Below, piece by piece: positions 1 through 64,000 of a stretch of DNA of 64,000 bases (position 1 is the first letter of the stretch; the number at the start of each line of letters is the position of its first letter). The position numbers and the translations under genes are program-made. This DNA comes from Piromyces finnis finn (lineage: Eukaryota > Fungi > Neocallimastigomycota): contig MCFH01000023.1 of assembly GCA_002104945.1 (NCBI GenBank), positions 248,001 through 312,000 on the forward strand. The letters run 5' to 3'. The notes under the pieces were generated by a model. The model was not told the DNA's origin, ran no database searches, and saw nothing but the letters and a program-made list of their open reading frames with translations.

Positions 1-2324
1 TTTAATTCTTTTTTTAGTAGACGATAATGATATAATATTTCCAGAAAACCCGAATCTTTATTTATGATTATATTTTTATACCAATCTTTTCCAATATCAA
101 TTTTTGATTCTTCATTTACCATAATATTTAATAATTGATTATTTGATAATGGTGTTTTATGTGTTGATAAAGTAAGTAAATTTAATATAAAAGTATTATC
201 AAAAACATTATATTTAAAAATAGTAAATAATAGATCATATTTTCTGTTTTTAATAAGAATGTCTAGGAATTCCGATGATATAGTTATATTATTCTTTATT
301 AATAATTTTAAAGCTTTCTTGTTTAATAACCTTTCTTCATAAAGTTTGACAATTATTTCTTTTTCATGAATTTTAAAATTTATATTTGCTCCATTTTTTA
401 AAAATAGACTAGCTATATTATATCTCTTATTGGCAATGGCACAATATAATGGTGATTTATATTTTCGAGAATCCTTGGAATCCACAACAACATAGTCTAA
501 AGATAAATAATGACTCATTAAAAATGAAATAGTATTGAAAGAAATATCTTTTTCAATTGTATATATTAATAAATCAAATAGCTTATTATTAAAATATGAT
601 AAAATAATATTATATTTAATAATATATTTTTTTAATTCTAGAATGTCTTCTGTTTCGATTAATTTTATTATAGTTTTAAATCTACCCTCACTATTATTTA
701 GATTGTCTATGAAAAAACTGTCTAATGGAATTAAATCCATTTTTTTAATATTTTGTATAAATGATTTCTTTCTTTCATTACAATATATGTATTTATCTTT
801 ATCTAATAATTGAAAAATATCTTTAAATATTTGTTCTTTATTCCTATTATCATTGATATATAAAAATGTGATTGCTTCGAAATTATTGCTCTCAAGAGCT
901 TTTTCATACATTAAATCATTAATATTAATTTTTGTTTTTTCTTCATACAGAATTCTATGTAATTGTTTACTTGATAATGTTGTATGATTTTTATATATAG
1001 ATAGTAGTTTCAATATAAACAAATTATTATATATATACTTTTCAAAAATACATTTTAACAAATCCAATTTATTATCAACAATTAATTGATTAATGGTATT
1101 AGGCAAAATTTGAAATTGACAATTTAATATATATTTCAATTTTTTATTATCTAATATTCTATCTTCATAAAGCCATGTTAATATATCTATCTTATTTATA
1201 TTTAAACCAATTTTTATTAAGAAATCAAAAAATTTAAATTTGTTCTTTGATAAAACTAAGTAAAAAAGGGTTGTATCGTCTTTATAATTTTTATCTGAAG
1301 AGAAATCTAAATTTTCATAATGACAAGTTTTATAAATAAAATTTAGCATTTCAATTGAATAACTACTTTTTATTGTAAATTTCAGTATATCATCTTTTTG
1401 GTTAAAATCTTCTCGATAATCAGCGAGTTTAATATTATTTTCTTTTATATATGATTTTAAATGGTAGACATTATTATTTTTAATTAATTGACTTATTTTA
1501 TATTTTATTTCTTGCTTTGTTTTATTACTTTCTAATATATTTATTAATTTTTCTTTTGTTGAAATTTTGAATGGGCTATTTTTTATCTTATTTAAAAAAG
1601 GTCCTTTTAATTTATTATTTTGATTTAATATTGAAATGATATTCTTTGCAATTACATTTGTTTCTCTAGTATCGTACAAATATAATAGCATTATTGTCTC
1701 AATACAATTATTCATTATTGCTACTTCGTACATAGTTTTATTAAATTTTATTTTTTCTTTTTCCTTTTTAGTCATGTCAAATAATTCGGTATAAGATAAT
1801 TTTGTTTTATTCTTTTGAAACGATAGTAATGAAAGAATGAAACTATTATCATAGATATAATTATTAAAAATTTGATTTAAGAATACATGATTATTTATTT
1901 TAATTAATTCCATTAATAATTCTGAATTAATATTAAGACCATTTCTTATTAAATATTGAGTACCTCTTTTTGTTTTCTTTAATATTATATTACCATATGA
2001 TAATGAATTAACTTCTGTTCCATTTTCTATTATATATTTAGCTATTTCAAAATTATGCTTTTCAATTGAAATAGAAAGAAAGGTACTGTTTAAAAGATTA
2101 TATTTTCCATGAATATTAATAAATTCAAATATTTCAGGTGAAACTTTATTTTCAATACACTGTTTTAAGTTAGTATAACCATTATAACCATTAAATTCTT
2201 CTTTCAAATCTTGTAAATTGATGTTATTGTTCTTAATGTAATTTTTTAATTTATCAAGGTTATTTTCATTAATAATCTTAAATAAATTTATCATAATTAA
2301 GGTTTTATCTTTTGTAAAAGACAT
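1..2324 (-). CDS. Ankyrin-like repeat protein of a gut-fungal expanded family (3' end runs off the window)
   Basis: ATG at 2324 (MSFTKDKTLIMINLF...). The frame was open at every point I translated, down to base 1; it is absent from the ORF track, probably because no stop lies in the window. Ankyrin-like segments: LSISIEKHNFEIAKYIIENGTEVN and KSPLYCAIANKRYNIASLFLKNGANINF. It also carries a repeated unit YDNSFILSLLSFQKNKTKLS / FDNTFILNLLTLSTHKTPLS shared with 31172..34894. Confidence 0.8.
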   Translation of the reverse strand, partial: MSFTKDKTLIMINLFKIINENNLDKLKNYIKNNNINLQDLKEEFNGYNGYTNLKQCIENKVSPEIFEFINIHGKYNLLNSTFLSISIEKHNFEIAKYIIENGTEVNSLSYGNIILKKTKRGTQYLIRNGLNINSELLMELIKINNHVFLNQIFNNYIYDNSFILSLLSFQKNKTKLSYTELFDMTKKEKEKIKFNKTMYEVAIMNNCIETIMLLYLYDTRETNVIAKNIISILNQNNKLKGPFLNKIKNSPFKISTKEKLINILESNKTKQEIKYKISQLIKNNNVYHLKSYIKENNIKLADYREDFNQKDDILKFTIKSSYSIEMLNFIYKTCHYENLDFSSDKNYKDDTTLFYLVLSKNKFKFFDFLIKIGLNINKIDILTWLYEDRILDNKKLKYILNCQFQILPNTINQLIVDNKLDLLKCIFEKYIYNNLFILKLLSIYKNHTTLSSKQLHRILYEEKTKININDLMYEKALESNNFEAITFLYINDNRNKEQIFKDIFQLLDKDKYIYCNERKKSFIQNIKKMDLIPLDSFFIDNLNNSEGRFKTIIKLIETEDILELKKYIIKYNIILSYFNNKLFDLLIYTIEKDISFNTISFLMSHYLSLDYVVVDSKDSRKYKSPLYCAIANKRYNIASLFLKNGANINFKIHEKEIIVKLYEERLLNKKALKLLIKNNITISSEFLDILIKNRKYDLLFTIFKYNVFDNTFILNLLTLSTHKTPLSNNQLLNIMVNEESKIDIGKDWYKNIIINKDSGFLEILYHYRLLKKEL

Positions 2325-2800
2325 TTTGCTTTATTACTTTCCCTTTACAAAATATTAGAATCTATCGAATTTTATTTAGCATATTAATGACGATAATTTA
2401 TTTTTGTTATTAAATTATGAATCTACATAAATTTATATTATAAAGTGTATTGAACAAAATTTTATGATAAATTTAAATATATTAATTGGGAAAATAAAAT
2501 TTATATTCAAAACAAATATATATAGTTAAAAAAAAAAAAAAAAAACTTTGAATTTTACATGAATATAATATATTTAATAAATAGTATACATATAAATATT
2601 CATCTTTTTAATACATTACTCTTGAGATTAATAATTTATATGATATTATTATAAAAGTATTAATAATCTTTTGATAATGAAAGATATTAATTTATTATGA
2701 TTTTATAGTTTAGATTTTTCAAAAATTAATTAAATTTTATCAAATAAAATACAAAATATAATTAAGTCAATGTATTATAAGAGGTATTCGGAGGAAAATT

Positions 2801-5800
2801 TTAATTTATATTATTTTCTCTTCCTTCTTGATATATATAAAGATTGACTCCAATAATTATATTATTTCTGTTTTTTAAATTTTCACTTCTGGTAAAATAT
2901 TTAATTCCAAATCTTTCATTATATTTGTCGAAACATAACATCTCATTTAATTTTATTTCTATTATATATATAAAAAAATTAATATGTATTATTGTTCATT
3001 TTAATTTTTTATATGGATATAGTAATTACCTCTCGGTTCAATATTTAAATTTCGAATTGAAAATACTCCTCTCGCGTGTACAGTCTCATTAGAATTCATT
3101 TTTCTCAAATAAACAGAAACATAATTGATGTATTTATTATCACTCTCTTTTATCTCAATTCTCCTATTGATTTTTAATTATCATTATTAAATAATATTAG
3201 AATATTCCTTATAATTAATATATAAACCACTATTCCTATAATATATTATGCAAAATAAAAATATTTTCATTATCATCAATTACCATATATTATTAAACAT
3301 TTTTATAGGAGGACAATAATACAACTTCTCTGGAACTACTTTACTCCATTTTTCAATATTCCACTCCATATAACCATTGTATATAAGCTCATAATTTGAA
3401 TACTCATTAGTTAAGGTATTAATCAAACTATTTGAATAATCTATATTTATATTTAAATCTATATAATTATATATTTAATAATTTATAAATATTTGTTTAT
3501 GTATTCATATATATTATGATAACTATATATTGTAAAAATATTACCTTTAGGAGTATTTAATATTTCATTATATAATATATTCTTATCTAATGGTTTTAGT
3601 ATTGATTGATCTTTTTATTGTTAAAAATTAGAATAATAATATTATTATTAAATAAGAAATATATAATTTAATTAAATACCTTTCTCATTTATTTTGTGGG
3701 ATTGAATATAAATGCCAATTATTAACGGTTCCGTTTTTAATTTATCAAAATCAATATTTTGACTAAATTTGAAAACTTCCTTGTTATTAATTGTTTTGGA
3801 TAAACCTATTATTATTATTAATAATATTTTTTATATTTTTAAAATATTTAATTTATCAGCATTAATAACAATATAAAATAAATTAATAAATTAATATTTA
3901 CATTTTATTTCATCAAGTAAAAAGTAGCTAGAAGTAATACTAGAGAACGCAATATTAACAAAGGTATTATAATCATTTTTAATTAAAACTAAATCAAATG
4001 TAAAAGTGTGATTGTTTTTCCTTTCTACATTTATTTTCCTATTTAAAATAAAATAAAGGATTATATTTTTAATAAAAAAAATAATAACGACTAATTTATA
4101 TTATTTAAAAAGTTATATATTAAAAATTTAGATAGATTACCATAAAAAATTATTATTCATAAAATTAGGACTAGATCCTTTTCCTTTATCTTTCAACCTT
4201 TCTACATTTTTAATTTTCCATTCTCTATATTCTTCATATTCTTGAACATTAGTTGAATAATCATTTTGACTTTTAAGTTTTTCTTTCAGCTTATACTTAT
4301 GTTGTTCTTTGAAATTACAATAAAAAATTTTTATTAATAATTATAGTGATAAATTATAATTCTAAATTAAAATTAATAATTATATATAAATTAAAATTCT
4401 AAATTTTATAATTATATTTAATTTACCTTCTAATAATGCAGTAAATGAAGAAGATGAAATACTTATATATTTCTTTAAATTATTTATTATACTTTTATTT
4501 TGATATTTTTCTGCATAATTTAAAAAGGAATAATCATATTTATTTTCTTTAAATATATCTGCTTCATGTTCAATTAAAATATTTGCTGCTTTTTCATTTC
4601 CTGTTTTACAAGCAACAATTAAAGGTGTATCACCTTTTTCATCCTCTATATTTATATCAGCTCCTCTGTCTATTAAATATTTTGCCATTTTTTCATTTTT
4701 ATTCCCATATAATGAAATTAAAGGTGAATTACCATTTTTATTAAATTTATTTATATCCGCTCCATTATCAATTAATGTTTTCATTATACTTTCATTATTT
4801 TTATTACAGGCTATGGTCAAAGGTGTTTCACCATCCATATTTTCTTTATTTATATCAATTTTATTTTCATCTCTAGATAATGTGTCTACTAAATATCTCA
4901 CGATGTTCTCATTTCCAACTCTACAAGCTACAATTAGAGGTGTATTACCTTTTTCATTTTCTTCATTTACATTGGCTCCTTTTTCAATTAAATATTTAAC
5001 AAGATTTTCATCTGGTGAACGTAATGAACCAGAAGAAATAGGATCACATGCTGAAATTAATAATGTATTTCCTTTTCCGTTCTTTTTATTTATATTTGCT
5101 CCTTTTTCAATTAAATAATATAATATTTCATCTTTTCTATATTTAAATGAAGTGAATAGAGGTGAATTTCCATTTTTATCTTTTTTATTTATATTGACTC
5201 CATTTTCTATTAAATATTTAACAATATTCATACATCCACGTTCTGTAGCTATAATTAAAGGTGTATCTTTAAATTTATTTCGTTTATTTAAATCTGCTCC
5301 ATTATCAATTAATAATTTAGCTATGAATTCATTTTTCTTTTTACATGAAATAATTAAAGGTGTGTCACCAAATTCATCAGTTTTATTTATATTTGCTTCA
5401 TTATCAATTAAATATTTAACTATACTTTGGTTTTCATTTCGACATGCAACAGCCAGAGGTGTATCACCTTTTTTATTTTCTTTATTTATATTAGCGCCAT
5501 TATCAATTAAATATTTAACCATAACTTCATTATCATTTTTACAAGAGATTAATAAAGGTGAATCACCATTAATATTAACCTTATTTATATGCGCTCCATT
5601 ATCAATTAATATTTTTACTATATTTTCATAATTTTTATTACATGCTATTATCAAAGGTGTTTCACCATCCATATTTTCTTTATTTATATCAATTTTATTT
5701 TCATCTCTAGATAATGTGTCTATTAAATATCTCACGATGTTCTCATTTCCAATTCTACAAGCTGTAATTAGAGGTGTATTACCTTTTTCATTTTCTTCAT

Positions 5801-8800
5801 TTACATCGGCTCCTTTTTCAATTAAATATTTAACAAGATCTTCATCTGGTGAACGTAATGAACCAGAAGAAATAGGATCACATGCTGAAATTAATAATGT
5901 ATTTCCTTTTCCGTTCTTTTTATTTATATCTGCTCCTTTTTCAATTAAATAGTGTAGTATTTCATCTTTTCTATATTCAAATGATACGAATAGAGGTGAA
6001 CTTCCACTTTTATCTTCCTTATTTATATCAGCACCGTTCTCAATTAAATGTCTTACTATATTCATATTTCCATATTTAATTGCAACTATTAAAGGAGTAT
6101 CTTTAAATCTATTTCTTTTATTTACATTTGCATTTTTATCAATCAATTCTTTTACTAAGGATTCATCTTCATTTTTACATGCCATTATTAAAGGTGTTTC
6201 ACCATTTATATTTTTTTTATTAATATCTTCTACATTTTTAATTATATACGGTGTACCAACATTTTCTTTCTCACGTTTTATATTTTTATTAATAATTTTT
6301 TCTTTATTAAATGGATTATTTAAAATTATATTATCATTAATATTTTTATCATCTGTATTAACTATTTTTTCATCTCCAAAAGGTGTATCAACGCTATTTT
6401 TCGTTATGTTTTCATCAATAATTTCTAATGAGGTTCTTAATGGAGTAGTGTTACTTTTATCTTCGTATTTAATTCCAGCACCTTTTTCAATTAAATATTT
6501 TGTTAATTTTTCGTTATTATTTTTTTTAGTAATCATTAAAAGTGTATCACCGTTTTTATTAACTTTATTTACATTTGCATCGTTATCAATTAATATTCTT
6601 ACTATATTTTCATTGTTTTTTTCACATGCTATAATTAAAGGTGTTTCACCATCAATATTTACTTTATTTATGTTAACTCTGTTTTTATCTCTTGATAATG
6701 TATCAACTAAATATTTCACTACATTTTCATTTTCAGTTTTACAAGCATTAATTAAAGCAGTGTCACCATTTTCATTTTCTTCGTTTACATCGGCATCTTT
6801 TTCAATTAAATATTTTATTAGGTTGTCATTTTCATCAGAATGAACAGATGAACATAAAAGCATTAATAGTGTATTTCCTTTACTGTCTTTTTTATTAATA
6901 TCAGCTCCATTTTCGATCAAATCATAAATTGCATTAATATTTCCATTTCCATATGAAATAAATATAGGTGAATTTCCTTTTTCCCCTTCTATATTAACAT
7001 TTGCTCCTTTCTCAATTAAACATTTCATTATATTTTTACACCTTTTTTTAATTGAAATAATTAAAGGAGTATTTTTTGATATATTTTGTTGATTTACATC
7101 AGCGCCTTTATCAATTAAATATTTTACTAAATTTTCGTTTTTCTTTTCGCATGCAATAATTAGTGGGGAATCATCATCTCTACTTACTTTATTGATATCT
7201 GCTCCATAATCAATTAAAATCTTTACTATATTTTCATTGTTTTTTTCACATGCTATAATTAAAGGTGTTTCACCATCAATATTTATTTTATCAATAACAG
7301 CTGTACTTTTATTTATAGATAGTGCTTCAACTAAGCATTTAACTATTTTTTCATTTTCATTTTTAATAGCAACTATTAAAGAAGTATCACCATTATTGTT
7401 TTCTTTATATATATCTGCCCCCTTTTCAATTAAATATTTTATTATATGTTCATTTTCATCAGGTGAAAAATATGAACTTGATGATAATGAGCATGCATGA
7501 ATCAAGAGAGTATCCCCTTTTCCATTTTTTTTATTTATATCAGCTCCATTTTTAATTAAAGAATATGTAATATCCTTTTCCCCATTATTGTAGGAAATAA
7601 ATATTGGCGGATTTTTATTTTTATCTTCTTTATCTATATCAGCACCTTTTTCTATTAAATACTCTATTATATTTCTACATCCAGATTTAATTGCAAAAAT
7701 TAATGGTGTATTTTCGAATTTATTTTGGATATTAACATTAGCGCCAATATCAATTAAATATTTTGCTAAAACTTCATTTCTTTTCATACATGCTATTATC
7801 AAAGGTGTTTCACCATTCCTGTTTTCTTTATTAATATTACGTTGTATTTCATCTTTTGATAATTTATCTATTAAATATTTCACCATTACCTCATTTCCAA
7901 CTTTACATGCGACAATTAAAGCAGAATCACCATTTTCTTTTACTTTATTTACATCTGCTCCATGATCAATTAATATTTTTGCTATTTTTTCTTTATTATT
8001 ATTGCATGCTATAATCAAAGGAGTTTCTCCATTATTGTTTTCTTTATCAATATCAATTTTGTTTTCAACTTTTGATAATGTATCTACTAAATATTTTACG
8101 ATGTTTTCATTTCCTGCTCTACAAGCAACAATTAATGCAGAATCACCATTTTTTTTCACTTTATTCAAATCTACTCCATAATCAATTAATATTTTTACTA
8201 ATTTTTCTTTTTTTTCTTGACATGCTTTAATTAACGGTGTTTCACCATCTAAATTCCCTTTATTTATATCAACTTTATTTTCATTTCTTGATAATGTATC
8301 AAGTAAATACTTTACCATTTTTTCATTTCCAACTCTACAAGCTGCAATTAGAGGTGTATTACCCTTTTCATTTTCTTCATTTACATCTGCGCCTATTTTA
8401 ATTAAAAATTTTACTAAATTTTCTTCTGGTAAATTAGATGAACCAGCAGAGAATGGATCGCATGCTGAAATTAAAAGTGTATTTCCTTTATTATCCTTTT
8501 TATTAAAATCAGCACCCTTTTCAATTAAATAGACCATCATATCCTTATTTCCATATTTAAATGAAATGAATACAGGTGAATTTCCATCCTCATCTTCTTT
8601 ATTTACATCAGCTCCATTTTCTATTAAATACTTTACCACTTTTATACTTCCATTTTTAATTGCAAGAATTAAAGGTGTTTCTTTGAATTTATTTGGTTGA
8701 TTTACATCTGCCCCTTTTTCAATTAAATATTTCACTATATCCTCATTTTTCTTTTCGCACGCTATTATTAAGGGTGAATCACCACTACGATTAATTTCAT

Positions 8801-10919
8801 TAATATTTGCTCCATTATTTATTGCTTTTTTACTAAATTTAAATTATTTTCTTTACAAGCCTTAAATAATGATGCTTGGTCATTCATATTTCCTTTTTTA
8901 CTTTTAGTATTAGTTCCAATTGCAACCCCAGACGAAGTAGCAATTACAGCATTAGTATTAGTATTAATATTACTTTGTTCTTTTTTACCAGCTCCTTTTT
9001 CAGTTAAATATTTTATTAGTTTTTCATTATTATATTTTTCAGCAATCTTAAGTGCTGTATCACCATCGTTATTAACTATATCTATATTTGCACCTTTTTC
9101 AATTAAATGTTTTATTAAATCTTCATTTTCATCAATATTAACTGGTGTACTTAAATATATAAGAGAAAAAGGATCACATGCACATTTACATGCAAAAGTC
9201 AAAAGTGTATTTCCTGCTTTATCTGTTTTATTTATATCAGCACCCTTTTCAATCAAATCATAAATTAAACTAACGTTTCCATTATCATATGAAACAAATA
9301 TAGGTGAATTTCCTTCCTTATCTTCTTTATTTACATCAGATCCTTTTTCTATTAAATATTTTATTATATTTTCATTTTTTTTTTTTAATTGAAATTATTA
9401 AAGGAGTATCTCCGATTTTATTTTGTTCATTAACATTGTCACCTCTATCAATTAAATATTTTGCTATTAATTCATTATTATTTTTACATGCCATAATTAA
9501 TGATGGCTCACCTTTAGATAACATATCAATTAAAAAATTCATAATATTTTCATTCCCAATTCTGCATGAAATAGAAAAGGAAGAAGTAGGTTCTTTTATA
9601 TCTTCATTGGATACATTAGCACCTTTTTCAACAAAATATTTAATAAGATTTTCATATGGAGAATTAAATTCCTCGGAAGAAAGCTGATCACAAGCATATT
9701 TTATAAGTGTACTACTCCTCATATTATTTTTATTTATTTCATTTTCAATTAAATATACTAATATAGTTTCTTCATTATATTTAAATGCTATTAATAGAGG
9801 TATGTTTCTTTTTTTGTTTGATTTGGCATCATCTCTATTTCTATTTTCATCTTGTTCTGGTAAAAGTTTCATCAAATTATTAATTTTTTCTTTAATTGCC
9901 ATAATTATAGGAGAATAGCCATTATTGTTACCTATACTAATGTCTCTGATACTAAATAATTGATTTACTAAGTTTTCAAATATATCATCGTTTATCATTT
10001 TACATATTTTTATTATAGGTGATTCACCACTTTTATTTGATTTATTTATGTCAGCTCCATTTTCAACTAATAATCTAACTATATTTTCTATATTATCAAT
10101 TCTACTTCTATTATTTTTTCTATATTCTATATATTCTTTACAAGCTACAATTAATGGAGTATCACCATCTTTACTTAACTCATTTAAACCAATTTTATTT
10201 ACTTCATTATCGATTAATTTTTTTAATTCTCTATCAGTTATCGATTTATCAGTAATATTTAATATATTTATGATAAAATGACTATCATATAAAAGATATT
10301 TTAAAATTTTTTTTAATTTTATTAAATCTTTTCTTTGTATCAACGTAACCAAAAAATCCGAAGTAATTTTAATTTCACCATTACAACTATTATAATTATC
10401 TGAAAGAATTGAAATTATTTTATGTAAAATTTCATCATTAAATTTATTTTTTTGATAAAGTTCATTAATAATATCTATTTTTTCAGTATTTCCCTCTGAA
10501 TCCTTTTTTTCACGATATTTTTCGCCTAATTTTTTTAAGGTATTTATTTCTTTAAGTACATTATCGGTATCATTTAAATTTACTTTTTCATATATAGAAT
10601 CAATTGCAACAATATATTGGCATATAATGAAATCTTTTTCTTCAAATACACCAAAATCAATTTTATTTATTTCTAATTCATCGGCATTTTCGTTCAATTC
10701 ATTATTAAAAGAATTAGTTAATTGATTGTCTTTAGCATTGTCTAATTTATTATTACTTGAATCAATTAAATGATTATCCAAAACATTTATATTTTTATTT
10801 TTATTAATTATTTTTTTTTGAACTAAATTGAATAATTTATCATCTGAAATAAAATTATCAAGTCCTTTTCCTTTAATAAAATCATATAACTTTAAAAATT
10901 CTTCTTCCCTCTTTTCCAT
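2801..10919 (-). CDS. Giant ankyrin-repeat protein with two C-terminal MATH/TRAF-like domains. Model: exon 10919-4427 (two homopolymer frameshifts), then exons 4306-4141, 4038-3902, 3805-3680, 3610-3545, 3440-3284, 3163-3030, 2958-2801
   Basis: ORFs 9372..10919, 8819..9256 and 4380..8735 form one continuous ankyrin array (G-x-TPLI-x-AC...LI-x-x-GA-x-IN) broken at an A12 run (9375-9386) and an A6 run (8826-8831). After a GT donor at 4426, seven GT-AG exons join in consistent phase. They give EWKIKNVERLKDKGKGSSPNF..W..IIGIYIQ and EWNIEKWSKVVPEKLYYCPPIKMFNNIWRIEI..YVSVYL..GVFSIRN..FGIKYF..IIIGVNLYIY, with a stop at 2803-2801. Confidence 0.75.
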
Positions 10920-12567
10920 TGTAAATATAAAAAATATTTATAAAAAAAAAAAAAAAAAAACTTAATTTAGAATTATTGAATTTATTTTTTTGATATTTTA
11001 ATTCAATTTTAAAAAATATATGTTATAATATAAATTACAATTTATTTATATAAAAACATAATTATATATGTTATTTCTTTATTTATCTTCTTCTCTTCGT
11101 AATTTAAAAATATAAACCAAGGGATAACAATTTCTCTTTCCTCAATTAAATTTTTAGATTTTTAAAAAATAATAAAGTAAATAATTTTCTTATCTTTATA
11201 TAAAAAAAAAATTATATATAATTATATATAATATAATATATAAAAATTATAAATAAATTTATATTTTTCAAAAAAAATTTCTGTATTTTTTATATTAGTT
11301 TCGATCAATTGGGGATATATTTCAATGTTTTTATAAAAAAAAAAAATTGAACAAAATATAAAAATAACAAACGATTAAAAGATTACTTTTGTTGTTTTTC
11401 AAAAGTCTCTATACTAAAATTATTATACATTAAATCTTAAAATTATAATATTCATCAATATAAACAAGTTTTAAGTTTTTATTTTATATATAAATTTACA
11501 AATTATATATCTAAATAATAATAACAAACTAAAAATTAAAAATAATAATAAATTATATACTTAATAAAGTATTTTAAATAATTCTATATTCTCTTGAATA
11601 TTGACTAATAAAAACTACAATTATTTTAATTATGTATGTTTTTATTTAATAATAATGTTGTTTAATCCTTACAGTTTTAAAAAAATATTAAATTCCTTTT
11701 TTTCTTTTATATATTTATTTTTTGAAAATATGTTAATAATAATAATAATAAATATAATTATAAGTATTATATAAATATTTATAAATATTTATGTTTATAT
11801 ATATTTACATATTAATGATTCATTATTTTCTTTTTTAAAAGCTTTGGAAATTTAATAATTTTTAATATTATTATATCTTTATAATAAAACCTTTATCTAT
11901 GGCAACAAAAGCTTTAATATATCATTTTAATTATTTATATAAAATAAATTTATAAAAGTTATTAAATGTATATAAAGCTATTTTAGAGAATTATTATATT
12001 ATGATTATAGGGTAGAAAGGAATAATAATAATATTTTTTATTTTTTTTTTAAATGACAATTTTTTACTTTTAAAAAAAATGTTTTTATTTTTATTTTTAA
12101 TTATTAAAATCAATAAATATTTCATTTTTATTGGTTGATTATATAAATCTTAATGATTAATAAAAGTAATTTTAATAATTATTTCAATTTGTTTTTTTAA
12201 TTAGTCAACATGATTTTAATGTAATATTAATATAACTTTACTATTAGAAAAGGTAATTTTTAATATATTATTTTTCTAAATATTTGATTACTCATTTATT
12301 AATATAAAGCCGAAATCATCTGTTTATGTTTCTATTATTAAAAAAAAATAGATGAACCGCATAAAATTAATAAATAACTAATATACAATTTAATAAAAAA
12401 ATTTTCCATTTATATCATGATTATTAAATAATTAGTAATTAGAAATTTCATTTTTAGTATAAAATGTGGAAATAATAACTTTTTTTAAAGTCTTTTTTTA
12501 TTTTTATAGATACCTATTATATTTTGTATATATTTCATTTTATATAATTTTTTTAAACATATAAAAT

Positions 12568-14254
12568 ATGAAATTACTCAATATAATCCCATTTATTTTT
12601 ACACTTGGCTTTTCATATGCTAGTTGTCGTTAGTATTAATACCAAGTATTATAAAATTATAAAAAATAAAAAGGTAATACAATAAATGTATTAATATTAA
12701 TAATAATTTTTTTTTAAATTTTAGCAACTAATTTATATAGTTGTGGTGAGTCTTGCTATAGCCCAGATGAATATATATGCGACAATGGATTTTTATGGTA
12801 AATCATTAAAATTTTAAATAACATAAAGTTTTTATAACTATATTAATTTTTAAAAAATTGTCATTACATAAAATATGAATATAAAATACAGTCCTATTGG
12901 TATGAAAAATTGTTATGGAGCATGTTATGATCCAATTCAATATCAATGTCAAAATCAACAATTAGTTCAAAATGATCAAGAAATTCCTCAAATTCCAGAT
13001 ATGTCAACTATACCGGAAATACCTATTATTCCTGTAGTTTCAAATACACCAGAAACTCCAGTAACTTCGAAAATATCAGCAATTCCTACATCACCAGTTA
13101 CTTTAGAAAATTCATTACCAAAGATAGATTCCTCAATACCTAAAAAGGAAGGTAAAATGATTATACAATTAAATAATAATTCTGGTGGCGCTTGGGGAGA
13201 TGACGAAATTTATTGGATTATTATTGGAAGAAATGAAAATCATGAAATTAGTTATCTTGATTTAGATGGAAATTTAGTTAAAGCGGATGCATCTCTTAAT
13301 GATGCAACAACACCAATAGGAAATAGAAGATATGCTTCTTCTATCATTCATAAATTATCTGATCGAAACTTTGTATATCTCCCTGCTGTTGAATCCGGAA
13401 GAATGTATATTAGTTATGGAGAGCCTGTCTATATTACTTTCAATGATGGTGGTTACGCTGGACCTGATATTAATAATGAAACCGATCCAAATGGTAAAAC
13501 ATTATTTGAATATTTCGAATTTACTACTGAATATATAAATGGAGCCATTGTTTTCCATGGAAATACTACTCGTGTTGATTTCTTTAGTATTCCATATGTC
13601 ATTAGACTTATAAATTCAAGCGGTGACTATGACCGATGTGAAGGTGATTTTGGTTCTAGAGATGATATTTTCAATGCTTATATAAATTCTGTATCTGAAC
13701 CATTTAAAACATTAGTCGATAATTTAAGAATTATTGCACCATGTAAGACTAGTTTTAGAGAAGGTAATAAATATGCTGATTATTTTGATGACTCCATAGA
13801 AATCTTTTGGAATAAATATTCTCAACAAGAACTTAAATTCCAAATTCAAGGTAATAATTTTATAGGTCATGTTGAAGGAAATAAAATGATTTTTACAAAG
13901 TCGGGTTCCAATGGAATATATATTGTAGACAGACCAACAACTCAAGATGTATTAGAAGGAAGAGGCGCACTTAATAGAGCTAGTTCAAATAATCCAGAAC
14001 AAACTTCAGTTGAATTAGCAATTGAAGCTCAATTATGTGCCGCTTTCAATAGAGGTGTAGCTACAGAACCTGAAAATTGGAATAATGTTTTATCCTACTA
14101 TAAAACTAATATACATAATGAATATGCGTCATTTTTCCATAAACATTCTGTTAGTGGAAAAGCCTATGGATTTTGTTATGATGATGTTAATGACCAATCA
14201 ACATTATTAGAATGTGGTAATGCAGATACATTAATTATTGATCTTAGATGGTAA
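12568..14254 (+). CDS. Secreted beta-1,3-glucanase: signal peptide + two CBM52-like Cys modules + P/T linker + GH64 catalytic domain (exons 12568-12628, 12725-12797, 12892-14254)
   Basis: Signal peptide MKLLNIIPFIFTLGFSYA. CBM52-like modules CGESCYSPDEYICDNGFLC and CYGACYDPIQYQC. GH64-type motifs SGRMYISYG, FEYFEFT, GNTTRVDFF, CAAFNR and YASFFHKHSVSGKAYGFCYDDV. Intron phases are consistent. Confidence 0.8.
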
Positions 14255-17200
14255 CTCAATAAAAAATAATTATTAAAAAAATGTAAATAATGTGGAATTT
14301 TTAAAATGATAGTATTTTTTATATAAAAATGTATATAAATTTGTAGTCTTTCAATAAATATATTGAATAATTTAAATTTCAATAAATAAATAAAAAGAAT
14401 TTAATTCTATAGAAATAATTTAATTTACATTTATAAAATAATATTTTTTATTTTGATAATTACTTTTTTCTTTCATTTTAACAAATTTGAATTTTATAAG
14501 CACTATAAACATCCATGATAAAATGATTTAAATATCTTTTATTTTTTTTTAAGAATAAAAAGTACCTAATATATACAAAATTTCTTTTTTTTTTTTTTTG
14601 ATTATTATATTACTGTAAATCTTTTATTACTTCTTTTAAATTACATATTTTCTTTTTTTAATAATTATTTAATAAAATAGAAAAAGTAGAATATAAAAAA
14701 ATATTATTAATTATTATTAAGAATTCTTTATTATGAAACAAAATAAAAAATTATAAATGAATAAATTTTCAATAATAGATTATATTAAAGCATCAATCTA
14801 ATAAGTCAATTTAGTATAAAAGAGCAGAAAATGTAAATGTTAGTTATTAGAATTCAACTTTCTAATGGAAATAATTATGTTTAACAATTTTTATGGTATA
14901 TTATAATATTGATTTTTAATAAAATAAGAATTCACAGAGTAAAATTTTACTATATCACTCAACTCAAAACCTTAGGCATTTAAAATGAAAATGAGAAAAT
15001 ATATACTTTCTATAATAGCATTAGCATTAAAAATAGACAATATATATATAAAAGTTTATTTAATTATATGAATTAATAAATCTCTTTATATAAACATTTT
15101 TAGGTAAATTATTAATTTATGTAAAGCATAAATGTTTCATATTAAACACACACTGAGAAAAAATGATGAATTGTTAAGTAGTAACATTATTTATTTAAAT
15201 AATACATGATAACAGCATCATTATTACAAATTATCTATAAAAAAAAATAACCATTTTATATATATTGTGGAAAATTAATATAAGAAATATTTAAAATGGT
15301 GATTTTTCTTTTTTTTTTTTTCCTAAGTAATCATAATAATTACACCTCACACTTTGAATACTGATAATGAGTAAATATCAAAATTATTAAATAATAAAAA
15401 ATATCCATAGTCATTACCATATTTAATAGTTTTTTTTTTTTTTTTCAATAATACTGATACTCTACTATTACTACTACTACTAATATTTTAATTATGATTT
15501 AAATGAAAAAATAAAGATTTAAACCTTTCATATATAAATATTTAAATTTATTTATTTTTTGATTTTCATTTTCATTAAAAAAAGGATTATCCTTATTAAG
15601 TTTAATGATTAATCTTAAAAGATCCTCATTAAATCCATTTTAATTAGATTCATTAATCAAATAATCTATAATAAATATTATAATTTTATCTATTTTTTTT
15701 TGTTTTACTTTATTTAAAAACTTTTATTTTTATGATAATTAAATTTTTTTTTTCCTGTTAAAAGTATAAGTTAATACAACCACCTTTTTTCATCCACTAT
15801 CATTTCTTTTAAAAAGAAATTTATTTTAATATTTAAATTTTATTTGAAACAAAAAGAAAATGTCCTTCTTTTTTTTTGATATATAGATATTATAAATATA
15901 TTATAAATATACATTAGGATTTATATTCATCTTAAATGTATTACATGTGTTATTCGAATTTAATATTGATATTAAATTATAATATAGATTTAATATAATT
16001 AATTTATTTTTAATATACATATATTTTATTGGTTCTTGTTGTGGTACAAATTTTTGAAATATTCAATAAATATATTTCATATTAAAAAAAAAAAAAGGTA
16101 ATTATTAAAACTTATTAAAACTTGAAAAAAGTTTCATATTTATATTATAATAACTATATAAAAATATTTTATACAAGAACATTTTTATAATAAAGAATAA
16201 TATACAGTGATAAATAAGTATCATTATTACTTGAATATTAAGAAATAATAATTAAAAACGTAAATATTATAAAATAATATTTTATATTAAATTTATATAA
16301 TTTTTTTTTTTCAGATTTATTATTAAATATAAGCACATTTTCTCCATGTGTTTTTTTGTTAAAGTGGGTTATTTTCTTTTTTATATTAAATTAAATATAT
16401 TAAATATTTATTTTATATGTTCAATGATTATGATAATATATTAATTATGAAATGAAATAATGAATTATGTTATTTTTATATTGCGATAAAAATCTTTTTA
16501 ATACACAAAATTAAAAGAATAATTTCTTTACCCCTTAAATAGCATCAAAATTTTATTATAAATTAAAGTATTTATTATAAAAAATGATTTTTTAAGAAAC
16601 TTTTTTTATCTATTAATATATAATAAAAATGGAACTACCTACTACTACTGAAACTAAATGTCATATTAAATAATTTAGGAATATGAAAAATAAAAATTTA
16701 AAACAAATCGACATCATTTATTAAATATTGGATATTTTATAACTTGTTTTTTTTTTATTAAACAAGTATTGTTATAATAAAGGAATAGTTTATTCCATTA
16801 AATATAATCCAAAGATATTTAAATATATCTATTTTTTAATTTTATCATTTTTATTATAAATTTATTTTTTGTTGTTGTTAATTAATTTCTCTTCATTACT
16901 TTTTTCTTATTTTTTTACTAAAACATATTATTTTTTTTTTTTTTTTTTTTTTTAATTTACTTTATCTCTTTTTTTTTTTAGAGTTTAATGTAAATATCAA
17001 ATAATTTATTAATAAATAAATTAAATAATAATTTTATTTTAATTTATCATATATAAAGAAAGTTTTAACGGTTTTTTCATTTTTTAATAAATTTATGTTT
17101 TATACCTAAATAATTAATATTATTTTTAATTATATAATAATAAAAAGTTTGATCATCGCCATAAAATAACTTGTTTATAGTTACACGAAATTAAATAAAA

Positions 17201-17529
17201 GTTACTCTGGTAAATTTTATTATTAATAAAATGTAAAAAGATTAAAAATGTAACCAATAAAAAATAGAGAAAAATGAAAAAAAGGGATTAATTTAAATAA
17301 GATATTTAATTTAATATAAAAACTGAAAATTAATATGAAAATCAGTAACAAATAAGATTAAAAATTTTAAATATTAACAAAAAATAAAAATTTTGAAACA
17401 TTTATAAATATCAAAAAACCTTTTTTTTTTTTAAAAAAAATAAAATAAAATTAATTGTATATATATTAAAATATTTGGGTATATTTTTTTTTTTTAGATT
17501 TTATATCCAATATATGTTTATAGTTAAAA

Positions 17530-18849
17530 ATGATAAATATAATAAACAGTAAAGCGGATCCATCAAAGGTAGATGGATTGGTAAAGGATTTTGTAGGATC
17601 TTTAATATGTAACCAATATTTTGTATGGACGTGCTTTGTCCTTTTTTTAAATTATAAAAGATGGAAAAGACCTGTAATCATAATATTAGTATTACACTGG
17701 TTATTCAGAAGTATTGGTGATATTTTCTTGAATTATCAAGATTTTATGGAAAAAAAATATCCAAATTGGCCATGGAATAATGATACATGGTTTTATTGCT
17801 TTGGTATTGCCAGTATATTTTGGTATTTGAGTGAAATATTTGGAGATTGGTATCCATTATTAAGAACTACAGCAATCATCAGAAATCCTAAAAAAATAAG
17901 AATTGTGTATATTATTTGTGGTATTTATAATATGGTAAAATTAGTACAAATGTACTTTTATATAACCTACGTTCCATATACTAATCCAGATATATATCCT
18001 GATACAGAAGAAGGAAAAAATTTATTTAACAAGTTATATAATAAAGATTTAGGGAGATTTAAATCACTTACATGGGGAAATGTAGTAATTCAATTAATTG
18101 TTAGTTTCTTTTATGATTTATCAATTATTATAATTTTAAGAAAAAACCTTTTCAATAAATTAAATGAAAGAAAGAATAACTTAAAAGAGAATGAAAATAA
18201 ATTTTTAAGTAGATTTAAATTTATTTCAGAATATCGTATTGTTGTATCCTTAATAGCTACTGTGGTGTCATTTCCACTTATTGCTACTTTTTCATTTATT
18301 ATGGTACATCAATTTCGCACAAAGGATGAATTTGATATTGATGACTCACGTGCAGATGCTTTTCGTCAATGCGTATTAAGTATTAATTACAATTTAATGT
18401 ACGTTGATCAAATTTTATTAAGATTCTTTGTTGATGAAAGCACTAAATTAAAATCTAAGCCAAAGTTAAGCATTGGCACTTCAGGTAATTCAGGATATAC
18501 TTCTAGTAGTTATGCATATAATAGCTATTCTTTAAATAATATTTCTAGTCACACCTACAACAACTCACATTCAATATATAAGTCATCTAATGATACTTCA
18601 AATAAAGAAAATCTGTATAAGGAATTTTCTAATGCTGATAAAATTTTAATTAAATCAAATACAAATAATTCAGATGAAATTCCAATAATAAGCTATTCAA
18701 ATAAAGATATGTCATATCTATCTAGTGTAACAGAATCACATAATAAAGCATCAATATCAAATATAAGTCCAATAGACAAATATTATCCACTTTCATCATC
18801 AAATTATTTTAATATGAATAATAAAAATTATTATAATCACAATTATTAA
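17530..18849 (+). CDS. Seven-transmembrane (GPCR-like topology) protein with a Ser/Asn-rich C-tail
   Basis: 439-aa ORF with about 7 hydrophobic segments and the motif FWYLSEIFGDWYPLLRT. Paralog of 27533..29079. Confidence 0.75.
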   Translation: MINIINSKADPSKVDGLVKDFVGSLICNQYFVWTCFVLFLNYKRWKRPVIIILVLHWLFRSIGDIFLNYQDFMEKKYPNWPWNNDTWFYCFGIASIFWYLSEIFGDWYPLLRTTAIIRNPKKIRIVYIICGIYNMVKLVQMYFYITYVPYTNPDIYPDTEEGKNLFNKLYNKDLGRFKSLTWGNVVIQLIVSFFYDLSIIIILRKNLFNKLNERKNNLKENENKFLSRFKFISEYRIVVSLIATVVSFPLIATFSFIMVHQFRTKDEFDIDDSRADAFRQCVLSINYNLMYVDQILLRFFVDESTKLKSKPKLSIGTSGNSGYTSSSYAYNSYSLNNISSHTYNNSHSIYKSSNDTSNKENLYKEFSNADKILIKSNTNNSDEIPIISYSNKDMSYLSSVTESHNKASISNISPIDKYYPLSSSNYFNMNNKNYYNHNY

Positions 18850-20614
18850 AATTTATTTATTATTAAAAATTTTAATATTTTTTATAAATCTATTTATTTA
18901 TAATAGTAAAAAAAAAAGGTATGATTTATATAATATATATTTATAATATATAAATCAATAATTATTTAATTACAAAAGTGTATAAATTAGAGATAGAATA
19001 AATTATTATTAAATTATTGTAAGTGTAGTTCTAATAAATTAGAGTATCTATATTTTTTTTTTTTTTTAAAAAAAAAAAAGATAATTATTAATGATAAAAA
19101 TAAAAGTAATAGTAATAAAAATTAAAAATAAAATATAATATATATTATATATATATATATAAATAAATAAATAAATAAAAAAAATCAAACTGTACATGTA
19201 CTTACTTTGTAGTTACAAATTTTTATAGTTAAAATGCTCCAATTTAAATATTAATGATCGTAGTATGAAAATAGTTTCAATATAAAGTTTTTTAAAAAAA
19301 AAATGGCAACGTAGTAATGACTTAATAGTATCAAGTCAATTTATACTTTTCCTTTTTTTTTTTTTTTCAAATTTTGAAATAAGACTTTTGAATGTATTAT
19401 TTTCCAATTTTTTGTAATATAAAAAATTAAATAATAATTGAATTTATTTTTTTTATTATGATTTAAATTTTTTTTATTTTTATACTTTTATATATATATT
19501 TTGATTAAAGCTCTAATAGAAGACAAAGAAAGAGCTACAATTTTTTATTTCTATATTTTTTTTAAAAAAAATAACTTTAATTTTTTTTTTCCTGAAATAA
19601 TGATTATTATAAATTAATTTCTTATAATATTTAATAAATATTTCGTATACAATTTTATATTTTATTATAAAAATATATAAAAGATATAATATAAATATTG
19701 AATAAAATAATATTGCTTTAAATATGAATTTCTTTTTTTTTTTATTTTTTTATTAATTTATCACTTTAAATAAACAAAAGTAGATTAAAGATTCAAATTA
19801 AAAGATATATATATTTTCATTTGTACATTTAAGTTGAATAGTTATACTTTAATATATTTAAAATTATAGAAATATAAATTTAATAACAATTTTTATTCAA
19901 TTATTACTCTTTTAAATACTAAGATACAATTTAGAAATTTTTAACTAGTTTTTAAATCAAGATATACTTGGCCACCAGCTTTAATCCTATTTTATCATTA
20001 AAAAGTTGGAAGGTTTTCTCTAATAAAAGAAAAGGAAAAAAAATATATAAAGGACTATTCTAGATGAAATAAACCCATTATAAAAGTTTTAACTAAAAAG
20101 AGTTCCTAGTTAATTATCCTATAAAATTTTTATTTTATAATTCTTTTTTTATTCTACTTTGAAATAATATGATAAAATATATAAAATAAAAGTTATCCTT
20201 CATAATTAATAAACTATTAGTTAAAAAACATTTCTATCTATTATTACTATATAACTAATAGATATATAAAAAATTTCAAAAGAAAAAAAGTTTTTTTTTT
20301 TTTTTTGTTATCATCTCAATTTTTGTAATTAAAAATTTAAAAAAATTTAATTAAAAATGTCAAGTTCATACGATAAATATTTTAATTAATAAAGTTTTAT
20401 AAATTTAATTATTTAATGTCATAGTAAAGTTTAAATTATCACTGCCATATAAATAACCAATAATATTTCCATAAAAATAATTTATAAATTTTAAATTAAA
20501 AAAAAAAAATAATAAAAAAAAAAAAAAGAGAAATAAATAACAACAACAACAATAAAAAAAAAAAAAAAAGGTAAACGTATTTTTTTTATTATTTCCATTA
20601 AAAATATAATCAAT

Positions 20615-21166
20615 ATGCCAAACAAAAAATCTGAAAATAAACCAACTGGATCTGCTGCTGCTTCTAATCCAACACAACAAACTCAACAAACTCAACAAGC
20701 TCCACAAGGTCATCCAGGTCCACATTTCCCACCACCAGGACCTCAAATTCCACCACCATTCCCAATGGGTCCTCCACCACCAATGGGTCCACCACCAATG
20801 GGTCCTCCAATGCCTCATGCATACCCACCTATTGATCGTACTGATGATGATAATAATTATTATGTTTACGCTGATGTACCAGGTATGACTAAGGATCAAG
20901 TTAAAGTTGAAATCAAGGATAATATGTTAATTCTTTCAGGTGAAAGAAAATCTGATCACCTTATCAAAAATAAAAAGAATCAAGGTGATAATAAAAAAGA
21001 TAATAACGATCCAGTATTAAAATTATTCCCAATTATTGAATGTTTTTATGGTTCATTCCAGAGACCAATTCCAATTCCAGCTGATGGTGACATTAATACA
21101 TTCAAAACTAAACTTGAGAATGGTGTTTTAGAAATTATTGTTAAAAAAACTGAACAAAAGAAATAA
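20615..21166 (+). CDS. Small heat-shock protein (HSP20/alpha-crystallin domain) with a Gln/Pro-rich N-terminus
   Basis: YYVYADVPGMTKDQVKVEIKDNMLILSGERK ... YGSFQRPIPIP ... KLENGVLEIIVKK is a typical alpha-crystallin core. Confidence 0.9.
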   Translation: MPNKKSENKPTGSAAASNPTQQTQQTQQAPQGHPGPHFPPPGPQIPPPFPMGPPPPMGPPPMGPPMPHAYPPIDRTDDDNNYYVYADVPGMTKDQVKVEIKDNMLILSGERKSDHLIKNKKNQGDNKKDNNDPVLKLFPIIECFYGSFQRPIPIPADGDINTFKTKLENGVLEIIVKKTEQKK

Positions 21167-21805
21167 AGTAATTAACTAAATATATATTTTTTTTTAAAAA
21201 AAAATAAAAATAAAAAGTAAATTAATTTAAATTTAAGTAAAAATAATAATAGTAGCAATAATAATTAAAAAAAAAAAATAACACAAATAAAAAAATTTTC
21301 TTACAATTTGAAAATAAAAATTTTAATATATCTCATTCACAGTAAATATAATAATATTTACAAAAAGAAAATAACAATAGTAATAAAAAATAATAAATAA
21401 ATAAAGATATATATATAAAGATATACCATTTAAAAAATAATAAATTTTTAAATTTTTCTTTAATTTATTAAAAAAACAATTGAATAATTTTAACTTTCTT
21501 TTTTATCTTAATTTTTTTATAAAAAAAAATTAACATATTATAAAATAGATAGTTAGAGTCACTCTATAAAAACATAAAAGAAAAAATAATTATTTTAATT
21601 ACTATGTATCTTACATAGTAATTGAAATAACTATTAATTTGTATTATCATTATCTTATGACATATTTAAAAGTTATTGTTCATCATTATTGATATTACTT
21701 TAATTATTATTCATTACTAGTTAGATAAATAGTACTATGGAATAAATAATAATTTTTATTTTTAAATAGGCTAATAGCTGTTTTTCCGTCTTCTTACCTC
21801 TCAAT

Positions 21806-23423
21806 CTACATTTTAACATAAAATGGATTCTCTAAAAGTTTATCTTTAACGATGACTCTTGCGCCGCAAAGAGCACAATTAGGATCTGAATTATATATTT
21901 TGCAGGCATCATAAGCATCTTGAGCAAAACTGGTATTAACGGCAGCATAGAATAATTCTGCTTCACCAAGACAAGTAAGATAATCTGTTAGATATTGCCA
22001 CCATTTATCATAAATTTGACACAAGTTCTTCATATTATTTAGGAATCTATTATCACAAGTGGACTTTCCAACTTGGCATTCATAACAAAGATCATGACTA
22101 TTACAAACAGGTACAAATAATCCATAGTCATCAGAATTGTAGAAATCTTGTAATAATGGTATAGAACAACCATTAACTGTGACAATGCCGGTTTCAGCAG
22201 AACCATTGTCTTGTTTATATTGTGGAATACCATTCTTATAATTATTTGTGACTAATGAAATTTTACCTTGAGATGATGGATCACAATGATCTAAATCCCT
22301 TTTTAATTTTAATATCTTATTTTTATTTATAGCTGCATCGTTTTCATTTATTTCTTTAATCATATAACATTTACTTTATTTTTAAATTAAAAAGTTTGGG
22401 GGAAAACAATTAGAATAAGTAATCTTTTACATAAAATGGATAATATTTATATTTAAATTTCAAAAATGTATTTCGGGTTAAGGATTAAGAATAAAATTTA
22501 ATTTACCTTTTACAGGTATTTAATAAAAATTCATCATCAATAGTAGTAGCTTCGTTATGACTTTTCAAGTATTTGTTGTATGTCTTTAAATTGAAATTAT
22601 TAGTTTTGTTGTTTGAAAGGGAAATAAATTTTTCATTAGCTTTATCACACATTTGTATACATTTTTTGAGAGATAGTTTATGATCAACAGAATATTTAAA
22701 GGTGTCGGAATAATAAGAAATAGCTTTATTACCGTAAGTATAAAATTGTTTAGCTTGTTTTTTGGTCATATTTAAATGTTCCATAATATCATTAATTGTT
22801 TCTGTTTCAAATCCATTCCCATTACTATTTTCTATAGTATTATTGGCATTTTGAACTTTTATGTTTTTTAGTTTTTGATTTACATTTGCATCAAAGGAGG
22901 TGATATCTTTATGACAGATACCATATTTAGGATTACAACCAACACCACAATGTTTTGTGGATAAACCGCAAATACCCTCTTTACTACAACATTCACCATA
23001 GGGACATGATCCTTTACCATGACCACAAATACCATTTTTTGTAATATTAATGCTTCCTTTTATACATATGCTTGTATCCGGTTTAAGATGTTTACAGTCA
23101 ATATCTAAAAGATACACATTAATTATTGTAAAATTGGTATGTAAAAAAAAAAAAAAAAAAATCAATATAGTTTATTATTTTTAATCATTATTGTGAAAAA
23201 ATTATAATAATTAATAATTAATAATATATTGTATATATTATTATAAATTGTACTAACCTGGATTTAAGGTTCTTAAACGATAAAGAGAAACACCATTTTT
23301 AAGAGATACATCAAGACAAATATTACCTTTTTGTGTTGAATAATATTCCTTACATTTTATTTCGTAGGCTTTTGTTACTGTTAAAAGAGTTGTAAATGTC
23401 AAAAAAATATTTTTAATTTTCAT
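21806..23423 (-). CDS. Secreted precursor: signal peptide + LysM + CBM18 (chitin-binding) + Cys-containing prodomain + KR + group IX/XII-like phospholipase A2 (exons 23423-23258, 23104-22507, 22373-21806)
   Basis: Signal peptide MKIKNIFLTFTTLLTVTKA. LysM CKEYYSTQKGNICLDVSLKNGVSLYRLRTLNP|DIDCKHLKPDTSICI. CBM18 NGICGHGKGSCPYGECCSKEGICGLSTKHCGVGCNPKYGIC. PLA2 motif NGCS...FVPVCNSHDLCYEC..KSTCDNRFLNNMKNLC...C...A..FYAAV. Confidence 0.8.
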
Positions 23424-24586
23424 TATTTCAAATATTTTCCTTTTATTCTATTATATTTTAAAAAAACGAATAAAAAATAAAATAATAATAATTAAATAAA
23501 AGAACTAAAAAAAAAAAAAAAAAGGTAAAAGCCTTTAAAAAAAAATTGAACCTTTATATATTATTAATTTTTTTTTTCACCCATTTTTTGGTATGAAAAT
23601 TTTCTTTCTAGTTTTTTTTAAATTCTTTTTAATTAATCTATAATTAGTCAATAATCTTTAAATTTTGAAATTATAATTAAACCTTTTATATATAAAAAGT
23701 ATTTTCATTTGGTACCATAGTACTTCCTTTGATTCTTATTGGTTAACCATCAAAGTATTATTTTTTTAATTAAAAAATTTTTTTTTTTTAATTACAATTT
23801 CTAAAATAATCTTGATTTTGTGAAGTATGAACTTTATTAATTTTTCATAGTGTAAGCGTTCCAAGTGCAAAATAAATACAAATTGCATATATTGTGGATT
23901 ATATATTTATATATTTAATATATTATAATATGTTTAACATTTATAACTAGATGAAAAACTATTCTATAGCATTTCATCAAATTCTTTTTTCTTATTATTT
24001 CATATTTTTATTATAATATCTAATACATTTTATATAATTTTATACAATTTTTTTTTTTTTTTTTTGGTAATATATTAATCTACTTTACCATTTTAAAGGT
24101 TTTTTCTTTATTTATACAAAATATTACTTATTAAATAGGTTTTTAAAGGTTTTTCATTACTATCTAATATAAATTATTTTTTAAACTTTTTCTTTTTTTT
24201 AGTCTAATGATTCTATTCTATAAATATTCTATAAATAGTAATCATTAAATATTATTTATTATAGGGATTAATTTTTTTGTAAAAAAAAACAAAGTATTTA
24301 AAAAAGTATAAAATTTCGATATTTTCTAAATATATTAATTTTATGATTCCATAATAAAAAGGATGTTATATATATATGAAAAAAAAAGAAACTATTTTCA
24401 TTTTCGATTTTATATTTTTTATAAGTTGAAAACTTATTATCATTTATTGTTAATAAATAAGATTGTATTTATTTTTAAAGTTATTTTCAAGATATAAAAT
24501 AAAATATAAAAAAAAAAAAAAATTCATATTCAATTTCAGATATAATTAATATTTAAATAAATAATTTACTAATATTTCAATTCTAT

Positions 24587-24694
24587 TTAAAATTTATAAA
24601 CAACAACAAAATGCTTTCATATGATAAATAAAAGTATTTTTAAATAGTATTATTTATCATATGAAAGCTTTTTGTTGTTGTTTATAAATTTTAA
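24587..24694. repeat. Inverted repeat: 45-bp arms (1 mismatch) around an 18-nt spacer
   Basis: 24587-24631 ttaaaatttataaacaacaacaaaatgctttcatatgataaataa is the reverse complement of 24650-24694 except at one position. Confidence 0.9.
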
Positions 24695-25223
24695 TTTCTC
24701 CTTTTGTTTATATTAAAATATCATCAGATTCATTTTAATAAAAAAAAATCAAATTTTTTCTATCTTTAAATATTTCAAAAATTTTTATAATAAAGTGTAA
24801 CTTACAAATAAAAAGGATTAAAAGGCAAATAAATAATTTCTATACGTTTAATAAAAAGTTTAATGAAATAAAAAGTTACAAATAACATTAATATAAATTA
24901 TTATAACTATTCGGAAACTTTTTTAAATTAAAATACCTAACTAAATGGTTATAAAATTATAGTATTATATATAAAATCATAGCATTATACTGTTATTGTA
25001 TTATAAATAATTATATACTATTGTAATATGTAAATATGGAATAATAATGGTAGCGTTGTAACAAATTATAATAAAAAAATAATAATATGAGTAATAATAA
25101 AAGTAATAAGAATTAATAAAAATAATTATTATTACTAGTAACAACAATAACAATAAAATAAAAAAAAAAGGAAGGTGTAATAATAATATTATTAATATTA
25201 AATAGTATATATATTGTTATTTA

Positions 25224-25224
<1 letters not shown>

Positions 25225-25261
<37 letters not shown>

Positions 25262-25305
25262 TAATTATTATTATTATTCTAATTATTATTATTATTCTAA
25301 TTATT
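25225..25305. repeat. (ATT)n microsatellite with a higher-order attattattattctaatt unit
   Basis: Read directly from the sequence. Confidence 0.85.
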
Positions 25306-27532
25306 AATTAGTTTAGTATTATTATTATGATAATTTAATAGTGAAATTTTTATTTCTAATATTGTTTTTTAATTAAAGCTTTATTAAAATTAATATGGAG
25401 ATTTTTTTTAAAATATAAAAAAAAAAAGCCTTTTTATTTATTTTTTAATTAAATAGATTAGATTTATAGTTGAATATTTAAAAATAAACTTTTATCATTA
25501 TTATTAATTAATTATTAGGAATTTATATTGTAAAAAAATACCGTTATAAATTATTTTAAACTACCATTTCAATAATAATAAAAAGAAATGTTATAAAGTT
25601 AAATTTAATTTCCTCTTTTTTTTTTTAATAATAAACAAAATGAAAATAACTCCAAACATAATTCAATGTTAAATTTCCCATTGTTAAGTAATTTCTTTTA
25701 TTAATCTATTTTAATTTGAATTTTCATTTAATGCATCAATAGATTTATTTTACCTAGGAAAATTTATTTTTTTTTAAATAACATGTTGACCTATCGTAAT
25801 TTTTTAATATAAATTACAAAAAAGTTAATTTCCTAAAGTTTAACAAATAAATAGTAAATTATTTGTTTTTTTTGTTTATTACTTTTCAAAATATTATGGG
25901 CATTAATATAGAAAATAAAAAAGTTTATTATAAAATAGGTTTAAAAAAAACTTTATTTAGAAATAATTAATACTTGTATCATGATTTGTTAGTACTACTA
26001 ATTAAATTAAATAATATTTGACGATTGGTTGGTAACTTTTTATATTTTTATAGGAAATTGAAAGATGGTGAATAGAAAGATTATATAAAAAAAAACTTTA
26101 TAAACTTTTTAATCATGTTCTATATAATTTAAATAAATAATATATATTATAGTTTGAAATCTAAGGAAAAAGTAGGTAGGAAAACTTAATATAAAAGATG
26201 ACATTTCTTTTAGAGAGAAAATATTAATAAATATAAATTTTATTAAAAATCTTATTTACTATAAAATTAATATCTTTAAATTAACGTAGATTAATTTTAA
26301 TAAACCATCTAATATTTTATAAGATTATGAATTAATAAATATTATCCCAAACTTGACTTATATTTATAAAACTTTTTTGGCTAGTTTATCATCTGAAAAT
26401 GAAAACAAATATTTTAACTATTTTATTTTATTAAAAATTAATTTTATTGAGCTTCTTGTTAATGTAATGGGATTTTTTTTCCTATTAAAATGTATATTAA
26501 AAAAAAAATAGTAGACTGAATAAATGAATATTAATATACATTTTCCCTAAATAATTAAGTAATGACATAAATATAATACAACAACATATAAAAATATACA
26601 CTCAATAATTTTCAACAACCTTTTTGATGTGAATAATTAATTTCTTATTTTCATATGCAAATCAACCCTTTTTTTTTTTGTAGACTTTATTTGTATAATA
26701 ACTTTATTTTATTTTTTTATTTTTCTGTAAATTTAAAAAAAAAAACACGTTTTTTAATTTAACTTTATTTATATAGTAAATAAATGTAACAAAATAATAA
26801 TAATAATAATAATAATAATTAATATTATTATTTTATTTTATTTTATTTTTTAATTAAAAGGAGTTTTTTCTTAAAATTCTTAAAACTTTTGTTTTCATCA
26901 CTTTTTATTATGGAAATAATTGAAATAATTAATAAATATAAATTTTGTTTTATTTTTATTATTTTCAACAGTTGCCGCCGCGCCTGTTTCTTATTTAAAA
27001 TAATATTAATTTTTTTTTAATAAATTTTATATTTTTGTTTTATATTTTAATATAAATAGTCGATTTTTAATATATAATACTAAGCTTTTTAAAAAAATTT
27101 CAATTAATCTATTTAATATTATTAGACAGAAAATAATTTAGTTTTCAAACCTTATTAATTATAAAATTATTCAAAAAATGTTTATTTTTAATATAAAGAA
27201 GATGAAACTTTTATATATATAAACATCTTTTTTTTTTTCTTTTTTTTTTTTCAAATTTTTATTTTTATATTTTTAGTAAAATAACTAAAATTTATTTTTT
27301 TTTATTAAAGAATAAATGAAATCAATAATAATATTATTATTATAGTAAAAAGAAAAAATAATAATTATTTATAATATTATAATACTTATTATTATATAAA
27401 TAATTATATATATGTATTTTATAATATTGTAAAAATAAAAATAAAAATTATAATATATCTTTATAGAAGAAGAAAAAAAAAAAAAAGGTAAAATAAAAAG
27501 TTTAATTGTAAAGCTTAAATATATAGATAAAA

Positions 27533-29079
27533 ATGTATTCTCAAAAAAGTTTTATTGAAGATAGAACACATGCTTCATATTTTGACTGGTTATTTAGTAA
27601 GGGAACAAATTATACTTGTTACCTTGAATATGAAAATATTCTTAAAAATAATCATGAACAAGAATTAAATAATATAATTGATATTGTTCGTACTATTATT
27701 TATGCATTATCCCAACCTTTTCAATTTACCTTTTTCTACTGGACCCTTTTAATCTTTTTAATGCATAAATTTAATTTTAAAAAGCCAATTATGAAGATTC
27801 TTTTAGCTCATTACTTATTACGGTAAGTGTTAAAGTTCTTTTATAAAATGTAAAATTATCAACATAATACTAATTAATATATATTCAATTTAATAGTTGT
27901 ACAGGTCATATTATAGATAATTTTGGAGGATTAATGAATCATTATTATTCAAATGAACCAGTTTACGATTCAAAGGGAAATATCATTAGCTATAAATGTA
28001 GATATGATTCTTCTTCCACTGAAATGCATCCATTAAAATGGCTTTTAACAAGACAAATTTGTACTATTTTTTGGTTTTCTGGTGAAATTATTGCAGATTG
28101 GTATCCATTACTTAGAACAAAGGCTGTCATTCAAAAGCAAAAGTCAATCAGATACGTTTATGCTTCTTGTGGATTTTTCAATTTATCAAAAATTTCATTA
28201 ATGGTTTATCACTTTATGTTAAGTCCAACCGAATTATATGATAAAAACGGTGCTTATGATAAGGAAAGAGTTAGTAACTTTTATAATACCTATTGGATTA
28301 TTCAATTAATTATTATATATGCCTCAGTTATTTACGATTTCACTGTATTTATGGTTTTAAAAAATAATGTTTTCAAAATAAATAAATCAGAATTTGGATT
28401 TATGAAAAAATTTAGAAATATATCAGAATTCAGAATTCTCGTTTCAGCCATTATAAGTGCAGTTTTCTTACCTATTGTTTCCTTTACTATTATTATGAAA
28501 TTTTATTGTAATCATAAATATAATTATTATAATTTAGATTTTTCATTTGATGCTATAAGACAATTAATTGCCAATGGACAATATTTTATGATATTTATTG
28601 ATCAAATATTATTATTAAGATCAAGTGAAGAAACTTCACGCGAAAGAAGTACAACAAAATCAAGTCATTTAGGAAACAATAGATCAAACTTTATGAGATC
28701 TATAAATAATGATAAAACTTACTACAGTATAACTGATTTCAATAATACAAACAATATTTTTGATTCTATATCAAGAAAAAAGACTGAAAAACAAAGTTTA
28801 AGTAAGTTTTCCCCAAGTAATACAACCTCTATTGATAGTCCAACTATTGCTATTGACTACAATTCACCAGTTGATAATAATTTATTAGCTTTAAGTCCTA
28901 AAGCTAATACTAGTCCAATTGTAGTTGGCTCATTAGGTGGATTTTCAAATGTTTATAACAAATTTAATGAAAATTCAAATATTCCTAGCAATAATAATAA
29001 TAACATAATTAATTACAATACTAGTTCAAATGTCTCAAATATAAACACAAATTACAATAGCAATGGATGGTATTATTAA
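27533..29079 (+). CDS. Seven-transmembrane (GPCR-like topology) protein, paralog of 17530..18849 (exons 27533-27822, 27897-29079)
   Basis: An intron gtaagt...taatag (27823-27896) joins the two ORFs in frame (..AHYLLR|CTGHIIDNF..). Motifs FWFSGEIIADWYPLLRT and FIDQILL; Ser/Asn-rich tail. Confidence 0.8.
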
Positions 29080-31171
29080 AAATATTAATATTATCATGAA
29101 ACAAATAACAAAAATAAAATTTATAATATATATTAGTTAAATAATAGAATATATCATAAAAATGTAATTATAAGAAAAAAAAAAACCTATATCCATAATA
29201 TATATTATAAATTATTAGAATACTAATTATAGACTACTACTAATAGTGTAATAGATAAAATAAATATTCATCTTACTAATAAAGTAATACTTTATAGACG
29301 GAAAAAATAATTTAAGTAAATATTCTTTAATTAATTATAATTATTATTATAATTATTAAAATATAAATTAATAAATAAATCTATAATAAAATTATAAATA
29401 AATTTTTAAAGAGTTATGTCATGTCTCATATTAAAATTATCATCCTAATAAAAAAATTTTAAAGTGATACAAGAAAAATTTTTTTTTTATATAATAAATT
29501 TATTATAAATAATTAATTATTAATTATTACTTAATAAAATTTCATATTAATCATTATTACTGTTTTAATAAAAGAAAAAAAAAAATAGGTACTAAGCACA
29601 ATAGAACAAATATAGTCATATTGATAAAAGAACAATAACCACAATAGAAAGAAAATTAAAAAATTATTAATCTTTTTCTTTTTAAAAAAAATTCATTTAA
29701 TTCAAAAAAAAAAAGAAAAAGATTTTTTTTTCTTTTTTAGCATCACGAGTTCCAATAAGAAAAATTATCATATGAAAGTAATAAATAGCCTTTTTTTAAG
29801 CAAATTTATACAAATAATTAATTTAAAAATAAATAAATGAATAAGAATTTGGTAAATTTATTTTTAGTATCTTTTTTTATAAAAATATATATATTATACT
29901 ATTATACTATTTAAATAAAATAAAAAAAAAAGATTTTTTTATATTTATTAGGATAAAGGATCTTTTAATTCTATCATCCTAGATAAATAATATTTTTATT
30001 CTATTTATCTATTATTTTGTTTATATAAATATATTAAAAAAAAATATTAGCATAATTTTTTAATTAGAAATGATATATAATAAATTAAATGTAATAAAAG
30101 AATGTATTTTAATAAATGTATGCAATGTACAATCCACAGGAAATGATGTGTATTTTTTAAGAATGACAAATAAAAAGTAAAAGAAAGACTTCTGGTAAAA
30201 ACATCAAAAATCTAGTAGTAAATTTAAAATCTTCTATAAAGAGAAATTTTAATTAAACCTGTATATAAATTAAAAAAATTCCAAATAAATATTAAATTTT
30301 TAATAACCAATAAGAATCAAGTTGAGAGTTAAAACTTTAAAAAATAGAATAATACTTTTCTGTCAAAAAAAAGAAAAAAATGAAGTTAGAATAATAAAAT
30401 GGTAAAAGAGAAAGTTTTTTTTTTTTTTTTTGTATAATATAATTGAAGTCATAATGAAAAATAAAATTGTATATAATATTAGGTCCAGTTATAGTGATTC
30501 TAAAAATTATACCTTTAAGTAACAAATGATGCAATGTTTTTAATGATTACTCTCAATTGACAATATGAAATATACTAAATATGTTTTATTCTGATTTTAA
30601 GACAATTTTATTAATTATATTACCTTTTTTTTTTTTTTTATTTTTATTAAAATATTTCTTTTTTCCTTTAATGATATTTTTGTTTTTATTAATTTTATTA
30701 TATTTAGGTGTACCTTTATTAATATTTGTTTAAAATTGATTTTAAACTAAACCCCTTGAAGAACTTATAATGATTATTATTAAAATAAGGAAGTCTGGAA
30801 ATAAATTTGTTTAAGCATTGTAAAATAGAAATATATATTATTCATACATCTATGTCAGATATAAGAATTAACAATTACAAAAAAAAAAATTCATAAGTTT
30901 TTTTTTTTTTTTTTATAAAATTTGGTAAATAATTTTTTTTTTTTTTAATAAATATTTTTTTTAAATTAAATTTTTGAAAGGTTAAAATCTACTGGTAAAA
31001 TTTATATATTAAACTTTATAAGAAAAGAAAAAAAAAAACTAAAATTTAAAGTTTGAAATTATAAATGAAGTTCTTTTAAATATTTTTATTATTATTATTA
31101 TTAAAACAATTTTAAATCAATTTATAAATATTATATAAACACAAATTTTAAAATATAAATTGTTTTATAAA

Positions 31172-34100
31172 ATGGACGAAAAAGGAAAACAAAATGTAAG
31201 AGTGCTATTGATTGATTCAATAAAAAATAATTATATCACAACATTTAAAAAAATTATTCAAGAAATTAAAGATACCTACAATGATTGTAGTTTTGTTGAT
31301 ATGGATTTATTAGCTGTTGCGTTAGAGTATAATTCATCTGTCGAAATGGTAGAAACTATTTTAATTAATGATAAATATGAAACACTAAATTATTATTACA
31401 ACAACGGCGGAAATAGAAAATTACCTTTGTCTTTTGCAATTCAAAAAAATAATTTTGAAGTGGCTGATCTTTTAATGGAATATGGAGCAAAACTTAACAA
31501 TATACCCTATTATATTCTAAAAACTTCAATATCTCCTGAAAATACAAAATATCTATTAGATAGAAATTTAGAGATTTCCTCAATATTAATAAATAACCTT
31601 ATTACAGATAATATGATTTTTTTTTTAAAACAAATTTTTAATAATTGCTTTTTTAACAATTCTTTTATACTGACATTACTATCAAACTATAAAAATAAAA
31701 CCCCAATTTCTAAAAAACAATTTTATAATAAAATAAAAGAAGAAAAAGAAAAAATTATTTTTAATGAATCATTATATGAAATTGCTATTTATAATAATAA
31801 CTACGAAATGTTAAATTTATTAATAAAATATGATACCAGAGATAAAAACGAAATGTGTAATGAACTTTATAGATTACTTTGTAATAAAGAAGAATCAATT
31901 CAAAATCAATTTATTAACATTATTCAATGTAGTGAAATAAAACTGAAACTAAGTAAAAAATTATATGATAAAGAAAAAATCTTAAAATTAATTATTGGTA
32001 ATAATGTTAAAAATCTTCAAAACTATATAAACAAAAATAAGGTTCAATTGATAGATTACTTTGATAAGACAAATAAACAAGATTTATTAAAATTAGCTAT
32101 TGATAATAATTTAAGTAATCGAATGATAGATTTAATAATTCAGCAATGTCATTATGAAAATTTAGATTACTATATTACCATGGATGGGACATCTACACCA
32201 CTTTTATACTTTACCATTTCTCAAAATAAATATAGAATTTTTGATTTCTTAATAAAAAAGGGTGCCAATATTAATTTTGGAAACATTTTGGTCAACCTAA
32301 ATTTTGATAATTTACTAAATTCCAAAAATTTAAAATACCTATTGAATTCAAACTATGAATTACATCCAATACTATTGGAACAAGTTATGAAAAAGAAGGA
32401 TCCAAGTTTAATTGAAATGATCTTTAATATTTATATTTATAATAATAGTTTTATATTAAATTTATTATCCATTTATAAAAATAAAACACCTTTATCCTAT
32501 TCACAATTAAGAAATAAAATTACAATTGAAAAAAATAAATTTAGTTCCAAAAGACATAACCTCTATTTAATAGCTTTTAATGACGAAAGTTTTGATATTT
32601 TATCCATTTTATATAAATATGATTATCGAGAAGATAAGGATATTTTAATCGATTTATTTTATAAGATAAATAGAAATGAGAAAAAAAACAAGTTTATAGA
32701 AAAAGTTAAAAATAAAGAAATAAATTTATCGCTAGTGGATGATTACTTTTTAAATAATTTAAGATATAGTGAAGATCGAATTAGAACTATAAAAAGAATG
32801 ATAAGAAAGGATCAATTAATGGAATTAAAGAATTTTATAGTAATGAATAATATATTATTACCGTACTTTAGAACAAAATATTTTGATCCATTAATTTATG
32901 CTATAGAAAAGGAAGCTTCACATAAAATTTTGAAGTTTATTATTCAGCAATATTCCTCTCATTTGGACTTTATTATTGAATATAATTATAACTATTATGA
33001 TGATGCTGATGATGATGATAATAATAGTGTATCTTTTAATAATGGTTATACCTATAATTCTAATAATGAAATTAATAATAATTATAACAACAACAATAAC
33101 AATAATAATAATGACGATGATGATGATGACGACGATGATGATATCGATGATAATCATATTGATGATGATGATTTAGAAGAGGAAGCCACATTTATAACAC
33201 CATTAATTTCAGCTCTTTCAATGACTAATCTTGATATTGCTGATTTATTAATTAAACAGGGAGCGGATATTAATTTTGAAGACATTGGCCATCATCTTGT
33301 TGAAAATGGCGACATTAACATGAAAAATTTAAATTATATTTTAAATCATAATTATACAGTGACATTTGATTTTATGATTTCATTAATTGAAAATGGTGAT
33401 AATAAGTTTTTGAAACATATATTCAAATTCTATGTTTTTAATAATGATATAGTATTGAAATTTTTATCCTTATCAAAAAATAAAATACCTTTGTCTAATA
33501 AACGACTAAATGATCTTGTTTTAAAACAAAGATATCATATTTTTGTAGGGTTTTATTGGTATAAAAAGGCTATTGGTTGTCATAACAATGAAGCTTTAGA
33601 TCTCTTTATCGATCATAGTATTAGTTCTAAACAAATCATTGGAGAATTCGAAATGAATGGCTTGTTAATAAAGAGTTTAAATTCTAATAATTTCTATTCC
33701 ATAAAGAAATTATTCAATTTAACCTTCCTTGACATTTATATCATTGATTTAGATAATATCAACAAATCGATAACTTTATCTTCCTTAAATGATGAAGAAT
33801 TGACTGAAGAAGATGAAATTGTAATGAAGGAGTTTATAGAAAATGAAAATATTGTAAATGATGATTCCATCAATGAAAATAACGCATCAACAAGCAATTC
33901 AATTCTATTAGATTCTTTAACCTACTTCATAACTTCCTTGATAAATCATCCCCTTTTTGATTTCAAAAAAATTAAATTTGAAAAACTTTTATCTCTAATG
34001 ACCGGGATACTCGAATTTTACAAGATAAAATTTTTAATTCAAAAATGTTTAAACCACCCCACCTTTAATTTTGATTATGTTGATTTTAAAAAGGTGTTGA

Positions 34101-34894
34101 CTATTTTAGAAACAATTTATAATCTTCCCCTGACCGAATGGATGATTGATCTAACCTATCGCCATCCAACTTTTTCTTTTAAAAAATATAATTTCGAAAG
34201 TCTCTTAACCACCATTAATTATTATCGTAATACTGATTTATTAAAATTCTTTATTGAACGCTCTCTTTATCAAGAAACTTTTGATTTTGAACACTTGTCT
34301 ATTCGAAATATATTTTTATATATTGGGAAAATCGATGATCAATCTATTTCAGAGTATTATTTGAATAAACTCATTGGATGTGAAAAATTTCATATGAAAT
34401 ATGTCAACATGAATGATTTATTCATTACCACCGGTAATATTGCTGAAAAATCAAATGAAATATTAGATGATGTGAATCAAAAATTTTTAAATGATCCAAG
34501 TTTTAATCTTTCTTCTTCCGACATCAACATTGAAACCCTTCTTAAAGCTTTAAGTAGAATAGGGAATCTTTATGCTTTAGAATATTATACCCATAAAATT
34601 TTACATCATCCTACCTTGGATTTACAAAATCCTTGCACTCTTGAAGAAATTTTATATACCCTATGTAAAATAAAGAACTCTATTTTTGTAAAAATGGTGA
34701 TGGATGACCTTTTTCAATTGAAAAAAACAAGATTCACCATTTTAACCAAAGTATTTAAACCAACCAATTCGTATTTTCATCATCAAACCGTGATTCAATC
34801 CATAAATTATAAAAAAATTTTAACTTTAGCTAAACATTACCGAAATCAAATCATTATTGATTTTATTCAAGAAAATTTAAATACTAAAGAATAG
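31172..34894 (+). CDS. Large ankyrin-like repeat protein (paralog of 1..2324) with an Asn/Asp low-complexity insert and C-terminal HPxFxF repeats
   Basis: About 1240-aa intronless ORF; first ATG at 31172. Ankyrin-like segments KLPLSFAIQKNNFEVADLLMEYGA, TPLLYFTISQNKYRIFDFLIKKGANINF and TPLISALSMTNLDIADLLIKQGADINF. Confidence 0.85.
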   Translation: MDEKGKQNVRVLLIDSIKNNYITTFKKIIQEIKDTYNDCSFVDMDLLAVALEYNSSVEMVETILINDKYETLNYYYNNGGNRKLPLSFAIQKNNFEVADLLMEYGAKLNNIPYYILKTSISPENTKYLLDRNLEISSILINNLITDNMIFFLKQIFNNCFFNNSFILTLLSNYKNKTPISKKQFYNKIKEEKEKIIFNESLYEIAIYNNNYEMLNLLIKYDTRDKNEMCNELYRLLCNKEESIQNQFINIIQCSEIKLKLSKKLYDKEKILKLIIGNNVKNLQNYINKNKVQLIDYFDKTNKQDLLKLAIDNNLSNRMIDLIIQQCHYENLDYYITMDGTSTPLLYFTISQNKYRIFDFLIKKGANINFGNILVNLNFDNLLNSKNLKYLLNSNYELHPILLEQVMKKKDPSLIEMIFNIYIYNNSFILNLLSIYKNKTPLSYSQLRNKITIEKNKFSSKRHNLYLIAFNDESFDILSILYKYDYREDKDILIDLFYKINRNEKKNKFIEKVKNKEINLSLVDDYFLNNLRYSEDRIRTIKRMIRKDQLMELKNFIVMNNILLPYFRTKYFDPLIYAIEKEASHKILKFIIQQYSSHLDFIIEYNYNYYDDADDDDNNSVSFNNGYTYNSNNEINNNYNNNNNNNNNDDDDDDDDDDIDDNHIDDDDLEEEATFITPLISALSMTNLDIADLLIKQGADINFEDIGHHLVENGDINMKNLNYILNHNYTVTFDFMISLIENGDNKFLKHIFKFYVFNNDIVLKFLSLSKNKIPLSNKRLNDLVLKQRYHIFVGFYWYKKAIGCHNNEALDLFIDHSISSKQIIGEFEMNGLLIKSLNSNNFYSIKKLFNLTFLDIYIIDLDNINKSITLSSLNDEELTEEDEIVMKEFIENENIVNDDSINENNASTSNSILLDSLTYFITSLINHPLFDFKKIKFEKLLSLMTGILEFYKIKFLIQKCLNHPTFNFDYVDFKKVLTILETIYNLPLTEWMIDLTYRHPTFSFKKYNFESLLTTINYYRNTDLLKFFIERSLYQETFDFEHLSIRNIFLYIGKIDDQSISEYYLNKLIGCEKFHMKYVNMNDLFITTGNIAEKSNEILDDVNQKFLNDPSFNLSSSDINIETLLKALSRIGNLYALEYYTHKILHHPTLDLQNPCTLEEILYTLCKIKNSIFVKMVMDDLFQLKKTRFTILTKVFKPTNSYFHHQTVIQSINYKKILTLAKHYRNQIIIDFIQENLNTKE

Positions 34895-35165
34895 TTGCGT
34901 TTTTTTTTTAACACTTATTATTAAAAAAAAAAAAAAAAAGAAAAAAAAAAAAAGAAAATTCTTCCAGTAGTAATAAACATCTTATTAAAAATTATTGATA
35001 ATTTATCTATTTTATTTTTTATATACTGTGTATATATATATATATATATATTTTAATACTAAAAATTAAACTGGTTTATTATTTATTAAAAAAATTTTGT
35101 TTTTATTTATTTATTTTTTTTTTTTTTTTAAAAAAGAAAAGTGATTAGAGTATGGTATTAAATTA

Positions 35166-37139
35166 TTAATTTATATATTGAATATAAGCCATAATGAATG
35201 GTCCAACCCCCTTAGCATCATCACTACCAACTTTTTCAGAAAGATAGTAGGACATAGTACCATCTTTAGTAGGTTTGGTAGCTGGACCAAGACCAGCGGT
35301 AATACAAATATCTGATAAAGTATTATTTTTAAATGAATGTTGATAAATTCCTTCAAAAATTTCTTTTCCCTTTTGAGTATAAGTACTTTGATGATATTTA
35401 TTACCATATTTCATCAAAGTATAGGCAAACATGGAGGTGCCACTAGATTCAACATAATTAGAAACTAAAGTTTTAATATTACCATATTTAACAGAATTAT
35501 TACTTTTTAAATAACTGTTGTCCACCATTATAATTTTTTCTTGTTGATCAACGATTTGGTAAAACATTTTTGTTATATCATCTTGGTAGGGTAAAATACT
35601 TGTTAATAAATTATCCAACATATTTTTAAGATAGTCTTTTCTTTCACCCTCTGGTAGATAATCTAAGATATCAATAATGGATACGGAGAACCAACCTAAA
35701 CTTCTAAGCCAGAAATTCATACTTTTACCGTTATTTTGTTGACTCCAAAAAACTGTTTGAGTTGTATCATATCCATGGTAATATAACCCATTTTCTGCTT
35801 TCATATGTTCATCTATGTACTTGTATTGAGAAATAATAGTATCTATTATACTTGGATCGTTTTTTAATAAGGCATATCTAGTAAGGAATGGAGTGTACAT
35901 ATACATACCATCTAACCATATTTGATCGGGATAGATAGTTTTATGGGAAAAATTAGGAGATTGTTTTGCAATTGGCATTGTCATAAGTTGACTATAGGTA
36001 TATTCAATAGCAGTAAGGTATCTAGAATCTCCGGTCATTTCATAAGCATCAAATAAAATTTTACTTTCACATACAGAATCTAATTCTCCAGATTTAAATC
36101 CATTGCTATTATTTTCAGTTTTGGTATTTTTATCCTTATCAATATAGATAAAGGTACCATTTTCAGAAATGTAATAATTAATAAACTTTAAAAAGAAATT
36201 TTTATACTTTTCATCATTTGTCTTCTTATATATATTAACAATACTATTTAAGAAAACACCATCAATGTAATTCCATCTTCCTTTAAATCCTTCTTTATTC
36301 CAATATGGAATATAAGAATTCGTTTTTTCAATTAAATTATCAATATATTGAATAAGGTTAATGTTATTTTGTTTTTGATATTTTTCTTTCTTTTCATATT
36401 TTATGAATAAATCATAGGGTTGAGAAACTTTAATATCTGAAAAATCAAAATAATGAGTGAAGTCACTATCTGAAAATGCACCTTCAAAATGATAACCTTC
36501 CTTACTTAAATTTAATTCTTCTATTTCTTTATTTAAATCATTTTTTAATGTAAATACTATTTTACTTTCTATATTTTCCTCATCATCATTACTATTTTGA
36601 ACTTGATTTTCTGGTTCTAAAGAGATAGACTTATTTTTATTTATATTATCATAGTTACAAATAGAAGAGTCTATACCACACCATTGGTTATTATCAATAC
36701 CCCAATCCCCACTGGCATCGGATACATATATTGTACATTTAGATGATGGACAACATTTATATCCTAATTTTTCAGACCAGCATGTTTCATTAAAATTACA
36801 AACTGAAGGATTAATACCACACCATTGCTTATTATCAATACCCCAATCTCCATTTTCATCTGTTAAATATACAATACAATTAGATGAAGGACAACATTTA
36901 TAGCCTAAGCTTTCTGACCAACATGTTTCTTTAAGAATAAAAATGAAAAAAAAAAAAAAAAATAGTATAATTGATCAATATTATATATTTATATTTATTT
37001 AGTATTTTTACTTAAGTTTTGTTAATTTTATATATTTAGTATCTTTCTATTTATTTTAAATGGAATATAAAAAATTACCTTGTTTAGTATATACTAATCC
37101 AAGTAATGAAAGAGTTGTAAATGTATAAGATATTTTCAT
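35166..37139 (-). CDS. Cellulosome-type GH105 (unsaturated rhamnogalacturonyl/glucuronyl hydrolase): signal peptide + two fungal dockerins + degenerate InlB B-type repeat + GH105 (exons 37139-37079, 36928-35166)
   Basis: Dockerins CWSESLGYKCC..GDWGIDNKQWCGI and CWSEKLGYKCC..GDWGIDNNQWCGI. GH105 motifs WNYIDGVF, QIWLDGMYM, GLYYHGYD, FWLRSLGWF, ESSGTSMFAY and DDAKGVGPFIMAY. Exon 2 is open from 36928. Confidence 0.88.
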
Positions 37140-39937
37140 ATTTAAAACACACTATTTTAAATAATATATATATTAATTAATTATATATTTCAAAATTTAA
37201 ATATGTAAATTACTAAAAAGAAAAAATAAATATAAATAATAAAAAATATATATAAAGATTTTCATTCATCTCTCTCATTTCTTTTTCAATAAAATTTTAA
37301 ATTTAAATTAGGAACAATGAAAGAAGATTGGTGTTTTTCTCTTTTTTTTTAAATTAATTAATTTACCTAAATGTTTTAGTTTCTTTTATTTAAATTAAAT
37401 GTAATATAATTTTAAAATAATTATGTTATATCAAAACCTATTATAAATGGATTAATATATATAAATCAATAAACTAAAAATATTAATATTTATATATTAA
37501 AATTTTAATATTTGTTTTTGTGTCAACAATTTAGAACTTCATTTATTATATTTTAAAATTATTACCGCCATTATACCTTTTATATACATTTTATGTAACA
37601 TTTTTAGTGTAACTATTTTTGATGAATAAACTTTAATCCAAATAAAAATACAAAAAAACATTTTTCTTTTTAATAAAGTGTCAACAATTTAAATTTATTA
37701 TAAAACGTGTGTAACATTAAAATGTTTCTTTAATAAATTATATTAATAAAATTTTAAATTTATGGAAATTACAAAAAAAAAAAGGAAATTTTTGTATAAA
37801 AATTTGACCCTTTTTCTTTAAAAGTAGTAATAATGTATTATACAATTATTTAATATATATAAAATAGACTATATAATATTCAATTATTAAATTTTCTTTT
37901 ATGTTAGTTACTTATTCCTTATTCAGTACTATATAATATAGGAAAATGTCTTAACCTACTTTCCAATTTCTTTATTTTTTGAATAATACATTTTTAATAA
38001 TCTATTCATTAATTGTAATTTAAGTATTATTAAGTGTATTACAAAAACAGAAATACAAATATATTAGTAATGATGACTATTATTGTCTCATTAAATTATA
38101 AAAAAAATTAAATTACAAAATATATTTATTTTCTTTGAACCATAAAATGAATATATTTATTATTTTATATTTTTCATATTGTTTTCCATTATCAAAATTA
38201 TTGATCTTATAGCAGACGAAATATGTAAAAGCAAGTATTATTAACAATGATATTAAAGGATAGAATTGAATGTACAAAAATAAAAAGACATAACAATTAA
38301 GTATCCATGTTTAAAATAAAAAGTTTTGAAGTTCTAATATACTTAAATAAAAGTGTAAAAATTGATAAAGTAATATAAAGAAAATTTAATTAATATTAGT
38401 GTCCTTGATTTTTATTAATATATAATACAATTTTCAAATATTTATTAAAAATTCGTATAAATGGTTTAAAATATAAGTTTTTGAAAAAAGTGATAAAACT
38501 TTTTTAAAGTCATTAATGTATAATTAATAATTTTAATATTATTTATTAAAGATAAAAAAATTAAATTTTATTTTTATTATATATTCAAATTTTCCTTTTT
38601 TCCATTAGTAATTTAACCAATAATTTTTTAAAAAAATTAGCCTTTAAAATAAATATTTTCTAGGATATTAGATTATAATATATGAATGTAGCTTATAATG
38701 ATAATACAGCTTTTTTTTTTTTCTCAAAAGAAATTAAAATAAAAAAAAAAAATTTAAAAGAAGCCCAATTAGTCAATTAATATTAATGGAAGGGAAAAAA
38801 ATATTATACCTATAAAAAGACTTTATTTTATATTGTATTATTTGAATAATAATTTTCCATTATAATATCAACCATTAGGAATAGAAAAAACGAGTCAATA
38901 TTTTCAAAACAAATTGAATTTATTTTTATTGAAATAGTTTAATTTTGTCTTATAAAAATATACAATATTCCATCTCTTTAATATTTCATATAATATTTAA
39001 TATTAAAATATTTTTTTTTTTATTTTTATTCACAGTTCTTATAATTTTTAAGCTCATTAGTTTCAAAGTTTATTTTGTTAAAATTCATTGTTTAACATTG
39101 CTTAAAGATATTTTGTGTTGTGTTTAATATTGTTACAAATCAAATAATTACGCGGTGTTGTGCTTTGTTCATCCCTTTGTCAAATAAAAAATATAGTAAA
39201 ACATATCTATGTAGATGACTATTTTATATATATATAAGTGGTAATAATATAACGATACGTAAGTAAAAGTAATATTTCATTTTAATTTTTTTTTCCTTTG
39301 AAATATGTATCCTTTTATTTTAAAAAAAAAACTTTTCTTTTCATTAGATTAAATAATGATATATAAATATAATATTTAGAAAAGAACCATTTATATTAAT
39401 ATATGAATTAGGTATTTAAGTTCAAATCTTTTATGAAGCTTTAGCTATAATATGTATTATAGTATATAGTAATGTAAAAATGAAATTATATTATTAATAA
39501 TATTATTCAAGAACACTACAATAAAAGACTATTAAAAAGATAACTACTTAAATTTTAATAATTTATAACACAAATTCTTTAAAATAACTGAAAGATTTAA
39601 AGATTTTATTATTAAATTAATAAAATAATTAATTTATTTCTTAAAATACTATTATATCAACATTATTATTATTTATGTTTATATAATTCAGTTTATTATT
39701 TCAATGTTATTTACAATATAATTTATAATGATAAAAATATAATATTTCTTTTAATTAATGTTTTGAATATAATATAATTGATCTAGAATGTACATTCGAT
39801 TTAATTTATAAAGATTTCATATTGCTTTTTTAAATTAGATATTCTAATTATTCAAATTTTGTTTAAATATTTGAAATATATTTTTTGTTTTATATATTTA
39901 AAACTATAGTAATCAATAAAATTGAAAAATGTTTAAA

Positions 39938-40132
39938 TTATAAATCACCATTATAAAATTTTTCTTTTAAAATACAATAGGTGGTCCATGAACCTTGACT
40001 TTGATCCTTTAATAATTGATTAACAATTTGGGCTCCTTCTCTTGAAGTTAAAGGTCTTTCATAACCAGCTTCACTGCTTGGTTGATTATTTTGTCTTCTA
40101 CCATTACTATTTCTTGAAGTTCTTCCTGGCAT
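39938..40132 (-). CDS. Small hypothetical protein (64 aa)
   Basis: ATG-initiated ORF with GC clearly above its flanks and a non-random hydrophilic sequence; no recognisable domain. Confidence 0.35.
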   Translation of the reverse strand: MPGRTSRNSNGRRQNNQPSSEAGYERPLTSREGAQIVNQLLKDQSQGSWTTYCILKEKFYNGDL

Positions 40133-42903
40133 TTTATCAAAGTCTTTATTTAGTATTTATAATATTAAAAAAAAAAATTAGAGGGAAATTTTTTTTTATA
40201 AATTTTTAAAAAAAAACTTAACCACCAACCCTCAATATTGCCAATTAATAATTATATTAATAATATACAATTATTTGATTTGAAAATTGTATATTGCTAT
40301 ATATTATGGGCCAATAGTAGTAATAATAATAATAAATTTTTTTATCCTATATTATTAATATGAAATATTGAAGTTTTATAATTTGAAAAAAATAGTGGTG
40401 GAGTGTTAAAATTTTTTTTAACAATTATATTTTTCAAAGTATATTATATTTACTAATTTTATATATATATCAAATAGATTTGTAGAGTTGATTGATGATA
40501 TTTAGAACAAATTTTTATAACAATAATGAAAAGTATTCTACATTAGTTTTCAATAGACGTTGAAATTAATTTTTTCAATATTAATTCCCAATTATTAATT
40601 TATTAGAATGAACAAGAACTTATTAATATTGAAATTAGTATATTATTCAGTAAAGAAGAAAAAAACAATATCAATAGAAAATAATAATTATTAAAATTGA
40701 ATGTTCCTTTTTATTCTTCTAATAGTTTCTTACGGTTTCTTTTGTATTAAATTTAATAATAAAAGTGACTTTATTAACTATTATAAATAAAATTTAGCAT
40801 AGCATTAATAACGTGGCTTGTACTAAATTAAATTTTCAAAAATTTTAATTTTTTTAGTGGTAGCAGTAGTAGCTCTATATATGGTATAATGAAAAAACAA
40901 ACCAAAATTTATATTATAATTTTATTGATAGGTTTAAAAATAGTTAATATAGTGAATGAATCAATGCCTTTATAACAAACTTTTATATTAAAATAATTAT
41001 ACAAGTTGGTTTTAATTATTTTCATATTCATTATATTTAATTCGTTTTAAAGATATTTATTCATTGTATATTTGCATGTTTTAAATATCAAAAATATTTT
41101 GTATAAATATATATTCGTTAATATAATAAAAACAATTTTATAATTAAATAATATATCAAGAATCTTGTATAAAATAATAAAAAACAAAAGATTAAAAGAA
41201 TATATAATAACTAAAAAAGTTACAAAAATTGAGTTGATTATTTATGATAATATTCAATAAATTAAATAATAATTTTAATTCATTATTTAATAAATTAAAA
41301 AATATTATTTAATGTTATTCGTCACAATTATTAGTAATATAGTACATTTATAAATTAAGATTTTATTTATAATATTAAATATTTTCTGTAAAATTTTAAT
41401 TGAAAAAATGCAAAATAAATTTTTTTTAGATTTTAGATTTGTGTCACATAAATAATATATTATTAATAGATAAAAAAGTTTTTTTTTCAATAATAGAATA
41501 GTAGGAAAAAAAAATATATAATTTCTTAAAATAAAATTATATATAAAAAGTTTACATTGTAAAGGTTTTTTTTTTCTTATTAATTATGAACCTTTATCTT
41601 CTCAAAAATAAAAGGTAGAAGTAGATGTCTTTAAAAAAAAAGTATAGAAAATAAAATCTTATATTCTTAAATATGAAAATTGTGATTTGTCTAATGAATA
41701 ATAAACCAAAATTTGACCATATATTGGCTCTATTTGACTATATTAATATTTTACTATCAATTGCATTAAATGGAAATTTATTATTAAATAATAAATTTAA
41801 AACAATCAGAATATAAGTCTTACATATTAAAGAAACATAAAATTAATAATGAAATTTTTGAATTATTATTTTAGATGATGATGTTTTTTTGAAAAGTTTT
41901 AATAGAATCCTTAAACTGTTTGAATTATATTGAATAAGAGTGAACTAAGACACTCAAATTAGAATAGTCTCTTTAATGGGAGGTAAACACTGATACAATT
42001 TATTCATTTTATTGCTTCTTATGATACTTTCCAATATAAGATAAGATGATATAGGTTCTACCAGATTGCATTTGGTTTAATTCAAAATAAATACAACATT
42101 AAGTTATGCAAAACCTATACAATGTATATATTATAATTTATAAAAAACATTTTAATTAATTTAATATATATTCAAATAATAAAAATAATTGTTTAAGAAA
42201 TATACAAATCGATTTAATAACATATTAATGTTTAATGTTAAAAATATATATTTAATTAAAATTCTAAATATTATTATTTAATTTTTATAATAAAAAATTT
42301 TTTTATAATATATTTAATATATTATTAATGAAAAATAAACATTAATTAAAAAAAAAGATGTTATATATATATTATTTATTTTATTTTTTCAACTAAATAT
42401 TATATATTGGCATAGTATAGAAGAGGTATTTTTTATATAAAAAAAAGTATAAAGTATTATAACAAATACTAATACTTTTTTATTTGTAGTGGCGATTTTC
42501 TTTGATTTACTTAGATTTCAATATATTTAAGTATATGATACATTTGTGGGATAAATAATTAATCCACCACTTAACCACTAAAATTTTTCTTTATTTTTTT
42601 TTTGAATTAAAATTTAATTTATTTTTCTTTTTTTTTTAAAAAAATATCCAAATTTAGAAATCAATGAACCAATCAATGTCTTATTCATAAAAAAAAGAAA
42701 TGATTAACCAATCATAATTAATGATAAAATTATAATATACATAAAGAACCTTAAAAACTATAATCTTTTTTAATTTAAAATATTTAAAAAAAAAAACATT
42801 TTTGATAGTCAGATTTAATATATAATAACAAAAGTATTAAAAGAGTATTGTAAATATTGTAATATCAGGATAAAGTAATAATTTAATATTTAAAAAATAT
42901 AGA

Positions 42904-44298
42904 ATGGGAATAAGAAGTGAAAAATTTATAAATAGAAGTAGAGAAAGGATAATATCCATCAGAAATAATGTTTTTACTAAAACTTTTGCTAAAAGAATAG
43001 CAATATACTTATTTGGTCTTTTTATGATAACTGTTGGAATTGCTTTTTCAGTAAAGTCAGATCTTGGTGTATCCCCAGTAAGTTCTATACCTTATTCTCT
43101 AACATGTATTGCAGGTATTGAAATGGGGAAAGCAACTATAATATTTCATAGTGTACTAGTTCTTATTCAAATTATTCTTTTAAGACGTAACTTTAAAATA
43201 AAAAATGTATTACAAGTAATAGTTGGTATCATTTTTGGTTATTTCACAACATTATGTAATTGGTTAATTTCATATCTTCCGGATGTCCATAATATAGTAT
43301 TAAGAATAATATTTATATTACTTAGTTCATTTTTTATTGCATTTGGTATTTTCCTTTACATGCCAGCTAATATTATGCCACTTGCTGTAGAAGGTACAAT
43401 GCAAGCTGTTTCATATGTTACTCATATAGATTTTGCAAAAGTTAAGATTGGATTTGATGTTACTATGGTTATTATTTCATTAATTAGTTGCTTGATATTT
43501 ATTAGAAATCTTGGTAGTGTTGGTGCTGGTACAATTGTTTCAGCTGTTTTAGTAGGTATGATTCTTGGTGTTATTACAAAATGGTTTGGTGCAAGAAGAG
43601 ATAAATTTCTTGATAAAAATGTGGATCCAATGAAAGATAAAGAAAAAAAAGAAAGATCTTTGGAAGAAGGAAAACTTGACAATAATTTCGTTATCACAAT
43701 TTCTAGAGAATATGGAAGTGGCGGTAGAGAAATTGGAAAAGAAATTGCTAAACAATTAGGAATTGACTATTATGATTTAGATGTTATTCGTAAAGTTGCT
43801 CAAGAAATGGATATTACTGAAACAACAGTATTAGAAAATGACCAAAGTATAAAAAATGTTGCAGATAGTTATATATTAAATTGGTGTGCTCAAACTACTA
43901 CAGAAGAACAATTACCAATAGTAGAAAGAATTTATTATTCACAAACTAGAATCATAAAAGATATAGCGTCTAAGAAATCTTGTGTTATTATTGGAAGACT
44001 CGCTAATCATATTTTAAAAGATACATGTAAATGCTTTAATGTATTTATTGGAGCCGAAATGGACAGTAAAATAAAGCAAATTGTTAAAAGAGAAGGCTTA
44101 AGCGAAAAAGAAGCCAGATTAAAAATAGAAAGAGTAGAAACTGAGCGTGAAAATCATTGTAAATATTTTACTCATACAGAATGGCGTAATCTTACTAATT
44201 ATGATATGTATATAAAATCTGATATTAGTGGTATCGAAGGAACAGCAAAAATTATTGTTAAAACAGCTAAAAAAAAGTTGAATTTCCATAAGCATTAA
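42904..44298 (+). CDS. YczE/YyaS-type (DUF6198-like) membrane protein fused to a cytidylate-kinase-like P-loop domain; bacterial type
   Basis: N-terminal half: LGVSPVSSIPY and GSVGAGTIVSAVLVG, multi-TM. C-terminal half: VITISREYGSGGREIGKEIAKQLG, SCVIIGRLANHIL and YDMYIKSD. Intronless. Confidence 0.85.
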   Translation: MGIRSEKFINRSRERIISIRNNVFTKTFAKRIAIYLFGLFMITVGIAFSVKSDLGVSPVSSIPYSLTCIAGIEMGKATIIFHSVLVLIQIILLRRNFKIKNVLQVIVGIIFGYFTTLCNWLISYLPDVHNIVLRIIFILLSSFFIAFGIFLYMPANIMPLAVEGTMQAVSYVTHIDFAKVKIGFDVTMVIISLISCLIFIRNLGSVGAGTIVSAVLVGMILGVITKWFGARRDKFLDKNVDPMKDKEKKERSLEEGKLDNNFVITISREYGSGGREIGKEIAKQLGIDYYDLDVIRKVAQEMDITETTVLENDQSIKNVADSYILNWCAQTTTEEQLPIVERIYYSQTRIIKDIASKKSCVIIGRLANHILKDTCKCFNVFIGAEMDSKIKQIVKREGLSEKEARLKIERVETERENHCKYFTHTEWRNLTNYDMYIKSDISGIEGTAKIIVKTAKKKLNFHKH

Positions 44299-45113
44299 AT
44301 AAGAAAAAAGAAAAAGGGAAAAGAGGGTTATAGTATTTTTTTTATATTAATTAATTATTTATTTATTTATATTTATTTATTTGTTTATTATTAAGTTTCA
44401 TATAATTTAAAAAAAATATATATAAAAGAAATTAATTTATTTTTAAAATTGATGCAGTAGGGTAAGAATGTTATTTTTCAAAAATATATCAAAATCAATG
44501 TATTTTAAACTTTTTTTTTTTTATTTCATATATAAATGTTTTTAGAATTATTTATTTATTAATTTATTTATTCATATAAATCAGTGAGGTCAGTATTTAA
44601 AATGTATAAATTTTTCATATTTAATTTAAATTATTATTATAATATAAATATGATATTTTTAAAATCATATTTAATTATAAAAAAACCATAAAATATTTAT
44701 TATTTTTTTTTTTTTTAAAAAAAAATAACAAAAAATAACAATAAAATAAAAATATAAAAAATAGTTTTTTTTTCTTTGTTTTTGTAATAAGTTATTCATT
44801 TTTAAAGTGTTTTATTTATTTTTTTTATTTATTAATTTCTAAATTTACTTTTCAATTGTTTTTTATGATCATTCCATATGTTATTGTATCATAAAAAATA
44901 ACTTTTAATATTATTAATATATTTAAAATATTTTCGTTATATTTAATTTTATCATATAAATATATTAAAATAAAAAGATATAAAATTATATATTTATATT
45001 AAAATTTTGATAGTAAAAACTATATTATCAAAATACATTATTTTTTATATTTTTTTTTTTTTATTTGTCATTATGGAATATATACTTTTTTTAATTTGAA
45101 TTTACAAGTATTT

Positions 45114-46286
45114 TTACTTTTTAATGTAAAATGAGTAATTTACTAAGTAATTATGAACAATTGAATTACCACAGAAGGCGCATTTGGTACTACTATTAAA
45201 GTTTTTACCGCATTTTTTGTAACTTCCACCAGCAAATAAATCAACAGCCTTATACATTATATTAGCTTTAGCAACGCATTCAGTATGTAAAACCTTATCA
45301 GCTTTTTAAAATATTTAAATTAGTAATTATATTTTTTTGTTTGAGTTTAACTAAAATATATAAAATATATATTGAATATTACAAACAAAAAATTAATTAT
45401 AACTATATATGGATGCATAAAAAAAATAAATATACCTATTTTTTTAGTATCATATTTAGCATTACATAAACTTTTTAAATTTGCCAAGAATTTTTTATCA
45501 CAATTACTTTTACCCATTTGACAATCATAACAAACATCATGACTGTTACAAGCTGGAAGGAATAATCCAGTATAGGATTGTCCAATACTGAAATTATCAG
45601 TTATCTTTGGTCCACAACCATTAACTTCAACTATAGCTGTTTTTACAGATTTTGGATCTTGTTGATATCTTGGAACATTATATTGGTAATTGCTTTCAAT
45701 AAGATTAATTTTTCCTTTTGATACAGCATCACAAGTAGCAGTAGCTCTCTTTTCCTTGCTTACAGTATTTACTAATTCACTAGTAGGACTTTCATTTTCT
45801 TGGCTATTTTCAATTTCTACTACTTCTGGAATATTATTGCAATTACTACATAAATAAAATATACAAAAGTCAGTATTATTATTTTATTTTCTTAATATAT
45901 ATATAAATATGTATACATTACTTTTTGCACATTTCATCTAAATCTTTTAAATTTATTTGCTCGCCAATAATACTAATGATATCTTCACTATTTTTTAATT
46001 TCATGAAATAATCGATTTTTGAGTTTGCTAAAGTACATAACCATTTACATTGATTAACATTAATTTTGTTATTACCTGATGAGGTTAAAGAATTTTCAAA
46101 GTAATTATTTCCTTCAACAATAAAGTCATAAATTTCTCCTGCTTGGCATTCTGAAATATTTAACTCAACTGCAATATCCTTAATTGTATTATTAATAACT
46201 TCATCATCATATTTGCTTTTACATACAGCGGCATTAGCAATACCACAGACACTTAATAAAGTTAATGCAATATTATAAAAACGCAT
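45114..46286 (-). CDS. Secreted pre-pro phospholipase A2 (group IX/XII-like), paralog of 21806..23423 lacking LysM/CBM18 (exons 46286-45922, 45845-45436, 45301-45114)
   Basis: Signal peptide MRFYNIALTLLSVCGIANA. After KEKR: CDAVSKGKINL...NGCGP...FLPACNSHDVCYDCQMGKSNCDKKFLANLKSLC...ECVAKANIMYKAV...CAFCG...SFYIKK*. Splice phases are consistent; exons 2 and 3 are not in the ORF track. Confidence 0.82.
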
Positions 46287-48789
46287 TTTTTTAATCAATT
46301 ATTACTCTTTTTAATAAATTGTGAATTAATATTTTAAAAATTATAAAATATTTGTTTATATAGTGAAGATTTTTCTTTTAAAGAAAACTTAGGAAGTAAT
46401 TATTTAAAGTTTTGAAAAGAATATATAACGAAAAAAAAAAAAAAGGTTAATATTTATATAAATTTTGTTTCAAATAAAAAGTATTGAGAGTACAAAATAT
46501 TGATAAAAATAAAGTATGTTAAATAATATTATTTTTTAAATTCTATCTATTTATCTTTATTTAAATATTTATTTTCTATATATTTATATATATATATAGA
46601 AAATAGTTAAAAATTCTACTTTTATGCTATTTTTCATTGAGATAGTATTATTTTTTATACTTACTATAATAAATTTTCTTTAATATTTTTATTTTACTTA
46701 TTTTTACTTTTTTTTATTTAGTCTATTTTATCATTATGATGCTTTTTCTTTTTATTTATACTTTAGAATATACTTCGAAACATTTAAACTATTGTGTTAT
46801 TTTTATATTTAATAAAGTTTCTAAGAAATTATATCAAATTTATTATTGTTTTATGACTGTTTTATGTTAATAGCTAATTTAAATAATATAATAAAACTAT
46901 AAATGTATACATTATATTATTGATTTTCCCCACTTCAAAAATTAATATTATTAGCTTTGCTACACCCATTTTTTGTATAAGCTAATTTTACCATAAAATT
47001 ATTAATATATAAATATTCCTTCAACTCTTCGGGAGACAGAAAATTGTTTGCTTATTTCTAAAAGCAGAAGGAAATATATTAAATAATAAAAATTTTATTT
47101 GAGAATTTTCCCAAAATTAATTAAATTTGAAAAAACACAAAGTTAATTTAATGTAAAAGTTAAAAATAAAAACTCTTAATATTCAATGGCAGATTAATAT
47201 AGAAGATAGGAAATAACTTTAATAACTTAATTATTTTCTTTAATTTTTTTAATTCATCAATAAAACTTATATATTGATTTTAATTCTCTATTAATTTCAT
47301 TTATTTCTGATTAATAATTATTATCAACCTTTGTAGAATGAATAATTGGAGTAATATATAATATTATACCTCCGGATTTAATAAATATATTGAATATTAT
47401 TTTTTTTTGTAATTGTTATTGTTAAAATGATAAAATAAAGGGAAAATGAAAATTCTATTACCAAGAAAAATATTATAATAAAAATTAATATTAATTCTCC
47501 AACTCTTATGAAATATGGTTAATATATATGAAAATTTGTGGATACAAAATACTATAGTTTATAATGATAATATAAATAAGATTGTTGAATAGATAAAGAC
47601 ATTTCAAGTGTATATAAAAATGAAAAAAATATTATAGTTTTCTTCTATATATTTTAATTAAAATGGTATTGTATAGAAATAGGTTGTATTGTCATCTTGA
47701 GTGTTAAGAATATAATTATAATAATTATAATTTTATTTTTTTTATTAAATATGATTAACAATTATTCATTTTTTTCATATATAATTAATATTTTAGTATA
47801 AATTATTTGAAAATTATATAGAAATAAATAAATTAAATTTTAGAAATTATAATAATAATTATAAGAAATAAAGTTTTAAATAATGGCAAAACAAATAATA
47901 ATAAATAAATGAAAAAATAAATATAATGATGTGTGGCTTATTATATCAAATTGAATATGAAATCAAAAATGTAATTAAAATGTAAAGTTAATATTATTTT
48001 TTTAATAGGAAAATTTAATACAATAATTTTAACAGGAATAATTTAAAATTTTTACATAATTATTGATATCTATATATTAATTTAATCTTTGATTATCTGT
48101 AAATATTATTGATAATAAAAAACTTTTTTTCTTTAGTTAGGTAATTTTTAAATTTCCTTAATTACAACATAATAAACATATCCATAATGATTTCAAATTA
48201 ATTAACCATATTATTATAAAGTGAAAAAATATATACAAATTAGAATGTTTAAAAGTTATGCTTAACCATCAAAATTATACTACAAAAAAAGGTAGAAATC
48301 AAAGTTATAGATTTTTATGATTGGAAAATGAAGAATTGACATTAAGCCAATCATTTTAAGGTTTTATATTGGATTTTAATATCTTTTAATTTAATTTAGA
48401 TTAAAAAAAAGTATAGACAAAAACTAAAAAAGAATGGATTTAAATCAAATTTTAAAAAAAAAATAAAATAAAAAAATAAAATAAAAAAATAAAATAAAAA
48501 AATATATTATTAATTTGAATATAATTTCCAAAAAAAAAAGGAAACAATTTACAAAAAATATAATAATAAATAAAATAATATATATTATTTTCCATAAAAA
48601 TAATTATTATTAATTATAAGAGTATAGATATATAACAGAAATAATAATAATTAAATATTAAATAAATTAATTCCAGTAAGATTAGAAAATAAGAAAAATA
48701 TTGTTATAATTTAAAATTAATAAAAGTTATAATAAATTATAAATATCAGTGACAGAAATACATTAAAAATTAATACAACAGAAAATAAA

Positions 48790-50001
48790 ATGATAAGTTT
48801 TATTAAAAGTAATTGGTTAGGTATGGCAGTATGTTTGGGTATTGCCATTCCTTCTTTCTTTTTAGGAAAATTATTTCCAATTATTGGAGGAGCAGTAATT
48901 GCAATTCTTTTTGGTATGATTATTACTTTATTCTGGAATGAAAAAGGAAAAGCAGCAGTAGGAATAAAATTTACTTCGAAATATATTTTACAAGCTGCAG
49001 TAGTTTTACTTGGTTTTGGTATGAATTTAAGAGTTATTTTCCAAACAGGAAAACAATCACTTCCAATTATTGTTTGTACCATTGCAACTTCTTTAATTGT
49101 TGCCTGGGGATTACAAAAACTTATAAATATTCCAAAAAATACTTATATTTTAATTGGTGTTGGTTCTTCTATTTGTGGTGGTTCAGCAGTTGCAGCTACT
49201 GCTCCAGTTATTGCTGCAAGTGATGAAGAAGTAGCTCAATCTATATCTGTTATTTTCTTTTATAATGTTATTGCTGCTATTATATTCCCAATTATTGGAA
49301 AATTAATTGGTTTTAGCACAAAAAATGGTGAAGCTTTTGGTATATTTGCTGGTACTGCAATTAATGATACATCTTCTGTTACAGCTGCTGCTTCTACATG
49401 GGATAGTATGTGGAAACTTGGTAGTGAAACACTTGATAAAGCTGTCACAGTAAAATTAACAAGAACTTTAGCTATTATTCCAATTACATTAGCATTAGCC
49501 ATTATTAGAACTCAAAAAATGAAAAAACAATCCAAAGCAGAAAAAATGGCTGAAATTGAAAGTAGTACAGAAAATATTAATAATAAAGAAACAGAAAATG
49601 ATAAGGAAGATGATATTGTTAATGAAAAAATAAATGAAAATGAAGAAGAAAAGGAAAAGGAAACTGTACAAGAAAAAGAAACTAGTAATGATAGTAAAAA
49701 TGAAAAACAATCATCTGGTTTTAGTTTAAAAAATTCTTTCCCATTCTTTATTCTTTATTTCATAGTTGCATCTATTATAACTACCATTGCTATAAGTTTA
49801 GGAGCATCATCTTCCGTTTTTACACCATTAAAAGAATTAAGTAAATTTTGCATTATTATGGCTATGTCTGCTATTGGTTTAAATAGTAATCTTATTAAAC
49901 TTATTAAATCTGGAGGTAAACCAATTATTCTTGGTGCCTGCTGTTGGATTGGAATTAGTGCTGTTAGTTTAATTTTACAAAAAATTATGGGAATATGGTA
50001 A
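48790..50001 (+). CDS. yeiH: YeiH/UPF0324 (putative sulfate exporter) family membrane protein; bacterial type
   Basis: Motifs [54 protein letters not shown] and MAMSAIGL. Intronless. Confidence 0.88.
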
Positions 50002-50497
50002 ACTTAAAGTAATAAAAAAATACAAAAAAATAGAATGGAATATTTAATATAATTTAAGCAATAATAGAGATTTAAAAAATATATTTATGTATTAAGATTA
50101 TCTTTCTTTTTTTTTTTTTTTTCAAAAAAAAATTTAATAATTTAAACAATATCTTATTTATTATAAATTATTAATATACCTATTATTCAAGGAAAAAAAA
50201 AAAAAAAGATTTTATAATTTTAAAAATAAAATGATAGAAATTATATATTTTAAAGAAATGAAATATTAAAAAAAAAAAAGTGTTTGTATTATATGATAAA
50301 TACATCAATTAAATAAATTTTATTTATTATTTATTTTAAATTATTAAAAGTATTTTTTTTTTCTTCAAATTGTTATGTAAAGTAAATTAAAAAAGCATTT
50401 GTAAATAAAATTATAAGAAAAATGAAATGAAAAAAAGTAATTATTTTAAATATATATAAAGTGTTTGTGTAAGTTTTATCATCTTATAAATATTTTA

Positions 50498-50498
50498 C

Positions 50499-50549
<51 letters not shown>

Positions 50550-50552
50550 TTT
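50498..50552. repeat. (TTTA)n tetranucleotide microsatellite
   Basis: Read directly from the sequence. Confidence 0.85.
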
Positions 50553-50674
50553 GTTAAAAAATTTTTTTTTCTGTTGGAAATTTTAATAGTCATTTATCTT
50601 AAAATATTTATAATAATTATTATTTTATTTTTTATTTATAAAAGAATAAATTAAAAAAAAAAAAAAAAAAAAAA

Positions 50675-51892
50675 ATGGATAGCCGATGCTCATTTAAAAT
50701 ATGGCATAAGAAGAAAAAAGAATTCATTAATTGTAAATTTCCAATTTGTAAAAATGCATCAAAATTAAATGTATGCGAAATTCATTTACCACTCAATGAA
50801 ATTGGACCTCATGGTAAAATGGTTCTCTGTCCAGAATGTAACGATAAAATGGGTGAAAACACTTTGAAAAAACATTTAGAAAAATGTCAAAAGTTTGTTC
50901 AAAGAAAGAGAATAAAATTAATATCTGATGATAATATCATAACACCTAGAATATGGCAAAAAAATGATATTAAAATTAATGATATACCAAAAGAAATCAT
51001 TGAAAAACTCAAAAAAACTGTCAATGAGAATTATGAAAAATTTAATATAACTATAGGAAAAAGTTTATTATATACTGAAGAAATAGTAAAAAAAGATTTT
51101 GAAAATGTATATTCAAAGGAACAACTCTCTGGAAAAAATTCAAAAAATATTTTTCAAGAAATTTCAATATTTGAAAATGCAAAAAAATTAAATTTAATTC
51201 TTAATACCAATAAAAATATTATTGTTGAATTAGGATGTGGTGCTGCTGAACTATCAAAAACCTTTCAAATAGGGTGTAAAAATGATTCAAGTCATATTTT
51301 AATTGATAGAATGAAATATGCTTCAAAAAATAAATTTGATGGTCAAATTCAAGAAAAAATAAATGAAAGTAATGAAAAAAATAATGAGACCAATTATTTA
51401 ATGAGAGATGTAATAGATATTAAAAATATGGATATGAAAAATTATATTAATAAAGAAAAAGAAAATAATAATGTAGTCTTTATATCAAAACATTTATGTG
51501 GTAATGCCTTTGAACTATCCATTGAAAAAATCATTTCTTATCATAATTATTTATTAGAAAATAAATTGGAAAAAAATAATAAAGATAGCGTCATTATTGC
51601 TACTTGTTGTCATTATTTACTTAATTCTAATACTTACTGTAATTTCGATTATATAAAAGATATACTAAATATAACAAAAGAAGAATTTGACTATATGATA
51701 AGATTAACAAGTTGGGGAACTCTGAAAGACATGCAATCGGAACATTTTAAATTAGGTAAACAAATAAAATATATTTTAGACAAGGGACGATGTGAATATT
51801 TAAAACAACATGGATTCAAAAACGCAGAAATAGTTGAATATATTGATTCAACTTATACAAAAGAAAATACTTTAGTAATTGCTTATAATTAA
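50675..51892 (+). CDS. TRM13: tRNA:m4X (2'-O-ribose position 4) methyltransferase
   Basis: N-terminal CCCH finger (RCSF..NCKF...CEIH) and CHHC-like finger (CPEC..KHLEKC). SAM motif VELGCG, plus SKHLCG, IATCCHY, LDKGRCEYL and TKENTLVIA, all typical of Trm13. Confidence 0.88.
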   Translation: MDSRCSFKIWHKKKKEFINCKFPICKNASKLNVCEIHLPLNEIGPHGKMVLCPECNDKMGENTLKKHLEKCQKFVQRKRIKLISDDNIITPRIWQKNDIKINDIPKEIIEKLKKTVNENYEKFNITIGKSLLYTEEIVKKDFENVYSKEQLSGKNSKNIFQEISIFENAKKLNLILNTNKNIIVELGCGAAELSKTFQIGCKNDSSHILIDRMKYASKNKFDGQIQEKINESNEKNNETNYLMRDVIDIKNMDMKNYINKEKENNNVVFISKHLCGNAFELSIEKIISYHNYLLENKLEKNNKDSVIIATCCHYLLNSNTYCNFDYIKDILNITKEEFDYMIRLTSWGTLKDMQSEHFKLGKQIKYILDKGRCEYLKQHGFKNAEIVEYIDSTYTKENTLVIAYN

Positions 51893-52483
51893 TTAATATA
51901 AACTATAAACTTAATAATAATAATAATAATAAAATCATTAAATTCTCTAATTTTCTTTTAATCTATTTTCAATGTGTTTTATAATTATTATTATTATTAT
52001 TTTATATATGAATAAACAATTAATCTTTTCCTGATTTTTAATTATTACAAAATTGCATTATACCTCATATTAAAGTTCAATTTCATTACTAATAACATTC
52101 TTTTTTATATTAATTTGGTCCTTAATTTTATAATTTTTCTAATATCCAACCTAATAATTCACTAATAATTATTTAACCTTAGAAATTGAAAAAATCATAA
52201 TTAATTATTTAATAATTGATTATTATTTTATTTTCTTTTTTTAGATTAACTCAAATAGTATTTCTCCAATACTACTCAACGTTTAAAAGTAATAATAAAA
52301 AAAAAAATAAAAAAAAAAAAAAAAAAAAACTTTTTGTGATGTATTTTTTAATCATAAATATTAATATCAATTAAAAGATCTCTATCTAATATATGATATC
52401 AATACTTATTTTCATTATTGTTGATATTATTGATTTTGTCATCGTTATAAATATATAACAATTATAATATTATAATATTATAA

Positions 52484-52514
<31 letters not shown>

Positions 52515-52720
52515 TGTATTTATTATTTACTTCTTTTTTTTTTTTTTTTTAATTTACTTAAATAATATTTATCCATAAAGGGTTTTTGCATTAATTTGTC
52601 TCGATATTTTTTATGTCATTATTATTTTAAATTAATAATTTCAGTTTATATATTTATTTATATTATTTACTTCATTTGAATTTTTCACTTATAATAAATG
52701 ATTGTCGTTTTTTAATTAGA

Positions 52721-53812
52721 TTAATTTTCTTTTTTGTCATTTTTATTTTTTTCCTTTTTACTAACATTCTTTTTGAGGTCACCATAAAAATATTTAAATA
52801 AAGTTCTACCCATTCTGATTGCAACAGCAATTAAAAATGAACTAATAACACCTCTTTGAATAGTTGGATATTCATTTTCCAAACAAAAACCACTAATACA
52901 ATGGCCAGAGTTACATTGGTCACTATTTGAACACTTTATGAAATTGGCTTTTTTACATACTAAATCTTTACTATTGCATTTATATATAGGAGTTTCAGTA
53001 ATGCAGGTGCTATTATAACAACTGCCAAAAAGACAGTCATTATCTTTTTCACATTTTTCAGTTTCACAAGTTGGTGAAAGTAATTTTGCTAAGAAATTAG
53101 TGTGTAATTCTTCTTTGTAACAACTCTTTATGATTGGCTTGTAAGTTTCTGGGTGAACTTCATTGTCTTCAGTACTATCATAAGTTTTCCAAGCATCAGA
53201 TTGTAATGAAACACAATTCTCTTCTTCATTTTCAGGACATAAGAAATAAAAGTCACAAACACCATCAATGCAAGAATTGCTTAAACAATCATCATCAGTT
53301 TCACACTTCACAGCGTTACTATTGATAAAATATTTAGAATTTTATATTATATATATTATATATTTTTAAAGGAAAATATGGTTAATACGTCCGTTTTTCA
53401 TTATTATATAAATATATGTATAATATATAGTAATTATATTAAACAAAATGACAAAATAAAACAATTTTTATTATTTTAGAAATAAACCATGTTAATATTG
53501 TACTTTATTATAGAATTATACTAAAAATTTAAGAAATGTAGTAATATTTAAAATTTAAATTTTTTAATTTGAATTTCCAAATTCCATTTCGTTTCTTTCA
53601 TTGACTATATTATTTTTTTTCTAATTTTAAAAAATGAAAATTATTCATATGTGTAATAGTAATAATAATAATAACAATAATTACATTTCTGAGGATTCAT
53701 TGAAATCATTGATAGTATAGGAAGATTTCTGATGTGAAATTTTAATTTCATCCCCTTTAATTCCAATAGTACATAATAATACTATTAATGAAGTAAATAA
53801 AAAACTTTTCAT
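52721..53812 (-). CDS. Cys-rich single-pass membrane protein with three CxxxxDCxxxxCxxxxC modules (Dickkopf-N-like); 5' exon structure uncertain
   Basis: Modules CETDDDCLSNSCIDGVC, CEKDNDCLFGSCYNSTC and CSNSDQCNSGHCISGFC, then a hydrophobic GVISSFLIAVAI and a basic tail. A signal-peptide exon MKSFLFTSLIVLLCTIGIKG starts at 53812 and could splice in phase 2 to the AG at about 53320. Confidence 0.6.
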
Positions 53813-54379
53813 TTTTCCAATATTTGATATTTATTAATAGAATATAATGTTTTCTTTTGTTTTTTAATTTTATTTTATTAGTTTATTTTATTATTTTTTT
53901 TTTTAAGTAAAACATTTAATATCTTTTAATTTTTAAATTTTTTTTATATTAATCTTTTTTTTTTTTTAATTTTAAAATTTCATTAATATTTATTTTAATT
54001 TATTATATATCATATATAAATTTATTTATTATATTATAAACATAATATATGAAATTTTTTTAAAATTTAAATTAAATTTTTTATAATTAGTGTAACTTTT
54101 TCTAAAACTTGAAAAATGTATAGCCATATTTATTTAATTCATTCATTTATATTTAAACAAATAATTTAAAAGAATTTATTTACATTAATATTTAAATATT
54201 TATTTATTTATTTATTATAATATGGCTATATAATTGATTTACATACCTTTTATATAAAACTTTAATCAAATACTAAACTTTATCCATTAATACCGACGGA
54301 CACTCTAATGATAGATCGAATAAATATTATTAATTCTTATATTACGACAATATGTATAAACTCATATTACATCCTCAAA

Positions 54380-54540
<161 letters not shown>

Positions 54541-54542
<2 letters not shown>

Positions 54543-55837
54543 ATGATAGGACGGTTGGAATTACGTTGACTGAAAAAATTTAATAGTTGGACTGTGTAAT
54601 TATAATGTTTAATATGGATATCTCTAAAAGTTGGAAAATCTAATAACCTGTTTAATACTTTGATCACCACTCTTACAACATGGACAGTAGTTAGGTCAAA
54701 CTGGATCAACAAATTTAGCAGACTTTTGTAACTCTAGCATCCAACTTGTATCCGCTTCTTGCTTTCAATAGCCAGTAGAAGCCATAGGCAAACTCTGGGT
54801 ATTCATAACATAATTTAATAAAATCTTTAGTTTCAATAAATTTATTATCCCTTTGAGATCTTTCCAATAAAAGGTTTTAACTGCTTTAACATCTCCATGT
54901 TTCTTTAGTTTTTTATCAAGTGTCCTACTTGATTTGCACCACGTGTATTTTCTAAATTTAGGAATGTAATTGACAAGGTGTGAGATAATACAATTTGAGT
55001 TTTTCCATTTGTTAAAACATCTAACCTGAGCTAACGCACATTTGGCTGACAATGGAGGAATATTCAAATCTTTTGAGATAGAGTATAAAGATATAAACGA
55101 TACAGCTTTATGAACTCCTGCAACCCATCGTATTCCTTTGTTAACAAGCTTCTGAGCAATCCTAGATCTAGCTTCGTTGGATCCAAGTAATGGTGTAAAG
55201 TATGAAACTCTGCTGATCATTTGGGAGTTAAGTACTAGCGTTTTTAAAGGAATAGGAATATTAGGATTTCTTAAAAATTTGCTGACTGAAAAAAGTCCTT
55301 TCAAAACCTTGTTATTAAGAGCTTTAATTTTTTTTTTTTTTTTTTTTTTTTAACGGCATCAAATATTTTAAACTTTATTATTAATTTAATTAAAATTATA
55401 ATACATGTAATAAAAAAATTAAAAATAAAAATAAAAATAAAAAAAAAAATATGTTTAAATAAACACAAATGAATAAAAATTGGGTATAATGTATTCTAGT
55501 AATTTTAATTAAAGTAAGAAAGCCACTATCATACTAAAGTATAATAATTGTATTTGACTTCCAATGGGACACCGAGCCAAAGATCAAAATTTTGTCATGG
55601 AACAAAATTATGATCTCCATTGGTTGCGCTGGCCCTCCTGGCCTGTCTTACTGTTTCTTCAGCATTGACGCTCTTGGATGTTGCTTCAAACCTTTTGAAC
55701 ATTGACCATTGCTGGCCAATAGCAAAAGGCATGATTTTGGTTAGAAGTTCCGCGGTTACCGTCAAGAATGGTGTTCCTTCGTTAGTAAGAGCTTTAATCA
55801 CTGGTTTAAGGGACAAATTCTTATCAAATGGAACACC
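54541..55837 (-). mobile_element. Older degenerate fragment of the same LINE family (54541-55328 and 55786-55837), split by a younger insertion
   Basis: Colinear with about 60690-61541 of the full element. It has a 28-bp frameshifting deletion near 54850 and substitutions that destroy the C-terminal Cys cluster. Confidence 0.9.
55329..55785 (-). mobile_element. 5'-truncated LINE copy (poly-A tail + 3'UTR + end of ORF2) with a 13-bp target-site duplication
   Basis: Poly-T at about 55329-55351, then sequence nearly identical to 59916-60345. Flanked by taagagctttaat at 55316-55328 and 55786-55798. Confidence 0.92.
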
Positions 55838-56308
55838 ACGTTCCCAAGGGGATAGCATTGCATTGACTGTTATTACTCGAAATTTTATAATCAATAATCA
55901 CTATTAGCCAATTACATAAGAAATTATTAAATTAATCAAAACACGACAACAATATCCTTATTAACAATATCATTATTCATATTTATTTTATAATTAAATA
56001 TATAATACATTATATATTATAAATTTTACATATTTTTTACTTTTTTTATTTTTCTTTTAATTGATAATATTTTAAAATTTATTATAAAACTTTATACATT
56101 ATATTTTTATAAAATATTATTAATGTAGAATGTAGTAATGAGATAAGAACTTCACTACTACAATAATTTACACAATAATTATTATTTTTATAATAATTAA
56201 TAAAAAGTAATATTTATATTATATATATTATTTTTAAAACATTATAAACAATTGATATTATAATATTTTAGATTATTTTTAAATTGTTTTTTTTTATGCT
56301 TGTATTAT

Positions 56309-57636
56309 TTATTCATGGAAGAAGTATGGAAGGGCATCGTAAACGTAGTGTTTGACATATCCCCACCAGTGAGTCTTACCATTGGCAACAAGGTAATAGA
56401 AGTTACCCTTTGAGAAATCTGAAGTGTAAACAAATTGTGGCATCTTCTTCATTTCATCAATTTGTGGGTTCATGTTTGGATAGGCAATATCTTCTGAACC
56501 AGTGGCACAGAAAATGAAGTATTGATTCTTACTTAAACCTGACTTGTCAATAGCATCAGCAACTGACTTGGCCTTACCATAACCACCGTTTCCAACCCAA
56601 TTATCACCACTAAGTGGCATGTAGTAAGCAACAATATCTAATGAATTAATAAGGACAGCCCAAGTTGAAACTGAACCCATAGAGAAACCACCATAAGCTC
56701 TGTGCATTCTAGAAGCCTTAATATCAGCTGGAGAAGTAGACTTAGCATAAGTAGAGTATTTACCTTCAACAAATGGAATAACACTTTCACGGAATTCTCT
56801 GTAGAAAGTACCAGCTTCACATCTGTTGAAAGTTGGAGTAACAACAATAAGTGGTTCAAGTTCACCCTTCATAATCATATGATCAAGAATGTTGTTAAGT
56901 TTAACATCATTACCGAAAATAGTACCTTCATTTTCACCACCACCATGCATAAGGTAGAAAATGTTGTATTGCTTGTTTTTATCATAACCATATGGTAAGT
57001 AAACATTTAAAGTATTACCACCATTAATACCATTGTAGGATTCCTTAACAATTTTACCAGCTTGTTGACATGGATTTTGATAATCATATGGAGCTTCTTT
57101 AAATTGAAGAGCTGGGTTATAATTAAAAGCAGGCTTGGCAGGTTCTGTATTTAAAAAATTTTTGAATTAGCGATTTATATTAATATATATAAAAAAATAT
57201 TTTAAAATTTGTAATATAAATAAGTCATTGCTTACCATTATTGTCACTTCCACCAAAGCATGAATTCTTAATACCACACCAATAGTTGTTTTCAATACCC
57301 CATTTACCTTCAGCAGTTTCTTCAACAACATTACAACCATCACAACATAAGTATTCTGGGAAGGAGAAACACTTATTTAAGGCACTAGTATTACTACATT
57401 TAGATGGGATAACTAAATTAAAATAAATATTTATTAAAATGTTAATAATTATTACAACCTTTAGATTTCATTATAATTTATATAGATTTTTTTCTATACG
57501 TACTACACCAATCGTTATTTTCAACACCCCATTTAACTCCGTCTTCTTCTAAAACAACACCACAAGCATTACAGTAGTCATAAGCCTTAACAGCACTAAT
57601 ACCAGCTAATAATAATAATGAAGCAATGTATTTCAT
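56309..57636 (-). CDS. Dockerin-bearing CE1 feruloyl-esterase-type enzyme (exons 57636-57504, 57412-57236, 57144-56309)
   Basis: Signal peptide MKYIASLLLLAGISAVKA, dockerins ..KWGVENNDWC and CFSFPEYLCCDGC..KWGIENNYWCGI. Esterase motifs LMHGGGENE, GGFSMG (nucleophile), TGSEDIAY (Asp) and THWWGY (His). Confidence 0.9.
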
Positions 57637-59880
57637 TTTTTTTTTTAATTAATAACTATATATTTAGTTAATAAATTTTATTTTATTTAATTTTTTTTTT
57701 TTTTTTTTTTTTTTGATTCGGAATTTGTTATTGAATACAGAATAAAAACCACAATAAAATTTAGGAAAAATTTTAAGTTTATATAGGAATAATATTTTTT
57801 ATTTTCCTATTTTTTTATAATGTTAATTTATTTTACTTCTGGATGTGAATTAAATTATAAATTTAATAATTAAATAAATTAAAAAATATATATATTAATC
57901 ATAACTAGAATAAAAATGAAAGCATAAAAATTAATAATATCTTTATTTAATAATTATTCATTTGCAAATCTGTAAACTTTTATTTTATATTTAATTTAAA
58001 TTATAGATGAAAAGATAAATTAATATTTTTTGTCTTTATCCTTTACTTAAAATGCTAAGTCTATAAAAACAAGAATTATGAGAAACTTTTTAATTTTAAT
58101 TTTAAACAGTCTCCATTTTTTTATCTTTTTTTTTTTTTTTTGAGTTATAAGTATTTTAAAGTGATGGTATAATCTCAATTTTAAATATTAATTATTTTTA
58201 TTTCCATTCTTTAAAGTCTTCATTAATGGAAATACTATGATTAAATTTTTATAAGAAATAAAATTTATTAAATATAAGGTTTTTTAATATAAATTATTTA
58301 TAACTTTAATTTTACATCATAAAAAAATTAAATATTTTTATTTATAATAAAATGAAAATTCCATTGTTAATTATTTGCTAAAGGTATAGTACAGTATTTT
58401 TTTTCCCTTTTACCATATATTAAAAGAATCTTTATTAATTTTTAATCAACTATTTGGAATAAAATTATAGTTAAAAAACTTTTTTCGTTTTTTTTGTTAT
58501 AAATTATTTTTATACTATTAATTAACAGATCTATTTAGTCATTAGATTATAATTTAAGTTATTAAATATTTTATACCTGTGCGTGCTGTAATATTTAATA
58601 TTATTCTAAGTAAATAAGGTTTGTCATTTTGTCACTATAAGTTAGTTTATTAAAAGATGTTTTATTTTTAATAATTAATATTATAGAAGAAATACGCAAT
58701 ACTTTCAACCACCATTTCTCTTTTTCTTTTTAAGTAAAAAAAAAAACTTTAAATTATTATGATCATTGTATGATTGCATGCTTTTTTATATAAACTGTAT
58801 ATTATATTTTGTTTTATAATATTTAAAGTTTATTAATATATTAAAATTATTAATATATGATAGCTATGAAAATTTAAAATACAAAAAAAAATTTCTTTCT
58901 TATATACAATTTGTGGCTTGATTCTAGACCACTAAATATTGAATACAAATACATTAAATTAATACAAATACATAAATTGATGGGTTTGTAGAACAATGTA
59001 ATAAATTAATAATATAAATTTAATTTAATTCTTTTGGTTGTTAATATTTTATATTTTAAATTAAATTAACCATAATTTTTTAAAAAAAAATGTGTGTAAA
59101 AAAGATCTGCATTTATCGATTTTAGATTTAATATAAATTTAGTTTTGTATAGATAATTAAATTAAAACTTTTATTCTATTAATTAAAAGATATAACAAGA
59201 TATTGTATTTATAATATACTTAATATTATAATATATAATTTATAAATATAATATAAATATTAAATAATATTATAAATAAATTTTCAAGGAAATATTCAAA
59301 TTTTAATATACAAAAAAAAATAAAAACTCTTTGTAAACTTATTTTTAAATAATAATATTAATATATATATTTCATATTTAATTAAAATAGAGTTTTAATT
59401 ATTTATTACTATTATTATATTATTTTATAATATAATGTAATAAAAGCATACAATCTTTAGTCAACAAATCTTTTAACATTATTGTATTTTAAATGGATTT
59501 TTTTTGAAAAATATTTCCTAAAAATAAAGTCTATAATTAATTTTATTCAAAATTCTCTTGATAAAATCTTTAAATAAATTATAAAAGTAATAGTATAATC
59601 AAAATTAATCATAACAAAAGTAATAATAAATACTATAAAAAAAAAAAAAAAGGAATGAAAATATATGTATTGTATATATTATATTAATATCATTTAAAGA
59701 TCATTCTTAAAATTATAATAAAAGCCTGACATACTATTTAGCATTAATGCTTTTGATTACTGTTTTAAACTTTTTGAGCATTCACCATTGTTGGCAAATA
59801 ACATAAGGCATTATTATGGTTATAACTTCTGCATTTATCATCAAAATCCTTTAAAAAAACACTATTTAATTTAACAATTA

Positions 59881-59884
<4 letters not shown>

Positions 59885-59918
<34 letters not shown>

Positions 59919-62900
59919 GGCATCAAATATTTTAAACTTTATTATTAATTTAATTAAAATTATAATACATGAAATATAAAAATTAAAATAAAATAAAAAT
60001 AAAAAAAATATGTTTAAATAAACACAAATGAATAAAAATTGGGTATAATGTATTCTAGTAATTTTAATTAAAGTAAGAAAGCCACTATCATACTAAAGTA
60101 TAATAATTGTATTTGACTTCCAATGGGACACCGAGCCAAAGATCAAAATTTTATCATGGGACAAAATTATGATCTCTATTGGTTGCGCTGGCCCTCCTGG
60201 CCTGTCTTACTGTTTCTTCAGCATTGACGCTCTTGGATGTTGCTTCAAACCTTTTGAACATTGACCATTGCTGGCCAATAGCAAAAGGCATGATTTTGGT
60301 TAGAAGTTCCGCGGTTACCGTCAAGAATGGTGTTCCTTCATTAGTACCAGATTGAATCTGACGCTTACAAAGTTCTTTCCATTCCCTTGAATTGTAATTA
60401 ATATTGTTAAAACTTCTTCCCCCAAGAAGGAATTTAAATATTTTACTGCACACACTAGAATAATCATACACATTAATATTCACCGGATTATTAGAACTAT
60501 TACTATCATTAACTAAATTACTATCTAAATTAGAATTATTATCTTCACTATTGCTATCATTACTAATATTATTATTTCTATTATTGTTATTATTACTATT
60601 GTTACTATTACTATTGTTATTACTACTATTGTTACTATTACTATTAATATTATTACTATCTCTACTGATATTATCAATTTCATTATTATTGATAGGACTA
60701 TTGGAATTACGTTGGCTGAAAAAATTTAATAGCTGGACTATGGAATCATAATGTTTAATACGGATATCTCTAAATGTTGGACAATCTAATAACCAATGTT
60801 TAATACTTTGATCTCCACACTTGCAACATGGACAGTAGTTAGGACAAACTGGATCAACAAATTTGGCAGCTTTGGCAACTCTAGCATCCAACTTGTATCC
60901 GCTTCTTGCTTTCAATAGCCAGTAGAAGCCATAGGCAAACTCTGGGTATTCATAACATAATTTAATAAAATCTTTAGTTTCAATAAATTTATTATCATCA
61001 TAATATTGCGCTTTGATTGAATTCCCTTTGAGATCTTTCCAATAAAAGTTTTTAACTGCTTTAACATCTCCATGTTTCTTTAGTTTTTTATCAAGTGTCC
61101 TACTTGATTTGCACCACGTGTATTTTCTAAATTTAGGAATGTAATTGACAAGGTGTGAGATAATACAATTTGAGTTTTTCCATTTGTTAAAACATCTAAC
61201 CTGAGCTAATGCACATTTGGCTGACAATGGAGGAATATTCAAATCTTTTGAAATAGAGTATAAAGAAATAAACGATACAGCTTTATGAACTCCGGCAACC
61301 CATCGTATTCCTTTGTTAACATGCTTCTGTGCAATACTAGACCTGGCTTTGTTGGATCCAAGTAATGGTGCAAAGTATGAAACTCTGCTAATCACTTGTG
61401 AGTTAAGTACTAGCTTTTTGAAGGGAATAGGAATATTAGGATTTCTTAAGAATTTACTGACTGAAAAAAGCCCTTTCAAAACCTTGTTATTAAGAGCTTT
61501 AATAACTGGTTTAAGGGACAGATTCTTATCAAATGGAACACCTAGATAAGTATAACAATCAGTAGTTGGAATGGGTTGTCCTGCTAAGTAAAATGTTGGA
61601 TCTCTCTTGTTCTGATTTTCTATTGATTCAGGACGAATCACCATCGTTGAACACTTCTGGATACCAAATTCCATTTCATTATACAAGGCCCATTCATTAA
61701 CTCTTCTAAGCATCTTTTTTAAGCATCCTCTTGTTGGAGCACAAATAACTATATCATCTGCAAAAAGTCCACCACAGCATCGAGTGTCACCTAAACTGAC
61801 TCCGAGATCTTCACACTCTTTAAATATATCATTAATAAAGAGATTAAAGAGAATAGGAGAAAGAGGGCAACCTTGACGGACTCCTTTCTTCACATCAAAA
61901 GATTTCGAGAATTGTCCATCTAATTTGACATTAGCCTTAGATGTTAAATATAAATTTTTGATGAATTGTAAACTCTTACCTCGGATTCCTAAACAATCTA
62001 ATTTATGGAGAATATTACCGATTGGGACTGAATCGTATGCTTTCCTGAGATCTAAAAAGGCCAAATATGTCTCTTTATTATCTAATTGACGTCTACGGCA
62101 TATTTCTTGGATTGAAATGAAAAGACTGATACTTTCTTCCTTTTTTCGAAAACCAAATTGTTCAGGTCTAATGAAATTATTCTTTAGACCATATTCTGAG
62201 ATTCTAGTGGTGACAATTTTGGAAATCAACTTAATACCATTATTGATAAGTGATATACCTCAATAGTTATCACAATCTGTCAAATCTCCCTTCTTAGGAA
62301 TAGAAACAATACTGGATTCATTCCATGAGTTGGGGAAGTCTCCATCCCAAATACGGTTGAATAATTTAAGAATAAAATTTAAACCATAAGCATCATTATC
62401 TGAAGTGGTATTACCGGAAGAATTATTATTTGTAGCATTATTAGAATCATTACTTGATGGAATTAATGTTTTGTAAAATTCAATTGGAATACCATCCGGA
62501 CCTGATGCTTTATAATTTGGAGTAGTGAGGATAGCTGACTTGACTTCATCAATACTAATATCTTGGTTGATATCCCACTCATCAAGCATAGGAAGTGAAA
62601 AACGTTTATTCGTTGGTTCTTCATACCAATGCTCCAAATCAAGACTTACACCACTTGGATCTGATGCAAGCTTTTCGAAATGATCATGCCACACATCTAG
62701 TTGTTCTTCCGTAGCAACAACTAATTCTCCATTTTTATTTTTAATTGGTTGAGCAATAAAGAAAGGATCTTTTCCAATTTTTGCAGTTTTCTTGATCCAT
62801 TTCCAGGCCTTCTTAGGATTATGACTCTTCATATACTCACATCCTGTTTTAATCCAATGAAGATATTCTTGCTTCCTAAATTCATTACATCTTTTGTGGA

Positions 62901-64000
62901 TGTAATCAATGAGCTTACGGTAGATTTTAATTCTTTTAATAAATTCATCTATATCATAAATTCTTTCTTTTTTAAATCTTTTATACAACTTCATTTTGAT
63001 TTTTTGAAGATTAAAAATTTGTTGTGAAATATGAAATGAAGACTTTATAACATTATTTGCTGAGGTAATACTGAGCTCGTCTGCAATTGAAAAAGCAGTT
63101 GAAGTAAACTCTTTGGAAAGTTCATCTGTAGAAACATTAGGATCGTTGAATTTTGCTGAAAGTATTTGGAATTTATTATGACTAAGAATAGATTCCTTTT
63201 CCTCAATATATTTTAATCTATTCCATTTCAGAATTTTCTTAGGAACATTAAAGTCAATAGAAAAATCATCCATAGGAATAATTTTACCATTAATAAGAAG
63301 TGGCTTATGGTCTGATACAGGATAAAAATTATTTATAAATGATCCTGAGTGAATAAGATCTTTCATCTTCGAATTGATAAGAGCATGGTCAATGTCGGAA
63401 GATTGATCACCTCGAGTCCAAGAGATAGTAGACCCTCTAAGCGGAAGAATTTCCCAATCTCCTAATCCATTAGTTGATAACCAGTTGGATAATTTTACTT
63501 TAGACATATTAAAATCACCAACAAGAATCGATGGATGGGATGAATGAGTTTGTAACCACAAGCGAACTTCTAACTTTGCATGATCAACATAGATGTTGTG
63601 ATGACTATGAGGCATATAAACATTTCCAATCGAGCATTTGAATCTATTCCAGAGACTAAAAGTATAAATAGAAATAATATACTTTCCAGAGAAGTTTTCA
63701 AGTGAGGCTTGACACGAATTGTGAAAACCTAAATATAAACCTCTCATTCCAGGAACTGATTCGTCAGCTTTCTTGAAAAAGTGTCTATAGTTTCGCAAAG
63801 TAACACGACAAGGATAATCTGTATTCGATCCAGAACCATTACCAGTTTCTTGGAAACATAAGAATAATGGTTTGAAAATAGCTGTGAAATAGCTAATACT
63901 ATCTCTCTTTTCGTGATTCCACCCATTGGTGTTCCAACTAAGACAAAAAGAAAAGTTATCAGGCTTGTTGGATGAGGAAGAATCGTTGCTATTATTATTA
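59885..64000 (-). mobile_element. Non-LTR retrotransposon (LINE) with APE endonuclease, reverse transcriptase and a C-terminal Cys/His motif; 5' end lies beyond the window
   Basis: APE motifs SWNTNG, CFQET (63990-63850 region, upstream of the ORF track start), LVGDFN, SDIDH and SDHKP. RT motifs QFGFR, FLDLRKAYDSV, GVRQGCPLSPILFNLFIND, LFADDI and YTYLG. C-terminal CPCCKC..SIKHWLLDCP. 3'UTR about 59916-60153; poly-A tail 59885-59915. Confidence 0.97.
60154..64000 (-). pseudogene. LINE ORF2 interrupted by a single in-frame nonsense codon (TGA at 62262-62260)
   Basis: ORFs 62260..63798 and 60154..62229 are in the same frame. DNY*GISL corresponds to the conserved NYRGISL motif. Confidence 0.85.

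Follow-up and report, generated by a model that had tools for sequence, protein, structure and literature searches.

A putative secreted, wall-tethered phospholipase A2 with a folded pro-domain in the anaerobic gut fungus Piromyces finnis

Overview

We identified a single spliced gene of Piromyces finnis that encodes a modular protein ending in a phospholipase A2 (PLA2) domain. The order of domains is signal peptide, LysM, hevein-like CBM18 with eight Cys, linker, helical domain, the tetrapeptide KLKR and PLA2. We give about even chances to the reading that the product is a secreted modular pro-PLA2 that is cut by kexin, tethered to the wall by its LysM and active in defence or antagonism. The gene is located in a stretch of 64,000 nt of contig MCFH01000023.1 (the window), to which all coordinates refer.

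Anaerobic gut fungi are valued as fibre degraders, and their defence against the more numerous rumen bacteria and against predatory ciliates is almost unknown. If the proposed reading is true, lineage-specific secreted PLA2s with shuffled wall-binding or wall-lysing modules would be a concrete candidate for such a defence. The protein may also represent a new PLA2 sub-type (motifs like those of GXII on a core like that of GXIV, with a folded partner domain), of possible use in enzymology and for the modification of lipids in industry. Should the helical domain prove to regulate the lipase, this would be a new way to keep a membrane-damaging enzyme safe in secretion.

Gene structure and evidence for a single transcript

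The coding region (21806..23423, minus strand) comprises three exons that splice in frame at GT..AG introns, and yields 1332 nt from start to stop codon, or 443 aa with 27 Cys (Table 1). The translation is identical, letter for letter, to an NCBI/UniProt protein (BCR36DRAFT_327894, here P0166) that is annotated as hypothetical, and nothing more. The first-pass annotation of this DNA had proposed one spliced gene with this order of modules, and both the in-frame exons and the identity to the deposited model bear this out. The KR site and the His-Asp dyad were also found exactly where it had placed them, and the NGCS loop that it named is present. Searches excluded intron 1 positions 23211-23248 and the loci that contain them (L001, L014, L016 and L018).

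A wrong fusion of adjoining LysM/CBM18 and PLA2 genes in the gene model is highly improbable. The reading frame is preserved through both introns, and the Cx3C pair that intron 2 interrupts is conserved, and unbroken in relatives. Both splice junctions fall within blocks that align unbroken with relatives from uninterrupted ORFs. One of these (L003) is an intronless paralog of 481 aa in the same genome with the same architecture. The other, the ortholog P0016, shows this architecture on nine uninterrupted 1.4-kb contigs. Further, the share of the 31-mers of the locus in four small runs from three studies is 0.69-0.75, and the expectation for intron-free mRNA is 0.70-0.76. The share fits spliced mRNA, and is a hint of expression.

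Table 1. Positions of the gene, its exons, introns and encoded features, and of a nearby paralog, in the window.
Feature	Position	Strand	Remarks
Exon 1	23258..23423	-	signal peptide and first two thirds of LysM
Signal peptide	23364..23423 (aa 1-20)	-	within exon 1
LysM	23055..23354 (aa 24-72)	-	across intron 1; 4 Cys; sub-threshold Pfam match and fold match
Intron 1	23105..23257	-	153 nt, GT..AG, phase 1
Exon 2	22507..23104	-	end of LysM, CBM18, linker, most of the helical domain
Hevein-like CBM18	22914..23027 (aa 82-119)	-	8 of 8 Cys; binding positions Ser/Trp/Trp/Tyr read S/E/I/H
N/K-rich linker	22821..22913 (aa 120-150)	-	aa 122-150 predicted disordered, pLDDT < 50
Helical "pro" domain	22310..22820 (aa 151-276)	-	across intron 2; five predicted helices, pLDDT 92-98
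Intron 2	22374..22506	-	133 nt, GT..AG, phase 2; inside the second Cx3C pair
Exon 3	21806..22373	-	last helix of the helical domain, KLKR, PLA2 domain, stop codon
K277-L-K-R280, candidate kexin site	22298..22309 (KR, 22303-22298)	-	conservation; low-confidence segment
PLA2 domain	21809..22297 (aa 281-443, 163 aa)	-	10 conserved Cys and C412
N322-G-C-S325, putative Ca2+ loop	22163..22174	-	aligns with D-G-C-S of Tuber PLA2 (4AUP)
His348-Asp349 of C-N-S-H-D-L-C-Y	22091..22096	-	invariant; aligns with H64-D65 of S. violaceoruber PLA2
Asp362, predicted partner of the catalytic His	22052..22054	-	invariant; aligns with Asp85 of 1faz_A
Paralog P0019	45114..46298	-	320 aa; lacks LysM/CBM18, has signal peptide, helical domain, KR and PLA2

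The PLA2 domain

Membership of the C-terminal domain in the PLA2 superfamily, with an intact His/Asp/Asp set, is supported at the level of sequence comparison, as the first-pass annotation had anticipated from the His-Asp dyad. All 29 relatives have His348 and Asp349, and 28 of them have Tyr352. In the putative Ca2+ loop, G323 and C324 never vary, and N or D occupies position 322 (Asn in P0166). A search with the PLA2 exon recovered 182 representatives at E<=0.001, and the motif C-x-x-H-D-x-C-Y is present in nearly all of them (about 140 of the 150 matches examined). The family profile matches the solved PLA2s 1FAZ (1e-9) and 4AUP (2e-9), with H, D and D aligned; a search of PDB sequences with the single sequence gave no match.

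In Pfam, the domain fits PLA2G12 best (PF06951; E 2e-6 with exon 3), at 28.2 bits against a cut-off of 34, and this family was not reported when the full-length protein was scanned. Bacterial kin of the domain pass the same cut-off, with 47.6 and 67.8 bits. The AF2 model of the domain has a pLDDT of 80. Its top fold match among 48,161 chains is 4aup_B (rmsd 4.0 A, 101 residues aligned), with a Z of 7.8, a value not unusual for helical models; the next match has a Z of 5.9. Foldseek found nothing in the PDB at E<=0.001, and its best matches there were PLA2s, but weak (E 0.9).

The wall-binding modules

Pfam recognises LysM, CBM18 and PLA2, the three domains proposed at the outset, but the scores for LysM, Chitin_bind_1 and PLA2G12 are all below the curated cut-offs. 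For LysM (PF01476, CBM50), the score is 18.9 bits against a cut-off of 20.9, and the full length of the model is matched (aa 28-71). The LysM domains of the orthologs P0165, P0167 and P0170, and that of the paralog L003 (31 bits), are above it. The predicted structure of aa 24-72 superposes on 5bum_A over 49 of 49 residues (rmsd 0.9 A), which is the beta-alpha-alpha-beta fold, and on 4pxv_C over 48 residues (rmsd 1.0 A).

The eight Cys of the CBM18 (82, 89, 94, 95, 101, 108, 112 and 119) follow the hevein spacing C-x6-C-x4-CC-x5-C-x6-C-x3-C-x6-C. The Pfam score (PF00187) is 22.8-25.9 bits and the cut-off is 27.8. In hevein, the residues that stack on GlcNAc are S19, W21, W23 and Y30. The aromatic triad is gone in P0166, and these positions are non-aromatic throughout its orthogroup. 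The proposed LysM and CBM18 are thus both present, but the idea that the CBM18 binds chitin is doubtful for a module that has lost its aromatic sugar-binding residues, and the LysM may therefore be the only chitin binder. The CBM18 of one paralog (L004) has canonical binding residues (Y-G-Y...Y), and two relatives have no CBM18 at all.

The helical domain and the dibasic site

Between the linker and the PLA2 domain is a helical domain of about 125 aa with twin Cx3C pairs (C204/C208 and C253/C257). These Cys are invariant in all relatives that have the helical region. Every member of the family carries this domain, and in the P. finnis genome it was found solely beside PLA2 domains. A structure search returned generic helical bundles only, with no match to a known fold, and a search of the protein atlas gave nothing over the noise level of 0.8.

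The full-length model has a pTM of 0.78. Docking of the helical domain on the PLA2 domain was predicted with an ipSAE of 0.63, compared to 0.02 for the best control; of 78 solved complexes, 51 attain this mark, as do 2 of 108 mismatched pairs, in a calibration that does not include the present case of a eukaryotic pair cut from a single chain. In the docking run, partner pLDDT is at least 74 and runs agree in at least 1% of contacts. The predicted interface involves residues 328-332 and 377-404, and H348, D349 and D362 are not among them. Occlusion of the active site is unsupported for this reason, and we rejected the helical domain as an active-site plug. The "prodomain" of the first-pass annotation is indeed a helical region that contains Cys, but it does not look like a simple propeptide, as it is confidently folded, stapled by disulfides and predicted to stay docked.

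The KR that follows is the sole dibasic ([KR]R) site in the protein. Arg makes up 1.8% of residues, and the P1 Arg is conserved in 27 of 29 sequences. P2 is K or R in 26 of the 29. P4 is mostly Leu across the family; in P0166 it is Lys, with Leu on either side (P3 and P5). Kex2 prefers Arg at P1, Lys or Arg at P2 and Leu at P4 (PMC8528282). The site is within the sole disordered stretch near the PLA2 domain (residues 275-281, pLDDT < 50), and in the family it sits 1-8 residues upstream of the first PLA2 Cys. A kexin gene (L005, an S8 protease with P-domain) was identified in the P. finnis genome. The proposal of a dibasic processing site is strengthened by this conservation, by the flexible linker and by the encoded kexin.

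Relatives and distribution

The family comprises dozens of sequences from Piromyces, Anaeromyces, Neocallimastix and metatranscriptomes and, going by the sequences at hand, is so far confined to anaerobic fungi. Each genome holds several divergent paralogs with shuffled targeting modules. The paralog P0019 is 22 kb from the main gene, on the same strand. Another relative has four C-terminal CBM18 domains. In P0037/L102, CBM18 repeats, the helical domain, KR and PLA2 are combined with a GH25 domain (77.7 bits), and other fusions include Cys-rich repeats.

Homologous PLA2 domains also form the C-terminal ends of bacterial RHS proteins (P0058, with a PLA2G12 score of 47.6 bits, and P0075). At these RHS tips the domain is used as a toxin. 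The 78 bacterial loci are only 28-51% identical to the domain. In a FastTree tree of 241 domains and 130 columns, the known anaerobic-fungal sequences form one cluster of 50 leaves, without support.

It had been supposed that no protein with this architecture was described. In fact, public databases already list such hypothetical proteins. We found no relevant paper in literature searches for the architecture, for PLA2 in anaerobic fungi or for the locus tag.

Proposed mechanism and role

Under the reading that we favour, the signal peptide would be removed and about 13 disulfides would form. A Golgi kexin would then cleave after Arg280 in the flexible linker. The helical domain would stay non-covalently on the face of the PLA2 domain formed by its third helix, so that the enzyme would remain tied to the LysM/CBM18 module, and the helical domain may double as a folding aid or latency clamp. 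The LysM would anchor the complex on a GlcNAc polymer, most likely the chitin wall of the fungus itself, possibly peptidoglycan; the CBM18, with its degenerate binding residues, probably adds little. The Ca2+-dependent His/Asp PLA2 would hydrolyse phospholipids of membranes that touch this surface. The role that we consider most likely is defence or antagonism, directed at rumen bacteria and perhaps at ciliates or other fungi as well, because one relative carries a GH25 muramidase and the same domain caps RHS toxins.

A bolder extension, which we regard as speculative and rather doubtful, is that the twin-Cx3C domain is a new latency or chaperone domain dedicated to PLA2 that, by non-covalent contacts, clamps the lipase to interchangeable modules after kexin cleavage. 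These may be wall-binding or wall-lysing (LysM, CBM18, GH25). The products would be antibacterial lipases of two chains that dock on surfaces, and anaerobic fungi would have in this family a eukaryotic equivalent of the polymorphic toxins of bacteria.

The PLA2 domain might instead have no lipase activity and serve in binding or signalling, as in group XIIB, and both the sub-threshold Pfam scores and the Asn in place of Asp in the presumed Ca2+ loop are consistent with this. However, His348, Asp349, Asp362 and Gly323 are invariant, Tyr352 is almost so, and inactive homologs normally lose catalytic residues; we thus find a non-enzyme improbable. Some more weight, though still not much, goes to the possibility that the KR is not cut, or that cleavage is irrelevant, and that the protein works as one chain with the helical domain as an integral accessory (e.g., one that presents membrane or lipid). 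The helical domain is well folded, disulfide-stapled, universal in the family and predicted to be packed on the PLA2. Kex2-processed pro-domains described so far are usually short and disordered, with a proposed role as folding aids (PMC8528282), and two members have no dibasic site (P0038, which reads ER, and P0032). Against this, a rare Arg is fixed here together with P2 Lys and, mostly, P4 Leu, as Kex2 prefers, in a disordered loop just ahead of the first PLA2 Cys. Conservation of this kind is hard to account for without a protease.

Of the alternatives, we take most seriously, while still thinking it unlikely, a housekeeping PLA2 that is directed at the fungus itself, parked in its own chitin wall like Tuber TbSP1, and not a weapon. 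Its tasks could be remodelling of the fungus's own plasma membrane, release of fatty acids or lysolipid signals, or scavenging of lipids from plant debris, for example when the fungus starves, sheds zoospores or encysts. TbSP1 provides the nearest solved fold; it is induced by starvation and resides in the inner cell wall (PMC10512230). In anaerobic fungi, many domains unrelated to one another (LRR, CotH, deacetylase) come with a CBM18, which hints at a general anchor to the own wall. The neighbouring genes (HSP20, a GH64 glucanase and unknown membrane proteins) also fit this reading, and no gene cluster, toxin-like or other, was found around the locus. On the other hand, an outward-directed role is indicated by the fusions to GH25 muramidase and Cys-rich repeats and by the bacterial RHS toxins that employ the domain. 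Divergent paralogs with shuffled targeting modules are more typical of conflict proteins, although this is only suggestive.

Comparison with known systems

We read P0166 as a variant of the secreted microbial PLA2s that is probably wall-tethered and defensive. The group XIV PLA2s (PF09056; S. violaceoruber, 1FAZ/1KP4/1LWB, and Tuber borchii TbSP1, 4AUP) have a similar helical core, with the His, the adjacent Asp and the second Asp aligned. They are likewise secreted and lose an N-terminal sequence at maturation, as described for SvPLA2 and TbSP1 (PMC11525133). Group XIV enzymes have the motif x-R-H-D-F-G-Y, two disulfides and a Ca2+-binding Asp, whereas P0166 has C-N-x-H-D-x-C-Y (the classical/GXII spacing), five disulfides in the domain and Asn322. 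Further, the P. finnis domain exceeds theirs by about 40 residues and has a conserved tail at its C-terminus (C-x-x-C...P-F-Y), and the protein has in addition the folded helical pro-domain, the KR site and LysM/CBM18.

What P0166 shares with group XII PLA2s (PF06951), as judged from motifs, is the loop N-G-C-(G/S) and C-N-x-H-D-x-C-Y...C-D-x-x-F, which we take to be the group XII pattern. Unlike those enzymes, it is fungal, scores below the gathering cut-off (28.2 vs 34) and carries extra modules.

Tox-PLA2, described as a toxin domain of polymorphic toxins (PMC3482391), is represented by the RHS tips of P0058 and P0075. Their catalytic domain is homologous, at only ~30% identity. P0166 has no RHS repeats or filamentous delivery parts according to Pfam, and uses eukaryotic secretion instead; a carbohydrate-binding module stands where the Tox-PLA2 systems have a delivery module.

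The K2PP effectors of fungi resemble P0166 in the succession of N-terminal part, KR and Cys-rich mature domain. Their pro-domains are short and disordered, whereas the part upstream of the KR in P0166 is 260 aa long and has three folded domains. K2PP effectors are from plant pathogens, and P. finnis is a gut saprotroph. The precursor of the alpha/beta subunits of Kluyveromyces lactis zymocin is also cut by kexin, and its chitin-binding part docks the toxin on the chitin wall. The first-pass annotation likened P0166 to it, by description and not by sequence: P0166 has no GH18 chitinase (by Pfam) and no separate gamma toxin, and its predicted payload is a lipase.

Gene structure and genomic context

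We identified a single spliced gene encoding a 443-aa protein with 27 Cys (CDS 1332 nt) in the window (C146:248001-312000; G+C content 20%) of the 56.46 Mb, 232-contig assembly. The translation is identical to a deposited Piromyces finnis protein (P0166), labelled 'hypothetical protein BCR36DRAFT_327894' at NCBI and 'Chitin-binding type-1 domain-containing protein' in UniRef. The first-pass annotation had proposed one gene, and this is borne out, as both splice junctions fall in conserved blocks where relatives are uninterrupted: one inside the LysM (between LNP and D), the other between both Cys of one Cx3C pair. The same architecture occurs in uninterrupted form in a 481-aa ORF of the same genome (paralog L003) and in a 437-aa ortholog (P0016) found on nine contigs of 1.41-1.46 kb from several JGI samples. 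Four small runs, of 20-45 million letters and drawn from three studies, contained 0.69-0.75 of the 31-mers of the locus, which fits spliced mRNA and is suggestive of transcription in that form (expected share 0.70-0.76 for intron-free mRNA, ~1.0 for same-strain DNA).

Features of the PLA2 gene, its product, neighbours and P. finnis paralogs (nucleotide positions in the window; aa, residues of P0166)
Feature	Position	Strand	Description
Exons	23423-23258, 23104-22507, 22373-21806	minus	in-frame join
Introns (n=2)	between the three exons	minus	153 and 133 nt, GT..AG
Signal peptide	aa 1-20	minus	by eye: basic start, 12-residue hydrophobic core, T-K-A before Tyr21
LysM	aa 24-72	minus	Pfam 18.9 bits (cut-off 20.9), whole model length covered
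CBM18	aa 82-119	minus	complete eight-Cys hevein spacing; 22.8-25.9 bits (cut-off 27.8)
Linker, N/K-rich	aa 122-150	minus	disordered, pLDDT < 50
Helical domain	aa 151-276	minus	five helices, pLDDT 92-98
PLA2 domain	aa 281-443	minus	exon 3 match to PF06951 (PLA2G12), E 2e-6, 28.2 bits (cut-off 34)
HSP20/alpha-crystallin	20615-21166	plus	52.9 bits; Pro/Gln-rich N-terminus
GH64 beta-1,3-glucanase	12875-14254	plus	intronless 459-aa ORF, 257 bits
ORFs	17530-18849 and 27934-29079	plus	by eye, paralogous multi-pass membrane proteins
Paralog P0019 (ORX49645.1)	45114-46298	minus	320 aa; signal peptide, twin-Cx3C helical domain, E-K-R, PLA2; introns; without LysM or CBM18
Paralog L004			helical domain, KR, PLA2, four canonical CBM18 domains
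Paralog L003	C211		LysM, CBM18, helical domain, KR, PLA2

There is no evident gene cluster around the PLA2 gene, the neighbours being HSP20, GH64 and unknown membrane proteins. The HSP20 gene is convergent with it (3' ends 640 nt apart). The GH64 ORF, 8 kb away, encodes a wall-glucan-lysing enzyme with a faint N-terminal carbohydrate-binding match. The two putative membrane-protein ORFs, for which no Pfam match was found, flank the PLA2 gene. Paralog P0019 shares the strand of the PLA2 gene, at a distance of 22 kb.

PLA2 domain

An exhaustive search with the PLA2 exon recovered 182 representatives at E<=0.001, nearly all with C-x-x-H-D-x-C-Y. The family profile (A3, 44 sequences) matched solved PLA2 structures from Streptomyces violaceoruber (1FAZ, 1e-9) and Tuber borchii (TbSP1, 4AUP, 2e-9). 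Group XIV enzymes have a catalytic His/Asp dyad plus an adjacent Asp (PMC11525133); His348/Asp349 align with H64/D65 and invariant Asp362 with D85 of the solved PLA2, and these residues are thus the predicted equivalents. They are invariant in 29/29 relatives, as are Gly323 and nine Cys. Modelled with AF2 (pLDDT 80), the domain is closest, among 48,161 chains, to 4aup_B (Z 7.8, rmsd 4.0 A, 101 aligned; next row Z 5.9), and Foldseek ranked the same PLA2s first, weakly (E 0.9). The claim of a PLA2 with an intact dyad therefore stands, with activity a prediction; the positions reported for the dyad (22096-22091) and for the dibasic site (22303-22298) are both correct on the minus-strand translation.

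LysM and CBM18

In the full-length AF2 model, the LysM superposes on that of Equisetum chitinase A (5bum_A; rmsd 0.9 A, 49/49 residues, Z 6.9), and the LysM of orthologs P0165, P0167 and P0170 score above the Pfam cut-off. At the positions equivalent to the sugar-binding Ser19, Trp21, Trp23 and Tyr30 of hevein, the CBM18 has S, E, I and H. These positions are non-aromatic throughout the orthogroup of P0166; paralog L004 has the canonical Y-G-Y…Y. Because of this loss, and because two relatives (P0173 and P0038) lack CBM18 altogether, chitin binding via the CBM18 of P0166 appears doubtful. Thus, of the LysM and CBM18 proposed at first, the LysM fold and hevein Cys spacing were recovered, with sub-cut-off Pfam scores for both and the CBM18 binding aromatics lost.

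Helical domain and candidate kexin site

The region first described as Cys-containing and helical is present, and is a confidently modelled domain. C204-x3-C208 and C253-x3-C257 are invariant wherever the region occurs, and in the P. finnis genome it is found only beside PLA2 domains. Structure and protein-atlas searches matched no known fold or family. A complex test of this domain against the PLA2 domain scored 0.63 (best control 0.02), a mark reached by 51/78 solved complexes and 2/108 mismatched pairs in a calibration that lacks two-piece eukaryotic chains. In the docking runs, partner pLDDT was at least 74 and contacts agreeing between runs at least 1%. The modelling supports binding of the helical domain to the PLA2 domain. 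The predicted interface (residues 328-332 and 377-404, the third long helix) excludes the catalytic residues, so docking is suggested and plugging of the active site is unsupported.

The dibasic site reported between these domains was also found: K277-L-K-R280 is the sole [KR]R of P0166. Arg makes up 1.8% of residues over 29 family members, yet occupies the KR-site column in 27/29; the preceding column is Lys/Arg in 26/29, and P4 is mostly Leu, with the first PLA2 Cys 1-8 residues downstream. Kex2 prefers Arg at P1, Lys/Arg at P2 and an aliphatic residue at P4 (PMC8528282). The family site agrees with this, although P0166 itself has Lys at P4. Residues 275-281, the sole low-confidence segment between two well-modelled domains, coincide with the site, and at least one gene of the genome codes for a protease that combines Peptidase_S8 with a proprotein-convertase P-domain. 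Kexin cleavage after Arg280 is predicted. The docking score, together with the full-length AF2 model (pLDDT 79, pTM 0.78), suggests that the N-terminal fragment could stay attached after cleavage, tethering and perhaps restraining the lipase.

Relatives and fusions

In P. finnis the family comprises four intact members (the gene of P0166, P0019, L003 and L004) and a fragment interrupted by stops. The fragment (G000:C153:672984-673193 (+), L023; weak PLA2-domain match, E 8e-4, TGA and TAG inside) is probably a decayed member. Compared with the uninterrupted ORF at L003:1255-2700 (-), the deposited P. finnis model P0001 (BCR36DRAFT_581007, 397 aa) is missing the signal peptide and LysM at the N-terminus, and looks truncated. 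Piromyces sp. E2, Anaeromyces robustus and Neocallimastix lanati have orthologs as well. In a FastTree the known anaerobic-fungal sequences group together, without support.

In a relative on a metatranscriptome-type contig (L102, JGI sample 3300010976, 25-34% G+C), CBM18 repeats (3-4 canonical) and a long, acidic N/E/K/D low-complexity linker precede the helical domain, L-R-K-R and PLA2; three Cys-rich repeats and then a GH25 muramidase (77.7 bits, cut-off 27) come after the PLA2. L102:106-3539 was called as three same-strand genes; the ORFs at 1008-1664 and 1698-3539 share a frame with one stop between, and the three look like a single transcript. A recurring Cys-rich repeat of ~35 aa (C-x5-G-x-C-x5-C...LC-x-G-x4-CC) lies next to PLA2 and GH25 (P0036:405-477, P0037:330-405, P0067:20-145, P0029:350-440); Pfam gave only a faint thionin match, and it may be a further wall- or membrane-binding module.

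Bacteria carry the catalytic domain widely (78 loci), and it lies at the C-terminus of the bacterial RHS proteins P0058 and P0075. Cnidarian and mollusc proteins contain it too. PLA2 has been described as a polymorphic-toxin domain (PMC3482391).

Possible role and comparison with known systems

The architecture and conservation patterns of the family are direct observations. We infer that the protein would be secreted, cleaved by kexin and retained as a two-chain complex tethered to a GlcNAc polymer, with Ca2+-dependent PLA2 action on membranes adjacent to that polymer. Defence or antagonism is favoured by the fusion to GH25, by the relatives among RHS proteins and by the shuffling of targeting modules. 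A self-directed role is kept alive by TbSP1, which is starvation-induced and wall-located (PMC10512230), and by the broad use of CBM18 as an anchor in these fungi.

The PLA2 domain resembles GXII and classical PLA2s in motif spacing and its N-G-C-S loop, whereas its solved relatives are GXIV enzymes, which have two disulfides where five are conserved here. Given these mixed traits, we file it as a divergent sub-type of the PLA2 superfamily and a putative enzyme. The architecture had been thought undescribed; we found no publication on the protein or its relatives, although the sequences are already deposited as hypothetical or 'CBM18' proteins. Secreted microbial PLA2s with an N-terminal pro-part are known as a type; the new elements, in our view, are a folded partner domain with twin Cx3C pairs, a conserved candidate kexin site and interchangeable modules for wall binding or wall lysis.
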